Positions 1 to 64,000 of a stretch of DNA of 64,000 nucleotides are shown here, piece after piece. Numbering within the stretch: the first letter of the stretch is position 1; every line of letters starts with the position of its first letter. Below the pieces are notes generated by a model. The model saw nothing but the letters and a program-made list of their open reading frames with translations, searched no databases and was not told the DNA's origin. A program made the translations under genes and the position numbers. Source of the stretch: Mesorhizobium sp. (lineage in GTDB: Bacteria > Pseudomonadota > Alphaproteobacteria > Rhizobiales > Rhizobiaceae); assembly GCA_024710845.1 (NCBI GenBank), contig JANJTZ010000023.1, positions 12,248-76,247 on the forward strand. The letters run 5' to 3'.

Positions 1-518
1 TGGCCGGCGGGCAGGAATACCGGATCATAGCCGAAGCCGCTCGTGCCTCGCGGCGGCCAGACGAGAGAACCCTCCGCCTCGCCACGAAAGTATTCGGCTT
101 CGCCGTCGGGAAAGCACAGGCAGATGACGGCGACGAAGCGGCCGGTACGTTGCGAGGGATCGGTGGCGCCTGCATCCTGGAGATCCCTCTCGGTCTTCTC
201 CATCGCCATCATGAAATCGCGCGAGCCGTCTGGCTTCGTCGCCCAGTCGGCAGTGTAGACTCCCGGCGCGCCGCCGAGCGCGTCGACGACAAGACCGGAA
301 TCGTCCGACATGGCCGGCAGGCCGGTGGCGGACGCTGCCGCATAGGCCTTGAGGTAGGCATTCTGCTCGAAGGTCGTTCCGGTCTCCTCCGGCTCGGGCA
401 GGCCGAACTCCTTAGCCGACCTCGCCTCCAGGCCGAACGGGGCAAGCAGATCGGCAAACTCGGCCAGCTTGCCGGCATTGTGGCTGGCGACGACGATGCG
501 CTTGCCGAGATCCCTCAT
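1..518 (-). CDS. rdgB: Non-canonical purine NTP pyrophosphatase RdgB/HAM1 family; 3' end cut by the window edge
   Basis: Minus-strand translation reads [21 protein letters not shown]...[16 protein letters not shown]...[26 protein letters not shown], typical RdgB/ITPase. The ATG at 518 shares one nt with the upstream gene's TGA. Sits next to rph, the usual synteny. Confidence 0.85.
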
Positions 519-928
519 CAGAAACCCCATATCGACGGATTGGCGAACTCGAGCGAATTGCCCGACGGGTCGCGGAAATAGATCGAGCGGCCGCCGCGCG
601 GCCATGCGAACTCCGCCTCGATGGCGACGCCGGCCGCGGTCAGATGCGCCTTCCAGCGGTCGATCTCTTCTTCAGTCGCGGCGAAACAGAGGTGTCCCTC
701 GCCCACCGCCCCATGCGGCGGGACCGGCAGGCGCGCATCCGGTGGCGGCGCGTGGCGGGTGGCCTCGGCATTGAACAGCAGCACGATGCCCTTGCCGCAC
801 TTGAAGAAGACGTGGCGGCCTTCGACCTTGCCGGCCGGCTCCAGCCCCAGCACCGTGCCGTAGAAATGTTCGGCGGCGGCGAGGTCGGTTACGTAGAGCG
901 CGGATTCGAGCACGTGCGAAGGGGTCAT
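518..928 (-). CDS. VOC (glyoxalase/bleomycin-resistance/dioxygenase) family protein
   Basis: Part of ORF 518..988. The internal ATG at 928 ([23 protein letters not shown]) is preceded by GGGAGG. The LGLEP...GHLCF...[11 protein letters not shown] pattern fits the VOC fold. Confidence 0.75.
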
Positions 929-1022
929 GGCGAAATGCCTCCCGGCCCCTCGCCATCGCTCGGGGCGTTCGTCACTCGAAAAGCCCATTCAGGGGCTTTT
1001 CGTCCGCTCTGCGGACCGTTCC

Positions 1023-1739
1023 TCACCCCACCGCCATCTTCTGCAGGTCGACGAGGCGAGCGATGCCCTTCTTGGCAAGGTTCATCAGCGCAGCGAACTC
1101 CTCCTCGGTGAAGGGGATGCCCTCGGCGGTGCCCTGGATCTCGACGATGCCGCCCTTACCGGTCATGACGAAATTGGCGTCGGTGCCGGCCGACGAATCC
1201 TCGAGATAGTCGAGGTCGAGCACCGGCACGCCGTCATGGATGCCGCATGAGATCGCGGCGACGTGGTCCTTCAAGACCTTCGAGACGTCGGTCATTTTCC
1301 GCGCGGCCATCCAGGAGAGGCAGTCGTGCAGCGCGACGAACCCGCCGGTGATCGCCGCGGTGCGGGTGCCGCCATCGGCCTGAATCACGTCGCAGTCGAC
1401 GGTGATCTGCACCTCGCCAAGCGCCTGGAGATCGACCACGGAGCGCAGCGAACGGCCGATCAGGCGCTGAATCTCCATGGTGCGGCCGCCCTGCTTGCCG
1501 CTCGCCGCCTCGCGGCGCATGCGATCGCCGGTGGAGCGCGGCAGCATGCCGTATTCGGCCGTCACCCAGCCCTTGCCGGTGTTGCGCAGCCAGCCGGGCA
1601 CCTTCTCCTCCAGGCTCGCCGTGCACAGGACGTGTGTATCGCCGAATTTGACGAGGCAGGAGCCCTCGGCGTGCTTGGAGACGCCCCGTTCGAAGGAAAT
1701 GGCCCGCATCTCGTCGGGCTGGCGCTTGGAAGGACGCAT
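1023..1739 (-). CDS. rph: Ribonuclease PH
   Basis: 238 aa starting [45 protein letters not shown], full-length RNase PH-like. The longer ORF to 1922 is an upstream extension. Confidence 0.95.
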
Positions 1740-1870
1740 GGTGTGGTCTCTGTTGGCCGGAAATGGGGGCTTGTAGACGCTGCGCGCCCGGCGGGCAACC
1801 GAGGAAACCGGCTCGGTTGCGCCATTCGCTGCCGAGACTATATTCACATCGAGGAACCCTGCGTCGAACC

Positions 1871-2938
1871 ATGACGAAACCGATCTTCGATCAGAATCTG
1901 CAATCGCTCGATGCGCGCTCACGCGACATCTTCCGCGCGATCGTCGATTCGTACCTGCGCGACGGCGAGCCGCTCGGTTCGCGCAACCTGTCGCGCATGC
2001 TCCCGGCCTCGCTGTCGCCGGCCACCGTGCGCAACGTGATGAGCGACCTGGAGCAACTCGGGCTCATCTACGCGCCGCACATCTCCGCCGGGCGTCTGCC
2101 GACGCAGAAGGGCCTGCGCTTCTTCGTCGACGCCTTCATGGAACTCGGAGACCTTTCGGAGGAAGAGCGCCGCGTGATCGAGGCCCAGGTGAAGGCCACC
2201 GGCTCGGGCGCGACGCTGGAGCAGATGCTGACCGAGGCGAGCCAGATGCTGTCGGGCATGTCGCGCGGCGCCGGCCTCGTCGTCGCGGCCAAGAACGAGG
2301 TGCCGTTGAAGCATCTCGAATTCATCCAGCTCGAGCCGACCCGCGCGCTGGCCGTGCTGGTGTCGCAGAACGGCGACGTCGAGAACCGTATCGTCGAACT
2401 GCCGGAGGGCGTGACGACGTCGCAGCTCATGGAAGCGTCGAACTTCCTCAACGCCCATATCGTCGGCCGTACGCTTGCCGAAGCCCGCGCCGAGGTCGCG
2501 CGGCTGAAGGCGGAGACCAAGACGGCGCTCGATGCGCTGTCGCAGGATCTCGTCGACAAGGGGCTGGCCGTTTGGGCCGGCGGCGGCGGCCTGCCGGCGA
2601 CGCTGATCGTGCGCGGCCGCGCCAACCTGCTGGAAAACGTCACCGCCGAGGCCGACATCCAGCTGTTGCGCCACCTGTTCGAGGATCTCGAGACCAAGGA
2701 CGGGCTGATGCAGCTTCTCGACCTCGCTGAGGGCGGATCGGGCGTGCGCATCTTCATCGGCTCGGAAAACAAGCTGTTTTCGCTGTCCGGCTCGTCGCTG
2801 GTCGTGGCGCCCTACCGCGACAAGAACGCGCGGGTGGTCGGCGCGCTCGGCGTCATCGGCCCGACCCGGCTCAATTACGCGCGGATCGTGCCGATGGTGG
2901 ATTACACCGCGCAGATGATCAGCCGGATGCTGCGGTGA
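1871..2938 (+). CDS. hrcA: Heat-inducible transcription repressor HrcA
   Basis: 355 aa starting [42 protein letters not shown], ending [21 protein letters not shown]. Divergent from rph and upstream of grpE. Confidence 0.95.
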
Positions 2939-3258
2939 CCAGTGCGGACGATCTGCGGCGCGCCGCGCTCGCCCTGCCAGGAACCACCGAGGCGCCGCAT
3001 TTCGATCGCGCAGCCTTCAAGGTAAAGCGGATCTACGTCACGCTGGCGGCCGATGGCGCCACCGCCAACTTCAAGTTCAGCCCCGACGAGCAATCGCTCA
3101 AATGCGAAGTCGCGCCGGACGCCTTCGCCGCGGTGCCGAACGCCTGGGGCAGGCAGGGCTGGACGACGGCGAAGCTTTCGGCCCTGTCTAACGCGGAACT
3201 GGACGATGCGCTGACGATCGCCTGGAGGCATGCGCTTCCAGCACCGGGCCGCCGATAG
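2935..3258 (+). CDS. MmcQ/YjbR family DNA-binding protein
   Basis: 107 aa with [28 protein letters not shown], typical of the YjbR fold. GTG start overlaps the hrcA stop (GTGA). Confidence 0.65.
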
Positions 3259-3346
3259 CGGCAAACTGCCGATCCAGCCTTGATTTTTCGGCTGCAAATA
3301 TCGATATCGGGCGCAACTCACGAACAGTTGAAGCAGGACCGACGCG

Positions 3347-3970
3347 ATGAGCGAGAAGCCCAACGACGACATGAACGACGAACGCATCGACGATGCCGCG
3401 GCCGAAGGCTCACAAGGCAGTGACGGCGACTACGAGGCGCTGGTGCGGCTGATGAAGGAGAACGAGGAGCTCAAGGACCGGGCCCTTCGCCTCGCCGCCG
3501 AGATGGAAAACCTGCGCCGCCGCACCGCGCGCGACGTGGTTGACGCGCGCACCTATGCCGTGACCAATTTTGCGCGCGACATGCTGACGGTGTCCGACAA
3601 TCTGCGCCGCGCGCTCGATGCCGTGCCGGCCGAGGCGAAGGAGGCCGGAGACGCCGGGTTCAAGGCGCTGTTCGAGGGCGTCGATCTCACCGAGCGGGCG
3701 ATGCTCTCGGCGCTCGAGCGGCATGGCGTGAAGAAGCTCGAGCCGCAGGGCGAGCGCTTCGATCCGAACTTCCACCAGGCGATGTTCGAAGTGCCGAATC
3801 CCGACGTTCCGAACGGCACGGTCGTGCAGGTCGTGCAGTCCGGCTATTCGATCGGCGACCGCGTGCTGCGCCCCGCCATGGTCGGCATTGCCAAGGGCGG
3901 GCCGAAGGCGGCGCCCGCCCAGCCGGCCGAGCCGGGGCCAATCAACGAGCAGGCGGAGAAGGATGCGTGA
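3347..3970 (+). CDS. grpE: Nucleotide exchange factor GrpE
   Basis: 207 aa; [22 protein letters not shown]...[13 protein letters not shown]...[19 protein letters not shown] are GrpE hallmarks. Confidence 0.95.
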
Positions 3971-4025
3971 GGGCAGCGACATCCTGAAGGGCAGAGGCTA
4001 GACGCTTGAGGTAACTGCGGCCAAC

Positions 4026-4658
4026 ATGGATCAGACGGTCACGATCAAGACACCTCCGACGGTGTTCGTCACCGACGGACCGGAGTTGACCTTTGATCTG
4101 CCGCTGATCCCGAAGCGAAGATTTAGCTTCTGGCTGGTGGCTTACTTCTCGATCGGCGTCATGGTCTGCTTTTGGGTTCTAGGCAATTACGCCAAATGGT
4201 TGGTGCCGCCAATGTTCGGCGCGGGCGATTTTCCTGCTGACACGTTCCTGCTCGGCTTGGTCTTCACGGGGATCGCTCTTCTGATTCTGGCTCCGGTTAT
4301 CGAGGGGCTACTCTTACTCGCCATTACAGCGTTATCGAACCGTCCGCTGCTGGAGATACGCGCGGAGGGCTTGGTTGATCGGCGGATATTCCGCCGCATG
4401 GTGCGGTGGGACGAGTTTGAGAGCGTCGGCGACCAGCGCCACATGGCCGGCCGCATAGGCATGAGAGGCATCCACTCGTTCAAGCTCAGGGACCGCAGCG
4501 TCCGGCGATTTTCGCCGGAATCGGCGTTCCATTCGTTCGTTCTTGGGGGCAGACGTGTCGTCATCCACACAAACGGTTTCGACATGCCGCCTCACCAGAT
4601 TCTGGATGTCATCCTCGCGATGATCCGCAACGCGCATGCGGAAAAGCGCGCCGCATAG
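4026..4658 (+). CDS. Hypothetical membrane protein (two predicted TM helices plus a soluble C-terminal domain)
   Basis: 210-aa ORF with hydrophobic stretches FWLVAYFSIGVMVCFWVLG and LLGLVFTGIALLILAPVIEGLLLLAI. GC is lower than neighbours (about 48-55% in two hand-counted lines). No family recognised. Confidence 0.5.
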   Translation: MDQTVTIKTPPTVFVTDGPELTFDLPLIPKRRFSFWLVAYFSIGVMVCFWVLGNYAKWLVPPMFGAGDFPADTFLLGLVFTGIALLILAPVIEGLLLLAITALSNRPLLEIRAEGLVDRRIFRRMVRWDEFESVGDQRHMAGRIGMRGIHSFKLRDRSVRRFSPESAFHSFVLGGRRVVIHTNGFDMPPHQILDVILAMIRNAHAEKRAA

Positions 4659-4699
4659 AGCGTTCACCCGGATGGCGGCGCATAGCAATGTCGCAATTT

Positions 4700-4740
4700 C
4701 CTATTGCCTTACTGCCCTATTCCCCTACTCCCTTATCCCA
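4700..4740. repeat. Purine-poor degenerate 7-8-nt repeat tract abutting the TRIC-channel start codon
   Basis: CCTATTG CCTTACTG CCCTATT CCCCTACT CCCTTAT CCC. It shares TATTCCC(C)TACTC with the heptamer array at 33842-33853. Confidence 0.5.
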
Positions 4741-5375
4741 TGAACCCCATCCTCGCCTTCGACTATGCCGGCATTGCGGTTTTCGCCGCCACCGGCGCGC
4801 TGGCGGCGTCGCGCAAGGAACTCGACATGATCGGGTTCCTGTTCCTCGCAAGCGTCACCGGCGTCGGCGGCGGCACGTTCCGCGACCTGATCCTGGGCCA
4901 GACGCCGGTGTTCTGGGTCAGGGAGCCAGGCTACATCCTCGTCTGCGCAGCGGTCGCGGTGCTTGTCTTCTTCACCGCCCATCTGTTCGAGAGCCGCTGG
5001 CGGCTGCTGCTCTGGCTCGACGCGGTCGGCCTCGCGGCCTATTGCGTGCTCGGCGCGCAAAAGGGACTGGACGCTACCGGCTCGCCGGCCATCGCCATCG
5101 TCACCGGCATTCTCACCGCAACCTTCGGCGGCATATTGCGCGACCTCCTGGCCGGAGAACCGTCGGTGCTGCTGCGGCCCGAGATCTACGTGACCGCGGC
5201 GCTGGTGGGCGCAGCGACGCATACCGGCCTTTTCCTGCTCGGTTTTCCGATCCTTGCCGCAGCCCTCGTCGCGGCGGCTGCCGCCTTCATCGTGCGCGGC
5301 GGAGCGCTCAAGTTCGGATGGACGTTTCCGCGCTACAAGGCCCGGCCCGGCCGGCGGCCGGAAGACATTCCCTGA
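4740..5375 (+). CDS. Trimeric intracellular cation channel (TRIC/UPF0126, YadS-like) membrane protein
   Basis: Starts MNPILAFDYAGIAVFAATGALAASRKELDMIGF...GVGGGTFRDL, with a second half ...TATFGGILRDLLAG. This is the duplicated UPF0126 glycine motif. Start is uncertain because no Shine-Dalgarno precedes it. Confidence 0.8.
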   Translation: MNPILAFDYAGIAVFAATGALAASRKELDMIGFLFLASVTGVGGGTFRDLILGQTPVFWVREPGYILVCAAVAVLVFFTAHLFESRWRLLLWLDAVGLAAYCVLGAQKGLDATGSPAIAIVTGILTATFGGILRDLLAGEPSVLLRPEIYVTAALVGAATHTGLFLLGFPILAAALVAAAAAFIVRGGALKFGWTFPRYKARPGRRPEDIP

Positions 5376-5481
5376 GTCCCGCCGCCGCCACAGGTTTTTC
5401 GCATTTCCGTCTCATTTCGGAAGCATCGTTCACGATGTCGCGTTAACGGAACACATATCGTTGACCGGCATTCTTGGTGAG

Positions 5482-6075
5482 ATGTCATGCCTGAGGGGGC
5501 GTGAGACCGGGACCGGAAGCGTGAGACCTAGCGTAGCTGCCTTTTTGTTTCTCGTGGCGACGCCGACCTTTGCGGCCGACGAGATTCCGGCGCCGATCGC
5601 CGAGCGCTTCGCGGGCGACCAGGACTTCGACTGGAGCGGCTTCAGGCTCGGCGTGCAGGGCGGCTATGCCTGGGGCCCCGGCGTGGTCGCCGGCGAAGGC
5701 GCGATCGGCGGCCTTCACGCCGGATACGACTGGACACTCGGAGACGCGGTTGCCGGCGTGGAAGGCTCGCTCTCTGCCGCCGATATCGAGATCGGCCCCA
5801 ACAACCGGCTGACATCCGTCATCGATCTGCGGGCTCGGATCGGCTATTCGTTCGACCGGGTATTGGTCTACGGCACCGCCGGCGGCGCCTATGGCAGCAC
5901 CAGCGCCGGTTTCGACGGGCGCGGCTCCGCGGTTGGCGCCGGCCTCGATTTCGCCACGCTGGAGAACGCGATCTTCGGGGTGAAATACCTGAAGTACACG
6001 TTCGAGAACATGAACAACACAGGCAACTCCCTCGAGATCGACCTGATCGAGGGCACGCTTACCTACAAGTTCTGA
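5482..6075 (+). CDS. Outer-membrane beta-barrel protein (OMP_b-brl/Omp25-31-like)
   Basis: Signal peptide VAAFLFLVATPTFA|ADE, then WSGFRLGVQGGYAWG, alternating beta-strand pattern and terminal ...GTLTYKF. A GTG at 5521 is an alternative start. Confidence 0.75.
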   Translation: MSCLRGRETGTGSVRPSVAAFLFLVATPTFAADEIPAPIAERFAGDQDFDWSGFRLGVQGGYAWGPGVVAGEGAIGGLHAGYDWTLGDAVAGVEGSLSAADIEIGPNNRLTSVIDLRARIGYSFDRVLVYGTAGGAYGSTSAGFDGRGSAVGAGLDFATLENAIFGVKYLKYTFENMNNTGNSLEIDLIEGTLTYKF

Positions 6076-6080
6076 TCTGT

Positions 6081-6389
6081 CTAGATCCGCTCTTCGTAGG
6101 GATGCCTCGTTCCCCCAACGGTCTTCGTCAGTTCGGAGAACGGAAGCACCTTCGTTCGGGAGTGTCCGTGGTTTGCCGTCCTGAGCAGGCGGATCGGGAA
6201 ACAGATCGCCTCCTTGTTCGACGGCGGCAATTCTTCAAAAAGCCCGCCCTCCGAAGTGAAGCTCGTTTCCGCCTTGCGCAGGGCCATATCGACTTCTTCG
6301 ATCGAAAGAAGCCCCTTCTCGACAAGGGTCCGGTTGATCGAGGCGACCGCCATCAGCAGTCCCTGGAGTTGGAGATTGGCGACGTTCAT
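6081..6389 (-). CDS. Hypothetical protein
   Basis: 102-aa ORF (MNVANLQLQGLLMAVASINRTLVEKGLLSIEEVDMALRKAE...). No recognised motif; called on ORF length and intergenic fit only. Confidence 0.4.
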   Translation of the reverse strand: MNVANLQLQGLLMAVASINRTLVEKGLLSIEEVDMALRKAETSFTSEGGLFEELPPSNKEAICFPIRLLRTANHGHSRTKVLPFSELTKTVGGTRHPYEERI

Positions 6390-6493
6390 ATCAGGCGACC
6401 TCCGTGCGACACGTTTCTGGGCCGGCCGGGCCGCCCACAGTGTAGCGTCTATGGTTCGATCTGACGAGAGCGAAGGCCGGCAGCAGCGAAGAG

Positions 6494-7486
6494 TCAGAGA
6501 AGGCCCGCTTCGATCGCCGCCTGGCGCAGGTTCTGGCGCGGGCGCGGCCCGACCTGCTGGATGACCAGACCGGCAGCCAGCGAGCCGAGCTTACCGCAGT
6601 CCTCCAGCGAGCGGCCCGTGGTATAGCCGAACAGGAAGCCGGCGGCGTAGAGGTCGCCGGCGCCAGTAGTGTCGACCAGTTCGCCGATCTCGATAGCGTC
6701 GACCTGGACGGTCTCGTCGCCGCGCACGATCACCGATCCGAGCTCCGATCGGGTGACCGCCGCGAGCCTGCAATCCTTGCGGATCGCGTCCAGCCCCGCC
6801 TCGAACGAGGCCGTCTGGTAGAGCGACTTCAGCTCGCTCTCATTGGCGAAGACGATGTCGACGGTGCCCGAGCGCATGAGGAACAAAAATTCGTCGCGAT
6901 AGCGGTCGACGCAGAAGGAATCCGACAGGGTCATCGAGACCTCCCGGCCGGCCGCGTGGGCATGTTTCGCGGTGAGGCGGATGGCGTCCTTGGCGCGCGG
7001 CGGATCCCAGAGGTAGCCCTCGAAATAGGTCACCTTCGCGCCGCGAGCCTTGTCTTCCTCGACGTCTTCAGGCCCCAGTTCCACGCAGGCGCCGAGATAG
7101 GTATTCATCGAACGCTCGCCGTCGGCGGTGACGAAGATCATGGACCGCGCGGTCGGCGGCGGCACCTCCAGGGGCTTGGTGTCGAAGGCGACGCCCTGGG
7201 CGCGGATGTCGTGGGTATAGATCCGCCCGAGCGCGTCCTGCGCGACCTTGCCGAAGAAGGCGGCCTTGCCGCCGAAGCTCGCGACGCCGGCGGCCGTATT
7301 GCCGGCGCTGCCACCAGAGGCTTCGATGGCGGGACCCATGCGGCTATAGAGCAGCTCGGCGCGGTCGGTGTCGATCAGGTTCATCGCGCCTTTGATGATG
7401 CCGTTGTCGACGAGAAAACTCTCCTCGCACCGCGCGATGATGTCCACGATCGCGTTGCCGATGCACAGCACGTCGAATTGGCTCAT
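6494..7486 (-). CDS. Adenosine kinase / PfkB-family carbohydrate kinase
   Basis: 330 aa; DVLCIGNAIVDII...GGSAGNTAAG...DTTGAGDLYAAGFLFG are PfkB signatures. Confidence 0.85.
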   Translation of the reverse strand: MSQFDVLCIGNAIVDIIARCEESFLVDNGIIKGAMNLIDTDRAELLYSRMGPAIEASGGSAGNTAAGVASFGGKAAFFGKVAQDALGRIYTHDIRAQGVAFDTKPLEVPPPTARSMIFVTADGERSMNTYLGACVELGPEDVEEDKARGAKVTYFEGYLWDPPRAKDAIRLTAKHAHAAGREVSMTLSDSFCVDRYRDEFLFLMRSGTVDIVFANESELKSLYQTASFEAGLDAIRKDCRLAAVTRSELGSVIVRGDETVQVDAIEIGELVDTTGAGDLYAAGFLFGYTTGRSLEDCGKLGSLAAGLVIQQVGPRPRQNLRQAAIEAGLL

Positions 7487-7637
7487 GAAGCGTCCCGCTC
7501 TTCGCGCCGTCCAGGTGCGGGGCGCATACGGATCACGGATTTACCGTCTCACCCGAGGATTGCAAGCGTGTCGGCGCCGGGCCAATGGGCGCAAGCCATC
7601 GCCTTTCCGCCACAGCCGGGACGTGGCGACCGTCGGA

Positions 7638-7683
7638 TTAGATTCTCATTCTAACCAGCGACATTGCTTAGAACCATGTTCTA
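7638..7683. promoter_or_regulatory. Two related dyads upstream of cysK; candidate regulator binding sites
   Basis: TTAGA-N7-TCTAA (7638-7654) and TAGAAC-CAT-GTTCTA (7669-7683), centres about 30 bp apart, 87-132 nt upstream of the cysK ATG in an AT-richer patch. Confidence 0.3.
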
Positions 7684-7769
7684 CGCATTCGATCGTATCG
7701 ACTTGATCGGCTCTCGGAATCCGAAGGGCGAGAGACTATGGTGCTGCAAACTGCCTCAGGGAGAAAACG

Positions 7770-8747
<978 letters not shown>

Positions 8748-8753
8748 GGCGAC

Positions 8754-11700
8754 CTACTTCGGGAGGCTCGCCTTGACCAGTTCGATCTTCTTGTCGACCA
8801 GGTCGATGAGCGGCGCGTAGCCGGCCTCTGAGAAGCCCTCCTTCGCCTGCTCGAACATGGACAGCGCCTGCCGGTAGTCGGCGGCGCCGCCGCCCTGGGC
8901 GGCGAGCGACCAGTGTACGTCGCCGATATTGTTCAGCGCGAAAGCCCATTGCAGCGGCTGCGCCTCGCGCGTGAAGACCTGCGTCGTCGCCTCGAAGGCA
9001 GCCTTCGCTTCGGGCAGGAAGGCCGGATTCTGCTCGCGGGTAGCGAGATTGAGCAGCGACATGCCGAGGCCGTTCTGCGCATTCGCCCAATCGACTGCCG
9101 CGTTCTGCGGGGTGAGCACGCCGAGCGCTGCCCTTCGGGCGGCGACCGACGCATGCAGGTTGTCGGTCTTCTCCTCGGTCGCGGCAAGGAATTGCAGCGC
9201 ATCGCCCATGCTGGACGTGGCAAGCGCCCACTGCATCGGCGCCCGCTCCCGCGTGTATTCGCGCAGCGCCAGATCGTAGGCCTCGATCGCCTCGCGGTAG
9301 TATTTCGCGTCTCCAGTCACCGCCGCCATCAGGCGCAGCGTGTTGCCTTCGTTGTTGTGCGTCATCGCCCAGTCGGAGGGAAAGTCCTTGCGCTTGTAGA
9401 TCTTGCGCGCGGCCCGGAACGCCTCGGTCGACTTTTCCAGCGCCGCGACGTCCTGCGTGCGCTGGCCGATGGTCTGCCAGGCCGACCCGAGATTGTTCTG
9501 CACGGATGCCCAGTCGAGCGGCGTCTTGCCGCGATCGAAGACCGTCAACGCACTTTCGTAAGCGTCGCGCGCGCTCTCGATGCTGGCCGTGCCGATCTCG
9601 TAGCGGCCAAGCATTGTGTAGCTGTTGCCGAGATTGAGCTGGCTGGCGGCCCATTGCAGCGGCCAGTTCTCCTTCGTGCGCACGGTCATCGCGGCCTTGA
9701 ACGCCTCGGCCGCCTGTTTGGCCGGCTCCGGATCGTTGCGCGCCAGCGACAGCGCGTTGAGCGTGTTGCCGAGATTGTTCTCGACCATCGCCCAGTCGAC
9801 CGGTGCCGCTTCGCGCGTGAACACTTCGAGCGCGGCGCGGTAGGACGCCTCGGCCTCGACAAGTCCCGACACGTCTCCGGTCGGCTGCGACAGTTGGAAC
9901 AGCGCGATTCCGATATTGTTGTGCGAGGACGCCCAGTCGAGCGGCACCTTTTCACGCGGACGTTTTGCCAGGGCGGCCCGGTAGGCGGCGACCGCGTCAC
10001 GGATCATCGCGGTATCGCCGGACCGCCCGCCCATGGCGAGTAGAATGTTGCCGATATTGTTCTGCGCGGCCGCCCAATTGGGATCGTCGCCGCCGGCGGC
10101 GAAGATCTCCATCGCCTCGCGGAACGTGTCGAGCGCCCGCGACAGGTTCTCGGTTCCCTCCTCGCGCTCGCCGATCGTGTTGAGCACCACCGCCATGTTG
10201 TTGCGGGTGATCGCCCAGTCACGGCCCTTCTCGCCGTTGGGCAGCATGTCGAGCACGGCCTGATAGGCGGCGAGCGCGCCGTCGAGCGAGGCGCGGTCGC
10301 CGGTGGCGGTGCCGAAACCGCGAAGCGCCTCGGCCTCAAGGTTCTTGTAGTTCCAGGCAAGACGCTCGTCCCATTTCTGGACGAGGTCGAACGCCTTGGC
10401 ATAGTCGCCGGCAGCGGCGCGGAAGTCGAAGGCGAGCGCGGCGGCGTCGGCGCGCTTCGCATAGATCGCCGCGTCGGCGATGCGCTTGTCCTTGACCTGT
10501 TCTTCAAGCGCGTCGACCGCGGCACTTCCGGCCTCGACCTTTGCCACCGCGTCGTCGAGGAATTGCCGCGCTGCGACGATCGCACCTTCGCCGATGGCTC
10601 GGTCGGCAGCACCTGCCAGCGCTAGCAGTTCCGGGTCGTCGGTGCGCAACGCCGCGCGCTCGTTCAGCATCGACTTCAGCCGGCCCGCCTGGGCGTCGAG
10701 CAATTTGCCGAGATCCTCGGGATTGGCGGGGGTCGCCTCCTCGCCCAACGCCCGCAGGATGCCGTAGAGCGAATCGAGCTTGACGCCTTCGCGCAGCGCC
10801 ACCTGCTCGACCTGGACGCGCTCGAAGTCGGGCAGGTCGGCCATGGTGAGCAGCAATTGCCGCCGCTCGCCGGTGATCGTCGCGTCGACGCCCTGCGGTT
10901 CCTCGGGCGCGATGCCGAAATAGAGGAGACGACGCAGGCTCTCGTTCATCCACGGCCGCTGGCGGGCCTTGGTGGCGAGATAGACCTCCTCGGTCACCAT
11001 GCGCATAACCTGGCCGAACTCGAGGCCTTTCATCGCGGCGAGGTGGCGGATCAACGCCGCGGCATAGGGGCTGTTGGCGCCCGATTCGCCGTCGAGCGCC
11101 GGCTGGCCGGGCTCGGCGGCAAAGCCGATCACCGTGCCGAGATTGTCGCTCGTCGGCGCCGGCGCCTTGAAGCCGGTGACGCCACGGACAACACCCAGTC
11201 CTCCGGCGGAGACGGGTTCGCTCGAACCGGTCGGCGTGCGCTTCAGCGTCGCGCCCGGCGGGAACGGGTTGGTGCGGCAAGCGTCGAGCAGGACAATCGT
11301 CACCGGTACCGTCTTCTTCAGCTCATCGAGGATCGAGGCGAGCGAGACGAAGGAGTCCTCGGCGGTCTCCAGGGACGCCGGGCCTGCGTCCACAGGGATC
11401 AGCCAGTTGTCGCCCGCCGCCTCGATGCCGTGGCCGGAATAATAGAGGAGCGCCACGTCCGCATCTTCGGCGTCTTCCGCGAAACGCTCGAGATCGCGGC
11501 GCAGCTTCGATGCGTCGCGGTCGGTCACGCCGCGGGCGTCGAAGCCGAGATCGGTGAGCAGCTTCACCATTTCGCGGGCGTCGTTGGCCGGGTTGGGCAG
11601 CGCCTGGATGTTCTCGTAGGCCGACTGGCCGATGACCAGCGCCACACCGTTGAGGCTCTTCGGCTCCTGCGCAGAGCACGGTTGTGCCGCGAACAGCATC

Positions 11701-11756
11701 GCGACCGCCCACATGGCGGCCACAAGCCTGCACAGGTACCGGTTGAGAAGCTGCAC
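8754..11756 (-). CDS. Secreted caspase-fold (peptidase C14) protein with a C-terminal 47-residue-repeat solenoid
   Basis: 1000 aa with GTG start and signal peptide ...AMLFAAQPCSA|QE. C14 dyad contexts are LLYYSGHG (H109) and IVLLDACR (C160). Ten (P)xDWAxxxNNxGN repeats are spaced exactly 47 aa apart (W514...W937). Confidence 0.85.
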   Translation of the reverse strand: MQLLNRYLCRLVAAMWAVAMLFAAQPCSAQEPKSLNGVALVIGQSAYENIQALPNPANDAREMVKLLTDLGFDARGVTDRDASKLRRDLERFAEDAEDADVALLYYSGHGIEAAGDNWLIPVDAGPASLETAEDSFVSLASILDELKKTVPVTIVLLDACRTNPFPPGATLKRTPTGSSEPVSAGGLGVVRGVTGFKAPAPTSDNLGTVIGFAAEPGQPALDGESGANSPYAAALIRHLAAMKGLEFGQVMRMVTEEVYLATKARQRPWMNESLRRLLYFGIAPEEPQGVDATITGERRQLLLTMADLPDFERVQVEQVALREGVKLDSLYGILRALGEEATPANPEDLGKLLDAQAGRLKSMLNERAALRTDDPELLALAGAADRAIGEGAIVAARQFLDDAVAKVEAGSAAVDALEEQVKDKRIADAAIYAKRADAAALAFDFRAAAGDYAKAFDLVQKWDERLAWNYKNLEAEALRGFGTATGDRASLDGALAAYQAVLDMLPNGEKGRDWAITRNNMAVVLNTIGEREEGTENLSRALDTFREAMEIFAAGGDDPNWAAAQNNIGNILLAMGGRSGDTAMIRDAVAAYRAALAKRPREKVPLDWASSHNNIGIALFQLSQPTGDVSGLVEAEASYRAALEVFTREAAPVDWAMVENNLGNTLNALSLARNDPEPAKQAAEAFKAAMTVRTKENWPLQWAASQLNLGNSYTMLGRYEIGTASIESARDAYESALTVFDRGKTPLDWASVQNNLGSAWQTIGQRTQDVAALEKSTEAFRAARKIYKRKDFPSDWAMTHNNEGNTLRLMAAVTGDAKYYREAIEAYDLALREYTRERAPMQWALATSSMGDALQFLAATEEKTDNLHASVAARRAALGVLTPQNAAVDWANAQNGLGMSLLNLATREQNPAFLPEAKAAFEATTQVFTREAQPLQWAFALNNIGDVHWSLAAQGGGAADYRQALSMFEQAKEGFSEAGYAPLIDLVDKKIELVKASLPK

Positions 11757-11844
11757 GCGTATCGATCCGGGCCGAATATGCCTTTGCCGTCCGGGATTTC
11801 GGACGAGTGCGCGCTAGCATAGAACGGTATCGGGACTGTGTCGC

Positions 11845-11866
11845 CGCCGCGGAGAGACGCGGCGGT
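11845..11866 (-). terminator. GC hairpin downstream of the cytochrome c gene; possible terminator or attenuator
   Basis: Perfect 8-bp stem CCGCCGCG/CGCGGCGG with a 6-nt loop, 22 nt after the stop. There is no U-tract on the minus strand, so function is uncertain. Confidence 0.3.
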
Positions 11867-11887
11867 TTCAGCTCCGACCGGGCCGGA

Positions 11888-12286
11888 TCAATTGGAGAAG
11901 GTCTTGATGTAGGCGATCACGTCGAGGCGTTCCTTCTCGACCTTGAGGCCGGCGAAAGCCATCTTGTTGCCCGGAACCTTCTTCTTCGGGTCGGTGATGT
12001 ATTCGGCGATGGCTGCCTCGTCCCACACGAGTCCTGCTGCGCCGGCTTCCTTCATCGCCTTCGAATAGCCCGCGGCCTTCGCCGCGAATTCGGCTTCGGT
12101 GCCGGCGGTGCGGCCGATCACACCGTTGAGCGACGGGCCGAGCGGCTTCTTCGTCTCGCCGATGCCGTGGCAGACGGCACATTTGATGAAGACTTTCTTG
12201 CCGGCCTCGGCATCCTGGGCGGTCGCCTGACCGGCAAAGGCGAGAACGGCAAATGCGGCGGCTGCAACTCCGTAGGCTTTCAACAT
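11888..12286 (-). CDS. Class I c-type cytochrome (cytochrome c2/c550-like)
   Basis: Signal peptide MLKAYGVAAAAFAVLAFAGQATA, haem motif CAVCH, distal ...KMAFAGL... methionine region. Confidence 0.85.
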   Translation of the reverse strand: MLKAYGVAAAAFAVLAFAGQATAQDAEAGKKVFIKCAVCHGIGETKKPLGPSLNGVIGRTAGTEAEFAAKAAGYSKAMKEAGAAGLVWDEAAIAEYITDPKKKVPGNKMAFAGLKVEKERLDVIAYIKTFSN

Positions 12287-12391
12287 TTCGACCTCCAATG
12301 GTTGCGAAGACCAAATAGCTTGGCGGCCAAAGCGGTCAAGCGTGCCTTTGTCGCATGTGCGGCTATCGGCGTTAGTCTTTGGAACGATACA

Positions 12392-13072
12392 CTACAGCGA
12401 AGTCCGAAGCACATATCCCGGCGGATGAACGAGACGGACGAGAGTGACCGGCGCCTCGCCGATGAAGGTCGCACGTTCTGCGACGAACACTGCCTCGCCC
12501 GGCGGCAGACCGAGGATCTCCGCCTCGCTGGCCGAGGCCCGCGCGGCGCGGAACGAGAAATCTGCCCGGGAGAACGGGGCGTTCTGCACCAGCCATTCGT
12601 TCGGGCTGATCCCGGCGAAGCTCTCGGCGAGCGCCGAAGGCACCGACACCGGATTGATCCAGCGGTCTTCGAACTGGTAGGGCGCGCCGTCGGCGAGATG
12701 CAGGCAGCGCAGGTGCAGCAGATCGCCTGAAAGGCCAAGGCGCGCACGAACCAGCTCAGGCGCCGGCTCGATGTCGCGCGACAGGAGCGCATAGCGGTAG
12801 GCAGCACCCTCGGCCTCGATCTCCTGGCGCACCAGCGGGATGACGAAGCGCGCCTCGCGCACCGGATGCAGCGCGATCCGCGTACCTGCCTTGCGCTTGC
12901 GCTCGACGACTCCGGCGCGGGCGAGTTCCTGCAGGGCGCGGTTAACGGTTGCGCGCGCCGAGCCAAATTCGCGGGCGAGATCCTCTTCGCCCGGGATCGT
13001 CGTGCCGGGGGCCCATTGGCGGGTCGCGATACGGCGTTCCATCTCCTGCTTGATCGCGCGAAAGGATGCCAT
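12392..13072 (-). CDS. hutC: Histidine utilization repressor, GntR/HutC subfamily
   Basis: 226 aa; GntR wHTH (PGEEDLAREFGSARATVNRALQELARAGVVERKRKAGT) plus a UTRA-like C-terminus. Its start shares one nt with the hutF stop. Confidence 0.85.
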   Translation of the reverse strand: MASFRAIKQEMERRIATRQWAPGTTIPGEEDLAREFGSARATVNRALQELARAGVVERKRKAGTRIALHPVREARFVIPLVRQEIEAEGAAYRYALLSRDIEPAPELVRARLGLSGDLLHLRCLHLADGAPYQFEDRWINPVSVPSALAESFAGISPNEWLVQNAPFSRADFSFRAARASASEAEILGLPPGEAVFVAERATFIGEAPVTLVRLVHPPGYVLRTSL

Positions 13073-14526
13073 CAGAAGCGCTCCAGAACCGATGTGAGGC
13101 AGGCTCGATAGCGCGCCGCGATCGCCTCGCGCGCGACGTGCCGGCCGGCTTTGACACGATGGCGACCGGCCGACCAGAGTTCGGAGACCGCCGCATTACC
13201 GGCTGAGAAGATCCACGCGTCGAGTGCGGCGGAGCCGCCAAGCGGCGCGAAGCCCGCGGCATCGAGGTCGAGAGAGACGAGGTCCGCCCACATTCCGGGC
13301 TCTATTGCGCCCGACGCGCGGCCAAGGGCCCTCGCGCCTCCGGCGAGCGCCCCTCGATAGAGAACATCTCCGGCGGACCGGCCCGGCGGCGCCAGCACCA
13401 CGCGCAGCCGGTCGCGCAGGCGTTGCGAATACTCGAGCTGGCGCAGTTCCTCGGTGGCGGCGATACGGACGTTGGAATCGGAGCCGACGCCGAACGAGCC
13501 ACGCGCGCCGAGAAAGCGCGCGCCGTCGAAGATGCCGTCGCCGAGATTGGCCTCCGTCACCGGGCACAGGCCCGCGACCGCGCCCGAGCGCGCCAGACCC
13601 TCGGTCTCGGCGGGATTCATGTGGGTGCAGTGGATCAAGCACCAGCGCGCCGATACGTCGTGCTCGGACAAAAGCCATTCGACCGGACGGGCGCCAAAGG
13701 CGGCGCGGGTCTCGTCCAGTTCCTTCTCCTGCTCGGCGATGTGCATGTGCAGCGGCCGCTCCGGCGCCAGCGGCGCGAGGTGCCTGAGGTCGTCGCGCGA
13801 CACCGCGCGCAGCGAATGCGGCGCGATGCCCCACGACGCATCGGCCGGCAGGTTGGCAATCACATCCGGCATCCGCGCGGCGAGTTTCTCGAATGACTCG
13901 AGGCTGTTGCGGAAGCGCATTTGTCCGCCAGCCAGAGGGCGCCCGTCGACGCCGCCCTGCGCATAGTGAACCGGCAGCAGCGTCAGGCCGATCCCAGTCG
14001 CCCGCGCCGCGGCCGCGATGCGCTCGGACAGCTCCGCGGGGTCGTCGTAGCGCGCGCCGCCCGGGCGGTTGTGCAGATAATGGAACTCGGCCACGGCCGA
14101 AAAGCCGGCCTCCTGCATCTCCATGAAGGCGAAGGCTGCGATCGCCTCGATCTCGTCGGGCGTCAGCACGTCGAGGAAGCGGTACATCACTTCACGCCAG
14201 GTCCAGAAGGAATCGTGTTGCGAGGGACCGCGCGCTTCCGTGAGACCCGCCATCGCGCGCTGGAACGTGTGGCTGTGCAGATTGGACAGCGCCGGGAGCA
14301 GGACTGGCACCTGGACAGCGCCGGGCACGAAAGCCGCGCCTGTAGCGACTGAGGCGATCCGCCCATCGGGACCAATCTCAACCCGGACATTCTTCGACCA
14401 GCCATCCGGCAGCAACGCATTCGAGGCGTGGATCGCAACCCCGTCTGCCGTCATCCTCGGGCTTGTCCCGAGGATCCGCGGCGGTGCGCCGTTGGCCATT
14501 TCTGCTGTCGCCTCACCCGCGTTCAT
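13072..14526 (-). CDS. hutF: Formimidoylglutamate deiminase
   Basis: C-terminal part of the 765-aa ORF. Amidohydrolase motif LSNLHSHTFQRAMAGLTE, within the hut locus. Start chosen at MNAGE (AAGAGG 7 nt upstream); ATG at 14454 is an alternative. Confidence 0.85.
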   Translation of the reverse strand: MNAGEATAEMANGAPPRILGTSPRMTADGVAIHASNALLPDGWSKNVRVEIGPDGRIASVATGAAFVPGAVQVPVLLPALSNLHSHTFQRAMAGLTEARGPSQHDSFWTWREVMYRFLDVLTPDEIEAIAAFAFMEMQEAGFSAVAEFHYLHNRPGGARYDDPAELSERIAAAARATGIGLTLLPVHYAQGGVDGRPLAGGQMRFRNSLESFEKLAARMPDVIANLPADASWGIAPHSLRAVSRDDLRHLAPLAPERPLHMHIAEQEKELDETRAAFGARPVEWLLSEHDVSARWCLIHCTHMNPAETEGLARSGAVAGLCPVTEANLGDGIFDGARFLGARGSFGVGSDSNVRIAATEELRQLEYSQRLRDRLRVVLAPPGRSAGDVLYRGALAGGARALGRASGAIEPGMWADLVSLDLDAAGFAPLGGSAALDAWIFSAGNAAVSELWSAGRHRVKAGRHVAREAIAARYRACLTSVLERF

Positions 14527-14547
14527 GACCTCGCCTCTTGACACATT

Positions 14548-14580
14548 ATGTCTATGCATAATAGCAATATGCGCAGACAT
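14548..14580. promoter_or_regulatory. 33-bp imperfect palindrome in the hutF/hutI divergent region; candidate HutC operator overlapping a TTGACA -35 box
   Basis: ATGTCTATGCATAAT-AGC-AATATGCGCAGACAT, arms complementary at 12/15 positions. AT-rich within a GC-rich genome. TTGACA lies at 14538-14543, with TAATAG/ATAGCA 15-17 nt downstream. Confidence 0.45.
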
Positions 14581-14595
14581 TAAAAGCGAAATCCG

Positions 14596-15786
14596 ATGGC
14601 TCGTCTCGTTCTCGACACTCTGCGCATCGCGACGATGGCTCCCGCCGCCGGCTGGGGCCTGGTCGACGGCGCCATCGGCATCGAGGACGGGCGCATCGCC
14701 TTCGTCGGCGCTGTCCCGGCAGACTGGCGCGGAGTCGAGCGCGAGGATTTCGGCGGGCGACTGGCAACGCCGGCGCTGATCGACTGCCACACCCATCTCG
14801 TCTTCGGCGGCAACCGCGCGAAGGAATTCGAGATGCGGCTGGAAGGCGCGACCTACGAGGAGATCGCGCGCGCCGGCGGCGGCATCGTCTCGACGGTGGC
14901 GCAGACGCGCGCGCTCACGGAAGACGAACTTGTCGCCCAGGCCCTGCCCCGGCTCGACGCCATGCTGGCGGAAGGCGTCGCAACAGTCGAAATCAAGTCG
15001 GGCTACGGGCTGACGATCGCGGACGAGCTGAAGATGCTCCGCGTCGCGCGCCGGCTGGGTGAGCTGCGGCCCGTGCGCGTCGTCACGTCCTGGCTCGCGG
15101 CCCATGCAGTGCCTGCCGAATACAAAGGCCGCGCGGAGGCTTATCTCGACGACGTCGTGCTGCCGGGGCTCGACGCGGCCCATGCCGAAGGACTGGTCGA
15201 CGCTGTCGACGGGTTCTGCGAGGGCATCGCGTTTTCGCCGGCACAGATGTCGCGCGTGTTCGACCACGCGCGCGCGCTCGGCCTGCCGGTGAAGCTCCAC
15301 GCCGAACAGCTCTCCAATCTCGGCGGCGCCAAGCTCGCGGCATCGTACGGCGCGCTGTCGGCCGACCATCTCGAATACCTCGACGCCGCGGGCGTTGCCG
15401 CTATGGCCGCCAGCGGCACCGTTGCCGTGCTGCTCCCCGGCGCCTACTATTTCCTGCGCGAGACGCAGGCGCCGCCGGTGGCGCTGCTGCGCGAGGCCCG
15501 CTTGCCGATTGCGGTCGCCACCGACTGCAATCCCGGTTCCTCGCCACTCGCCTCGCCGCTTCTAGCGATGAACATGGCCTGCACGCTGTTCCGCCTCACG
15601 CCGCAGGAGGCGCTGGCGGGCTTCACCCGTAATGCCGCGCGGGCGCTGGGGCTCCAAACCGAGATTGGCACGCTGGAGCAAGGCAAACGCGCCGAGATCG
15701 CCGTCTGGGACGTCGCCGACCCGGCCGAGCTCGCCTACCGCATCGGCTTCAACCCGCTGCACCGCCTGATCGGAGCCGCCGCATGA
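14596..15786 (+). CDS. hutI: Imidazolonepropionase
   Basis: 396 aa; [14 protein letters not shown]...GGGIVSTV...KLHAEQL...ADHLEY are HutI signatures. Confidence 0.95.
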
Positions 15787-17318
15787 CCATCATCCTCCGC
15801 CCTGGCGCAGTGCCGCTCTCCGACCTCGAAGCGATCTATCGCAGCGGCCAGGCCGCCCGGTTGGACGATACCTTCCGGCCCGGCATCGCGAAGGCCGCGG
15901 CGCGGATCGCCGAGATCGCCGGCGGATCCGAGGCGGTCTACGGCATCAACACCGGCTTCGGAAAGCTCGCCTCGGTGCGCATCGCCGCCGACGACCTCGC
16001 GACGCTGCAGCGCAACCTCATCCTGTCGCATTGCTGCGGCGTCGGTGCGCCGCTTTCGGCCGACATCGTGCGCCTGATCATGGCGCTGAAGCTGATCTCG
16101 CTCGGCCGCGGCGCGTCCGGCATCCGGCCGCACGTCGTGGAGCTGATCGAGGCGATGCTGGCGGCCGATGTCATCCCCGTCATTCCCGAAAAGGGCTCGG
16201 TCGGCGCGTCGGGCGACCTGGCGCCGCTAGCGCACATGACCGCCGCGATGATCGGCGAAGGCGAAGCCTACTTTGCCGGCGAACGAATGGGCGCGCGCGA
16301 CGCGCTCGCGAAGGCCGGCCTTGCCCCGGTCGTGCTCGCCGCCAAGGAGGGCCTGGCGCTGATCAACGGCACCCAGGTCTCGACGGCACTGGCGCTGGTC
16401 GGCCTGTTCCGCGCGCATCGCGCCGCCAATGCCGCACTGATCACCGGCGCGCTGTCCACCGACGCGGCGATGGGCTCGTCAGCCCCCTTCGTCGCGGAGA
16501 TCCACACGCTGCGCGGCCATCGCGGGCAGATCGAGACGGCGGCCGCACTTCGCCTGCTGATGGCCGGCTCGCAGATCCGCGACAGCCATCTCGAGGGCGA
16601 CGAGCGCGTGCAGGATCCCTATTGCATCCGCTGCCAGCCGCAGGTCGACGGCGCCTGCCTCGACCTCTTGCGCATGGCCGCGCGGACGCTCGAAACCGAG
16701 GCCAATGCCGTCACCGACAATCCGCTGGTGCTGTCCGACGGCTCGGTCGTGTCGGGCGGCAATTTCCACGCCGAGCCGGTGGCCTTCGCCGCCGACCAGA
16801 TCGCGATTGCGGTCTGCGAGATCGGCGCGATCTCGCAGCGCCGCATCGCGCTCCTCGTCGACCCCACGCTGTCCTTCGGCCTGCCTGCCTTCCTGGCGAA
16901 AAGGCCGGGTTTGAACTCGGGACTTATGATCGCCGAGGTCACCTCGGCCGCGCTGATGAGCGAGAACAAGCAGATGGCGCACCCGGCCTCGGTCGATTCG
17001 ACACCCACCTCCGCCAACCAGGAGGATCATGTCTCGATGGCCTGCCACGGCGCGCGGCGGCTGCTGCAGATGACCGACAACCTGGCCGGCATCGTCGGCA
17101 TCGAGGCGATCACCGCCGCGCAAGGCGTCGACTTCCGCGCGCCGCTGAGGACCGGCACGGAACTGCTGAAGGCCCACGCCGCGATCCGCGCCGCGGTACC
17201 GACGCTCGAGGTCGACCGCTACATGGCCGGCGACCTCGCGGTGGCGGCGGACCTTGTCACGTCCGGCGCGCTCAACGCCAGCGTCAGCGCGGGCGTACTG
17301 CCGGGGCTGAACGCATGA
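15783..17318 (+). CDS. hutH: Histidine ammonia-lyase
   Basis: 511 aa; MIO-forming [14 protein letters not shown] motif. ATGA overlap with hutI. Confidence 0.95.
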
Positions 17319-18123
17319 GCGTGGTCGAGATCCACCGCGGCGCCTCGCCCGTCATCCTCGCCTTCCCCCATACCGGGACCGAGGTTCCGTCTGACATCGC
17401 CGCGCGCCTGAACGCCGAGGGCGCCAAGCTCCGCGACACCGACTGGCACATCCACCGCCTCTATGCCGGCCTGCTTCCGGACGCCACGACCGTGCGGGCC
17501 ACATTCCACCGCTACGTCATCGACGCCAACCGCGACCCGTCGGGCGTCAGCCTCTATCCGGGGCAGAACACGACCGGGCTGGTGCCGACGACCGATTTCG
17601 ACAACCAGCCTATCTGGACGGCCGGCGCGGAACCGACCGCGGCCGACGTCGCGGAGCGGCTCGCGCGCTTCCACCGCCCCTACCATGCCGCGCTCGAAGC
17701 CGAGATCGAGCGCGTGACGGCGCTGCACGGCATCGCGGTCGTCTACGATTGCCACTCGATCCGCTCGCGCTGCCCGTTCCTGTTCGACGGCGTGCTGCCC
17801 GACTTCAATATCGGCACCGACAATGGCCGGACCTGCGCCCCCGAGATCGAGCGCGCTGTAGCCGACATTTGCGCGAACGCCGAAGGCTACACCTCCGTGC
17901 TCAACGGCCGCTTCCGCGGCGGCTGGACCACGCGGCACTACGGCCGGCCCGAGACCGGCGTCCACGCCATCCAGATGGAACTTGCCCAGATCACCCATCT
18001 GGCAACGGAGGCGCTGCCCTTCGACCTCGACCCCGACAGGGCAAGCCGGCTCCGCCCGGTGCTCGCAGACATCCTGACCGCGATCGCGGAGATCGCCACC
18101 GCTCTTCCGAAAGGAACCCGCCC

Positions 18124-18127
<4 letters not shown>
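17315..18127 (+). CDS. hutG: N-formylglutamate amidohydrolase
   Basis: 270 aa starting [29 protein letters not shown] overlaps at both ends. The 698-aa ORF 16031..18127 is an out-of-frame read-through of hutH. Confidence 0.9.
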
Positions 18128-19796
<1,669 letters not shown>

Positions 19797-19800
<4 letters not shown>

Positions 19801-21419
19801 TCGCCGGTCCCCTCATAGGCGAAGTAGCCGAAATCCGCCGGCTTCGCCCGGCCGGACGTGTCGAACGCCACCAAGCCGATGAAGGCGCCGGTGAAGGAGC
19901 CGTGTTCGCCGCGGCCGCCTTCGTCGGAGATAAGCGACTGGTCGAGTTCCGGCCCGACGCGGAGCCACTCGCCGCCAGTGGAATACGAGAACTGTAGCGA
20001 AGCCCCGTCGACATCTGCGCGCAGGCCGATCTCGCCTTCCGCCGGCAGGGCGATGGGCTCGTCGAGGCCGAAGGTCAGCTTGCCGTTCTGCCAGTCGCCG
20101 AGGCAGGACATGATCATCAGCGCGCGGCCGGCTTGCGGCGTGCGCGTCACCGCCAGGAAGTGGAACTTGTGCCGATTGTAGTAGCTCACCAGCCCGGCCG
20201 CCTGCTGGTAGGTGTCGGGATCAAAGGCGAGAGCGGTCTCGGCGCGATAGACGAAATGCTCCTGCCGGCGGGCGACCAGCGCCTGCTCGAACCAGCTGCC
20301 GATCGACTCGCGGCCGAACAGGCGCAATTCCTTCCCCGTCAGTGCGAAGATGCGCTCCGGCAGCGGCGTGCGCAGCCACTGGAAATCGAGCGGAAGGGTC
20401 GTGCCAGAAAAGTCGTGGCGGACGGAGACCGAGCGATCGGCTTTGCTGCCGGCACTGCCCTTCGGCGCGTCGACCTCGAGCGCCGGGACCTGGCCGCCAT
20501 GGGTCAGATAGAGCCAGCCGTCGTCGCGCCACTCGCATTTCTGGATGCCGGTCTCGCGGCCGAGCGGCGAGCGGCGGATGCCCGGCAGTGGCCGCCCCGT
20601 CAGGTGGGTGTGGTAGACCTCGCCGTCCGGCGTCTCGACGATCTGGCCGTGGCCGGCGCGCTGCAGCGGCGCGTCGGGCGCGTCCTTGGAGGTGATCGGG
20701 TGGACGAGCGGGTGCAGCTCGTAGGGGCCGGCGATGTCGCGCGACCGGGCCATGGTCACGGCGTGGCCGTAGCCGGTGCCGCCTTCGGCAGTGGTGAGAT
20801 AGTACCAGCCGCCGCGTCTGTAGAGATGCGGTGCCTCGACCAATCCATGGCTCGAGCCCGGGAAGATGTTGCGGATCCGCCCGACCAGCTTGCCCGCCTT
20901 CGCATCGTATTCCTGCAGCAGGATGCCGTCGAAGGACGGATGTTTCGGACTGCCGCCGACGCCGTGCGAGATGTGGTTCCACTGCATGTTGACGAACCAC
21001 TTCTTCCCGTCGTCGTCATGGAACAGCGACGGATCGAAGCCGGAGGAATTGACGTAGACCGGGTCGGACCACGGGCCTTCGATGGCGGGCGCGGTGACGA
21101 TGTAGTTGTGCGCGTCCTTGAAGTTGCCTTCCAGCCGCTTCACGTCGGTATAGACCAGCCAGAACAGGCCGTCGGCCCAGGACAGGCAAGGTGCCCAGAT
21201 GCCGCCGGAATCGGGATTGCCGCGCATGTCGAGCTGCGCCGCCCGGTCGAGCGGGCGCTTGACCAGCGTCCAGTTCGCCAGGTCGGTCGAATGGTGGATC
21301 TGGACGCCCGGATACCACTCGAAGGTGGAGGTGGCGATGTAATAGTCGCCTCCGACCCGGCAGATCGACGGGTCGGCGTTGAAGCCGCGCAGGATCGGGT
21401 TGCGGATCTTTGCTTGCAT
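19797..21419 (-). CDS. Glycoside hydrolase family 43 (beta-xylosidase/alpha-L-arabinofuranosidase-like)
   Basis: 540 aa starting [50 protein letters not shown]...WAPCLSW, a GH43 five-bladed propeller plus C-terminal beta-sandwich. Confidence 0.85.
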
Positions 21420-21462
21420 CTCGGCTCCTCCCAGAGCGTCGCCTGTCGCGCTCGCGGCGCAG

Positions 21463-22509
<1,047 letters not shown>

Positions 22510-22682
22510 CTGCGTCGTCTCCCGTGTCTCGCCGGCTCTCCAGCCGATCCGTCAGTGCATGGTTCTAATCGGTTAAGAGGCCGCGCTCCAGTCTTCCGGC
22601 AGCGAAAGTCACCCCTGGCGCAATCGATTACATTGATTTCTTCGGTCCGGCGCGGAACAGTCGGCCAAGCCTGTGAGGGGAA

Positions 22683-23693
22683 ATGCCGAACCGCCTGCCG
22701 ACGATCAGGGACGTAGCGCGTGCTGCCAGTGTCTCCGCCGCGACGGTGAGCCGCGCACTGTCCTTTCCGGACAAGGTTTCGGAGGCGACGCGGCTGTCCG
22801 TGCTTCGGGCGGTGCAGGACACCGGCTATGCCGTCAACCAGGTCGCCCGGAGCCTCAGGCGGCGCACCACGGGCACAATCGTCGTGTTCGTGCCCAATAT
22901 CGGCAATCAGTTCTTCTCGCGCATCCTCGCCGGCATCGAGTCGGCGGCGAGCCGCGCCGGCTATACCGTGCTGATCTCCGATACCCGTCCGCTGGCCGGC
23001 GGCGGCATGCTGATGGATTTCGTGCGCAACAACCGGGCAGACGGTCTCATCTCGCTCGACGGCGTGCTGCCGCGGCAGATCCTTCCGGCCGCGTCGGCGG
23101 GCCGCCGCACGCCGGCACTGGTCTTTGCCTGCGAATGGCAGGACGGGCTCGGTATCCCTTCGGTGCGGTTCGACAATGAGGGCGGTGCGATACTCGCGGT
23201 CGACCATCTCGTCTCGCTCGGCCATGCGCGCATCGGCCACCTGCTCGGCCCGGCCGGGAACGTGCTGACGGGCGCGCGTCTTGCCGGCTTCACGACCGCG
23301 ATGGCGAGGCACGCCTTGCCGGTCCGGGACGACTGGATTCTGCAGGGCGATTTCACGCTCGAATCCGGCGTCCGGGCTGCCCGGGAATGGCTGGACCTTG
23401 CCGACCGGCCAAGCGCGATGTTCCTCGCCAATGACGAAATGGCGTTCGGCTTCATCTCGGAACTGCACCGCCACGGCGTCGAGGTACCGCGCGACCTGTC
23501 GGTGGTTGCCTTCGACGACATCGACATCGCCGAGCGCTACATCCCCGCGCTCACCACCGTGCGGCAGCCCCGGCACGAGATCGGCGAGGCGGCGTTTACG
23601 ACGTTCCTGGAAGCCTTCAATGGAGAAGTGCCCGAAATGATACGGACGTTGCCGGCAACGCTGATCGTGCGGGAAAGTACCCGGGCCGTCTAG
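22683..23693 (+). CDS. LacI family transcriptional regulator
   Basis: 336 aa; N-terminal HTH TIRDVARAASVSAATVSRAL followed by a periplasmic-binding-protein-like sugar-binding fold. Confidence 0.9.
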   Translation: MPNRLPTIRDVARAASVSAATVSRALSFPDKVSEATRLSVLRAVQDTGYAVNQVARSLRRRTTGTIVVFVPNIGNQFFSRILAGIESAASRAGYTVLISDTRPLAGGGMLMDFVRNNRADGLISLDGVLPRQILPAASAGRRTPALVFACEWQDGLGIPSVRFDNEGGAILAVDHLVSLGHARIGHLLGPAGNVLTGARLAGFTTAMARHALPVRDDWILQGDFTLESGVRAAREWLDLADRPSAMFLANDEMAFGFISELHRHGVEVPRDLSVVAFDDIDIAERYIPALTTVRQPRHEIGEAAFTTFLEAFNGEVPEMIRTLPATLIVRESTRAV

Positions 23694-25117
23694 CCGGCCA
23701 TGTGGCCGCCCCAGGGGCCGTGATGCGCGCCGATGGCATCGATCCGTTCGAAGCCGTGCGCGCCGAAGAAGTCGCGCTGCGCCTGGACCAGGTTCGCCGT
23801 GCCGCGCCCGAGGCGGTAAGCGTCGAAATAAGCGAGCGCCGAGGAGATGGCAGGCACCGCGAGGCCATGCGTGGCGGCGGCGGCGACGATCCGGCGCAGC
23901 GACGGCTCGGCCCTGGCGACCATCGACACGAAGGCCGGCGAGACGAGCAGATTTGCGAGATCGGGACGCGCCTCGAACGCCGAGGCAATCGTGTCGAGGA
24001 ACTGCGAGCGGATGATGCAGCCGGCGCGCCAGATGCGGGCGACGGTTGCCATCGGCAGGTCCCAGCCGAACTCCTGCGAGGCCGCGCGCATGACGGCGAA
24101 GCCTTGCGCATAGGCGGCGATCTTGGCGGCGAACAGGGCCTGCTCCAGGTCTGCCAGCAAGGCGTCGCGATCGGCCCCTTCGATCGGCCTCACCGGCGAA
24201 CCGTAGGCGCGCTCGGCCGCCTCGCGTTCCTCCTTCATCGAGGACAGGCTGCGCGCGGCGACCGCCGCCTCGATCCCTGTGGCGGGGACGCCCATCATCT
24301 GCGCCTCAATGACGGCCCAGCGGCCGGTGCCCTTCTGGCCGGCGCTGTCGACGATCACGTCCGTCATCGACCTGCCGGTCCTCGGATCATCCGCCGCCAG
24401 CACGGCCGCGGTGATCTCGATCAGGTAGGAATTGAGCGGTCCCTCGTTCCAGCGGCCGAAGACCTGGCCGATCTCCTTTGCCGGCATGCCGAGCCCGTCG
24501 CGCAGGACACCGTAAACCTCCGCAATCATCTGCATGTCGGCATATTCGATGCCGTTGTGCAGCGTCTTGACGAAATGCCCGGCGCCGTCCGGTCCGAGCC
24601 AGGCGGCGCAGGCCTCGCCGTGGAAACGCGCGGCGATGTCCGTCAGCACGCCCTCGACGCGGGTCCAGGAGTCCTTCGCCCCTCCGACCATGATGGACGG
24701 TCCGTGGCGCGCGCCCTCCTCGCCACCCGACACACCGACCCCGAGGAACTCGATGCCCGAGCCTTCAAGCTCGGCGAAGCGGCGCATCGTGTCGCGGAAA
24801 TTGGCATTGCCGGCGTCGATAATGATGTCGCCCGGCGAGAGCAGCTTGCGCAGCGCGGCGATCTGCTCGTCGACGGCCTTGCCGGCCTGGACCATGATGA
24901 TGATCGGGCGCGGCGGCCGGATCGCGGCGACGAGATCCTTGAGAGACGTGCAGGGAATGATGTTCTCGCGCAGTTGCTCGGCGTTCTCGAAGAACAGGCC
25001 GGTGCGCGAGGCCGTGCGGTTGTAGACCGCGATCGGATGACCTTTCTCGGCGATGTTGAGCGCGAGGTTTGACCCCATCACGCCGAGCCCGATCAATCCG
25101 ATTTCAGCATGCGACAT
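23690..25117 (-). CDS. gnd: NADP-dependent 6-phosphogluconate dehydrogenase (decarboxylating)
   Basis: 475 aa starting MSHAEIGLIGLGVMGSNLALNIAEKGH...GHFVKTLHNGIEYADMQ. The ORF extension to 25315 is rejected. Confidence 0.95.
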   Translation of the reverse strand: MSHAEIGLIGLGVMGSNLALNIAEKGHPIAVYNRTASRTGLFFENAEQLRENIIPCTSLKDLVAAIRPPRPIIIMVQAGKAVDEQIAALRKLLSPGDIIIDAGNANFRDTMRRFAELEGSGIEFLGVGVSGGEEGARHGPSIMVGGAKDSWTRVEGVLTDIAARFHGEACAAWLGPDGAGHFVKTLHNGIEYADMQMIAEVYGVLRDGLGMPAKEIGQVFGRWNEGPLNSYLIEITAAVLAADDPRTGRSMTDVIVDSAGQKGTGRWAVIEAQMMGVPATGIEAAVAARSLSSMKEEREAAERAYGSPVRPIEGADRDALLADLEQALFAAKIAAYAQGFAVMRAASQEFGWDLPMATVARIWRAGCIIRSQFLDTIASAFEARPDLANLLVSPAFVSMVARAEPSLRRIVAAAATHGLAVPAISSALAYFDAYRLGRGTANLVQAQRDFFGAHGFERIDAIGAHHGPWGGHMAG

Positions 25118-25238
25118 CGCTTCTTCCCTTGAGTTTTCTGGGTACTCTTTGCGAGCTTGGAAGAATGATGGACGGGCGCGCACCCTCCCGTCAACGCAAC
25201 ATGATGCATGCAAACCATGCAGAAACGTGCTGCCGTGC

Positions 25239-25583
25239 CTATTTTTCGAGGAATTCGGCCCGCATCGGCGTGAAAGTGTCGACGAGCCTTCCGCTCTCAA
25301 GTGCTGTGACGCCATGTTCGAGACCAGACGGCACGATGAAGCTGTCGCCCTGCTTCAGCACCTCTGCGTGTCCATCTATGGTCACTTCAAAGCTACCCTC
25401 TGCGACATAACTCGACTGTACATGCGGATGTGAATGGAGCCAGCCAACTCCGCCTTTTGCGAAGGCGAATTCAACCATCATCAATTCATCAGTGTAAAGC
25501 ATCACACGACGCATGTTGCCGTCGACCGTACGGCTCCAAATGCCGTCGCCGGCCCGAGAGAACATCACTTTGCCATGTGTCAT
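25239..25583 (-). CDS. Cupin domain protein
   Basis: 114 aa; GWLHSHPHVQSSYVAEGSFEV...GDSFIVPSGLEHG is the two-motif cupin metal site. Hand-counted GC is about 47-58%. Confidence 0.7.
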   Translation of the reverse strand: MTHGKVMFSRAGDGIWSRTVDGNMRRVMLYTDELMMVEFAFAKGGVGWLHSHPHVQSSYVAEGSFEVTIDGHAEVLKQGDSFIVPSGLEHGVTALESGRLVDTFTPMRAEFLEK

Positions 25584-25641
25584 GGTTTCGCCATCCGAGT
25601 CGCTCCGCTCGCGGATCCTCCCCCACCTCCCACCAGCGTCG

Positions 25642-26169
25642 TCAGTAGACGATGTCCACCTGATTGGTGACAATCTGTGTGCCAACCCCAACAGTCACAA
25701 CCTCGGCAAGGTCGGTTCCAAGGGGGCGCGACTGCAGTTTCTCGAGCTGCTTGCTCTCGCCGAACTTAATCGTTCCGAACTTCGTGATGAGATTACTATG
25801 GTACGGGTTTGCCTGAAACGTCCCGCCAAATACATTCCCGTCCTTATCCCGAAGCTGGAAATGGATGGTCACACCATAGGTTGTCTTCGTACTAACCTGT
25901 TTGGCGGCGGAGTTCGGGCCTACGGAGACCTGATACGCGTAGTGGAAGACGATGTTGTTCACGTCTCGATAGAGCTTGACGGAGGGTTCGATCGTGAACA
26001 CAGAGGTACCACCCGCACTGTAGTCAATGACGAAATCCTGCTTCGAAAAAAAATAGACGGGGCCATATGTCGGATCGCTTCCGATCATAGAGATCGACAG
26101 TATTTCCTCCGCCGGCGAACCAAGAACCTCCTGCTTCTTCACGAGACTCTTGCTTGCTCTACTGTCCAT
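25642..26169 (-). CDS. Hypothetical protein (orphan, low GC, beta-rich)
   Basis: 175-aa ORF with an AGAGGGG Shine-Dalgarno 6 nt before the ATG. GC is about 47-55% in hand-counted lines against about 70% in the flanking kduD. No signal peptide and no recognised motif. Confidence 0.5.
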   Translation of the reverse strand: MDSRASKSLVKKQEVLGSPAEEILSISMIGSDPTYGPVYFFSKQDFVIDYSAGGTSVFTIEPSVKLYRDVNNIVFHYAYQVSVGPNSAAKQVSTKTTYGVTIHFQLRDKDGNVFGGTFQANPYHSNLITKFGTIKFGESKQLEKLQSRPLGTDLAEVVTVGVGTQIVTNQVDIVY

Positions 26170-26182
26170 TTTTTTCCCCTCT

Positions 26183-26201
26183 GTACTTAAGTTCTAAGTA
26201 C
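26183..26201 (-). promoter_or_regulatory. Perfect dyad GTACTTA-N5-TAAGTAC just upstream of the orphan gene's RBS
   Basis: 7-bp perfect arms with a 5-bp spacer, 14-32 nt upstream of the ATG at 26169. Could be an operator or a 5'-UTR hairpin. Confidence 0.3.
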
Positions 26202-26245
26202 GGAACACGACGATCGGATGTCAATGCCCCGCAAGTTACCCTCTC

Positions 26246-27004
26246 CTACCTCGCGAGCCAGCCGCCATCGACCGGCAGGATAGCTCCGTGGACATAGTTC
26301 GCCGCGTCGCTGGCAAGGTAGACTGCCGTGCCGCCGATGTCCTGGGCGCTGCCCCAGCGGCCCGCCGGAATGCGCTTGAGGATGTCGACCGAGCGCTCCG
26401 GATCGTTGCGCAGCGCCTCCGTGTTGTTGGTGACGATGTAGCCCGGCGCGATGGCATTGACGTTGATGCCCTTGGCCGCCCACTCGTTGGCGAGGATGCG
26501 CGTGAGGCCGGCGAGACCGCTTTTCGCGGCGGTGTAGGAGGCGATGCGGATACCGCCCTGGAAGGACATCAGCGAGGCGATGTTGACGACCTTGCCGGTG
26601 CGCCCGGCGGCAAACACCTGCCGAGCGAAGGCCTGAGAGAGCAGGAAGACGCTCTTCAGGTTGACGTCGAGCACGTCGTCCCAGTCGGTTTCCGTGAAAT
26701 CGATCGCGGCGGCGCGGCGGATGATGCCGGCATTGTTGATGAGGATGTCGATCGGGCCAAACGCGTCCCAGGCCGCGTCGAGCATCGGACCGACGCTCCC
26801 GGTCTGGCCGAGATCCGCCTTGATCGCGGTCACCTTGCCGCCCGCGCCGCGGATCGCGGCCTCCGTCTCCGCCATCGACGAGCGGCCGACCGCGAGCACT
26901 TCGGCGCCGGCTGCCGCGAGCGAGATCGCGATGCCCTGGCCGATGCCGGTGTTGGCGCCTGTGACCATGGCGCGGCGGCCTTCCAGACTGAAGGGATTGC
27001 TCAT
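26246..27004 (-). CDS. kduD: 2-dehydro-3-deoxy-D-gluconate 5-dehydrogenase (SDR)
   Basis: 252 aa; TGANTGIGQG Rossmann motif and Y-x3-K (ASYTAAKSG). Immediately downstream of kduI with an ATGA overlap. Confidence 0.85.
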   Translation of the reverse strand: MSNPFSLEGRRAMVTGANTGIGQGIAISLAAAGAEVLAVGRSSMAETEAAIRGAGGKVTAIKADLGQTGSVGPMLDAAWDAFGPIDILINNAGIIRRAAAIDFTETDWDDVLDVNLKSVFLLSQAFARQVFAAGRTGKVVNIASLMSFQGGIRIASYTAAKSGLAGLTRILANEWAAKGINVNAIAPGYIVTNNTEALRNDPERSVDILKRIPAGRWGSAQDIGGTAVYLASDAANYVHGAILPVDGGWLAR

Positions 27005-27837
27005 CTCAGATCTCCCATCGCAACCATGTCGACGTCCTTGTAGTCGACATTATCGCCCGCCATCGCCCAGATGAACGTGTAGTTCGACGTCCCGGCACCG
27101 GAATGGATCGACCAGCCAGGCGAGAGGATCGCCTCCTCGTTCTTGACCACCAGGTGGCGTGTCTCGGTGGGCTCGCCCATGAAATGGAAGACGCGCGCGT
27201 TGTCGTCCAGCGCGAAGTAGAGATAGGCCTCCGAGCGCCGGTCGTGCACGTGGCAGGGCATCGTGTTCCAGACCGAGCCGGGCGCGAGCACCGTCATGCC
27301 GACGACGAGCTGGCAGGTCTGCAGAACGTCCGGATGGATGAACTGGTAGATCGAGCGCTCGTTGGACGTCGCCTGCGAACCGAGGTCGAGCCTGTTGGCC
27401 TCGGCGATGCGCACGAGGCGGTTCGGATAGGCGTGATGCGCTGGCGCGCTGAGCAGGTAGAACTTGGCGGGGTTTGCCGGATCGGCGCTGGCAAAGGAGA
27501 CTTCGCCGGCGCCCATGCCGAGATAGAGCATGTCGCGATGGTCGAGCGCGAAGCTCTCGCCGCCAACCGCGATCGTGCCCTTGCCGCCGACATTGACCGC
27601 GACGAGTTCGCGCCGGTCGAGAAAGGAGGGCGTGCCCGTCGGCTTGACCGGCTCTAGCTTCAGCACGTTGCCCACAGGCGTCGCCCCGCCGACGATCAGG
27701 CGGTCGAGATGCGAATAGGTCAGCCTGACTTCGCCGGGCGAAAACAGGTTCTGGATCAGGAACTCGGCGCGAAGCTGTTCGGTGCCGTAGGCCGCGGCCG
27801 CCCGCGGATCGATCGCCGGTCTGGTTTCAACATGCAT
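27001..27837 (-). CDS. kduI: 5-dehydro-4-deoxy-D-glucuronate isomerase
   Basis: 278 aa starting MHVETRPAIDPRAAAAYGTEQLRAEFLIQNLF...CHVHDRRSEAYLYF, KduI-like. Confidence 0.9.
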   Translation of the reverse strand: MHVETRPAIDPRAAAAYGTEQLRAEFLIQNLFSPGEVRLTYSHLDRLIVGGATPVGNVLKLEPVKPTGTPSFLDRRELVAVNVGGKGTIAVGGESFALDHRDMLYLGMGAGEVSFASADPANPAKFYLLSAPAHHAYPNRLVRIAEANRLDLGSQATSNERSIYQFIHPDVLQTCQLVVGMTVLAPGSVWNTMPCHVHDRRSEAYLYFALDDNARVFHFMGEPTETRHLVVKNEEAILSPGWSIHSGAGTSNYTFIWAMAGDNVDYKDVDMVAMGDLR

Positions 27838-27875
27838 TGGTTCGACTTTCCTGACTTGATTGTGAAACAGGCCGC

Positions 27876-28628
27876 TCAACCCGCGGCGGTGGGCACGCGT
27901 CCCGCCGTGCTGCCGTGCAGGAGGCTCTGGTAGCGGCGCTGGCTGGCCGACAGGTGCCTCCGCATCGCGTCGCGCGCCGACGTGGCGTCGCCGTCGATGA
28001 TGGCGTTCATAATGTCGCGATGTTCCGTCTGCAGCCGCTGCTGATAGTCGGACGAGCGCAGCAGGCCTGCGGACAGGGTCGTGACGATGTCGCGGGGAAT
28101 GGTCCGCCGGCCAAGCACGTCGAGGATCTCGACATAGAACGGATTGCTGGTGGCGGCCGCGATCGCCCGGTGGAAGGCAAAGTCCGCCGCGCCCGTTGGC
28201 TCTCCGCGAGTAATCTGGCTGTCGAACTCGGAGAACGCGGCGAGGATGTCGGCTTCCTGCGAGGCTGTGCGGCGCTGCGCCGCCAGCGCCGCCGCCTCGA
28301 TCTCGATCGCCATGCGGACCTCGAGCACGTTCAGCACCATCGAAACCTTGCCGGTCATGTCGGCAAGCAGCGTTTCCAGCAGCGCCTCGGGCCGGTCGTT
28401 GACGAAGACGCCGGCGCCCTGGCGCGCCGTCACGAGCCCGTCGGCCGCGAGCCTGGTGACCGCCTCGCGCACGACGGTGCGGCTGACGCCATGTTCCTCG
28501 GTCATCTGCTGCTCGGTCGGCAGCCGCGCTCCGGGCTTCAGCGTGCCGGAGCTGATCTTGGCGCGGATCTCGTCGACCAGCCGGTCGGCGAGCTTGGGCC
28601 TGCGCAGCGAGGTTGGCGCGATCTCCAT
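27876..28628 (-). CDS. GntR family (FadR/FCD subfamily) transcriptional regulator
   Basis: 250 aa starting MEIAPTSLRRPKLADRLVDEIRAKISSGTLKPGARLPTEQQMTEEHGVSRTVVREAVTRL, plus an FCD domain. Confidence 0.85.
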   Translation of the reverse strand: MEIAPTSLRRPKLADRLVDEIRAKISSGTLKPGARLPTEQQMTEEHGVSRTVVREAVTRLAADGLVTARQGAGVFVNDRPEALLETLLADMTGKVSMVLNVLEVRMAIEIEAAALAAQRRTASQEADILAAFSEFDSQITRGEPTGAADFAFHRAIAAATSNPFYVEILDVLGRRTIPRDIVTTLSAGLLRSSDYQQRLQTEHRDIMNAIIDGDATSARDAMRRHLSASQRRYQSLLHGSTAGRVPTAAG

Positions 28629-28635
28629 CAAGGCC

Positions 28636-29916
28636 TCAGCGGAACAGTGCCGGCAGCCAGAGCGACAGCGCCGGAATATAGGTGACCAGTCCGAGCACCA
28701 CGATCCCCGCGCCGTAGAACGGCCAGATCGAACGCATGGCTTCCCAGACACTGATCTTGCCCACCGCGCAGGCGACGAACTGTACGGCCCCAACGGGTGG
28801 GGTGTTCAGCCCTATGCCGAGGTTCAGGATCATGATCACGCCGAAGTGGACCGGATCGATGCCGTAGGCCTGGGCCACCGGCAGGAAGATCGGCGTCACG
28901 ATGATGATCGTCGGTCCCATGTCCATGAACGTGCCCAGCAGCAGCATGATCAGGTTCAACAGGAGCAGGATGACCAGCGGGTTTTCGGACACCGCGTTCA
29001 TCGAAGCGACGAGCGCGGCGGGCACCTTGAGGAAGGCCATCAGCCAGGAGAAGGCGGCCGCCATGCCGATGATGATGAGCACCATCGCGGTCGTCCGCAC
29101 GGCCCCCATCGTCGCATGGATGAAGCCTTCCCACGTCATCTGGCGATAGACCAGAATCGTGACAAGCAGCGCGTAGATGACCGCGATGCACGAGCTTTCC
29201 GTCGCGGTGAAGACGCCCGAGCGCACACCGCCGAAGATGATCGCGATCAGAAGCAGGCCGGGCAGCGCCACTACGAAAAGGTGCAGCACCATCATGAAGC
29301 CGGGGAAGGGCTCCGTCGGGTAGCCGCGCCTGCGCGCCACGATGTAGGCGGTGATCATCAGCGACAGTGCCAAAAGCATGCCGGGGATGATGCCGGCCGT
29401 GAACAGATCGGCGATCGAGATCTGCCCGCCGGCCGAGATCGAATAGATGATCATGTTGTGCGACGGTGGGATCAGCAGGGCGATCAGCGCCGCCATCGAG
29501 GTGACGTTGACGGCATAGTCGACGCCGTAGCCGCGCGCCTTCATCTGCGGGATCATCAGGCCGCCGACGGCCGCCGCCTCGGCCACCGCGGAACCCGAAA
29601 TGCCGCCGAACAGCGTCGCCGTGACGATGTTGACCTGACCTAGGCCGCCCCTGACATGGCCGATCAGCGAGGCGGCGAAAGCGACGATCTTCTGCGCGAT
29701 ACCGCCCCGCACCATGAGGTCGCCGGCATAGATGAAGAAGGGGATGGCGAGCAAAGAGAAGACGCTCATGCCCGAGTTCAGCCGCTGGAACACGACGAGC
29801 GGGGGCAGGCCCATGTAGAGCACTGTGGCGAAGCTGGCGACGCCGAGGCAGAACGCGATCGGCGTTCCGGTCAGCATCAGGAGCGTGAAGGTTCCGAAGA
29901 GGATCCAGAGTTCCAT
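28636..29916 (-). CDS. dctM: TRAP transporter large permease subunit
   Basis: 426 aa, polytopic, DctM-like (MELWILFGTFTLLMLTGTPIAFCLG...). Confidence 0.9.
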   Translation of the reverse strand: MELWILFGTFTLLMLTGTPIAFCLGVASFATVLYMGLPPLVVFQRLNSGMSVFSLLAIPFFIYAGDLMVRGGIAQKIVAFAASLIGHVRGGLGQVNIVTATLFGGISGSAVAEAAAVGGLMIPQMKARGYGVDYAVNVTSMAALIALLIPPSHNMIIYSISAGGQISIADLFTAGIIPGMLLALSLMITAYIVARRRGYPTEPFPGFMMVLHLFVVALPGLLLIAIIFGGVRSGVFTATESSCIAVIYALLVTILVYRQMTWEGFIHATMGAVRTTAMVLIIIGMAAAFSWLMAFLKVPAALVASMNAVSENPLVILLLLNLIMLLLGTFMDMGPTIIIVTPIFLPVAQAYGIDPVHFGVIMILNLGIGLNTPPVGAVQFVACAVGKISVWEAMRSIWPFYGAGIVVLGLVTYIPALSLWLPALFR

Positions 29917-29920
29917 CGCG

Positions 29921-30502
29921 TCAGGCCTTCGAATTCAAAGGAATGTCGGCGTTGTCGAGTTCAGCGGCGACCTCGGCCGGTACCTCGTCGGCGACTTCGT
30001 CGATGGGCACGCCCGACAGGCGCTTGACGATGCGCTCGGCGGCGAAGAGGCAGATCAGAAAGCCGCCTCCGACGACGGGAAAGTAATCATGCGCGCCGGA
30101 AATGCCGAGTGACGGCAAGGTCGTGTTCCAGGTCAGCGCGACGAGCTGCGAGCCGTACCAGACCATACCTGTCCCGAAAGCGAGGATGACGATGTCGGAG
30201 ATCATGCGCAGCACGCGCTTGCCCGTGCTTGGCAGGACATAAAGCAGCACGTCGAAGCCGAGATGGTAGTTTTCGCGCACGCCGACGGCCGCGCCGAGGA
30301 AGATGAACCAGCTCATCAGGAGAACGGCGCCAGGCTCCGTCCAGCTGGGCGAATCGTTGAGAATGTAGCGGCAGAACACCTGCCAGGCGACGAAGCCGGT
30401 CATGGCGACCAAGCCGGCGCCGGCCGCCCAGAGCGCCAGTGTGCTGAGCATGCCTAAAAGGCTGGCGGCGCCTCTCAGTCGATTGTCGGATGGAGCGGAC
30501 AC
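29921..30502 (-). CDS. dctQ: TRAP transporter small permease subunit
   Basis: 193 aa with four hydrophobic helices, lying between dctP and dctM. Confidence 0.8.
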   Translation of the reverse strand: MSAPSDNRLRGAASLLGMLSTLALWAAGAGLVAMTGFVAWQVFCRYILNDSPSWTEPGAVLLMSWFIFLGAAVGVRENYHLGFDVLLYVLPSTGKRVLRMISDIVILAFGTGMVWYGSQLVALTWNTTLPSLGISGAHDYFPVVGGGFLICLFAAERIVKRLSGVPIDEVADEVPAEVAAELDNADIPLNSKA

Positions 30503-30574
30503 GTTCGACCCTTGTGTTGCGGGGACACGGATGCTCCGCCCGGCTCGCCGCCGGGCGGAAGCGTTAGTCGTGAC

Positions 30575-31549
30575 TTACTTTGTGGCCTTGACGTCTTCGA
30601 CCATCTTCTGCAGCACCGGATCAGTGACGTGCTTGGCGTAGACCGGGGCCATCGCGTCGATGAAGCCCTGCTTCTCGGGGGTCGTGATCATCGCGCCGGC
30701 GGCGATGACCTTGGCCTTGGACTCCTCGACCTTGGCCGACCACAGTTCCCGCTGCTTGGCGACGCTCTCCGTGGCCGCGGCCTTGAAGATCGCCTGGTCT
30801 TCCGGCGTCAGCTTGTCCCAGGCCGCCTTGTTCATCACGAAAACCTCGGGAAGGATCGTGTGTTCGTCGAGAGAGTAGTTCTTCGCGACCTCGAAGTGCT
30901 TGGCGGTGTCATAACTCGGATAGTTGTTCTCCGCGCCGTCGATGACGCCGGTTTCGATGCCGGAATAGACCTCGCCATAGGGCATCGGCGTCGCGTTGGC
31001 GCCGAGTGCGGCGACCATGTCGACGAAGATGTCGGACTGGATGACGCGGAACTTGAGGCCTTTCATGTCGGCGACCGAGTTGATCGGCTTGGTCTTGTTG
31101 TAGAAGGAGCGCGCGCCGGCGTCATAGAAGGCGAGCACGACCAGCCCCGCCGGCTCGAACGCCGCCTTGATCTGGTCGCCGATCGGGCCGTCCATCACCT
31201 TGTGCATGTGATCTTCCGAGCGGAAGATGTAGGGCAGCGCCGGCACGATCGTCTCCTTCACCGTGCCGTTGAACGGCGCCATGGAGATGCGGTTGAGCTC
31301 GATGACGCCCGAGCGCACCTGCTCGATCGTGTCCTTCTCCTGGCCGAGCTGGGCGGAGTGATAGACCTCGACGGAATAGCGTCCGTTGGTGCGCTGCTTC
31401 ACCAACTCGCCGAAGTATTTGACCCCCTCGACCGTCGGATATCCATCCGGATGGGTGTCGGACGATTTCAGCACGGTCTGCGCGAGCGCGCTCGCCGTCA
31501 TCAGCGCGGTGATTGCCGCGGCAGTCGCAAATTTGCGGATCAGGTTCAT
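30575..31549 (-). CDS. dctP: TRAP transporter substrate-binding protein
   Basis: 324 aa starting MNLIRKFATAAAITALMTASALA|QTVLKSSDTHPDGYPTV. GGGAGG Shine-Dalgarno. The ORF extension to 31693 is rejected. Confidence 0.9.
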   Translation of the reverse strand: MNLIRKFATAAAITALMTASALAQTVLKSSDTHPDGYPTVEGVKYFGELVKQRTNGRYSVEVYHSAQLGQEKDTIEQVRSGVIELNRISMAPFNGTVKETIVPALPYIFRSEDHMHKVMDGPIGDQIKAAFEPAGLVVLAFYDAGARSFYNKTKPINSVADMKGLKFRVIQSDIFVDMVAALGANATPMPYGEVYSGIETGVIDGAENNYPSYDTAKHFEVAKNYSLDEHTILPEVFVMNKAAWDKLTPEDQAIFKAAATESVAKQRELWSAKVEESKAKVIAAGAMITTPEKQGFIDAMAPVYAKHVTDPVLQKMVEDVKATK

Positions 31550-31581
31550 GAGTTCCTCCCTTGGGTTCCTGATGTTGCAGT

Positions 31582-32997
31582 TCAAAGTCTGTAGGCGCGC
31601 TTGGCCAGGCGGTAGGCGAGATCGTGGGCGAGTTCGGCCGCTTCGTCGTCGCGAAGCTGGCCTGCGACCACGAGGTCCGCGAGGTAGGCGCAATCAACCC
31701 GCCGGGCGACGTCGTGCCGGGCGGGTATCGAGGGAAAGGCGCGGGTGTCGTCGTTGAAGCCGACGGTGTTGTAGAAGCCGGCGGTTTCAGTCGTCAGTTC
31801 GCGGAAGCGGCGCATGCCGGCGGGACTGTCGAAGAACCACCAGGCCGGGCCAAGCTTGAGGCAGGGATAGACGCCAGCCAGCGGGGCGAGTTCGCGGCCG
31901 TAGGCGGTCTCGTCGAGCGTGAACAGGATGACGGTCAGGTTCGGTTCCAGACCGACCGCGTCGAGCAGCGGTTTCAGCGCCTGGACGTAGTCGGTGCGGC
32001 CGGGGATGTCGAAACCCTTGTCGCGGCCGAAGCGGGCGAAGATGTCGGCCGAGTGGTTTCGGCGCGACCCGGCATGGATCTGCATCACCATGCCGTCTTC
32101 GACGCTCATCTTCGCCATCTCGGTCAGCATCTGCGCACGGAACAGACGCGCTTCCTCCGGCGTCGCGTCGCGGGAAACGACGATCGAGTAGAGCTTGGCA
32201 GCGGCTTCGGCCGAGAGGTTCGCCGTGTCGGCGCTCGGGTGGCCGTGGTCGGTCGCGGTCGCGCCATGCGCGCGGAAGAAGGCGCGGCGCGCCCGGTGCG
32301 CGTCGAGATAGCCCTGCCAGGCGCCGGTGTCGCAGCCGGTGATTTCGCCGAAGGCGCGCAGATTGTTGCGGAAGCCTTCGAAGTCCGGATCGACGACGGA
32401 GTCCGGCCGGTAGGTCGTCACCACGCGGCCCTTCCAGCCCGACTGCTGCAACTGGGCGTGCCACCTGAGGTCGTCGAGCGCGCCTTCAGTGGTGGCGATC
32501 ACCTCGATGTTGAAACGCTCATAGAGAGCGCGCGGACGAAACTCGTCCTGGCGCAGCTTCTCGTCGATGGCGTCGTAGTAGAGATCAGCCGTGGCCGACG
32601 AGAGGGGAACGTCGAGGCCGAAAAGCGTCTCGAACGTGTGGTCGAGCCACAGCCGCGACGGCGTCGCGCGGAACAGGTGATAGTGCTCGGCGAACAGTCG
32701 CCAGATTGCGCGCGGATCCGTCTCGACCGCGCCGCCATCGACGCGCGGCACGCCGAGGCTCTCCAGCGGCACGCCCTGGCTGTAGAGCATGCGAAACAGG
32801 TAGTGGTCGGGAACGACGATGAGCTGGGCGGGGTCTGGAAAGTTGGCGTTTTCGGCAAACCAGCGCGGATCGGTGTGCCCGTGCGGGCTGATGATCGGCA
32901 GGTCCTTGACCGATGCGTGGAGTTGACGCGCTAATGCGCGCGCCGCGGGATCGGCCGGAAAAAGTCTGTCGTCGTTCAGCAGAGACACGCCGGACAT
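31582..32997 (-). CDS. uxaC: Glucuronate isomerase (uronate isomerase)
   Basis: 471 aa; DLPIISPHGHTDPRWFAEN...VPDHYLFRMLYSQG is UxaC-like. Confidence 0.95.
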   Translation of the reverse strand: MSGVSLLNDDRLFPADPAARALARQLHASVKDLPIISPHGHTDPRWFAENANFPDPAQLIVVPDHYLFRMLYSQGVPLESLGVPRVDGGAVETDPRAIWRLFAEHYHLFRATPSRLWLDHTFETLFGLDVPLSSATADLYYDAIDEKLRQDEFRPRALYERFNIEVIATTEGALDDLRWHAQLQQSGWKGRVVTTYRPDSVVDPDFEGFRNNLRAFGEITGCDTGAWQGYLDAHRARRAFFRAHGATATDHGHPSADTANLSAEAAAKLYSIVVSRDATPEEARLFRAQMLTEMAKMSVEDGMVMQIHAGSRRNHSADIFARFGRDKGFDIPGRTDYVQALKPLLDAVGLEPNLTVILFTLDETAYGRELAPLAGVYPCLKLGPAWWFFDSPAGMRRFRELTTETAGFYNTVGFNDDTRAFPSIPARHDVARRVDCAYLADLVVAGQLRDDEAAELAHDLAYRLAKRAYRL

Positions 32998-33075
32998 TTC
33001 CTCCCGAAAGATCCTTGCGGCAAACTGGTATGGAAGTATACATGTTATGTCAACATCGATTCCGGCGAAATTTGT

Positions 33076-33768
33076 ATGATGAATATCAGCAAGCTTGAAT
33101 TCGACACCGAAGCACGTCCGACCATCGCAAAGCGGATTGCCGAGTCGCTGCGGGATGCCATCGTCTCATTGGAATTGAAGCCAGGAGACACGATCTCCGA
33201 GAGCGATATCGCCGCCCGTTTCGGCGTCTCGCGCCAGCCGGTGCGCGAGGCATTCATCCAACTGGCGGAACAGGGCCTGCTGCGCATCCGTCCGCAGCGG
33301 TCGACGGAAGTGGTGCGCATCTCGATCCGCGACGTGCTGAACGCCCGCTTCGTGCGCGAGGCTCTGGAGGTGGCAGTCGTGCGCAAGGCGGCGGCCGAAT
33401 CCGCCGATCTGCCGGACGATGTCTTCGAAGAGCTCTACCGCTCGCAGACTGCGGCGTCGGATGCCAACGACTATCGCGCCTTCCATGCTAAGGACGATGC
33501 CTTCCATCGCCTGATCGCGAAGCTCTCCGGCAACGAGTTCGTGTGGAAGCTGATCGACGCACAGAAGGTGCAGATGGACCGGGTGCGCTTCCTCTCCCTC
33601 AAGCTCGGCATGCCCGGGACGATCCGCGAGCACCGCGACATCGGCGAGGCGATCCTGTCAGGCAATCCCGATCTGGCCGAGGCGCATATGCGCAAGCACC
33701 TGCGCAAGATCGACACGCAGATCCACCAGATCCGCGATCTGAACCGGGAGTATTTCCAGGAGGAATGA
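33076..33768 (+). CDS. GntR family (FCD) transcriptional regulator
   Basis: 230 aa; wHTH ESDIAARFGVSRQPVREAFIQLAEQGLLRIRPQRST plus an FCD domain. Divergent from uxaC. Confidence 0.85.
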   Translation: MMNISKLEFDTEARPTIAKRIAESLRDAIVSLELKPGDTISESDIAARFGVSRQPVREAFIQLAEQGLLRIRPQRSTEVVRISIRDVLNARFVREALEVAVVRKAAAESADLPDDVFEELYRSQTAASDANDYRAFHAKDDAFHRLIAKLSGNEFVWKLIDAQKVQMDRVRFLSLKLGMPGTIREHRDIGEAILSGNPDLAEAHMRKHLRKIDTQIHQIRDLNREYFQEE

Positions 33769-33770
33769 GG

Positions 33771-33877
33771 GGCGAATGGCGAATAAGATTGGGTGAGGCT
33801 GCCTGCACGCCAAGTCCGCGCCCGCCGTTTTCCCTATTCGCTATTCCCTACTCGCCATTCGCCACTCCCCATTCGCC
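33771..33877. repeat. Heptanucleotide repeat locus: 2 x GGCGAAT facing 7 tandem AYTCSCY heptamers
   Basis: GGCGAAT GGCGAAT at 33771-33784. TTTCCCT ATTCGCT ATTCCCT ACTCGCC ATTCGCC ACTCCCC ATTCGCC at 33829-33877. GGCGAATGGCGA (33771-82) is perfectly complementary to TCGCCATTCGCC (33852-63). Confidence 0.8.
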
Positions 33878-33882
33878 CTAGA

Positions 33883-35055
33883 CTACAACTTCGTCCAGGC
33901 CGCGTTCTTCTTCGACGATCTCACGCAGGCCTCGACGAATGCGACGCCTTCGACGCCGTCATGGATGGTCGGATAGACCACATCCTTCGCCGGCTTGCCG
34001 TTCTTCTTTCGCGCCGCCCGGATTGCCCGCGCGGCCTCGGCATAGATCGTCGCAAAACCCTCCAGATAGCCTTCCGGATGGCCGGACGGCACGCGGCTGA
34101 CGCGGGCCGCGGCAGGGCCTGCGCCGGCACCGGCGCGGGTGATCAATTGTTTCGGTTCGCCAAACGGCGTGTACCAGAGATGGTTCGGCTGTTCCTGGCT
34201 CCACTCGATGCCGCCCTTGGTGCCGTAGACGCGCAGCTTCAGCGCGTTCTCGTTGCCCGGCGCCACCTGGCTCGCCCACAACATGCCCTTTGCGCCGCCC
34301 TTGAAGCGCAGCATGACATGCGCGTTGTCGTCGAGCAGGCGGCCCTTCACGAAGGCGTTCAGATCGGCTGACAAGCTGTCGAGTTCGAGGCCGGAGACGA
34401 AGCGGGCCAAGTTGTAGGCATGCGTGCCGATGTCGCCGGTGGCACCGCCGACGCCCGACTGCTTCGGGTCGGTGCGCCACACCGCCTGCTTGGCGCCGGT
34501 GTCCTCGACCTTGGTGGTCAGCCAGTCCTGGGGATACTCGGCCTGGATCACGCGGATCTCTCCGAGCTGGCCCTTCTGCACCATCTCGCGGGCGTGGCGG
34601 ATCATCGGATAGCCGGTGTAGTTGTGCGTCAGCACGAAGACCTTGCCGGACTTCTCGACCAGCGCCGCCAGCTTCTTCGCGTCCGCCAGGTTCGACGTCA
34701 GCGGCTTGTCGCAGATCACGTGGATGCCGGCCTCCAGAAACGCCTTGGCCGCCGGCCAGTGCATGTGGTTGGGCGTGACGATCGACACCGCCTCGATGCC
34801 GTCGGCGCGCTTCGCCTCGGCCTTGGCCATCTCGGCGAAGGAGCCGTAGCTGCGCGAAGGGTCGAGGCCGAGTTCGGCGGCCGACGCCCTCGCCTTCTCG
34901 GGACTGGACGACAGCGCGCCGGCGACCAGCTGGAACTCGCCGTCGATGCGCGCCGCGATGCGGTGCACCCCGCCGATGAACGCACCCTGCCCGCCGCCGA
35001 CCATGCCGAGCCGGATCGGACCGTTGCCGGATTCAATCGTCTTGCCGCTGACCAT
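33883..35055 (-). CDS. Gfo/Idh/MocA family oxidoreductase
   Basis: 390 aa; N-terminal Rossmann IRLGMVGGGQGAFIGGVHR plus the family's C-terminal alpha/beta domain. Confidence 0.9.
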   Translation of the reverse strand: MVSGKTIESGNGPIRLGMVGGGQGAFIGGVHRIAARIDGEFQLVAGALSSSPEKARASAAELGLDPSRSYGSFAEMAKAEAKRADGIEAVSIVTPNHMHWPAAKAFLEAGIHVICDKPLTSNLADAKKLAALVEKSGKVFVLTHNYTGYPMIRHAREMVQKGQLGEIRVIQAEYPQDWLTTKVEDTGAKQAVWRTDPKQSGVGGATGDIGTHAYNLARFVSGLELDSLSADLNAFVKGRLLDDNAHVMLRFKGGAKGMLWASQVAPGNENALKLRVYGTKGGIEWSQEQPNHLWYTPFGEPKQLITRAGAGAGPAAARVSRVPSGHPEGYLEGFATIYAEAARAIRAARKKNGKPAKDVVYPTIHDGVEGVAFVEACVRSSKKNAAWTKL

Positions 35056-35058
35056 GGC

Positions 35059-36114
35059 TCAGATCCCCATCAGCTTGCGCAGCGCACCCTTGTCGGGCTT
35101 GGCGCCGGCGAAGTCGTCGAAGGCCCTTTCGGTGACGCGGATGATGTGGCTGTCGATGAAAGGCGCGCCTTCGGCGGCGCCGTCCTCGGGGTGCTTCAGG
35201 CAGCATTCCCATTCCAGCACAGCCCACGAGTCATAATCGTATTGCGCGAGCTTGGAGAAGATGCCGGAGAAGTCGACCTGGCCGTCGCCGAGCGAGCGGA
35301 ACCGGCCGGCGCGCTGGACCCAGCCCTGGTAGCCCGAATAGACGCCCTGGCGGCCGTCCGGGTTGAATTCGGCGTCCTTCACGTGGAAGGCCTTGATGCG
35401 CTCGTGGTAGATGTCGATGAAGGCGAGATAGTCGAGCTGCTGCAGCAGGAAGTGCGACGGGTCGTAGTTGATGTTGGCCCGCTTGTGGCCGCCCACCGCA
35501 TCCACGAACATCTCGAAGGTCGCGCCGTCAAACACGTCCTCGCCGGGATGGATCTCGTAGCAGACGTCGACGCCTGCATCCTCATAGGCGTCGAGGATCG
35601 GCTTCCAGCGCTTGCCGAGCTCAGCAAAGGCCTCCTCGATGAGACCCGCAGGGCGCTGCGGCCAGGGATAGAGATAGGGGAAGGCGAGCGCGCCGGTGAA
35701 GGAGACGGACGCGGTCAGCCCGAGATTCTTGGATGCCTTGGCGGCGTATTTCATCTGCTCGACGGCCCACTTCTGCCGCGCCTTGGGGTTATTGTGCACC
35801 TCGGGCGGCGCGAAGCCGTCGAACATCGAATCGTAGGCCGGATGGACCGCCACGAGCTGCCCCTGCAGATGGGTCGACAATTCGGTGATCTCGACGCCCG
35901 CGTCGGAGCAGATGCCCTTGACCTCGTCGCAATAGGACTTGGAGGTCGCCGCCTTCTTCAGGTCGAACAGGCGCCCGTCCCAGGTCGGAATCTGCACCCC
36001 CTTGTAGCCGAGACCGGCTGCCCATTTCGTGATCGCCGGCAGCGAATTGAACGGCGCGGCGTCGCCGCCGAACTGCGCCAGGAAGATTCCCGGCCCCTTC
36101 ATGGTCTTCGGCAT
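35059..36114 (-). CDS. Sugar phosphate isomerase/epimerase (xylose isomerase-like TIM barrel)
   Basis: 351 aa starting MPKTMKGPGIFLAQFGGDAAPFNSLPAITKWAAGLGYKGVQIP. Lies 3 nt upstream of the Gfo/Idh/MocA gene. Confidence 0.8.
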   Translation of the reverse strand: MPKTMKGPGIFLAQFGGDAAPFNSLPAITKWAAGLGYKGVQIPTWDGRLFDLKKAATSKSYCDEVKGICSDAGVEITELSTHLQGQLVAVHPAYDSMFDGFAPPEVHNNPKARQKWAVEQMKYAAKASKNLGLTASVSFTGALAFPYLYPWPQRPAGLIEEAFAELGKRWKPILDAYEDAGVDVCYEIHPGEDVFDGATFEMFVDAVGGHKRANINYDPSHFLLQQLDYLAFIDIYHERIKAFHVKDAEFNPDGRQGVYSGYQGWVQRAGRFRSLGDGQVDFSGIFSKLAQYDYDSWAVLEWECCLKHPEDGAAEGAPFIDSHIIRVTERAFDDFAGAKPDKGALRKLMGI

Positions 36115-36385
36115 GTGATTGTCCTCCCAGACGCTCTTTCTAGAAGGCCGTACCGCGGGCGCGCAATCGAAATGCGCAAGGCGCGCGACAGGTGGCCTCG
36201 TCCGCTCTGGTATGACCAACGAAGGCGACCGGGTCAAGACCTTGCCCGCGACCGATCCGGCCGTTTTCCGTTCAAATTCCCGCTTCATTGCCATTTTTCC
36301 AGCACTTTCTTCGATGTCCTGATCCGAACAATCGGCGTGCTTGCGAGGCTGGTCGAAATGGGCTACTCGTCACAATGCTTGAATT

Positions 36386-36396
36386 TGGTCCAACCA
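36386..36396. promoter_or_regulatory. TGGT-N3-ACCA motif, candidate FadR-type GntR operator
   Basis: TGGTCCAACCA lies about 100 nt upstream of the ATG at 36494, in the 379-bp divergent region. It resembles the generic GntR/FadR half-site arrangement. Short, so weak evidence. Confidence 0.25.
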
Positions 36397-36493
36397 GTTT
36401 TCGGATTGCTTGGCCCTGGGAGGAATTCGGGCAGCGGTTCTGACGCGGATTTCGCGCGCCCTGCCCGGTCGAGACATTCGGAGAGGAGACATC

Positions 36494-37381
36494 ATGCATC
36501 TTTCGACACACAACTGGATGCGCGCCGAGCCGCTGGAAACGACGCTGAAGCGGATCAAGAAGTTCGGCTACGAGTCGATCGAGATCTCCGGCGAACCGGA
36601 GCAATACAAGACGAAGGAAACGCGCGCGCTGCTCAAGGAGCACGGCATCCGCTGCTGGGGCTCGGTCACGCTGATGCTCGGCGAGCGCAACCTCGCCGCC
36701 AAAGACCAGGGCCAGCGCGAGCGCTCGGTACAATACGTCAAGGACGTGCTGACCATGGTCAGCGAGCTGGATGGCGAGATCATCACCCTCGTGCCGGCCA
36801 CCGTCGGCAAGGTCGTGCCGGACGGCACCGAGGAAGAGGAGTGGAAGTGGGTGGTGGACGCCACCCGCGAGTGCTTCAGCCATGCGAAGAAGGTCGGCGT
36901 GCGGGTCGCGGTCGAGCCGCTGAACCGCTTCGAGACCTATCTGTTCAATCGCGGCGAACAGGCGCTGGCGCTGGCCGACGCGGTGTCGCCCGAATGCGGC
37001 GTCTGCCTAGACGCCTACCATATCCACATGGAGGAGTTTGACGTCGAGGAGGCGATCCGCAAGGCCGGCAAGCGCCTGTTCGACTTCCACGTCGCCGACA
37101 ACAACCGCTTCGCCGCCGGCCTCGGCACGATCGACTGGAAGAAGCTCGTCGGCATCCTCAAGGATGTCGGCTATAACGGCGCGCTGACCAACGAGTTCGT
37201 CGCGCCCGTCGACCGCACGCCGGCCAACCGCTACCCGGACATGGTCGAGCGCAATCCCGTCGACATCTCGCCGGAACAGCTGAAGTTCATCCAGGATCAC
37301 GGCTCCTCGGTGCTAACCGAGAAGTTCTACACCGACCAGATGCGCATCACGGCGGAGACGCTTCTGCCGCTGATCAAGTGA
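36494..37381 (+). CDS. Sugar phosphate isomerase/epimerase (TIM barrel)
   Basis: 295 aa starting MHLSTHNWMRAEPLETTLKRIKKFGYESIEISGEP...VEPLNRFE...LDAYH. GGAGAGGAG Shine-Dalgarno. Confidence 0.85.
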   Translation: MHLSTHNWMRAEPLETTLKRIKKFGYESIEISGEPEQYKTKETRALLKEHGIRCWGSVTLMLGERNLAAKDQGQRERSVQYVKDVLTMVSELDGEIITLVPATVGKVVPDGTEEEEWKWVVDATRECFSHAKKVGVRVAVEPLNRFETYLFNRGEQALALADAVSPECGVCLDAYHIHMEEFDVEEAIRKAGKRLFDFHVADNNRFAAGLGTIDWKKLVGILKDVGYNGALTNEFVAPVDRTPANRYPDMVERNPVDISPEQLKFIQDHGSSVLTEKFYTDQMRITAETLLPLIK

Positions 37382-37438
37382 TCCGTTCAGGACAGGCCGC
37401 CCCTCGCCATCCGTGGCGGAGCGGTCCGAGGTAGAGAC

Positions 37439-38608
37439 ATGCGCATCGCACGGGTAAAGGCGTGGTGGGTGAGAATCCCGATCGACGCCGCACAGCAGCA
37501 CAAGAGCGATTTCGGCCAGATCGCCACGTTCGACGCGGCGATCGTGCGGGTCGAGACCGAGTCCGGCATCGTCGGCTGGGGCGAGGGCAAGAATGCCGCC
37601 GGCAGCGCCGGCACCTATGGCGCACTCGTGTCGCTGATCAACGACGAGGTCGGCCCAGCGATCCGCGGCCGCGACGCCCGCGACATCAACGGTATCTGGG
37701 AGATGCTGTACAATGGCGTCCGCCACCAGAAGGCGGCTGTGTCGGGCCACGTCATGCCCGCGCTCGCGCGGCGGGGGCTGACGATCGCCGCCATCAGCGC
37801 CGTCGACATCGCACTGTGGGACATTCTCGGCAAGTCGCTCGGAGTGCCGGTCTGGCAGCTGCTCGGCGGCAGGAAATCGGCACGCATGCCCGCCTACGCC
37901 TCCGGCGGCTGGGCCCCGGCCGAGACGATCGGCGCGCAGCTCCAGTCCTATATCGACAAGGGCGGCTTCACGGCGGTGAAGATGCGGGTGGGCTCCATGG
38001 ACGGCGCGCCGCACGTTTCCGCCGCCCGGGTCTCCGCCGCACGCGCCGCACTCGGCCCCGCCGTCTCGATCATGGTCGATGCGCACGGCACCTACACGGT
38101 CGCCGACGCCAAGCGCTTCGCCCACATGGTGCGCGACTGCGACCTCGCCTGGTTCGAGGAGCCGGTGACGGCCGACGACAGGCAGGGCATCGCCGAGGTG
38201 CGCGCGGCCTGCGGCATCCCGATCGCGGTCGGCGAAAGTGAGGCGACGCGATTCGATTTTCGCGATCTCGCAGTCGCGCGCGCCGCCGACGTGTTCCAGC
38301 CGGATCTCGGCTTCTGCGGCGGCATTTCGGAGGCGATGAAGATCGGCGCGATCGCCTCGGCCTTCAACATTCGCCTCTCGCCGCATCTGTGGGCCGGTGC
38401 GCCCGCCTTCTATGCCGGGCTGCACGTCTGCGCGGCGTCGCCGGCGAGCTTCATCCTGGAATACTCGCTCGGCGCCAACCCGATGCTGCACGATCTGGTG
38501 GTGGAGAAGCTCGATGTCGCCGACGGAACCATTGCAATTCCCGACGCGCCGGGTCTAGGCATCACGATCGACGAGGATTTCCTGAGAGCCTACTCAATGG
38601 GTGGCTGA
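37439..38608 (+). CDS. Enolase-superfamily enzyme (mandelate racemase/muconate lactonizing family; probable acid-sugar dehydratase)
   Basis: 389 aa; KMRVG, VDAHGTY, WFEEP and AVGESE are the metal-ligand pattern of the MR subgroup. Confidence 0.9.
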   Translation: MRIARVKAWWVRIPIDAAQQHKSDFGQIATFDAAIVRVETESGIVGWGEGKNAAGSAGTYGALVSLINDEVGPAIRGRDARDINGIWEMLYNGVRHQKAAVSGHVMPALARRGLTIAAISAVDIALWDILGKSLGVPVWQLLGGRKSARMPAYASGGWAPAETIGAQLQSYIDKGGFTAVKMRVGSMDGAPHVSAARVSAARAALGPAVSIMVDAHGTYTVADAKRFAHMVRDCDLAWFEEPVTADDRQGIAEVRAACGIPIAVGESEATRFDFRDLAVARAADVFQPDLGFCGGISEAMKIGAIASAFNIRLSPHLWAGAPAFYAGLHVCAASPASFILEYSLGANPMLHDLVVEKLDVADGTIAIPDAPGLGITIDEDFLRAYSMGG

Positions 38609-39326
38609 TCGCATGGCGGAAAAAGACCTGTTGCCGCATCTCGCGGCCTACCTGATCGCGAAATCGGACGCGGAGAGTCACCGCACCCCGTCCGAGCGGG
38701 AGCTTGCCGAGCATTTCCAGGTGTCGCGCGGCCAGATCCGCGAGGCGCTCGCCATTCTCGAGGCGATGCGGCTGGTGGAACGGCGCGCCAAGTCCGGCAT
38801 CTACCTCACCAAGCGCGAGGCGAGCGTCGAGGCGATGGCGCTGTTTGCCCGCGCCGGCCTGCCCCTCGATCCGGTGCAGATCTACGAGACGGTTGAACTG
38901 AGAAAGATCCATGAGATCAAGGCGGCCGAGCTCGCCTGCAGTCGCGCGACCGAGGAGAACTACGAGGCGCTGCGCGAGATCCTGCGCGCGTCCGAAGCGA
39001 AGATCGCGGCCGGCGAGCCGATCCATGTCGAGGACAAGGATTTCCACCTCGAGATCGTGCGCGCGACCAAGAACAGCGTCTTCTACCGCATCTGCACGCT
39101 CTACTACGTCATGGGAGAGGGCCGGCTGCCGGTCTATTTCAACGATCCCGAGCGCTGCCGCAAATCGCACGCCGAGCATCTGCAGATCTTCGAGGCGCTG
39201 CTGCGCCGGGACGGCAACCTCGCCCAGGCACTGATGAACGCGCATCTCCAGGGCGCGGAGAGCTACTGGAAGGGCCTGATCGGCGAGATGGACCAGAAGG
39301 AAAACGCGCGGCTGGAACATGCCTGA
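38601..39326 (+). CDS. GntR family (FCD) transcriptional regulator
   Basis: 241 aa; SERELAEHFQVSRGQIREALAILEAMRLVERRAKSG plus an FCD domain. 8-nt overlaps with both neighbours. Confidence 0.85.
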   Translation: MADRMAEKDLLPHLAAYLIAKSDAESHRTPSERELAEHFQVSRGQIREALAILEAMRLVERRAKSGIYLTKREASVEAMALFARAGLPLDPVQIYETVELRKIHEIKAAELACSRATEENYEALREILRASEAKIAAGEPIHVEDKDFHLEIVRATKNSVFYRICTLYYVMGEGRLPVYFNDPERCRKSHAEHLQIFEALLRRDGNLAQALMNAHLQGAESYWKGLIGEMDQKENARLEHA

Positions 39327-40305
39327 CGCGAAGCTTCCGGTCGTCTTCTCGACCCATGCGCTGCATCCGGCCGCCGTCCCCGCGCTTGGCAACGTCTGCC
39401 GGCTCACCGTCGCGAGCGCGCTCGACGCGGCGACCCTGATCGCCGAATCGCGCGACGCCGCGGCCATCATCGTCCGCGCGCCGCTGCCCGAGGCGATCTT
39501 CCGGGACGCGCCGCTGCTGCGCGCGGCCGTGCGCCACGGCGCGGGCCTCGACATGATCCCGATGGAAGCGGCGACGGCAGCCGGCGTTCTGGTGGCCAAC
39601 GTGCCGGCGGTCAATGCGCGCTCGGTCGCGGAGCATGTCTTCTTCGTGACGATGGCGTTGCTCCGGCGTTTTCGCATGATGGACCGCGCCCTGCGCGCGC
39701 AGGGCTGGCTCGCCGGCCGGGCGCATGCCGAGCGGACCAACGAGCTGTCCGGCCGGTGCATCGGCATCGTCGGCTACGGCGCGGTCGGCCGGCAGGTGCA
39801 TGCGATCGCGGCGCGTGGCTTCGGGCTGGAGGTCGCGATCAACAGTCGCAGCCGGCCCGACGATCTCTCGGGTGCCGCCTTTCTCGATATCGACGCACTC
39901 GTTGCGCAGAGCGACATCCTGGTGCTCTGCTGCCCGCTGACGCCGGAGACGCGCGGCCTGATCGATGCGCGGCGGATCGGACTGATGAAGCCCGGCGCGC
40001 TGATCGTGAATGTCGCGCGGGGGCCCGTCATCGTCGACGAAGCACTGATTGCCGCGTTGCGCGAGGGACGCATCGGGGGGGCCGCACTCGACGTCTTCGC
40101 CACGCAGCCGCTGCCGTCCGACCACCCCTATTTCGCATTCGACAACGTGATCGTCACACCGCACATGGCAGGCGTCACCGAGGAGAGCATGATGCGGATG
40201 GGAACGGGCGCCGCGGCTGAAGTCGTGCGCATTCTCTCCGGCGAACTGCCCGTCAATCTGCGCAATCCCGAAGTCCTCCCGGCCTATCGCGCCCGCTTCG
40301 GTTGA
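39319..40305 (+). CDS. D-isomer-specific 2-hydroxyacid dehydrogenase family protein
   Basis: 328 aa; NAD site [12 protein letters not shown] and the catalytic region ...NVARG...TPHMAG. Confidence 0.9.
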
Positions 40306-40454
40306 ACCTTTCGGCACCGGCTCGCCTGACGCGATATGTCAGGGCGACTCTATTCGTTAACTCATCGCCACCTCGCAGCCGCATTCGCTCCACATTCCGC
40401 CCCCGTTTCGCCCCTAGCGCGGGAGTCAGGATCAACGGCAGAGGGTGCCTACGG

Positions 40455-40802
40455 ATGCAGAACGGTTTCGGTGTTGTCTTGGCAGTGGCCATCGCGGGGG
40501 CGACGTTTTCAACAAATCCAGCCTTCGCCCAGTGCGGACGTGCATCGTGGTATGCGCTTCACTCCAAGACGGCATCGGGCGAACGGATGAACCCGTCCGC
40601 CATGACCGCGGCGCACCGTTCGCTCCCCTTCGGCACGAAAGTGCGCGTTACCAACAAGCACAACGGCAAGAGCGTGGTCGTGCGCATCAACGATCGCGGA
40701 CCGTTCATCAAGGGCCGCGTGATCGACCTTTCCAAGGGCGCCGCGAAGCAGATCGGCATGATCTCGCGCGGCCACGCCTCGATATGCATGGACAAGGTCT
40801 GA
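40455..40802 (+). CDS. RlpA-like (septal ring lytic transglycosylase family) DPBB domain protein
   Basis: 115 aa with signal peptide ...TNPAFA|QCG, then [38 protein letters not shown]...VRINDRGPF. Confidence 0.8.
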
Positions 40803-40830
40803 GACAGGCGCTTTCGACGCGTGACCTGCG

Positions 40831-40861
40831 AGGGCGCGGCGAGAGCTGCGCCCTTTTTCTA
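40831..40861. terminator. Intrinsic terminator between convergent genes
   Basis: AGGGCGC-ggcgagagct-GCGCCCT followed by TTTTTCT, between the rlpA-like stop (40802) and the uppP stop (40865). Confidence 0.55.
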
Positions 40862-40864
40862 TCG

Positions 40865-41671
40865 TCAGCCGAGCATCAAAAGCGCGATCAGGCCGACGCC
40901 GCCGACCGCGATGCGCCACCAGCCGAACAGCGCGTAGCCGTGGCGCGAGACGTAATCGAGCAGGAAGCGCACGACGATAACTGCGGCGATGAAAGCCATG
41001 ACGAAGCCGGCCGCGATGACCGGCAGGTCCGCCGCCGAGAGGATGTCGCGGTTCTTGTAGAGGTCGTAGGCGAAGGCACCCGTCATGGTCGGCATCGCGA
41101 GGAAGAACGAGAATTCCGCAGCCGAGCGCTTGTCGGCGCCCATCAGGAGCGAACCGACGATGGTCGCGCCCGATCGCGAGGTGCCGGGGATCATGGCGAG
41201 ACACTGGAACAGGCCGATCTTCAGGCAGAGCGACAGCGGATAATCCATGATGTCGGTGTAGCGCGGCTGGAGCGCCCAGCGGTCGACCCAGAGCAGCACG
41301 ACGCCGCCGAGAAGAAGCATGACGCAGATCAGCATCGGCGTCTCGAACAATACCGTCTTGATGAAGTCGTGGGCGAGCGCGCCGACGACGGCCGCCGGCA
41401 GGAAGGCGACGAGAATGCCGAGCACGAAACGCTGCGTGCGACCGTCGCGCGGCAGGTCGACCAGCAGCTTCCACAGCCGGCCGAAATAGACCGAAAGGAT
41501 GGCCAGGATCGCGCCGAGCTGGATCAGCACCTCGAACGCCTTGCCGGTCGACTTAAAGCCGAGGAAATGCCCGGCCAGCAGGATATGCCCGGTGGACGAG
41601 ACCGGGATGAACTCGGTCAGCCCCTCAAGCAGGCCCAGCAACAGGGCCGAAACGATGGATTGATCCTGCAT
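40865..41671 (-). CDS. uppP: Undecaprenyl-diphosphate phosphatase
   Basis: 268 aa; [17 protein letters not shown]...[10 protein letters not shown] are BacA/UppP motifs. Confidence 0.95.
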
Positions 41672-41838
41672 GGAGCGCTCCGGCCAGGCGGCTTGCTTGT
41701 CATCGACGGGTCGAGCCCGTATAGGTCGGCTCGAATCCCGACCTCGACGGGTGGCGCAGGATTAGCCGCCCCGACCGCAAAACGCCAGTGCCGCGCCGAG
41801 GCATTCCGCAGCCTCGCCGAAGCGCCCAGACCGGATCG

Positions 41839-42531
41839 ATGCTGACGCTCTTCCACCACCCCATGAATGCAGCCAGCCGATTCGTCAGGCTCGCCTTTGG
41901 CGAGTATGGCGAAGAGCTGGAACTGATCGAGGAGAAGCCCTGGGCGCGCCGCAAGGAGTTCCTGGCGCTCAACCCCGCAGGCACCTTGCCTGTGCTGCTG
42001 GCGGAAGGCGACTTCCCTGTCGTCGGTGCGAGCGCGATCGCCGAGTATGTCGACGAGACGCGCGGCGTGCTGAAACGCGACAAGCGGCTGTTTGCCGAGG
42101 ATTCGATCGGGCGCGCCGAAATCCGCCGGCTGTGCGACTGGTACCTGGTCAAGACCGAGGGCGAGGTGACGCGCCACCTGGTGCGAGAACGCGTCTTCAA
42201 GCCGCACATGCCGACGTCGCAGGGCGGCGGCTCGCCCGATTCGGCAGCGATCCGCGCGGCGCGGGCCAACATCAAGCAGCACCTGAAATATACCAACTGG
42301 CTGGCAGGCACACGCGACTGGCTCGCCGGAACCCGTATGAGCTACGCGGACCTCGCCGCCGCCGCTTCGCTGTCGATCCTTGACTATCTGGGCGAAGTCG
42401 ACTGGCTGGAGAACGTGGCGGCCCGCGACTGGTACAGCCGGATCAAATCCCGTCCGGCCTTCCGGCCGCTCCTCAACGACCGCGTGCGCGGCCTGTCTCC
42501 TGCCGCGCACTACGCCAATCTCGACTTCTAG
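41839..42531 (+). CDS. Glutathione S-transferase family protein
   Basis: 230 aa starting [20 protein letters not shown]...[11 protein letters not shown]...ASAIAEYV, a thioredoxin-like N-domain with a GST C-domain. Confidence 0.8.
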
Positions 42532-42535
42532 AACG

Positions 42536-43702
42536 ATGCGCGCGGCACCGGCAACGAGACCGGAGACGCTGCGGCCGTTCATCGATCGCGAGGCGAAACG
42601 GCTGGGCTTCGCGGCCGTTGCGATCACCAGGCCTGACACGATCCCGCTTGCCCGCGAACGGCTGGCCGCGGCCCTGTCGGCCGGCCACCACGGCGACATG
42701 GACTGGCTAGAGGAGACCTTCCAACGCCGCGCGGCACCCGCCTCGCTCTGGCCCGACGTGCGCAGCGTCGTCATGCTCGCCATGAACTACCGACCCGACG
42801 AGAACCCGCTCGACATCCTCGCGCGCAAGGACCGGGCGGCGATCTCCGTCTACGCCCGCAACCGCGACTATCACGACGTCATCAAGGGCAGGCTGAAGGA
42901 ACTGGCCGGCAAGATCGCCGCCCGCGCCGGCGGCGACGTCAAGGTCTTCGTCGATACCGCGCCGGTGATGGAAAAGCCGCTCGCCGAAGCCGCCGGTCTC
43001 GGCTGGCAGGGAAAGCACACCAATCTCGTCAGCCGCGAGTTCGGCTCCTGGCTCTTCCTCGGCTCTATCTTCACCACGGTCGAACTGCCGGTCGACGCGC
43101 CCGAGGTCGACCATTGCGGCTCGTGTCGCGCCTGCCTCGACATTTGCCCGACCAACGCGTTTCCGGCACCCTACCGGCTCGATGCGCGGCGCTGCATCTC
43201 CTACCTGACGATCGAGAACAAGGGCCCGATCCCGCGCGAGTTCCGCGCCGCGATCGGCAACCGCATCTTCGGCTGCGATGATTGCCTCGCCGCCTGCCCG
43301 TGGAACAAGTTCGCGGCGGCGGCCTCGGAGGCTAAGCTCGTCGCACGCGACGATCTCAAGGCGCCGCGCATCGCCGACCTGCTGATGCTGGACGATCCGG
43401 CGTTCCGGACCCTGTTCACCGGCTCGCCGGTCAAACGCATCGGCCGCGATCGTTTCATTCGCAACTTACTGATCGCGGCCGGCAATTCGGGCGACGCGTC
43501 GCTGATACCGCGCTGCCGAGACCTCGCGAGCGACCCCTCGCCGCTGGTACGCGGGGCGGCGGTGTGGGCGCTTTCTCGGCTGATGGACGATCAATCGTTC
43601 GCGGCTTTCGCGAGCGGCCGGGAGGCCGCGGAAAGCGACGCCTCCGTCCGCGAGGAATGGGCAGCCGCGCTCGCCGAGCGACGTGAAAGGCTCTCTGCAT
43701 GA
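42536..43702 (+). CDS. queG: Epoxyqueuosine reductase
   Basis: 388 aa; two 4Fe-4S motifs ([21 protein letters not shown]) plus a C-terminal HEAT-like region. Confidence 0.9.
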
Positions 43703-44580
43703 ACATGCGCATCTTCCTGTTCGGCGCCGGCTACTCCGCGCTCGCCTTTGCCAGGCTCGCCAGAGACCAAGCGCCGTCCGTCGCCGGCACGACCCGCAGC
43801 GAACACAAGTTCGGCGCTTTGCGCGACGCCGGGATCGAACCCTTCGTCTTCGACGGCACGGCCGTGTCGCCGGAGATTGCGGCAGAACTCGCCCGCGTCA
43901 CGCATATCGTCGTGTCGGCCGGGCCTTCGGACGCCGGCGATCCGGTGATTGCGGCCGCGCGCGGTCTGCTCGTCCACGCGACCCCCGCGTTGCGCTGGAT
44001 CGGTTACCTGTCCACGGTCGGCGTTTACGGCAATTATGACGGCGAATGGATCGATGAGTCGGCGGATTGCCGCCCGCGTCCGGGCCGCTCGGACAACAGG
44101 TTGGAGGCCGAAAAGCAATGGCGCGAGCTCGCCGCCGAGCGCGGCGTCCCGCTGGCGATCCTGCGGCTCTCGGGCATCTACGGTGCGGGCCGCAACGCCT
44201 TCGTCAACCTGGAGGCGGGCACGGCGCGGCGCATCGTCAAGCCGGGCCAGATCTTCAACCGCATCCATGTCGACGACATTGCCGGCAGCCTGCTGCACCT
44301 GGCGCGGCTGGAAGCCGGCGGGGTCTTCAACGTCACCGACGACGAGCCCGCGCCGCCGCAGGACGTTGTCGCCTACGCCGCTGGCCTGATGGGCGTTGCG
44401 CCGCCGCCCGAGATCGACTTCGATACCGCCGACCTCTCGCCCATGGCCCGGTCCTTCTACGGCGAGAACAAGCGCGTCTCGAATGCGAAGCTGAAGGCGA
44501 CCGGCTACCGCTTCGTGCACCCGAACTACCGCGCCGCGCTGAGCTCGATGTGGGAAAAGGGCAACTGGCGCCGGGATTGA
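43699..44580 (+). CDS. NAD(P)-binding Rossmann-fold protein (SDR/epimerase family)
   Basis: 293 aa starting [15 protein letters not shown]...STVGVYG. ATGA overlap with queG. Confidence 0.7.
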
Positions 44581-44710
44581 TCGAATCGACGCCCGCGCGG
44601 CCTTCCACCCGCGCTGCTCGTTTCGTAGCATTCACCCTCCATTAATCCTTCGCCGCCCACGCTTTGCCATTGTTGTCGGGCAGGAAGGCCTCGGACATCG
44701 GGGACTGGAT

Positions 44711-45751
44711 ATGAGCAAGATCGTGCGAAGCGCCTTCGCGGGCCTCATCGCGGCACTCGCCGTGGCCGGCGGAACGGCGACGGCGAATGCCGAGCAACTC
44801 GCCAAGAACCTTTTCGGCGCCAAGACCCTGCCGGCGGCGATCGCGCCCAAATCCTACGGCTTCTATTCCAAGGGCTGCTTCTCGGGCGGCGTCGCCATCG
44901 CCACCGACGGTCCCAACTGGCAAGCGATGCGGTTGTCGCGCAACCGGCGCTGGGGCCACCCCACGATGATCAACCTCATCGAAAAGCTGTCGCGCGATTC
45001 CGCCAAGGACGGCTGGCCTGGCCTTCTCCTCGGCGACATCTCGCAGCCGCGCGGCGGCCCGATGCTGACCGGCCATGCCTCGCACCAGATCGGGCTCGAC
45101 GCCGACATCTGGCTGACGCCGATGCCCGACAAGCGGCTGAGCGCGAGCGAACGCGAGAACATGAGCGCCACGCTGATGGTCGACGAGCGGACGCATCTGG
45201 TAAAGGACAGGCTCTGGACCCAGGCGCATACCAACCTGCTCAAACGCGCCGCCAGCTACCCGGAGGTCGAGCGAATCCTGGTCAATCCGGGCATCAAGAA
45301 GAAGCTCTGCGACACGGTGAGCGGTGATCGCTCCTGGCTGCGCAAGGTGCGGCCGTTCTGGGGCCACGACTACCACTTCCACATCCGCATCGGCTGCCAG
45401 CCCGGTTCGACAGAGTGCCGCGGCCAGGCGAAGGTCGAAGCTGGCGACGGCTGCGACAAGTCGCTTGCCTGGTGGTTCACCGAAGAACCCTGGCGCCCCA
45501 ACAAGAACCCGGACGCCCCCAAGGCGCGCGACATCATGACGATGAAGAGCCTGCCGGCGGCCTGCGTGGCGGTGTTGAACGCGCCCTCGCCCGTCTCGGA
45601 GGCAGCGGTGACGGTGCGCGGCGTCGGCAGCCCCCCGCCGACCATCGCGGCGTCGTCCAGCGCTTCGACGCCGGTGACGGCCAACGCGTTCACGGAGATT
45701 CCGCTCGACCGTATCCCGATCCCGATGTTCCGGCCCGATCCGGGGCAGTGA
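44711..45751 (+). CDS. mepA: Penicillin-insensitive murein endopeptidase
   Basis: 346 aa; signal peptide, then GHASHQIGLDADIW and WGHDYHFHIRIGC zinc motifs. Confidence 0.9.
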   Translation: MSKIVRSAFAGLIAALAVAGGTATANAEQLAKNLFGAKTLPAAIAPKSYGFYSKGCFSGGVAIATDGPNWQAMRLSRNRRWGHPTMINLIEKLSRDSAKDGWPGLLLGDISQPRGGPMLTGHASHQIGLDADIWLTPMPDKRLSASERENMSATLMVDERTHLVKDRLWTQAHTNLLKRAASYPEVERILVNPGIKKKLCDTVSGDRSWLRKVRPFWGHDYHFHIRIGCQPGSTECRGQAKVEAGDGCDKSLAWWFTEEPWRPNKNPDAPKARDIMTMKSLPAACVAVLNAPSPVSEAAVTVRGVGSPPPTIAASSSASTPVTANAFTEIPLDRIPIPMFRPDPGQ

Positions 45752-45835
45752 GGCATCAACTTACCGCTTCCTTCCGGCAGGCTTGTGGGCTATGCCATCC
45801 GCTGACTTCAAACGATTTAGCCGGATGGTTCGCGC

Positions 45836-46213
45836 GTGCGTATCGCCCTCATCGCGCATGACGAAAAGAAGGACGACCTCGTCGCTTTCGCCGGCGCCCA
45901 CCGCGACTTCCTCAAGCGTTGCGACCTGGTCGCCACCGGCACGACCGGCGGGCGCGTCGCCGAGGCCTGGCCGGAACTGGCTGTGCGGCGGCTGAAGAGC
46001 GGCCCGCTCGGCGGCGACCAGCAGATCGGCGCGCTGATCGCGGAAGGCCAGGTCGATGCGCTGATCTTCTTCGTCGATCCGCTCACGCCGATGCCGCACG
46101 ATGTGGACGTCAAGGCGCTGATGCGGCTCGCGATCGTCTACGATATTCCAATGGCCTTGAATCGCGCCACCGCCGAGATCATCCTGACCGGCAAGAAGGC
46201 GGCGCAGGCGTAA
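45836..46213 (+). CDS. mgsA: Methylglyoxal synthase
   Basis: 125 aa with GTG start; [14 protein letters not shown]...LVATGTTGG...[11 protein letters not shown]...[15 protein letters not shown]. Confidence 0.9.
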
Positions 46214-46235
46214 GGCCATTGCAACGGGGGAGAGT

Positions 46236-47261
46236 ATGGCCCGAATCACCGACACCGACACGGTCCTCAACTTCCCCGTCCTGATTGGGGATATCGGGGG
46301 CACCAATGCGCGCTTCGCGATCCTGATCGATTCCTACGCCGAGCCGAAGGAGTTCCCGGTCGTCCAGACCGCCGACTTCGCGACCATCGATCAGGCGATC
46401 CAGACGATGATCCTGGACCGAACCTCGGTCCAGCCGCGCTCGGCCGTGCTCGCTGTCGCGGGACCCGTGGACGGCGACGAGATCCACCTGACGAATTGCC
46501 CCTGGATCGTGCGACCCAAGGCGATGCAGGCCGAACTCGGCCTGCAGGACATCGTTGTGCTCAACGATTTCGAGGCGCAGGCGCTGGCTGTCGTCGCGCT
46601 CGGCGACGAGCACATGATCCGCATCGGTTCGGGCACCGCTGAACCCGCCGCCAGCCGCGTCGTGCTCGGTCCCGGTACGGGGCTCGGCGTCGCCGGCCTC
46701 GTGCATGCGCGGCGCACCTGGATCCCGGTGCCCGGCGAAGGCGGGCATATGGACATGGGTCCGCGCACACCCCGCGATTTCGAGGTCTTCCCGCATCTCG
46801 AGCGGATCGAGGGCCGCATTTCGGGCGAACAACTGCTGTGCGGTCGCGGCCTCGTCAACATCTACCACGCCATCGGCAAGGCGGACGGGACCGCCACGCC
46901 GTTCACCACACCGGCAGAGATCACCAGTGCCGCGCTCGACGGCTCCGACAAGACCTCCAGCGAGGCGGTTTCGATGTTTTGCACCTGCCTCGGGCGCATC
47001 GCCGGCGACCTGGCGCTTGTGTTCATGAGCAAGGGCGGCGTCTATCTCACGGGCGGCATCGCGCAGAAGATCGTGCCGCTGCTCCTGAAAAGCGACTTCC
47101 GCGCCGCTTTCGAAGACAAGGCCCCGCACTCCGCGCTGATGCGCGACATGCCGGTCTATGTGATCATCCATCCGATGGCGGCACTTCTCGGTCTCGCCGC
47201 CTATGCGCGGACGCCGGGACGCTTCGGAGTCGAGACGTCGGGCCGCCGCTGGCGGCCATAG
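46236..47261 (+). CDS. glk: Glucokinase
   Basis: 341 aa; [13 protein letters not shown]...GPGTGLGVA...GEGGH. Confidence 0.9.
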
Positions 47262-47372
47262 CGGGCAATCTGTGGCATCGCTGCCATAGGCAAGCGCGGC
47301 GCATGCCGCTATGAGCGTGCCACGGCGCAGGGTCGCAACTGGCGCGTCGAAGGGCAGCAGGACAGGACCGAC

Positions 47373-49205
47373 TTGGCGGCAGAGAGCACCAGTGGACGTG
47401 TGGGCGCGGGCGAAGTCGTTACCGTTCTGAAACGCATGCTCGCCGAGAACGGCCGAGAGTATCTCGGCTATTACGGGCTCGCAGTCGTCTGCCTGTTGGC
47501 CTTCGCCGCGACGACGGCCTTCACCGCCTACATCATGCGCGACATCGTCGATCTGCTGTTCACGGAAAAGCGCCACGACCTGATCTGGATCATCTGCGGC
47601 TCCATCGTCGTCGCCTTCGTAATCCGCGGGCTCGCCACATACGGCCAGGCCGTCCTTCTGGCCAAGATCGGCAACAATCTCGTCGCGAGCTACCAGCGCC
47701 GCATCGTCGACCAGTTGATGCGGCTCGACGTCGGCTTCTACACCGCCACCCGCTCGGGGCAACTCGCGGCGCGGATCAACGAGAACGTCACCGGCATCCG
47801 CGACATCCTGTCGATGACGCTGACCGCGATCGCGCGCGACGCGGTGTCCCTGATCGCACTGCTCGGCGTCATGGTCTACCAGGATCCGGTCCTGTCGGTG
47901 GTCGCACTGGTGATCGGCCCGCCGATCCTGATTGCCGTCAACTATCTGATGCGGCGGCTGCGGCGCGCCACGCGTGAGGCGGTCGAAGTGAATTCGCGGT
48001 TGATTGGCGCCATGCAGGAGGCCACGCAGGGCATCACCATCGTCAAGGCGTTCACGATGGAGCAGCAGCTTTCCGACAAGATCGGCGTGCTCATCGACTT
48101 CGCCGAGGCGCGGGCAAACCGCATCGCGCGTATCTCGGAGCGGATGACACCGGTCACCGAGATACTCGCCGGGCTCGCGATCGCCGGCGTCATCGCCTAT
48201 GCCGGCTATCGTTCCGCCGTCGCGCAGGAATCGCCGGGCGCGGTCATGTCCTTCATCACCGCGCTCCTGCTGGCCTACGAGCCGGCCAAGCGCCTCGCCC
48301 GGGTGCAGGCCAATCTCGAGCGCGCCCTGGTCAATGCGCGAATGATCTACGAGATCCTCGACATCGAGCCACAGCAGGGCGACCGCCCGGGCGCCGCCAA
48401 CATCAGGGTTGGCAAGGGCGAGGTGGCCTTTCGCGATGTCGAGTTCGCCTATGCCGAGGGTCAACCGGTGCTGCTTGGCGTCAGCTTCAAGGCGCGCGCC
48501 GGCAAGACGACGGCGATCGTCGGATCCTCGGGCGCCGGCAAGTCGACCATCGTTGCGCTCTTGCAGCGCTTCTACGATCCCACTGCCGGGGTCATCGAGA
48601 TCGATGGCCAGGACATCGCGGGCGTGACCAAGCAGTCGCTGCGGCGCTCCATCGCCTATGTCTCGCAGCAGCCCTACCTTTTCGAGGGTACGATCCGCGA
48701 CAATATCCGCTACGGTAGACCCGAGGCGAGCGACGCGGAGGTCGAGGAGGCGGCGCGGCTGGCGCAGGCCACAGAGTTCATCTCCGCCCAGCCGCATGGC
48801 TGGAACACCATGGTCGGCGAGAACGGCGTGACACTGTCGGGCGGCCAGCGCCAGCGCCTGTCGATCGCCCGCGCGATCCTGCGCGACGCGCCGATCCTGC
48901 TGCTCGACGAAGCAACCTCCGCGCTCGACAATGAATCGGAGGCCAAGGTCCAGCGGGCGCTCGACACCGTGATGCAGGGGCGCACGACCCTTGTCATCGC
49001 GCACCGGCTGTCGACGGTCGTCAACGCCGACCATATCATCGTGCTCGAGAGCGGCCGGCTGGTCGAGGAGGGCACGCACCGCGGCCTTCTGGCGAAACAG
49101 CAAGGAGCCTATGCGCGGTTCCATTTCATGCAGGACCGCGCGGGCGAAGCGGCTGAAGTCGTCGCCGACAAGCCGCGCCGGCGCCGGACGGGGGGAGTGC
49201 GATGA
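47373..49205 (+). CDS. ABC transporter, fused permease/ATPase (type I exporter, MsbA-like)
   Basis: Six-helix TMD followed by Walker [10 protein letters not shown], signature LSGGQRQR and Walker [10 protein letters not shown]. The 47373 start is non-ATG; ATG at 47436 is an alternative. Confidence 0.85.
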
Positions 49206-50011
49206 GCGACATGAAGCTTGTGGTGGTGGGTGCCGCGGGTCGTATGGGCCGGACCCTCGTCCGCATCATCGCCGAGACACAAGGCGCGGTGCTGGCCGGC
49301 GCGATCGAGCGCGAGGATTCGCCGCATCTCGGGCAGGACGCGGGCGTTCTCGCCGGAACCGGGCCGAATGGAGTGATGGTCTCCTCCGACACGCTGCCCG
49401 TCTTCGCCAAGGCCGATGGCGTTCTCGACTTCACCTCGCCGGCTGCGACCGTCGGCTTCGCCGCCTATGCGGCGCAGGCGCATGTGGTGCATGTCATCGG
49501 CACGACCGGCTGTTCGGCCGACGACGAGGCGAAGATCCAGGCCGCCGCGCGCCACACGCCGATCGTCAAGTCCGGCAACATGAGCCTCGGCGTCAACCTG
49601 CTCGGCGTGCTGGTGATACAGGCGGCGCGCGCGCTCGACGCCGATTTCGACATCGAGATCCTGGAAATGCACCACAGGCACAAGGTCGACGCGCCCTCCG
49701 GCACCGCGCTGCTGCTCGGCCGGGCGGCAGCGGAAGGACGCGGCATCGACCTCGCCGACCACAGCGTCCGGGTGCGTGACGGGCATACCGGTCCCCGGCC
49801 CGACGGCGCAATCGGCTTTGCGACGCTGCGCGGCGGCTCCGTCGTCGGCGACCATTCAGTTATCCTTGCCGGCGCCGGCGAGCGCATCGTCCTGTCGCAT
49901 CATGCCGAGGACCGTGCGATCTTCGCGCGCGGTGCAGTCAAGGCGGCACTCTGGGCGCATGGACGCAAGCCCGGCCTCTACTCCATGCTCGACGTGCTCG
50001 GCCTGTCCTGA
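49202..50011 (+). CDS. dapB: 4-hydroxy-tetrahydrodipicolinate reductase
   Basis: 269 aa starting [14 protein letters not shown]...[19 protein letters not shown] overlap with the ABC gene. Confidence 0.95.
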
Positions 50012-50466
50012 TGCCGCGCTGCTGGATCGGCGTGGCCGCGGCGCGTCATGTGCGGATCGCGGTGGAGAGCGGCTTCGCCATGTTCGCTCACGGCAGGCAC
50101 TCGGCCGCGCTGCGCACGCAGCCGGGCGACTGGGTCGCCTACTACAGCCCGCGCGAGGGCATGAACGAGGGCGGGGAAGTGCGCGCCTTCGCTGTGATCG
50201 GCCGCATCCTTCCCGGCGAACCTCATGAACGGCAGATGACCGCTGCCGGCGACACCGGCTGGCAGCGGAATGCCGAATGGCTGCCCTCCCGCAACGCCGA
50301 CATCTATCCCCTGCTTGACCGCTTCTCCTTCGTGCGCGACAGAGGCCATTGGGGCATGTATTTCAGGAAATCGCTCTTTCCGATCGAGCGCGGCGACTTC
50401 GCCCTGATCGCCGCGTCGATGGGCGTCGGCGACGCCTTCGAGGGAGCCAGAACGCAAGAGGACTAG
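50011..50466 (+). CDS. EVE (PUA-like) domain protein
   Basis: 151 aa; PRCWIGVAAARHVRIAVESGF...PGDWVAYYSP...VIGRI pattern. TGATG overlap with dapB; gpmA starts 3 nt after its stop. Confidence 0.7.
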   Translation: MPRCWIGVAAARHVRIAVESGFAMFAHGRHSAALRTQPGDWVAYYSPREGMNEGGEVRAFAVIGRILPGEPHERQMTAAGDTGWQRNAEWLPSRNADIYPLLDRFSFVRDRGHWGMYFRKSLFPIERGDFALIAASMGVGDAFEGARTQED

Positions 50467-50469
50467 ACA

Positions 50470-51090
50470 ATGTCGCGCACGCTCGTGCTCGTCCGCCACG
50501 GACAGAGCGAATGGAATCTGAAGAACCTGTTCACCGGATGGCGCGACGTCGACCTCACCGAACAGGGCACGGCGGAAGCCAAAGCGGCCGGCCAGCGGCT
50601 GAAGGCCAAGGGGCTGAAATTCGACATCGCCTTCACTTCCGTTCTGATGCGCGCCGAGAAGAGCTGCGCGTTGATCCTCGCCGAACTCGGGCAGACGGGT
50701 CTCAAGACGATCCGCGACCAGGCGCTCAACGAGCGCGATTACGGCGACCTCTCCGGCCTCAACAAGGACGACGCGCGGGCCAAATGGGGCGAGGAACAGG
50801 TGCACATCTGGCGCCGCTCCTACGACGTGCCGCCGCCGGGCGGCGAGAGCCTGAAGGACACCGGAGCCCGCGTCTGGCCCTATTACATCCACACCATCCA
50901 GCCGCATGTCCTGTCCGGCGGCAACGTGCTCGTCGCGGCGCACGGCAACTCGCTGCGCGCACTGATCATGGCGCTCGACGGCCTGACCGGCGAGGAAGTG
51001 GTGAAGATGGAACTGGCGACCGGAGTGCCGGTCGTCTACCGGCTCAACGCCGATTCCACCGTCGCGTCGAAGGAACTGCTGACGGCCTGA
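50470..51090 (+). CDS. gpmA: 2,3-bisphosphoglycerate-dependent phosphoglycerate mutase
   Basis: 206 aa; [20 protein letters not shown] (catalytic RHG)...[10 protein letters not shown]. Confidence 0.95.
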
Positions 51091-51129
51091 AGCCACCTGC
51101 AATCTCCTGTCGGGACACGCATTTTCGCG

Positions 51130-51158
51130 TTGACACAAGCGGACCGCCCGCATACATG
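51130..51158 (+). promoter_or_regulatory. Candidate sigma70-type promoter for tRNA-Leu
   Basis: TTGACA (51130-35), a 16-17 nt spacer, then ATACAT/TACATG, ending about 15 nt before the tRNA 5' end. Confidence 0.35.
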
Positions 51159-51172
51159 CGAGCCGCACACCT

Positions 51173-51257
51173 GCCCAGGTGGCGGAATTGGTAGACGCGC
51201 ACGGTTCAGGTCCGTGTGCCGCGAGGCGTGAAGGTTCGAGTCCTTTCCTGGGCACCA
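51173..51257 (+). tRNA. tRNA-Leu (anticodon CAG), class II with a long variable arm and encoded CCA
   Basis: Acceptor GCCCAGG/CCTGGGC, anticodon arm CACGG-TTCAGGT-CCGTG (CAG), long variable arm, T-arm GAAGG-TTCGAGT-CCTTT, then A-CCA. Confidence 0.9.
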
Positions 51258-51302
51258 AACTCTCGCTTCAGGCCGTCCAACAAGGTCTAGAAGTACAACA
51301 AG

Positions 51303-51328
51303 AAGCCCGGATTTCCGGGCTTTTTGTT
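51303..51328 (+). terminator. Intrinsic terminator after tRNA-Leu
   Basis: AAGCCCGG-ATTT-CCGGGCTT followed by TTTGTT. Confidence 0.65.
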
Positions 51329-51971
51329 GCTAGGCGGGCACGGTCCGGGGTGGCGCGTTGGTATCCAACCGATCAGTCCGGATCTCTGCGGCTGGATGCC
51401 GTCGCGGGCGTGCGAATGCCAGCAATAGCCCATTCCCGCCTCCGGTCGTCCAAGCCGTCGCGGCACTCCGCCAATTGAACGCGACACGTCAGGCGGCTCG
51501 AAACGGGTGAATGGCGCCCACTCGTCAGCCGCTCATTTGTCCTCTGCGAGCATAACGGCGCCGGCGGCCCGCTTCGCCGCAGGCGGCTTACCTCGATGTA
51601 AGTATCTCGTGTCGCCACAGGCTCGGGGAAGCATTGCCTTCAAGACAATCCACAGCCCGCGATGATTCGAAAGCGGCACCGCGCCGCGGTTGGACACGAA
51701 GAGATTTGACGAATGCTAGGCTATGCAAAAGACCGATCGACAATACGTCGCTAATTCTTATATATATTTTCCGGCCTCTTAATCTAAATTCTTCACGAAA
51801 AGTCCCCACCTGCGGGCACTATGAAATATTTCACGGATCGCCGACTATTTATTTTCTCTGTTTTTGGTGAAATGATAGTTTTCGCCTCCCTTTTACCATC
51901 TTTTTCCCTTGCGCAAGCATGTGGCGGGGGTATTCTCCCGGCCGCAATGAAGTCGAACCCTGGAGGACAGT

Positions 51972-53192
51972 ATGTCTAGCTTGCTGAGAGCAGCCAAGCT
52001 CACATCGATCGCGCTCGGCGTCACACTGGCGTTTATGGAGACGGGCAGCGCCCAGATTGGCAACGGCGCTCAGGCCGTCACCGGCGGGCCGTCCGGAGTG
52101 GCTTCCGCATCGGGACCGGTGGGGCCTGGCCTGAGCCGCCTTCCCATGACGACGCCGAGCGTGGTTCCCTACCTCACGTCCGGCGGGACGCCGGCAGCCG
52201 CCGACAAAGCCGGCGCATCGAACGACACCGGCGTCGGCAGCACTGCCTATGGCCTCAACGCGTCATACAAATGGCCCTACACGATCGCCCGCGTTGCGGT
52301 GACGGGCGCGCCGGTCAACACGACGAACGGTGCCCTTGTTCCGGTCGCCAGCCGTCCGTATCGCCATTCGGGCAAGCTGTGGATGCGCTTCGGGGCAAGC
52401 ACCTGGTACGTCTGCACCGCCTCGCTCATCAAGAAGGGCGTGCTGATCACCGCCGCGCACTGCGTACACAATTACGGCCAGAAGGCTGCGGGCTGGGCCA
52501 ACGAGGTCCGCTGGTACCCCGCGAACTACACCTCCACCCCGACCGGCGGCCCTTGGGGCTATTACCAGGGCGTCAACTGGCGCATCCCGGGCGTTTACTA
52601 CAACGGTACCGACACCTGCCAGTCGGGCGCGAGCGGCATCGTCTGCAACAACGACCTGGCCACGGTCACGCTCGCACCCAAGGGCGGCGTCCATGCCGGC
52701 AACTTCCTCGGCGGCTGGTACGGCTATGGCTGGAACGGGTACAGCTACATCACGACGCCGGTGTTCGGTAACACCCACGTCGCGCAGATCACCCAGATCG
52801 GCTATCCGGTCGCCATCGACAACGGCTACCAGATGCTGCGCGGCGATTCTTACGGCAAATACATCGCTATGACAGGCGCCAACGGCAAGCTGTTGAAGAA
52901 CACGCAGCTGGGTTCGGCCATGACCGGCGGTTCGTCGGGTGGTCCGTGGCTGGTGAACTTCGGCACCGCGCCGGTCGTGACCGGCGGTGCCAGCCTTGGC
53001 AACGCCGCCGTCCGCAATGTCGTCGTCGGCGTGACCAGCTGGGGCTACACCAACGTCGGCAATAACGTCCAGGGTGCATCCTGGTTCGGCCAGAACGCCG
53101 AATTCCCGAGTGCTTCCTATGGTAGCTACGGCGCAGGCAATATCGGCTTTATGGTCCAGTACACCTGTACCGGTGCTCCGGCCTATTGCTGA
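51972..53192 (+). CDS. Secreted trypsin-like serine protease (peptidase S1 family)
   Basis: 406 aa with signal peptide ...LAFMETGSA|Q. Catalytic contexts are LITAAHCV (His), NNDLATVTL (Asp) and TGGSSGGPW (Ser). GGAGG Shine-Dalgarno. Confidence 0.8.
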   Translation: MSSLLRAAKLTSIALGVTLAFMETGSAQIGNGAQAVTGGPSGVASASGPVGPGLSRLPMTTPSVVPYLTSGGTPAAADKAGASNDTGVGSTAYGLNASYKWPYTIARVAVTGAPVNTTNGALVPVASRPYRHSGKLWMRFGASTWYVCTASLIKKGVLITAAHCVHNYGQKAAGWANEVRWYPANYTSTPTGGPWGYYQGVNWRIPGVYYNGTDTCQSGASGIVCNNDLATVTLAPKGGVHAGNFLGGWYGYGWNGYSYITTPVFGNTHVAQITQIGYPVAIDNGYQMLRGDSYGKYIAMTGANGKLLKNTQLGSAMTGGSSGGPWLVNFGTAPVVTGGASLGNAAVRNVVVGVTSWGYTNVGNNVQGASWFGQNAEFPSASYGSYGAGNIGFMVQYTCTGAPAYC

Positions 53193-53216
53193 CCTGATCG
53201 GCATCTCGATCGATGC

Positions 53217-53248
53217 GGCTCCCGGTTCGTCCGGGGGCCGTTTTCGTT
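53217..53248 (+). terminator. Intrinsic terminator after the S1 protease gene
   Basis: 9-bp stem GGCTCCCGG/CCGGGGGCC (one G-U pair), loop TTCGT, then G-TTTTCGTT. Confidence 0.65.
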
Positions 53249-53368
53249 CGCGGGCTCCGCTGCCATGCGTCAGACGATGTCGCGGCGGCGACGGATTGGA
53301 ATCCGAGCGCGATTGTGGTTCACGTCACGCCCTGATTGAAGAATGAATGGCGCGAGGCGACGTTGAGC

Positions 53369-54607
53369 ATGACCAACCGAATTCTTATCGCCGGCAGCGG
53401 CCAGGCCGGCTTCCAGACCGCGGCGAGCCTACGCCAGGACGGGTTCGAGGGCGAGATCGTCATCGTCGGCGAGGAGCCGGGACTTCCCTACCAGCGGCCG
53501 CCCTTGTCGAAGACCTATCTCAAGGAAGCGAACGCCGACCGGCTGCTCTTCCGCAATGCCGATTTCTTCGAGAAGAACAGGATCGACCTGGAGGACGGGC
53601 GGACCGTCACATCCATCGACCGCGCCGAACGGACCGTGACGATCTCGGATGGCCGGACGATCGGCTACGGCCATCTTGTGCTTGCCACCGGAACCCGCAA
53701 CCGGCGCCTGCCCCTGCCGGGCATCGATCTCGGCAACGTGCTCGGCCTCCGCACTTTGGCGGACGCGGAGGTCCTCCGCCAGAAACTCGCCTCGGCGTCG
53801 CGCCTGGTGGTGGTCGGCGGCGGCTTCATCGGCCTCGAAGTGGCTGCGACGGCCCGAGCGGCGGGCCTGCGCGTGACCGTTCTCGAGGCGACCGCGCGGC
53901 TGATGTCGCGCGTCGTCTCGCCACCGATCTCGGACTATTTCCTCTCCTTCCATTCGTCGAGCGGGGTCGACGTGCGGCTCAATTCGCTTGCCCGCGCGAT
54001 ACTCGACGACGGCGCCGGCAAGGCGGGCGGCGTCGAACTCGGCGACGGGGAGCGCGTGCCGGCCGATCTCGTGCTCGTCTCAGCCGGTGTGGTGCCCAAT
54101 GCCGAGCTCGCCGAGGCGGCGGGCCTCTACGTCCATGACGGCATCCGCGTCGACGATGTGCTCGCCACGGAAGATCCCGCCATCTCCGCCATCGGCGACT
54201 GCGCCTCCTTCCCCTTCGGCCAGGACGGTCTGCAGACCCGCCTCGAATCGGTCCAGAACGCGGTCGACCAGGCGAAATGCCTGTCGCGGAGGCTGGTCGG
54301 CCATCCCGAGCGCTACGACAAGCTGCCCTGGTTCTGGAGCGACCAGGGGCCGCACAAGCTTCAGATCGCCGGATTGACGGCCGGCGCCGACCATCACGAG
54401 ATCAGGGGTGGCCTGGACGAGGGCAAGCTCTCCGTCCATTGCTTTCGCCGCGGCGAACTGATCGGCGTGGAAACGGTCGACGTGCCCGGCGACCACATGG
54501 CCGCCCGCCGGCTGCTCAGCCAGCCGTCGCCAGTGACGCTGGAGGCGGTGCGGGCATCCGGATACGACCTCGCCGCCCTGATGAAGGCTGGCGCCGCGCG
54601 AGGCTGA
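53369..54607 (+). CDS. FAD/NAD(P)-dependent oxidoreductase of the ferredoxin/rubredoxin reductase family
   Basis: 412 aa; dinucleotide motifs IAGSGQAG and VVVGGGFIGLE, and the C-terminal reductase dimerisation domain. Confidence 0.85.
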   Translation: MTNRILIAGSGQAGFQTAASLRQDGFEGEIVIVGEEPGLPYQRPPLSKTYLKEANADRLLFRNADFFEKNRIDLEDGRTVTSIDRAERTVTISDGRTIGYGHLVLATGTRNRRLPLPGIDLGNVLGLRTLADAEVLRQKLASASRLVVVGGGFIGLEVAATARAAGLRVTVLEATARLMSRVVSPPISDYFLSFHSSSGVDVRLNSLARAILDDGAGKAGGVELGDGERVPADLVLVSAGVVPNAELAEAAGLYVHDGIRVDDVLATEDPAISAIGDCASFPFGQDGLQTRLESVQNAVDQAKCLSRRLVGHPERYDKLPWFWSDQGPHKLQIAGLTAGADHHEIRGGLDEGKLSVHCFRRGELIGVETVDVPGDHMAARRLLSQPSPVTLEAVRASGYDLAALMKAGAARG

Positions 54608-54609
54608 AC

Positions 54610-54831
54610 TCAGGACGTCTCGTCGTCCTTCCGGCTGAGCTGATGCCTGTCCGGATTGAAATCGATGAAGAAGCCGTGGAACGACATCATGGCCAGTGCG
54701 CCGACGACGCAGGCCCACAGGATCGCGCCGTTCCACAGTTCGAAGATCGTCCACCCGGCGGTGAAGCCAAAGGTGGCGATGCGGATCCACAGCGGCCGGA
54801 AGAACGGGTGGTCGGTGTCGAGCAGCCTCAT
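54610..54831 (-). CDS. Small two-TM membrane protein, hypothetical
   Basis: 73 aa starting MRLLDTDHPFFRPLWIRIATFGFTAGWTIFELWNGAILWACVVGALAMMSF. Its ATG overlaps the upstream stop (ATGA, 54828-54831). Confidence 0.55.
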   Translation of the reverse strand: MRLLDTDHPFFRPLWIRIATFGFTAGWTIFELWNGAILWACVVGALAMMSFHGFFIDFNPDRHQLSRKDDETS

Positions 54832-55460
54832 CGTGGCGCCTTGACGTAGGTCTCGATGCCGACCGCGAGATTGGCCGAGCTGCTGCGGCGCTCGCGCTCG
54901 ATATGAGTCGAGAAGAAGCGCCAGAACGAGCGCGCATAGTCCAGGAAGAACTCGTCTGCCACGGCGCGGTCGCACAGCTTTGTGTTCACGCAAGATGCAA
55001 GCCGGCTCAGGAAATAGACGATCCGGTCGAACTGGTCCTGGAAATCGGCGAGCGGCATCGTCCCGCCTTCATCGGTCATCGCCTTCGAGCCGATGCTCGC
55101 CATGATAATGTCCATCTGCTCCGGCGAGGTCTGCGGGGTGATCAGGCCGGCGGACTGCCGGTTCAGTTCGCCAAGCCGCCGCTTCAGCGCACTCTGGGCC
55201 TCCTGGTATTCGGGCTTCTCCCACAGTTCGACCAGCGCGAGCGTGCGCTCGACGCGCTTGTCCTGGCGCGATTGCAGGAACTGCACCGCCGAAAACACCG
55301 CGCCGACACACAGCAGCACGCGCAGCGTGAACCCGCTCCAGGCGAACAGGAACAGCCGCCAGTCGGTCGCCTTGAACGGATTAGGCTCGTCCTTGGGCTC
55401 CTGCGTGTTCGGCAGGGGTATCCCGGTACCCGTGTCGGGAAGCTTGGCCGGCCGCTTCAT
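54828..55460 (-). CDS. Single-pass membrane protein, hypothetical
   Basis: 210 aa starting MKRPAKLPDTG. Pro/Lys-rich N-tail, one TM helix (LFLFAWSGFTLRVLLCVGAVFSAV), then about 150 aa of helical domain. ATGA overlap at 55457-55460. Confidence 0.55.
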   Translation of the reverse strand: MKRPAKLPDTGTGIPLPNTQEPKDEPNPFKATDWRLFLFAWSGFTLRVLLCVGAVFSAVQFLQSRQDKRVERTLALVELWEKPEYQEAQSALKRRLGELNRQSAGLITPQTSPEQMDIIMASIGSKAMTDEGGTMPLADFQDQFDRIVYFLSRLASCVNTKLCDRAVADEFFLDYARSFWRFFSTHIERERRSSSANLAVGIETYVKAPR

Positions 55461-55828
55461 CGGCACGTGCCGAGATCGATGCGCGCCGAGGGATCGAGGT
55501 CGATCTCGTCGGACTGCAGCTTGTCCTTCAGGCATTCGACCTGACCGCGCGACAGCAGGAACTTCGTATCCGGCTCCTCGACCGCGGCCTTGGGCTCGGG
55601 CAGCGCCAGCACGATGCTGCGGCTCCTTTCGCAGCGGCTGAGGTCGACCGCTACCGTCTCACCGGCAACCGTTTCGGGATCGCTATATTTCTCGAGGAAG
55701 CAGGTCGCCAGATCCTCGTTCATGACCACCGAATCTGCGCAGATCACGCACTCCGCGGCCTGGAGAGACGAGGCGGCCACCAGCGTCAGCACCGCAATTG
55801 CGTATCCGAGTTGCCTGAGAGCGGTCAT
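55457..55828 (-). CDS. Small secreted cysteine-rich protein, hypothetical
   Basis: 123 aa with signal peptide MTALRQLGYAIAVLTLVAASSLQA|AE. The mature part has 6 Cys. No family recognised. Confidence 0.55.
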   Translation of the reverse strand: MTALRQLGYAIAVLTLVAASSLQAAECVICADSVVMNEDLATCFLEKYSDPETVAGETVAVDLSRCERSRSIVLALPEPKAAVEEPDTKFLLSRGQVECLKDKLQSDEIDLDPSARIDLGTCR

Positions 55829-55910
55829 GTCCGTTTTCGTCCTGATCGTTCCGGGACGCGGTCGCGCGCCCCTGGATTCATAAGCGCGGTTTTCCGCAAG
55901 AGGAAGCCGG

Positions 55911-58085
55911 CTATTTCGTGGCCGGGCTGGTCTCCATCGGAAAGACCAACACCGCGCCCTTCGAACCGCGCTTGTCCTGGAAACGCTTGACGTCGCGGGT
56001 CGCCGGCGCCTTGGCGATGTCGTCGAGCAGGCCGGCGAAGCCTTCCGGCGCCGCGGCGGAGCGCGTCGCCTGCCGCACGCCCTTCTGCGCCAGATAGCCG
56101 AGGTCGAGCGTCGATGACTGCTGCTCCGCCTCGGTCAGCACCGCAATCAGCCGCTCGTTGCCGAAGCTCCCCTCCGACACGGTGAACAGCCCGGTCTCCT
56201 CCAGTTCGTCGCGCTCGTGCAGGCGTATCGGCGCCTCCGCCGAACTGATCGTGTAGTCGCTGCCGACATAGAGCACGTTGAGGTCGACCGGCTTGCGGGA
56301 TTCGTTCTTCGCCGAAACGAAGATCGAATCGCCGGGATGTAGAACGGGCACGTTGCCCGCCTGGATAGGGGTCAGCTCTTCCTCGTCCGCCCGCTGCACC
56401 GAGAAGGTGACGCTCACGTCGCCGCGGCGGAAGTCGGACGCGCCGGCAAGCCGCGACAGGTTCATTGCCCGCGAAATCACCACGAGGTCGTCGGAGAGTT
56501 TGGCGCCGAGCTTCCCGGCATCCGCCGTGAACATCGACGGCGGACGGCGGCCCTTCTCCAGGCTGATCTCTCCCGAGGGCGGCAGCAGCCACAGGGCCGG
56601 CTCTTTCGGGGCGTCTGCCACAGCGCCGGGAACGTCGCTCTCGCGCATCACCGCGAAGCGGATGTCGGCCGAAGCACCAGGCTCGACCACGCGCAGCTTG
56701 AGCGGCGTCTTGCCGTCCGCCGCGATCGCCTCCAGCGCCGCATTGGCGCGCGCGACATCCTCGGCGAGGCCTTCCACGGGCGGTGCCTTGGCGACCACCA
56801 GTTCGAAATTGATCGCCATTTCGGCAATGCGGGCATAAGCGCCGTCCGGGATCTCTTCCATGCGCAGTGCCGATCGCCCGGCAAAGGCGGCCGGTAGCGC
56901 CTGGCTCGTCAGGCTGGTCGCCGAACGCACCTCGAGATAGCCGACCGCGTCCTCGATCGGGTCGAGCGGCGATTTGAGCACGGCAAGCTTGGTGCCCGGC
57001 TCGACGCGGTGCAGCATGCCGGCCGGCAGCGCCACGACCCCGTCCTTCACGGCCACCTTCCACTGCAGCACCGCATCGCCAGGCTCCATCCCGAACACCG
57101 GCGCGTCGAGGTCGCCCTCGAACAGCGGCGTCGGCTTGGTGCGGTTGAGGCCCGAATAGTGCTGCAGGATGCCCTGGCTGAGCTGGCGGTAGGTGACGTT
57201 CGGGTTTTCCGCCAGCTTCGACATCAGCGTGTAGGTAAAAAGGCCGAAGATCCTGCCGGCCGGGTCGGTCGCAGGTTGCGGGAACTCCGGCGTGGTCTCC
57301 ACCGTCTGGGCGGCGAAGAATGCGACCATGCCGCCGCGCTCCGCGGCGCCTGCGCCGTCATCATCCTCGGACAGGCCAAGCGCATTCTCGCGCTCCGCAT
57401 CGCCCCCAGTCCCGCGCGTGGCCTCTCCGCGGGCCGCCGCCATCATCTCCGGCGTGAAGCCGAGCGATTCAGGTGAGATCTTGCGCTCCTTCTCCTCGAC
57501 GCCCATCCCCACCGCGCGCGTCGCGGTGCCGGAATGGCAGGCGTCGAAGACGACCCAGACGAAAGCCCCCTTGTCGCGGATCGCATCGAGCGCCGCGCCG
57601 ATCTCGTCGTCCATGATGGCGTTGGGGACGGTCTTGGTCGCCGGGTCGATCTTGCTGATGTCGGCGGCGAGGAAAATCTCGTCCTTGCCGTCGATTTCGG
57701 TCGCCGGATCGGCCGCGGGCTGCTGCGAGCCGTGGCCGGAGAACTGGATGTAGACGAAATCGCCTTCTTCCGCCTTCGCCGTCAGGTCCGAAAGAGCCTC
57801 CAGGATGGAGCTGCGCGTCGGCGCCTCCGCGCCTTCGGTATTGCTCGCCAAAATGGTCACGTCGGAGGCGGCGAAGGGAGCGGTGGGATTGCTGACCAGA
57901 TAGTCCCGCACCAGGCCGGCGTCGTTCTTCGGCCCTTCCAGCCAGTCGCCCTTCGGCAAGTTGGGATATTCGGAAACACCGACGATCAGCGCCCGGTTGG
58001 TGCGCGCCTCAGCCTCCAGCGTCCCGCCGCACAATGCGGCGAGCGCCGCTGTCGCAAGCAGGCTGCCCGCGCGTCTGAGACCCAT
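55911..58085 (-). CDS. Secreted caspase-fold (peptidase C14) protein with a long uncharacterised C-terminal region
   Basis: 724 aa with signal peptide ...AALCGGTLEAEA. C14 dyad contexts are YIQFSGHG (H118) and VVFDACHSG (C183). The C-terminal stretch HPGDSIFVSAKNESRKPVDLNVLYVGSDYTI resembles the DUF4384 beta-sandwich, from memory rather than a search. Confidence 0.85.
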   Translation of the reverse strand: MGLRRAGSLLATAALAALCGGTLEAEARTNRALIVGVSEYPNLPKGDWLEGPKNDAGLVRDYLVSNPTAPFAASDVTILASNTEGAEAPTRSSILEALSDLTAKAEEGDFVYIQFSGHGSQQPAADPATEIDGKDEIFLAADISKIDPATKTVPNAIMDDEIGAALDAIRDKGAFVWVVFDACHSGTATRAVGMGVEEKERKISPESLGFTPEMMAAARGEATRGTGGDAERENALGLSEDDDGAGAAERGGMVAFFAAQTVETTPEFPQPATDPAGRIFGLFTYTLMSKLAENPNVTYRQLSQGILQHYSGLNRTKPTPLFEGDLDAPVFGMEPGDAVLQWKVAVKDGVVALPAGMLHRVEPGTKLAVLKSPLDPIEDAVGYLEVRSATSLTSQALPAAFAGRSALRMEEIPDGAYARIAEMAINFELVVAKAPPVEGLAEDVARANAALEAIAADGKTPLKLRVVEPGASADIRFAVMRESDVPGAVADAPKEPALWLLPPSGEISLEKGRRPPSMFTADAGKLGAKLSDDLVVISRAMNLSRLAGASDFRRGDVSVTFSVQRADEEELTPIQAGNVPVLHPGDSIFVSAKNESRKPVDLNVLYVGSDYTISSAEAPIRLHERDELEETGLFTVSEGSFGNERLIAVLTEAEQQSSTLDLGYLAQKGVRQATRSAAAPEGFAGLLDDIAKAPATRDVKRFQDKRGSKGAVLVFPMETSPATK

Positions 58086-58252
58086 GCTACTCTCCCAAGC
58101 CCGTGCGGCATATTATCCGCAAGGGAAGGTTCATGGCAGATTGAGGCCGATTTTTGAACCGGGACAGTCGTGGTCGAGGGCGAAATGGCCTTGACCCACA
58201 ACCGGCTGCGCGGGCAAACGTCTGCAACCACGAATACAGCGAGGAAAGACGC

Positions 58253-58936
58253 ATGAACCGGACCATCATTGCGCCGTCGGTTCTCTCGGCGGACTTCTCG
58301 AAACTCGGCGAAGAGGTCGAGACGATCGTCCGCGCCGGCGCCGACTGGATCCATCTCGACGTCATGGACGGCCACTTCGTGCCCAACATCACGTTTGGTC
58401 CGCAGATCATCAAGGCGATCCGTGGCCGCACCGACAAGATCTTCGACTGCCATTTGATGATTGCGCCGGCCGACCCCTATCTCGCCGCCTTCGCCGACGC
58501 CGGCTGCGACATCATCACGGTGCATGCGGAGGCCGGCCCGCATCTCGATCGCTCGCTGCAGGCGATCCGCAATCTCGGCAAGAAGGCCGGTGTGTCGCTC
58601 AACCCGTCGACGCCGGAAAGCGTCATCGAATACGTGCTGGACCGGCTCGACCTCGTACTCCTGATGACGGTCAACCCCGGCTTCGGCGGCCAGGCGTTCA
58701 TCCCCTCCGTCGTCGAGAAGGTGAAGCGCGTCAAGGCGATGATCGGCGCCCGCCCGATCGACATCGAGATTGACGGCGGGATCACCCCGGAGACCGCGCC
58801 GCTGGTCGCGGCTGCCGGCGCTAATGTGCTCGTCGCCGGCTCGGCCGTGTTCAAGGGCGGCTCCGAAGCCTCCTACCGCGCCAATATCGAGGCGATCCGC
58901 GCCGCCTCCGATGGAGCTATGAAGAGGGCCGCCTGA
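58253..58936 (+). CDS. rpe: Ribulose-phosphate 3-epimerase
   Basis: 227 aa starting [22 protein letters not shown]...[12 protein letters not shown]...[10 protein letters not shown]. Confidence 0.95.
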
Positions 58937-58996
58937 AAAATCGCCGCAAACGGGGCAAGAATCCGCGACTTCGGTCCGCTTCGTTGGAGACATGAC

Positions 58997-59554
58997 ATGG
59001 CTGCGATCCCACCTGTCTGCGATTTCGACTGGCCGGCCGTTGACGCGACACTCCCCGGTATTGACGGCAGGACGCACCGGCTGTTCGACCTGGCAGGGCC
59101 GAATGGGCTTGTCGTCGCCTTCGTCTGCAACCACTGCCCCTATGTGAAGGCGGTGATCGCCCGCATCGTGCGCGACGCGGCCGATCTCGAGGCGCATGGC
59201 ATCGGATTCGTGGCGATCAGTTCCAATGACGCGACGACCTATCCCGAGGATTCCTTCGACAACATGAAGCTGTTCGCGCGTCAGCACGGTTTCGGCTTCC
59301 CCTATCTTTACGACGAGACGCAGGACGTGGCGCGCGCCTATGGCGCGGCCTGCACGCCCGATTTCTTTGGCTTCAACAAGGAATTCAAGCTGCAGTATCG
59401 CGGTCGCCTCGATGCCAGCCGCAAGGAGGCCGGACCGCCCGACCTGCGCCGCGACCTCTACGAGGCGATGATCGAAGTCGCGCGGACCGGCAAAGGCCCG
59501 CGCGAACAGGTCGCGTCGATCGGCTGCTCCATCAAGTGGAAGGACGCGGCGTGA
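58997..59554 (+). CDS. Thioredoxin-fold protein (AhpC/TSA-redoxin-like)
   Basis: 185 aa with a CNHCPYV CxxC motif in a redoxin context (LVVAFVCNHCPYVKA...ISSND). Confidence 0.8.
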   Translation: MAAIPPVCDFDWPAVDATLPGIDGRTHRLFDLAGPNGLVVAFVCNHCPYVKAVIARIVRDAADLEAHGIGFVAISSNDATTYPEDSFDNMKLFARQHGFGFPYLYDETQDVARAYGAACTPDFFGFNKEFKLQYRGRLDASRKEAGPPDLRRDLYEAMIEVARTGKGPREQVASIGCSIKWKDAA

Positions 59555-60231
59555 GTGATCCCTGGCCGCGCGCGGTCCTGTTCGATCTCGACGGGACGCT
59601 GATCGATTCCGCGCCCGACCTGCACGCCTCGGTCAACATCCTGCTCATGCGGCACGGGCTCGGTCCGTTGTCGCTGCCGGACGTGGTGTCGATGATCGGC
59701 AACGGGGTGAAGAAGCTCGTCGAGCGCGCCTTCTTCGCCGTCGGCCTACCGCTGGAAACGGACGAACTCGACCACGCCTACGAGGCGATGATCGGCATCT
59801 ATGCCGACCATCTCACGGTGCTCACCGTGCTGATGCCGGGCGTGCTGGAAATCCTCGACGAGCTTCGGGCGAAAGGCATCCGCATGGCCGTCGTCACCAA
59901 CAAGCCGCAGATGCCGACCGAGGCGATCCTCGATCATTTCGGCCTGTCCGCCTATCTCGGCGCGGTTATCGGCGGCGACAGCGTGGTGGAAAAGAAGCCT
60001 GCGCCGGACATGATCTTCGCGGCGGTGGAACGGCTGGGTGTCGCGCTCGAAGATGCCGTCATGGTCGGCGACAGCCTGGCGGACGTCGGCTGCGCGCGCG
60101 CCGCCGGCATTCCCGTCATCGCGGTGCGCGGCGGCTATACGTCGGTCCCGGTGGACGAGATCGGCGCGGACTTTGTCATCGGCTCGCTCTCCGACTTGCC
60201 CGCGGCACTAGCGGCAATCCAGCCGGCCTGA
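59551..60231 (+). CDS. gph: Phosphoglycolate phosphatase (HAD superfamily)
   Basis: Contains VLFDLDGTLIDSAPDL...VVTNKP...GDSLADV. A GTG at 59551 overlaps the upstream stop (GTGA); the ORF-track start at 59536 is an alternative. Near rpe, as is typical. Confidence 0.85.
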   Translation: MSDPWPRAVLFDLDGTLIDSAPDLHASVNILLMRHGLGPLSLPDVVSMIGNGVKKLVERAFFAVGLPLETDELDHAYEAMIGIYADHLTVLTVLMPGVLEILDELRAKGIRMAVVTNKPQMPTEAILDHFGLSAYLGAVIGGDSVVEKKPAPDMIFAAVERLGVALEDAVMVGDSLADVGCARAAGIPVIAVRGGYTSVPVDEIGADFVIGSLSDLPAALAAIQPA

Positions 60232-60297
60232 CCGGCTTGGCGAGCGCCGGCTCAGCCCCCATATCTTTGCCGTGCCGCTTCACAAATCGCGGCCGGA

Positions 60298-60711
60298 ATG
60301 GTTGAAGAGAGCATGGCGACGAAGACAGATCTGACACGCAACCAGACGCTCGTGCTCGGCAGGCTCGAAAAGGCCGAAGGCCCGCTCAGCGCCTATGCCC
60401 TGCTCGACCAGTTGCGCGACGACGGCTTTCGCGCCCCGCTCCAGGTCTACCGCGCGCTCGACACGCTGATGAAGAGCGGGTTCGTGCACCGACTGGAGAG
60501 CATCAATTCCTTCGTCGCCTGCCACGGCCATCATCACCACGACCACGGCATGACCGGCTTCGCCATCTGCGAGACCTGCGGCCAGGTGACGGAGTTCACC
60601 GATCCGGTCGTGACCGAGCGGCTCGAAGCCTGGGCCGAGGCGAGCGGCTTTAGGCCGAACAAGGCCGTCATCGAATTCCGCGGCACCTGCGCGACCTGCG
60701 CGGGGGCGTAG
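60298..60711 (+). CDS. zur: Fur family transcriptional regulator, Zur-like
   Basis: 137 aa; wHTH, a His-rich CHGHHHHDH stretch, and CETC...CATC zinc motifs. Confidence 0.8.
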   Translation: MVEESMATKTDLTRNQTLVLGRLEKAEGPLSAYALLDQLRDDGFRAPLQVYRALDTLMKSGFVHRLESINSFVACHGHHHHDHGMTGFAICETCGQVTEFTDPVVTERLEAWAEASGFRPNKAVIEFRGTCATCAGA

Positions 60712-60740
60712 AGGTTTCGGCAGCCGTAATTCCCACTGAC

Positions 60741-60874
60741 GCCGTCATCCCGGACGCCGGAGGCGATCCGGGACCCATTGGCATCGACAATTGACAGCCG
60801 AAACGCGACGGAGCTTGGGCGAACTCGCGGAGAAGAATGGGTCCCGGATGGCCTTCGGCCTCCGGGATGACGGC
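60741..60874. repeat. 134-bp nested-palindrome intergenic element (REP/MITE-like)
   Basis: 37-nt terminal inverted repeats: GCCGTCATCCCGGACGCCGGAGGCGATCCGGGACCCA (60741-77) and its near-complement at 60838-74. Each arm is itself a TCCCGGA-N11/12-TCCGGGA hairpin. Confidence 0.65.
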
Positions 60875-60950
60875 CGCGTGAGAAAGTCCGACTGACCTCG
60901 GACGTGCGGCGTTCGGTTGACACCAGCGGGGCGTCATTGCGAGGCCGCCG

Positions 60951-63917
60951 TCAATGTGCCTCGTCCCAGTTGTGGGCGGCCCGCGCGTCGACGTTGAGCG
61001 GCACCGACATGGCTACCGCCGGCATCGCCGCGTTCTCCATCACGTCGCGGATCACGGGGATCGCCGGCTCGACATCGTCCTCGCGCGCCTCGAAGATCAG
61101 TTCGTCATGCACCTGCAGCAGCATGCGCACGGCGTCCAGTCCAGCCTCGGCAAGCGCCGCGTCCATGCGGATCATCGCCCGGCGGATGATGTCGGCCGCC
61201 GTGCCCTGCAAACGTGCATTGGTCGAGGCACGCTCGTTGAAGGCGCGCACCGACGGGTTCGGCGAGCGGATTTCCGGATAATGGATACGCCGACCGAACA
61301 CCGTCTCGACATAGCCTTCGCGGCGGGCGAACTCCTTCGTCTCCTCGATGTAGTCGCGGATGCCGGGGAAGCGCTCGAAATACTTCTTGATGTAGCTGCT
61401 GGCCTCCTCGCGCGGGATCGACAGCTGGTTGGCCAGCCCGAAAGCCGAGATGCCGTAGATGATGCCGAAATTGATCGCCTTGGCGCGGCGGCGGATTTCC
61501 GACGGCATGCCCTCGACCGGCACGTTGAACATCTCCGACGCGGTGATCGCGTGAATGTCCGCGCCTTCCGAAAACGCCTGCTTGAGCTGCGGGATGTCGG
61601 CGACATGCGCCAGCACGCGCAGCTCGATCTGGCTGTAGTCGGCCGAGATCAGCTTATGGCCGGGTTCGGCGACGAAAGCGGTGCGGATCTTGCGGCCTTC
61701 GGCCGTTCGCACCGGAATGTTCTGCAGGTTCGGATCGGAGGACGACAACCGCCCGGTGGTCGTCGACGCCAATGCGTAGGAGGTGTGCACGCGGCCCGTC
61801 TCCGGGTTGACGAAGCCCGGCAGCGCGTCGGTATAGGTCGATTTCAGCTTGGTCAGCTGGCGCCAGTCGACGATCTTGCGCGGCAGCTCGTGCCCTTCCG
61901 CCGCCAGGTCCTCCAGCAGTTGCGCCGAGGTCGACCACTGGCCGGTCTTGGTCTTCGACCCGCCCGGCAGGCCCATGCGGCCGAACAGGATGTCGCCCAG
62001 CTGCTTGGGCGAGCCGATGTTCACGCGCTCGCCGACCAGCGCGTAGATCTCATCCTCGATGCGCGCCGCGCCCTGCGCCAGTTCGCCCGACAGCCGCGAC
62101 AGGATCTGACGGTCGATCGAGATGCCGCGCTGCTCCATGTTGGCCAGCACCGGCACCAACGGCCGCTCCAGCCGCTCGTAGACCGAGACCAGCCCCTTGG
62201 CGACGAGGCGCGGCTTCAGCACCTGCCACAGCCGCAGCGTCACGTCCGCGTCCTCGGCGGCATAGGCGGTCGCCTTGTCGAGTTCGACCATGTCGAAGGT
62301 CTGGAAGGATTTGCCCGAGCCGCTCACGTCCTTGAAGGCGATCGGCTTGTGGCCGAGCCACTTCTCCGACAGCGCATCCATGCCGTGGCCGCCATTGGTG
62401 CCGCCGTCAGTGACGTAGGAGATCAGCATCGTGTCGTCATAAGGCCTGACGTCGACGCCGTGGCGGTTCATCACCACCAGATCGTATTTCAGGTTCTGTC
62501 CGATCTTGAGGACCGACGGGTCCTCCAGCAGCGGCTTCAGCGCGGCCAGCGCGTCGCGGATCGGGATCTGGTTCTCGATCAGCCCGCCGCCCAGCAGGTC
62601 GCCGCGCCCGCTCTTGTGGGCAAGCGGCACATAGGCGGCGCGGCCGGGCGCGGTGGCGATCGAGAAGCCGCACAGCTCCGCCTGCATCGGGTCGAGCGAG
62701 GTGGTCTCGGTGTCGAAGGCGACGATCCCCGCTTCGCGCGCCTCGTCCATCCAGCGGTAGAGCTCGGCGATGTCACGGATGCAGGCATAGGCCGCCGTGT
62801 CGAACTTGGCCGAGCCCGCCGCTTCCGCCCGCGCGGCGGCAAGAACGGCGGGGGTATTTCCCTCGCCCGGGAGCATGCTGGCAGGCGCGGCGATGGGCTG
62901 TGCCTTGACCGACGCCTCGGCCCCTCCCGTCGATGGGGCAGCGGCCTCTCCCGACCCGACATCCGGCCCATGCGCCGTTTCGCCGAACTCGACCTTCACC
63001 TCGGCCGGCTCGACCTCAGCCGCGTCGGTGCCGCTCGCCTCCGCCACGCGGCGGGTCAGCGTCGTGAACTCCAGCGCCTTGAGGAAGGCAATCAGCTTCG
63101 GCCCGTTCGGCGGCTGGAGGACGAAATCCTCCAGCGGTTCGACGTTCGGCACATCGTCCTTCAGCGTCACCAGCAGGCGCGAGATGCGCGCCTTCTCGGC
63201 GTTGGCGATGATCGCCTCGCGCCGCTTCTCCTGCTTGATCTCGCCCGCGCGGACCAGCAGCGTCTCCAGATCGCCGAACTGCTCGAGCAGGAGTGCGGCC
63301 GTCTTCGGCCCGATGCCCGGAACGCCCGGCACGTTGTCGACGGAATCGCCGGTCAGTGCCTGGAGATCGATCATCTTCTCCGGCGGCACACCCCATTTCT
63401 CGACGACTTCGGGGATGCCGATCTGCTTGTCCTTCATCGGGTCGTACATCCACACCGAGGGCCCGACGAGCTGCATCAGGTCCTTGTCGGAGGAGATGAT
63501 CGTGGCGTCCGCTCCCGCTTCCCGCGCCAGCCGGCAATAGGTGGCGATGAGATCGTCGGCCTCGAACCCCTCCATCTCGACGCAGGGCAGGTCGAAGGCC
63601 TTCGTCGCCTGGCGGATCAGGCCGAATTGCGGCACCAGGTCCTCGGGAGGCGCCGAGCGGTTCGCCTTGTATTCGGGATAGAGCGTGTTGCGGAACGTCT
63701 TCGACGAATAGTCGAAGATCACCGCCAGATGGGTGGGCGTCACGCCGACGTCCGTGTTGCGGGCGTCGAGCATCAGCTTCCACAGCATGTTGCAGAAGCC
63801 GGATACCGCGCCGACAGGCAGCCCGTCCGACTTGCGGGTCAGCGGCGGCAACGCATGGTAGGCGCGGAAGATGTAGCCCGAACCGTCGATGAGGAAGAGA
63901 TGATCGCCTTTTTTCAT
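60951..63917 (-). CDS. polA: DNA polymerase I
   Basis: 988 aa; 5'-nuclease (LFLIDGSGYIFRAYHA), 3'-5' exonuclease (FDTETTSLD) and polymerase motifs (DYSQIELR, QVHDEL). Confidence 0.97.
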   Translation of the reverse strand: MKKGDHLFLIDGSGYIFRAYHALPPLTRKSDGLPVGAVSGFCNMLWKLMLDARNTDVGVTPTHLAVIFDYSSKTFRNTLYPEYKANRSAPPEDLVPQFGLIRQATKAFDLPCVEMEGFEADDLIATYCRLAREAGADATIISSDKDLMQLVGPSVWMYDPMKDKQIGIPEVVEKWGVPPEKMIDLQALTGDSVDNVPGVPGIGPKTAALLLEQFGDLETLLVRAGEIKQEKRREAIIANAEKARISRLLVTLKDDVPNVEPLEDFVLQPPNGPKLIAFLKALEFTTLTRRVAEASGTDAAEVEPAEVKVEFGETAHGPDVGSGEAAAPSTGGAEASVKAQPIAAPASMLPGEGNTPAVLAAARAEAAGSAKFDTAAYACIRDIAELYRWMDEAREAGIVAFDTETTSLDPMQAELCGFSIATAPGRAAYVPLAHKSGRGDLLGGGLIENQIPIRDALAALKPLLEDPSVLKIGQNLKYDLVVMNRHGVDVRPYDDTMLISYVTDGGTNGGHGMDALSEKWLGHKPIAFKDVSGSGKSFQTFDMVELDKATAYAAEDADVTLRLWQVLKPRLVAKGLVSVYERLERPLVPVLANMEQRGISIDRQILSRLSGELAQGAARIEDEIYALVGERVNIGSPKQLGDILFGRMGLPGGSKTKTGQWSTSAQLLEDLAAEGHELPRKIVDWRQLTKLKSTYTDALPGFVNPETGRVHTSYALASTTTGRLSSSDPNLQNIPVRTAEGRKIRTAFVAEPGHKLISADYSQIELRVLAHVADIPQLKQAFSEGADIHAITASEMFNVPVEGMPSEIRRRAKAINFGIIYGISAFGLANQLSIPREEASSYIKKYFERFPGIRDYIEETKEFARREGYVETVFGRRIHYPEIRSPNPSVRAFNERASTNARLQGTAADIIRRAMIRMDAALAEAGLDAVRMLLQVHDELIFEAREDDVEPAIPVIRDVMENAAMPAVAMSVPLNVDARAAHNWDEAH

Positions 63918-64000
63918 GGCCGAAGGGATAGCGCCTGCGGCGCGTCCGGTCCATGCTTCGCCTCGATACTGATGACAACTTCCGGACTATGACTGAGTCA

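Follow-up and report, generated by a model that had tools for sequence, protein, structure and literature searches.

A predicted exported C14 caspase of Mesorhizobium fused to eleven long-period TPR units of fixed number

In the NlpI-Prc system, a periplasmic TPR adaptor delivers substrates to a protease. Caspase-family proteases outside the Gram-negative cytoplasm have, to our knowledge, barely been studied. TPR domains are among the commonest types of domain fused to bacterial caspase homologues, which are abundant in rhizobia (Asplund-Samuelsson et al., 2012, PMC3501461). N-terminal transmembrane or signal segments are likewise frequent in these homologues, and their TPR fusions were surveyed already in 2012 (PMC3501461). 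Here we describe a fusion encoded in a 64,000-nt stretch of DNA (the window, whose positions we use throughout) from Mesorhizobium sp. (GCA_024710845.1, contig JANJTZ010000023.1). It is an ordinary caspase-TPR fusion, in that both the repeat type and the kind of fusion are already known. Full-length orthologues (~1000 aa) are found in Mesorhizobium and relatives, and those at 60–67% identity are already deposited in RefSeq as 'caspase family protein' of Mesorhizobium. Our literature searches found no experimental study of any member of this orthologous group.

The ORF list places a reading frame at 8754–11756 on the minus strand, with a GTG start and 1000 codons plus stop, in agreement with the single 1000-aa protein of the earlier note. 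An AlphaFold2 (AF2) model of the whole protein has a mean pLDDT of 88; its pTM is only 0.63, and the model therefore does not fix where the protease lies with respect to the array. The features are collected in the table.

Table. Features of the caspase-TPR gene, in positions of the 64,000-nt window
Feature	Position	Strand	Basis
Whole gene: signal peptide, C14 caspase domain, helical linker, 11 TPR-like units, capping helix	8754..11756	-	ORF list; ~1000-aa full-length orthologues; AF2
Predicted Sec signal peptide, residues 1–29 (MQLLNRYLCRLVAAMWAVAMLFAAQPCSA then QE)	11670..11756	-	Inspection; layout recurs in orthologues
Peptidase_C14 (caspase/paracaspase-like) domain, residues 37–279	10920..11648	-	Pfam PF00656; MALT1 best PDB match by sequence and fold
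Catalytic His109 codon, in YYSGHG	11430..11432	-	Aligned to MALT1 H415; invariant, 102 orthologues
Catalytic Cys160 codon, in LLDACR	11277..11279	-	Aligned to MALT1 C464; invariant, 102 orthologues
All-helical linker, residues 280–459	10380..10919	-	AF2 secondary structure, pLDDT 67–88
Unit 0, residues 460–506, degenerate eleventh repeat (W468)	10239..10379	-	AF2 helices 464–485 and 488–503; unit HMM in orthologues
Units 1–10, residues 507–976, ten contiguous 47-aa repeats (141 nt each)	8829..10238	-	Trp recount, unit HMM, AF2
C-terminal capping helix, residues 977–1000	8757..8828	-	AF2 helix 981–997 after last hairpin

By inspection, the N-terminus has a basic n-region, a 14-residue hydrophobic core, and C-S-A directly before Q30. 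This layout, already read as a signal peptide in the earlier note, is retained in orthologues even though sequence identity there is only 24%, and most orthologues carry S-x-A or A-x-A (small-x-small) directly before Q or E. AF2 gives the same region (residues 1–29) a pLDDT below 60. Cysteines occur at positions 9, 27, and 160 only, hence Cys160 is the sole cysteine of the predicted mature protein; exactly one cysteine beyond residue 35 is found in 70 of 120 orthologues. A catalytic cysteine that is also the only mature cysteine suits an oxidising compartment. On these sequence features, the protein is most likely Sec-exported and located in the periplasm. It is unlikely that the N-terminus is instead an uncleaved signal anchor, which would tether the protein to the inner membrane with protease and array facing the periplasm. 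Prediction cannot separate N-terminal transmembrane helices from signal peptides in bacterial metacaspases (Asplund-Samuelsson et al., 2012, PMC3501461), but both the shortness of the hydrophobic core (~14 residues) and the small-x-small motif before Q/E in most orthologues are typical of cleaved Sec signals.

The protease domain matches PF00656 across profile positions 2–233 of 233 (128.2 bits vs a cut-off of 21.4, E 5e-37), and the His-Cys dyad lies in the family motifs where it had been proposed, with H109 in SGHG and C160 in DACR. AF2 pLDDT is 84–92 across residues 40–180, whereas a loop at 191–203 is modelled with low confidence. The modelled domain bears the caspase-hemoglobinase fold: Foldseek matched it to MALT1 with a probability of 1.00 and a TM of 0.79 (normalised to 3v4o_A, the chain of the caspase domain). 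Two of the three acidic residues of the MALT1 S1 pocket, D365 and D462, have D59 and D158 as their aligned counterparts; the third, E500, lies outside the alignment. If the S1 pocket is acidic, as these two residues suggest, the caspase domain would probably cut after Arg or Lys. In 102 orthologues, H109, C160, G108, D158, R161, and D59 are invariant, and nowhere in the protein is conservation higher than in this domain (mean column conservation of 0.81 among orthologues). Both observations argue against a pseudo-protease, in which the protein would be a non-catalytic scaffold with the TPR array as its only working part. Some bacterial groups are rich in pseudo-orthocaspases (PMC6426788), and the dyad is missing in about 25% of alphaproteobacterial homologues (PMC3501461); nevertheless, we regard such a loss of catalysis as very improbable here.

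We recounted the repeats and obtained the same figures as the earlier note, whose interval of 8808–10376 corresponds to residues 461–983. Tryptophans at 514, 561, 608, 655, 702, 749, 796, 843, 890, and 937, each embedded in the motif (P)xDWAxxxNN(L/I)G, follow one another at intervals of exactly 47 aa, nine in a row, while W468, 46 aa N-terminal to W514, marks a weaker, degenerate unit that is one residue off register. The longest chain of equally spaced tryptophans (periods 20–79) has 10 members, versus a maximum of 4 in 2000 protein shuffles. An HMM built from the ten units recovered all ten in exact register at 62–73 bits each (these being the units used for building), and it set an eleventh unit at residue 460 in orthologues that are 95–97% identical.

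The AF2 model likewise showed a continuous solenoid. DSSP assigns 11 stacked antiparallel A/B helix pairs at a pLDDT of 90–99 (95–98 for the array), and each unit comprises an ~22-residue helix A, a 2-residue turn, a 14–17-residue helix B, and an 8-residue linker. Foldseek matches of the array are OGT, SPINDLY, and LGN, plus 8- and 16-repeat consensus-TPR superhelices, consistent with the view that the repeat is TPR-like and longer than 34 residues. The all-helical linker ahead of the array includes one helix of ~49 residues (393–441). A Pfam search with residues 280–459 returned no match; among orthologues, the segment has few indels and a mean column conservation of 0.75.

The array is old and fixed in number. 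Tandem Repeats Finder (TRF) detected no 141-nt repeat array in the DNA, unit-to-unit identity within the array averages 30%, and no indel interrupts the 470-residue array in 99 of 120 orthologues; we therefore concluded that the array is old and that its phase is held structurally, as the earlier note had suggested. The array is 59% identical between orthologues, in which every unit has a 1:1 counterpart (58–95% identity) and the number is unchanged; paralogues have 7 or 17 units. Could the exact 47-aa phase nevertheless stem from gene conversion or a recent tandem duplication? Many other members of the repeat family have units that share a median of 59% and as much as 92% identity, with 6 to 47 units per protein, so duplication is active there. 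For the gene at hand, this explanation is refuted by the orthologue alignment, the TRF null result, and the low identity of the units, and we give it virtually no credence. Between orthologues, helix A is better conserved than helix B in 9 of the 11 units (roughly 0.75 vs 0.61). We noted that helix-A positions 10–12, 17–18, and 20–21 are conserved in each unit but differ between units, as expected for a specific binding groove.

To what class does the repeat belong, and how far does it spread? A profile of the ten units matched 24,720 protein clusters at E ≤ 1e-3, and among the best 149 of these clusters, 87% of 1207 unit pairs are spaced exactly 47 aa. The 47-aa repeat is thus a very common one among bacteria, is already classed as TPR, and as a rule is exactly phased. 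The novelty implied by the earlier note was overstated in this respect: the unit is indeed a TPR variant of the 34+13 sort that the note had weighed against its own proposal, although the spacing is not variable. Among 52 repeat relatives sampled, Pfam TPR_10 was passed by 48 and TPR_12 by 44, whereas the protein itself falls below both cut-offs (TPR_12, 25.3 vs 30.1; TPR_10, 15.5 vs 27.5). Precomputed PF13424/PF13374 matches are present in many orthologues, and paralogues and repeat relatives clear the Pfam cut-offs (L019, for example, scores 113 bits on TPR_10). By transitive homology via these paralogues and relatives, the array is a diverged TPR_10/TPR_12 member. Its 47-aa unit is a long-period form of this kinesin-light-chain-like type, the period being exactly 47 rather than the canonical 34 aa (or 42 aa for TPR_10).

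Sequence searches of the PDB found no chain matching the full 47-aa unit: the unit profile gave partial-unit matches to 34-aa TPRs only, and with P0122, a family member close to the consensus, no match fell below E 0.04. Within the searchable library, no paper on a TPR of 47 residues came up, and searches combining TPR_10/TPR_12 with CHAT or caspase were uninformative. In other bacteria, CHAT, TIR_2, and further C14 domains occur as fusion partners of the 46/47-aa repeat, and a sister 46-aa repeat occurs in cyanobacterial TPR-CHAT proteins. Most repeat relatives carry CHAT, TIR, or no recognisable domain and look cytoplasmic; a periplasmic role is therefore not transferable from them. We entertain, as a speculation with rather low odds, that the 46/47-aa TPR with its long helix A is a discrete, structurally unsolved class that serves as a sensor module for caspase-fold and TIR effectors, and that was moved to the periplasm in the Mesorhizobium lineage. 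If so, the protein would be a ligand-gated extracytoplasmic caspase, a sensor-protease for envelope proteins or for host- or symbiosis-derived ones. Such a class would span tens of thousands of bacterial proteins. A single structure of the repeat, by crystallography or cryo-EM, would be of use across a large family.

The gene is flanked by cysK, a cytochrome c gene, hutC/hutF, pfkB, and hrcA-grpE. Synteny with cytochrome c, cysK, hutC, hutF, and pfkB is confined to relatives of at least 95% identity, and clustering the flanking ORFs of 17 loci revealed no shared neighbour. PADLOC matches were limited to a generic model for 'caspase' (43 bits) and a weak one for 'TPR', with no system-specific component. 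Given these generic matches and unconserved neighbours, we rejected assignment to a known anti-phage system. On NCBIfam models, the protein and the consensus-like repeat proteins tested all scored below cut-offs. A cytoplasmic conflict or defence protease, in which the array would detect a protein of the invader and activate the caspase domain in the manner of TPR-CHAT (Craspase) or gasdermin-activating proteases, draws on the CHAT, TIR_2, and C14 fusions of the same repeat elsewhere, the generic PADLOC 'caspase' match, and weak similarity to the NCBIfam model 'caspase, EACC1-associated type' (57 bits vs a cut-off of 140). By contrast, the signal-peptide features are conserved, the neighbours are of the housekeeping kind, orthologue loci share no conserved partner gene, no specific PADLOC system was matched, and the gene keeps a fixed length across many named Mesorhizobium species, which is core-like rather than island-like. 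We consider a defence role decidedly unlikely.

The window encodes a second caspase-family protein of 724 aa at 55911–58085 on the minus strand, with a signal-like N-terminus, as previously proposed (Peptidase_C14, E 4.9e-13; motif scan and Pfam). It was not detected by phmmer or by the orthologue HMM run over the 64-kb window; because the Pfam and motif scans find it while these searches miss it, the two caspases are only distantly related.

Altogether, we favour, with some confidence but well short of certainty, an exported C14 protease that is directed at Arg/Lys and uses its TPR groove for a partner or substrate. After Sec export, the protein would act, most likely in the periplasm, as a C14 cysteine endopeptidase resembling paracaspases and orthocaspases. 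The conserved helical linker would couple the catalytic domain to a rigid superhelix, built from the 11 long TPR units and closed by the capping helix. Each unit would be a TPR hairpin with its helix A extended to ~22 residues, and the 8-residue linker (V-F-T-R-E-x-x-P) would lead into the D-W-A helix start of the next. The A helices may form the wall of a conserved groove for a protein partner or substrate; the groove could present this ligand to the protease, or it could gate the protease. The architecture, predicted fold, catalytic residues, fixed repeat number, and conservation pattern are results of the analysis above, whereas we infer export, cleavage specificity, and ligand binding. The annotation can already be sharpened to a C14 protease, predicted to be exported, that carries a TPR scaffold of 11 units and is conserved across Mesorhizobium. 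A conserved rhizobial caspase, with a second and only distantly related one in the same 64-kb window, also offers a tractable case for the substrate question.

Among known systems, bacterial orthocaspases or 'metacaspases' (PMC3501461) resemble the protein studied here in their p20-type C14 domain and its His-Cys dyad. That survey does not describe the 47-aa period, an array fixed at 11 units, or the helical linker. Residues 30–280 find their best match, by both sequence and fold, in the MALT1 paracaspase (PDB 3v4o, 3uo8, and others; sequence E 3e-10, about 21–23% identity), whose H415, C464, D365, and D462 align with H109, C160, D59, and D158. However, MALT1 is cytoplasmic and eukaryotic, has death and Ig domains, and lacks both a TPR array and a signal peptide. 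The 42-aa kinesin-light-chain (KLC)-type TPR_10/TPR_12 repeats and the 40-aa TPR of LGN/GPSM2 have in common with the array an NNLG/NNLA motif in helix A, an A-x-x-A-L motif in helix B, and the TPR solenoid fold (LGN, Foldseek TM 0.65 normalised to the target). They differ in period, which is 47 in the array rather than 42, 40, or 34; the array uses 5 more residues per unit in KLC alignments, and LGN alignments require a 7-residue gap per unit. Cyanobacterial TPR-CHAT proteins and Csx29 of type III-E CRISPR likewise fuse a TPR array to a caspase-fold protease. In TPR-CHAT proteins, however, the order is reversed (TPR first, CHAT last), CHAT takes the place of C14, and there is no signal peptide. 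Pfam found no CHAT match in our protein, no CRISPR or gRAMP genes lie near the gene, and its neighbours include cysK, cytochrome c, hutC, and hutF; we therefore do not place it among TPR-CHAT/Craspase proteins. NlpI-Prc differs in being two separate proteins, in that Prc is a serine protease, and in having no sequence relationship to our protein, yet it offers the nearest functional analogy: the Mesorhizobium protein may be a fused version of such an adaptor and protease pair.

An earlier note had described ten Trp residues in exact 47-residue register in the caspase-TPR protein, over a stretch (8808-10376) that corresponds to residues 461-983. A recount of the translated ORF, with every Trp listed, agrees: they fall at residues 514, 561, 608, 655, 702, 749, 796, 843, 890, and 937, giving nine successive spacings of exactly 47 residues, and the (P)xDWAxxxNN(L/I)GN...AYRAAL...TRE motif surrounds each of them. 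The longest evenly spaced Trp chain comprised ten residues, versus four in shuffled sequences (n = 2000, all periods between 20 and 79 allowed). An alignment of the ten units needs no gaps; W8 and A9 are invariant in it and G16 and A42 almost so, and its consensus is RExxPxDWAxxxNNxGxxLxxLxxxxxDxAxLxxAxxAFRAALxVFT. W468 precedes W514 by 46 residues; the unit around it, noted earlier as degenerate, folds in the AlphaFold2 model into a hairpin shaped like the other ten, with its Trp one residue off register.

Coordinates of the caspase-TPR gene, the parts of its product, and other features of the window
Feature	Position	Strand	Details
Caspase-TPR ORF	8754-11756	(-)	GTG start, 1000 aa; sole long ORF there
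Predicted signal peptide	residues 1-29		sequence MQLLNRYLCRLVAAMWAVAMLFAAQPCSA
Peptidase_C14 caspase domain	residues 37-279		Pfam E 5e-37, 128 bits vs cut-off 21.4
Helical linker	residues 280-459		180 residues
Unit 0	residues 460-506		degenerate eleventh repeat
Units 1-10	residues 507-976		47-aa repeats
Last helix	residues 981-997		caps array (AlphaFold2)
Second caspase-family protein	55911-58085	(-)	724 aa, Peptidase_C14 E 4.9e-13; signal-like N-terminus MGLRRAGSLLATAALAALCGG
Hairpin	11844-11865	(-)	perfect, 8-bp stem: CCGCCGCG-tctctc-CGCGGCGG
Three successive ORFs past grpE	4026-4658, 4688-5446, 5254-6075	(+)	210-273 aa
765-aa ORF	13072-15369	(-)	HutF_N + Amidohydro_1 matches in residues 312-736 only

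The AlphaFold2 model, built with a 102-sequence orthologue alignment (mean pLDDT 88, array 90-99; pTM 0.63 for the whole protein), contains a regular solenoid of 11 hairpins. When the DSSP string of the model was overlaid on the units, each showed a helix A of ~22 residues (unit positions 5-26) beginning at the P-x-D-W-A cap, a two-residue G-D turn, a helix B of 14-17 residues, and an eight-residue linker, V-F-T-R-E-x-x-P. Foldseek matched the array to O-GlcNAc transferase, SPINDLY, and LGN/Pins, and also to designed consensus-TPR superhelices of 8 and 16 repeats. Because these matches are TPR proteins, the modeled array is a TPR-type solenoid; the repeat had been called TPR-like but longer than 34 residues, and the helix-turn-helix units with their 47-residue period agree with this.

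Next, we built a profile from the ten units and used it to search 1.84 billion representative proteins. It matched 24,720 at E <= 1e-3 and 3,649 at E <= 1e-30; inspection covered the best 150. Among the best matches, proteins are 579 to 3530 aa long with 6 to 47 matched stretches. P0022, the representative of the orthologue cluster of the caspase-TPR protein, ranked only eighth, and many matches outscored it. Among the best 149 of the 24,720, spacing was exactly 47 residues in 1049 of 1207 consecutive unit pairs (87%) and 46 residues in 5.6%; hence exact phasing is the rule for this repeat and no peculiarity of our protein. The best matches share the consensus TRERVPLDWAxTQNNLGxALxxLGERExGTxRLEEAVxAYRAALEE. 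Pfam TPR_10 was passed by 48, and TPR_12 by 44, of the 52 repeat relatives scanned (best E 8e-44), and by sequence the whole 47-residue unit had no match among PDB chains. We place the repeat in the TPR_10/TPR_12 class, as a long-period subtype and not a new fold; it had looked unfamiliar because the units of the caspase-TPR protein have diverged below the Pfam cut-offs (TPR_12, 25.3 vs 30.1; TPR_10, 15.5 vs 27.5). Domains joined to it in the 52 relatives were LssY_C (10), CHAT (4), Peptidase_C14 (4), and TIR_2 (4), and many of these relatives carried no other recognizable domain. Genome matches came from Alpha-, Beta-, and Gammaproteobacteria, Cyanobacteria, Chloroflexota, and Chlorobiaceae. 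A cyanobacterial sister repeat (loci L025-L028, L030, and L036) has a strict period of 46 residues, not 47. Both cyanobacterial relatives scanned against Pfam end in a CHAT domain: in L025 the 46-residue repeat lies N-terminal to this protease domain, the opposite of the order in our protein, and this layout recurs in L024, where most spacings are 47.

Strict phase had been ascribed to structural selection rather than to recent duplication, and for this gene the ascription holds: TRF found no 141-nt repeat in the DNA, identity to unit 1 is 19-32% for the other units (mean over unit pairs 30%), and the 470-residue array is free of indels in 99 of 120 orthologues. Together these results refute recent duplication here, and we give it next to no credence as the cause of the phasing. 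In the top profile matches, a set biased to consensus-like arrays, unit-to-unit identity has a median of 59% and reaches 92%. The whole array is 59% identical to orthologues, in which the Trp columns are almost invariant. Since the listed orthologues are all 932-1036 aa long, the repeat number is fixed at 11 in the orthologous group. Paralogues (L015 and L019 among them) have 7, 10, or 17 units, all at 47-residue spacing, so that repeat number varies among paralogues, not orthologues. Related MAGs each hold two caspase-TPR paralogues, at 64% and 46% (L010/L013) or 67% and 43% (L005/L015) identity to our protein.

Helix A is conserved above helix B in nine of the 11 units (~0.75 vs 0.61 among orthologues). 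Helix-A positions 10-12, 17-18, and 20-21 have per-unit conservation of 0.6-0.8, yet differ between units, and the most variable positions are the exposed helix-B residues 30, 31, 33, 34, and 37. In other TPR proteins, the A helices line the binding groove; the pattern is as expected if they also line a specific, putative groove here. The helical linker, which has no Pfam match, is probably functional too, because it is conserved (0.75) and nearly free of indels among orthologues.

We then considered the protease domain. H109 (in YYSGHG) and C160 (in LLDACR) were found as claimed. MALT1 paracaspase is the best solved relative both by sequence (E 3e-10) and by fold (Foldseek, AlphaFold2 model). 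Because the alignment has no gap across residues 30-128, H109, C160, D59, and D158 could be placed on MALT1 H415, C464, D365, and D462, respectively. The three acidic residues that line the Arg-binding S1 pocket in MALT1 include D365 and D462; the third, E500, lies outside the aligned stretch. H109, C160, D59, and D158 are each invariant in the 102 full-length orthologues. A pseudo-protease that serves only as a scaffold is thus very improbable; as invariant residues match both the dyad and two S1-pocket acids, the protein is most likely an active protease with a preference for basic residues, and we predict this specificity with moderate confidence.

In residues 1-29, a basic n-region and a hydrophobic core of 14 residues precede a small-x-small site that is followed by Q30; neither a twin-arginine motif nor a lipobox is present. 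No other part of the protein is conserved so poorly: identity to orthologues is 24%, and 119 of 120 have indels here. The orthologues nevertheless retain the layout; signal peptides evolve in this way, by drift of sequence with layout kept. The features of the signal peptide noted earlier are present, and we predict export by Sec with moderate to good confidence. That the segment persists as an uncleaved signal anchor is unlikely. The sole Cys of the mature protein is C160, and 70 of 120 orthologues have a single Cys past residue 35, which fits a thiol enzyme in an oxidizing compartment. A second exported caspase-fold protein had also been reported in the window; the Peptidase_C14 protein found there has FSGHG and FDACH motifs as its dyad and ~430 C-terminal residues without a Pfam match, and is too distant from the 1000-aa protein for phmmer to detect similarity.

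The caspase gene is flanked by convergent cysK, which ends at 8747 (+), 6 bp from the caspase stop codon (8754-8756), with no terminator-like hairpin detected in the gap, and by a same-strand upstream cytochrome c gene. Past the latter lie hutC-type and hutF-like genes, with pfkB and hrcA-grpE close by. Synteny is kept only in the nearest genomes, which are MAGs of Mesorhizobium sp. at 95-97% identity. Since orthologues at 60-69% identity have no common flanking genes, PADLOC returned only a generic caspase match, and the gene is widely conserved in Mesorhizobium, it behaves as a stand-alone chromosomal gene, not a member of a defense island or operon. A cytoplasmic sensor-protease of a conflict system is, in our judgment, quite improbable. 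No sigma-70-like promoter was found. The hairpin sits 23 nt past the cytochrome c stop and ~90 nt upstream of the caspase GTG; it lacks a T-run and may act either as a terminator of the T-less kind or as a site of regulation. None of the three ORFs past grpE has a Pfam match at E <= 1e-3; the latter two overlap, and one or more may not be a real gene. In the 765-aa ORF, the first ~310 residues are unmatched and the alignment with relatives falls into two pieces (L002); the start may therefore be called too early, or the ORF may be a fusion of two genes.

Taken as a whole, we consider the following mechanism reasonably probable. Sec would export the protein, with the signal peptide cut near Q30, and in the periplasm the helical linker would tether a C14 protease to 11 TPR units arranged as a rigid superhelix. 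The A-helix groove would take up a protein partner or substrate, and binding would either deliver substrate to the active site or free the protease from an inhibited state, the cut being made after Arg or Lys. Our confidence is high for the architecture (protease, helical linker, TPR array) and moderate for the partner or substrate role of the putative groove.

A literature search for a 47-residue TPR found no paper, nor did we find a description of a 46/47-residue subtype as such, or experimental work on any exported caspase-TPR protein. The caspase-TPR architecture is already known, and orthologues are already deposited as 'caspase family protein'. Compared with the 34-residue TPR, the 13 extra residues amount to approximately two more turns of helix A and a longer B-to-A linker. 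Against the 42-residue kinesin-light-chain TPR, the aligned stretch is five residues longer (e.g. 517-579 vs KLC 129-186), and the 40-residue LGN-type TPR needs a 7-residue gap in alignments. A survey of 2012 (PMC3501461) had already catalogued bacterial caspase homologues with fused TPR repeats, which often carry an N-terminal TM or signal segment and are numerous in rhizobia. Our protein shares their C14 domain and fused TPRs.

What the first reader, a model, noticed from the sequence alone, without database searches (positions are those of the whole stretch)
54610..58085. Four-gene, translationally coupled envelope module led by a secreted caspase-fold protease
Four co-directional minus-strand ORFs form a compact unit.
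- 724-aa protein: Sec signal peptide, C14 caspase core with the canonical His/Cys contexts FSGHG (H118) and FDACHSG (C183), then about 500 aa I cannot assign. One stretch resembles the DUF4384 beta-sandwich that often trails bacterial caspase domains.
- 123-aa protein: signal peptide and six cysteines in the mature part, so probably a disulfide-bonded periplasmic protein.
- 210-aa single-pass membrane protein.
- 73-aa two-TM mini-protein.

The junctions between genes 2/3 and 3/4 are ATGA start/stop overlaps (55457-55460 and 54828-54831), which argues for coupled translation. GC content looks native.

No physiological role is established for periplasmic bacterial orthocaspases. A protease plus a small Cys-rich secreted partner (inhibitor, substrate or pro-factor?) plus membrane components is the most system-like uncharacterised arrangement in this window. 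The functional link is inference. Only the domain signatures and gene overlaps are read from the sequence.
Basis: partly seen in the sequence, partly recalled or inferred. Interest (0 to 1): 0.75.

Follow-up and report, generated by a model that had tools for sequence, protein, structure and literature searches.

The report
Exported caspase with two conserved partners
A Mesorhizobium gene for an exported caspase-like protease sits next to two small envelope genes that accompany exported caspase-type proteases in many unrelated bacteria, which defines an undescribed three-gene module and predicts a precise cleavage or docking site to test.

Summary
The four minus-strand ORFs, the His118/Cys183 contexts, the six cysteines and both ATGA overlaps are real.

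The window is Mesorhizobium. Its 724-aa protein is a metacaspase-like Peptidase_C14 with a signal peptide.

- **Small partner:** the 123-aa protein belongs to a secreted six-Cys family with no Pfam model.
- **Membrane partner:** the 210-aa protein is a single-pass DUF4760 protein.
- **Coupling:** their stop and start codons overlap in 70 of 70 genome loci. They are gained and lost together.
- **Protease link:** I never found the pair without an adjacent exported caspase or CHAT protease. That includes 10 further contexts: Rhizobium and Cereibacter plasmids, Pannonibacter, and metagenome contigs of 40-67% GC.
- **Fourth gene:** the 73-aa gene occurs only in the window's own clade. Most Mesorhizobium carry a WD40-caspase and a Memo/CapA gene there instead.

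Across 144 family representatives, one residue (Arg70 here) is basic in all 144. It lies on a flexible loop between two repeat halves. The proteases keep the acidic residues typical of Arg/Lys-specific metacaspases.

My best reading is a membrane-held substrate or regulator whose loop arginine enters the protease S1 pocket. Biochemistry is untested. DUF4384 is not supported.

The parts
55911..58085 (-). Gene for a 724-aa exported metacaspase-like protease (Peptidase_C14) with a conserved C-terminal region of about 390 aa
   Evidence: ORF. Pfam PF00656 E=4.9e-13. Full-length homologues at 48-96% identity across Mesorhizobium and related genera. AlphaFold model pLDDT 77.9. Foldseek top hits are Arabidopsis metacaspases 4 and 9, GSU0716, Yca1 and MALT1.
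58005..58085 (-). Signal peptide, residues 1-27, ending A-E-A before the conserved Arg28
   Evidence: All 120 listed homologues have a hydrophobic N-terminus ending AxA just before the conserved R-T-N/Y motif. 63 of 120 carry a twin-arginine motif, mostly TRRxLL. The window has RR at residues 4-5. The cleavage site is inferred.
57096..58004 (-). Caspase catalytic domain (p20 plus a p10-like part, residues 28-330). It includes the His118 codon (57732-57734), the Cys183 codon (57537-57539), the S1-pocket Asp55 and Asp181, and the linker Arg201-Lys202
   Evidence: H118, C183, D55, D181 and R201 are invariant in 62 sequences. Profile search against PDB sequences hits metacaspases at E=6.5e-18. 340-380 columns align structurally to AtMC4 and AtMC9.
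55914..57095 (-). Conserved C-terminal region, residues 331-724: a beta domain (about 341-432), an alpha/beta segment (441-501), a long helix (523-547) and a beta-sandwich (557-652). No family assigned
   Evidence: Secondary structure and pLDDT of the model. Conserved along its full length in homologues. No Pfam match, and no DUF4384 match in 62 members.
58112..58139 (-). Promoter-like site (CTGCCA, 16 nt, GATAAT) 27 nt upstream of the caspase start codon
   Evidence: It is the only promoter-like hit in 54300-58500. This is a consensus match only.
55829..55910 (-). 82-nt gap between the caspase gene and the 123-aa gene. It holds a GC-rich hairpin with no U-tract
   Evidence: Sequence. Fold z-score -1.5, not significant. 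No terminator-like site on the coding strand. The hairpin differs in sequence among close relatives.
55457..55828 (-). Gene for a 123-aa secreted six-Cys protein, a member of an unmodelled family. It is a pseudo-dimeric bab-loop-bab fold with an N-terminal CxxC
   Evidence: ORF. 157 representative clusters at E<=1e-3 among 1.84 billion proteins. Six Cys about 97% conserved. AlphaFold model. Internal repeat by hhalign, probability 93%, E=2.6e-7. No Pfam, NCBIfam or PDB match.
55619..55621 (-). Arg70 codon of the 123-aa protein: the family-invariant basic residue on the inter-repeat loop, and the candidate P1 residue
   Evidence: R in 136 and K in 8 of 144 representatives, with no gaps. The next residue is G, S or A in 131 of 144. 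The flanking alignment columns are rich in gaps. The loop at residues 63-88 has low pLDDT. Codon checked.
54828..55460 (-). Gene for a 210-aa single-pass membrane protein with a DUF4760 domain. TM residues 44-62 are at 55275-55331. The invariant Cys157-x5-Cys163 is at 54972-54992
   Evidence: Pfam PF15956 at 29.1 bits, cutoff 25. Hydropathy. C157 and C163 are invariant in 36 orthologues and in the Rhizobium and Cereibacter relatives. Coordinates checked.
55457..55460 (-). ATGA stop/start overlap between the 123-aa and 210-aa genes
   Evidence: An overlapping start is present in 70 of 70 genome loci: 64 ATGA and 6 TGATG.
54610..54831 (-). Gene for a 73-aa hydrophobic mini-protein. It is an add-on specific to the window's lineage and is joined by an ATGA overlap at 54828-54831
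   Evidence: ORF and overlap. It is conserved only in the window's clade, 8 of 84 loci at 43-100% identity. No family match.

Best explanation
The window holds a reduced copy of a conserved three-gene extracytoplasmic protease module.

**Component 1: the protease.** It is exported and metacaspase-like, with an intact His/Cys dyad and acidic S1 residues, so it is probably Arg/Lys-specific. Its non-catalytic domains vary between lineages.

**Component 2: the small protein.** It is secreted and disulfide-locked, and consists of two homologous beta-alpha-beta halves. The flexible loop that joins the halves carries a family-invariant Arg or Lys followed by Gly, Ser or Ala.

**Component 3: the membrane protein.** It is single-pass with a DUF4760 domain that carries an invariant Cx5C. 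That domain probably faces the periplasm.

**Proposed working.**
1. The small protein and the DUF4760 protein are made in a 1:1 ratio through stop/start-coupled translation.
2. They form a complex at the outer face of the inner membrane.
3. The protease recognises the loop arginine (Arg70 here) in its S1 pocket and cuts after it.
4. The cut splits the two halves of the small protein and changes the state of the membrane partner.

On this reading the pair is the protease's dedicated, membrane-held target. The variable protease domains (PG-binding, PAN, TPR, beta-sandwich) supply the input.

**Shown:** gene linkage, export signals, active-site residues, the invariant loop residue and the internal repeat.

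**Inferred:** complex formation, topology, cleavage at Arg70 and any downstream output.

The 73-aa gene is a local addition to the operon, not part of the module.

I put the claim that the three genes form one functional unit at about 0.9. The specific cleavage mechanism is scored below.
For: **Linkage inside the family**
- Caspase, small gene and DUF4760 gene are adjacent and in the same order in 70-71 of 80 genome loci.
- The pair is lost together in the Aquamicrobium loci, where the caspase stays.
- Stop and start overlap in 70 of 70 loci.
- In a metagenome scan, 54 of 63 DUF4760-type hits have the small gene directly upstream. 24 of 25 hits with at least 2.6 kb of upstream DNA have the caspase.

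**Linkage outside synteny**

The same pair lies beside an exported C14 or CHAT protease in 10 other contexts, with different gene orders and protease architectures:
- Rhizobium johnstonii pRL11
- a Cereibacter sphaeroides plasmid
- Pannonibacter
- metagenome contigs

Sources. GC content runs from 40 to 67%.

**Protease**
- Metacaspase-like by sequence and by fold.
- All C14 partners keep GHG, Asp-x-Cys and the upstream xDA Asp.
- Conserved acidic S1 residues and cleavage after basic residues in orthocaspases are described in PMC6426788.

**Small protein**
- Position 70 is basic in 144 of 144 representatives and sits in a gap-rich, low-confidence loop between two repeat halves.

**DUF4760 protein**
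- The Cx5C is invariant across three lineages.
- The N-terminal tails are mostly positively charged in the short-tailed members.
Against: - No biochemical data exist, and no multimer model could be run.
- The invariant arginine is also present where the partner is a CHAT protease. The specificity of those enzymes is unknown, so the residue could serve another role, such as binding the DUF4760 protein.
- The positive-inside rule does not settle the topology of the 210-aa protein.
- The 730-aa caspase exists without the pair in 9 of 80 loci. It must therefore have other substrates or roles.
- Within Phyllobacteriaceae the whole polA-Fur-caspase region is syntenic. Those loci alone would not prove function.
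- The disulfide connectivity of the small protein is unknown. A bond between the two halves would keep them joined after cleavage.
Confidence: 0.42

Rival explanations
1. **Latency or immunity module.** The small six-Cys protein is a substrate-mimic inhibitor. Its loop Arg-Gly/Ser occupies the S1/S1' sites without productive cleavage. This follows the logic of co-operonic inhibitors of bacterial cysteine proteases such as the staphostatins. The DUF4760 protein anchors the inhibitor at the membrane. Together they keep the exported protease silent near the cell's own envelope.
For: - An invariant basic residue followed by a small residue sits on a loop held between disulfide-stabilised units.
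- The gene lies next to the protease gene in every context.
- The protease is exported into the producer's own periplasm.
- A glycine at P1' that blocks hydrolysis in staphostatins is my own recollection and was not tested here.
Against: - A soluble inhibitor would not obviously need a strictly coupled membrane partner.
- The protease survives without the pair in 9 of 80 loci.
- No fold or sequence similarity to any known inhibitor.
Confidence: 0.25
2. **Docking or maturation factors.** The pair tethers, folds or activates the protease at the membrane, for example through the CxxC and Cx5C cysteines or a shared metal or disulfide. The invariant arginine is structural or contacts the DUF4760 domain. 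It never enters the active site.
For: - An N-terminal CxxC in the small protein and an invariant Cx5C in the membrane protein.
- The arginine is conserved whichever protease family is the partner, C14 or CHAT.
- Many orthologous proteases are Tat substrates, so they are exported already folded.
Against: - The arginine lies in an indel-rich, low-confidence loop, not in the folded core.
- The proteases differ greatly outside the catalytic domain. A common docking surface would therefore have to be the catalytic domain itself.
Confidence: 0.15
3. **The reader's four-gene unit.** All four ORFs, including the 73-aa protein, form one obligatory system.
For: - An ATGA overlap joins the 210-aa and 73-aa genes.
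- The 73-aa ORF is intact and conserved at 43-46% identity in the more distant members of the window's clade.
Against: - It is present in only 8 of 84 loci.
- Most Mesorhizobium carry a WD40-caspase plus a Memo/PGA_cap gene at that position.
- It is absent from all 10 instances outside this chromosomal locus.
Confidence: 0.08
4. **No functional link.** The adjacency is only inherited synteny near polA in one bacterial family.
For: polA, Fur and the caspase cluster are syntenic across most Phyllobacteriaceae loci.
Against: - The triad recurs on plasmids and in islands flanked by IS elements or an integrase, with other neighbours and other gene orders.
- Translational coupling is conserved.
Confidence: 0.03

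Closest known systems
Bacterial metacaspase-like proteases and orthocaspases (Peptidase_C14; surveys PMC3501461 and PMC6426788; solved relatives AtMC4, AtMC9, Yca1, TbMCA2, GSU0716)
   Same: - Caspase-hemoglobinase fold.
- His/Cys dyad in GHG and D-x-C-H-S-G contexts.
- Acidic S1 residues.
- The DGxDE motif after the catalytic His.
- A basic residue in the p20/p10 linker.

Sources.

The surveys already noted N-terminal hydrophobic segments that could be signal peptides, cell-wall-binding domains, and many caspase operons of unknown function.
   Different: - This protease is exported, and many orthologues use a Tat signal.
- It carries a conserved C-terminal region of about 390 aa with no family assignment.
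- It comes with two dedicated partner genes that those surveys do not describe.
[quoted passage not shown]
   Same: A clan-CD protease domain works in the periplasm next to a single-pass membrane protein. Proteolysis in the periplasm is proposed as the switch.
   Different: - DdvA is one polypeptide with a cytoplasmic zinc-binding anti-sigma domain and a partner ECF sigma factor.
- Here the membrane protein has no conserved cytoplasmic domain.
- No sigma factor gene is present.
- The protease is a separate soluble protein.
Protease-gated effector systems: bacterial gasdermin with caspase-like proteases, and type III-E Craspase with Csx30 (bioRxiv 10.1101/2022.08.17.504292). The gasdermin comparison is from my own knowledge
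   Same: A clan-CD protease with variable sensor-type domains is paired with a conserved, co-encoded target that is cut at one site.
   Different: - Those systems act in the cytoplasm.
- Their targets are unrelated to the proteins here.
- There is no gasdermin, CRISPR or nucleotide-signalling gene here.
- PADLOC models match only the caspase itself.
RseA/RseB/DegS envelope-stress proteolysis, and staphopain/staphostatin protease-inhibitor operons (from my own knowledge; analogies only)
   Same: A periplasm-facing protease, a single-pass membrane protein and a small co-translated periplasmic partner. Alternatively, a co-operonic inhibitor that binds the protease in a substrate-like way.
   Different: - No sequence or fold relationship.
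- No anti-sigma domain.
- Staphostatins are cytoplasmic beta-barrels.
Pfam DUF4760 (PF15956)
   Same: The 210-aa protein and most of its relatives pass the family threshold.
   Different: - The family has no known function.
- The caspase-linked members form a subgroup with an invariant Cx5C and an obligatory six-Cys partner.
- The only paper that mentions the family is unrelated.

Membership tests
Peptidase_C14 (caspase / metacaspase fold) | Pfam PF00656 match above the gathering score | tested here: met
   49.7 bits against a cutoff of 21.4, E=4.9e-13. 57 of 62 homologues match.
Peptidase_C14 (caspase / metacaspase fold) | Catalytic His-Cys dyad in the canonical strands | tested here: met
   H118 (SGHG) and C183 (DACHSG) are invariant in 62 sequences.
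Peptidase_C14 (caspase / metacaspase fold) | Caspase-hemoglobinase fold | tested here: met
   The AlphaFold model (pLDDT 77.9) matches AtMC4, AtMC9, GSU0716, Yca1 and MALT1 at E from 1.6e-15 to 1e-9.
Metacaspase-type specificity (Arg/Lys at P1) | Acidic residues lining the S1 pocket: an Asp in the xDA motif and an Asp two residues before the catalytic Cys | tested here: met
   D55 and D181 are invariant and are present in all C14 partners examined. This is a sequence-level test only. Actual specificity cannot be tested here.
Orthocaspase in the strict sense (p20 without p10) | Absence of a p10 domain | tested here: inconclusive
   Pfam covers residues 30-292. The structural alignment to type II metacaspases spans 340-380 columns, which suggests a p10-like part.
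DUF4384 C-terminal domain | Pfam PF14326 match | tested here: not met
   No hit at E<=1 for the window protein or any of 62 homologues. Fold-level similarity of the 557-652 sandwich could not be tested separately.
EACC1-associated caspase (NCBIfam NF047832) | Score above the curated cutoff | tested here: not met
   32.8 bits against a cutoff of 140.
Tat-exported protein | Twin-arginine motif (S/T-R-R-x-F/L-L) before the hydrophobic core | tested here: inconclusive
   63 of 120 homologues carry a twin-arginine motif, mostly TRRxLL. 4 of 62 hit Pfam TAT_signal. The window has L-R-R-A-G-S and its closest relatives have K-R.
DUF4760 (PF15956) | Pfam match above the gathering score | tested here: met
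   29.1 bits against a cutoff of 25. The family is precomputed for nearly all of 106 homologues. The pRL11 relative scores 33.7 bits.
Caspase-linked six-Cys / DUF4760 / clan-CD protease triad (defined in this report) | A small secreted protein with six conserved Cys and the loop [RK]-[GSA] | tested here: met
   The window protein has C27, C30, C43, C66, C99, C122 and R70-S71.
Caspase-linked six-Cys / DUF4760 / clan-CD protease triad (defined in this report) | A single-pass DUF4760 gene with Cx5C immediately downstream, with stop/start overlap or a short gap | tested here: met
   ATGA overlap at 55457-55460, and C157/C163.
Caspase-linked six-Cys / DUF4760 / clan-CD protease triad (defined in this report) | An adjacent exported C14 or CHAT protease | tested here: met
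   The 724-aa caspase lies 82 nt upstream. The same holds in 10 other contexts.
Known anti-phage defence systems (PADLOC 2.0) | Matches to system-specific partner proteins | tested here: not met
   Only the generic caspase model matches (E=3.4e-19). There are no hits for the other three proteins.
Regulated intramembrane proteolysis of an anti-sigma factor (RseA or DdvA type) | A cytoplasmic anti-sigma domain and a cognate ECF sigma gene | tested here: not met
   The cytoplasmic tail of the 210-aa protein is short, variable and free of domains. No sigma gene lies in the neighbourhood.

The most novel reading that the evidence does not exclude
The triad is a conflict or programmed-death switch that works outside the cytoplasm.
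1. An exported caspase or CHAT protease senses an envelope or phage-derived cue in the periplasm through its variable PG-binding, PAN, TPR or beta-sandwich domains.
2. It then cuts the loop arginine of the six-Cys cap protein.
3. The cut unleashes the DUF4760 membrane protein as an effector, for example by membrane permeabilisation or by blocking phage entry.

This would be a periplasmic counterpart of the gasdermin or Craspase logic.

Hints in its favour:
- Carriage on plasmids and on islands flanked by IS elements or an integrase.
- One instance next to a Septu-like PDC-M01 candidate defence pair.

Against it: in Mesorhizobium the locus is a stable chromosomal neighbour of polA, and no viral or PADLOC link was found.
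Probability: 0.15. Interest if true: 0.9.

Novelty: new variant of a known kind. Interest (0 to 1): 0.7.

Why it matters
No physiological substrate or partner is established for exported bacterial caspase homologues, although Alphaproteobacteria encode thousands of caspase homologues (PMC6426788, PMC3501461).

This analysis turns one anonymous Mesorhizobium operon into a defined, recurrent three-gene module.
- It adds a new small-protein family of about 157 clusters at 50% identity, with no Pfam model.
- It gives DUF4760 its first consistent genomic association.
- It makes a residue-level prediction: Arg70, followed by Gly, Ser or Ala, on an inter-repeat loop is the protease's P1 site.

That prediction can be tested with two purified proteins and one point mutant.

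If the pair is a protease-gated membrane module, caspase-type switches would extend to the bacterial periplasm.

Tried and rejected
- **DUF4384 for the C-terminal region.** No Pfam hit in 62 homologues at E<=1.
- **EACC1-type caspase.** The score is far below the cutoff.
- **PHROGs and PADLOC for the three small proteins.** Nothing significant.
- **PDB sequence profiles.** None for the 210-aa or 123-aa families.
- **Foldseek of the 123-aa model.** Best E is about 2, to PII and NikR ferredoxin-like folds. That is a topological resemblance only.
- **Foldseek of the full 724-aa model.** The caspase domain dominates, so the C-terminal domains stay unassigned.
- **tblastn of the 123-aa protein against plasmids.** No match, although plasmid homologues exist. 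They were found through the neighbouring gene and confirmed by profile. This was a sensitivity failure, not a true absence.
- **Viral contigs.** No relatives of the DUF4760 partner.
- **Positive-inside rule for the 210-aa protein's topology.** Ambiguous.
- **Terminator and promoter scan.** Terminator-like sites are at chance level, and none lies on the coding strand in the gap. The gap hairpin is not significant, z=-1.5.
- **Literature.** Searches on DUF4760, DUF4384, periplasmic orthocaspases, CHAT with PG-binding, metacaspase with twin-arginine, and Peptidase_C14 with Mesorhizobium found no description of the triad. Only open-access papers and bioRxiv preprints are covered.
- **The 73-aa gene as part of the system.** Rejected on distribution.

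Full report
**1. Observation**

Both junctions read ATGA on the coding strand. The caspase gene and the 123-aa gene are separated by 82 nt. Gene calls in the closest named genome, Mesorhizobium australicum (91% identical caspase), give 724/122/210/73 aa. GC content is 0.662 for the module and 0.659 for the window.

Flanking genes are ordinary housekeeping genes: ribulose-phosphate epimerase, an AhpC/TSA protein, a HAD phosphatase, a Fur-family regulator, polA, and a convergent ferredoxin-reductase-type flavoprotein.

**2. The protease**

- *Family.* The 724-aa protein matches Pfam Peptidase_C14 (E=4.9e-13). A profile of 14 homologues hits metacaspase sequences in the PDB at E=6.5e-18.
- *Fold.* An AlphaFold model built on 62 sequences has mean pLDDT 77.9. 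Its best fold matches are Arabidopsis metacaspases 4 and 9, Geobacter GSU0716, yeast Yca1 and MALT1.
- *Active site.* H118 and C183 are invariant. So are D55 (in the NDA motif) and D181 (two residues before the Cys). These are the positions that form the acidic S1 pocket of Arg/Lys-specific metacaspases and orthocaspases (background PMC6426788).
- *Linker.* Arg201 in the p20/p10 linker is invariant and Lys202 nearly so. This is a candidate autoprocessing site, by inference.
[quoted passage not shown] 63 of 120 carry a twin-arginine motif, mostly TRRxLL. The window protein has RR without the usual hydrophobic positions, and its nearest relatives have KR. The route, Sec or Tat, is therefore undecided for this copy.
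- *C-terminal region.* The C-terminal 390 residues or so are conserved across the family. They are predicted to form a beta domain, an alpha/beta segment, a long helix and a beta-sandwich. No Pfam family matches them. In particular, DUF4384 matches none of the 62 members at E<=1.

**3. The partners**

*The 210-aa protein*
- It has one hydrophobic segment at residues 44-62.
- It passes the Pfam threshold for DUF4760, a family with no known function.
- Cys157 and Cys163 (Cx5C) are invariant in its relatives. These include copies only 21-31% identical from Rhizobium and Cereibacter.
- Charge counts do not settle its topology.
- Homologues with short tails have positively charged N-termini. Together with the invariant cysteine pair, this favours an N-in orientation with a periplasmic DUF4760 domain. 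This is an inference.

*The 123-aa protein*
- It has a signal peptide and six invariant cysteines.
- It matches nothing in Pfam, NCBIfam, PHROGs, PADLOC or the PDB.
- A profile search of 1.84 billion representative proteins found 157 clusters at E<=1e-3. Almost all are 120-145 aa long and share the same signal peptide and cysteine pattern.
- The AlphaFold model (pLDDT 73.5) is beta-alpha-beta, a long low-confidence loop (residues 63-88), then beta-alpha-beta.
- The two halves are homologous: hhalign probability 93%, E=2.6e-7. Each half places a Cys in its helix and another just after its last strand. A CxxC sits at the mature N-terminus.
- In an alignment of 144 representatives, position 70 is Arg in 136 and Lys in 8, with no gaps. 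No other non-cysteine position is as conserved. The next residue is Gly, Ser or Ala in 131. The neighbouring columns are rich in gaps.

*The 73-aa protein*
- It has one strongly and one weakly hydrophobic segment, and no family match.

**4. Gene neighbourhood inside the family**

A genome scan returned 80 loci that encode the 730-aa caspase, in Mesorhizobium, Aquamicrobium, Aquibium, Tianweitania, Oryzicola, Nitratireductor and related MAGs.

- The small gene and the DUF4760 gene follow the caspase in 70-71 loci.
- They are never found singly on complete contigs.
- They are missing together in nine loci. Four of these are the Aquamicrobium-type loci, where the caspase runs directly into a WD40-caspase gene.
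- A start codon overlaps the small gene's stop in 70 of 70 loci: 64 ATGA and 6 TGATG.
- The 73-aa gene occurs only in the window's own clade, 8 of 84 sources.
- In most Mesorhizobium the operon continues with three other genes. These are a signal-peptide WD40 plus C-terminal caspase protein of about 1010 aa, a Memo/PGA_cap fusion, and a divergent MORN-repeat protein. Trypsin-like protease genes follow. None of these is in the window except a trypsin-like gene at 51972-53192.
- The whole polA-Fur-caspase region is syntenic in this family. These data alone therefore could not separate function from shared ancestry.

**5. Gene neighbourhood outside synteny: the decisive evidence**

tblastn of the 210-aa protein against plasmids hit two lineages at 25-28% identity. 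The first was Rhizobium leguminosarum-group plasmids; the copy I examined is on pRL11 of strain 3841. The second was a Cereibacter sphaeroides plasmid. Looking up distant members of the six-Cys family gave eight more contexts.

| Context | Protease | Arrangement |
|---|---|---|
| R. johnstonii 3841 pRL11 | 1543 aa; PG_binding_1/2, PAN, C-terminal C14 | caspase, then 127-aa six-Cys, then 196-aa DUF4760 (4-nt overlap) |
| Cereibacter sphaeroides plasmid | 482 aa; signal peptide, C14 | six-Cys, then DUF4760-like, then caspase (order reversed) |
| L152/L153 | pRL11-type C14 (C-terminal part seen) | caspase, then six-Cys, then DUF4760-like |
| L154 | 778 aa, same type as the window's | caspase, a small gene on the opposite strand, then the pair; other neighbours |
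| L155 | 1295 aa; PG_binding_1 plus CHAT | pair, then protease; integrase-flanked island |
| L156/L157 (about 40-42% GC) | pRL11-type C14 (C-terminal part seen) | caspase, then six-Cys, then DUF4760-like |
| L158, Pannonibacter sp. Q-1 | 1069 aa; TPR-CHAT with signal peptide | protease divergent from the pair; flanked by IS elements |
| L159 | 1324 aa; PAN plus C14 | caspase, then the pair |
| L160 | 1419 aa; C14 | caspase, then the pair |
| L161 | 1543 aa; PG_binding plus C14 | caspase, then the pair |

- In all ten contexts the small gene is followed by a DUF4760-like gene (profile E from 1e-16 to 1e-31) and sits beside a clan-CD protease. Every protease whose N-terminus lies on the contig starts with a signal peptide.
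- All C14 partners keep the GHG histidine, the Asp-x-Cys motif and, where the region is present, the upstream xDA Asp.
- GC content ranges from 40 to 67%.
- A metagenome scan with the DUF4760 alignment gave 63 loci. 54 have the small gene directly upstream; most of the others are short or truncated contigs. 24 of the 25 with at least 2.6 kb of upstream DNA have the caspase. The exception, L101, looks like a decayed copy.
- No copy was found on viral contigs.

**6. Interpretation**

The three genes form one functional unit. I put this at about 0.9.

- The dependence is asymmetric. The pair always has a protease, but the protease can occur alone.
- The proteases vary greatly outside the catalytic domain, while the pair stays constant.
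- That pattern fits a constant target or regulator served by proteases with variable input domains.
- The most specific clue is the universally basic residue on the flexible inter-repeat loop of the small protein. It is set opposite proteases whose S1 pockets look Arg/Lys-specific.

My preferred mechanism (0.42) has four steps. The small protein and the DUF4760 protein form a 1:1 complex on the periplasmic face of the inner membrane. The protease docks on the loop. It cuts after Arg70 (Arg70-Ser71 in the window copy). The cut separates the two repeat halves and alters the membrane partner.

Rival readings, with my estimates:
- *Substrate-mimic inhibitor or latency module, 0.25.* This explains the small residue at P1'. 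It explains the obligatory membrane partner less well.
- *Docking or maturation factors with a structural arginine, 0.15.* This reading is favoured by the arginine's conservation with CHAT partners, whose specificity is unknown.
- *Synteny only, 0.03.*

Not shown here: complex formation, topology, cleavage, and any physiological output.

**7. Comparison with what is known**

- The protease is a new member of the bacterial metacaspase/orthocaspase group. Earlier surveys recorded probable signal peptides, cell-wall-binding domains and many caspase operons of unknown function. They do not describe this partnership (PMC3501461, PMC6426788).
- The nearest mechanistic precedent for a periplasmic clan-CD protease is the TPR-CHAT anti-sigma factor DdvA (PMC11506125). 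The module here has no anti-sigma domain and no sigma gene.
- Gasdermin and Craspase systems share the logic of a sensor protease with a single-site target, but they act in the cytoplasm and their targets are unrelated.
- DUF4760 appears in one unrelated paper.
- I found no description of the triad in the searchable literature. That library covers only open-access papers and bioRxiv preprints.

**8. Verdict**

I rate it a new variant of a known kind, namely a caspase-type protease operon with a previously unrecognised, widely distributed pair of partners. Interest is 0.7. The function is still unknown, but the finding gives exported bacterial caspases a specific candidate substrate or regulator. 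It also predicts a single residue that can be tested.

Noticed in passing
window 51972-53192 (+): A 406-aa secreted trypsin-like protease lies 1.4 kb beyond the module (Pfam Trypsin E=8e-5). Trypsin-like genes also flank the caspase cluster in M. loti and other loci. This suggests a larger neighbourhood of envelope proteases.
   Followed up: partly
L081 13412-20090 (M. loti CJ3sym); likewise L033, L084 and about 50 other loci: In most Mesorhizobium the operon continues with a signal-peptide WD40 plus C-terminal caspase protein (about 1010 aa). A Memo/PGA_cap fusion (564 aa) is joined to it by a 4-nt overlap. A divergent MORN-repeat protein follows. All three are absent from the window.
   Followed up: partly
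window 54605-54612: The stop codon of the 73-aa gene (minus strand) and the stop codon of the convergent ferredoxin-reductase-type gene (plus strand, ends at 54607) are 2 nt apart. That leaves no room for a terminator between them.
   Followed up: no
L155 192-9572: One instance of the triad (six-Cys, DUF4760, PG_binding plus CHAT) sits in an island that starts with a phage-type integrase. It lies directly beside a Septu-like candidate defence pair, PDC-M01A/B (E=6e-132 and 2e-57).
   Followed up: partly
L101 6266-7192: A metagenome contig carries a six-Cys-like ORF (AGCLVCDDVVEPDEDEATCFL...) followed by only a fragment of a DUF4760 gene. No caspase lies within 7 kb upstream. It is probably a decayed copy.
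   Followed up: partly
window 57480-57485 (Arg201-Lys202 codons of the 724-aa protein): Arg201 is invariant and Lys202 nearly so (the ERK motif). They sit in the otherwise variable, low-confidence linker between the p20 and p10-like parts. This is a candidate autoprocessing site.
   Followed up: no
window 55332-55382 (residues about 27-43 of the 210-aa protein): An NPFxxxDWR motif just before the membrane segment is conserved in Phyllobacteriaceae orthologues. It is absent from the Rhizobium and Cereibacter relatives.
   Followed up: no
window 55829-55910 and L001, L002, L003, L083: The gap between the caspase gene and the 123-aa gene keeps an invariant TAGCCGGCTTC.TCTTG after the stop codon. 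It also keeps a hairpin whose sequence differs between close relatives. The fold is not significant.
   Followed up: partly
L154 7366-7731 (-) and L158 7494-7853 (-): Two instances carry an extra small secreted ORF (121 and 119 aa) next to the protease gene. The Pannonibacter one is Cys-rich. Their relationship to each other was not tested.
   Followed up: no
P0288 (representative search): A 1948-aa highly repetitive protein scored E=4e-19 against the six-Cys profile, with nine short stretches. It has no cysteine pattern and looks like a compositional or repeat artefact.
   Followed up: partly
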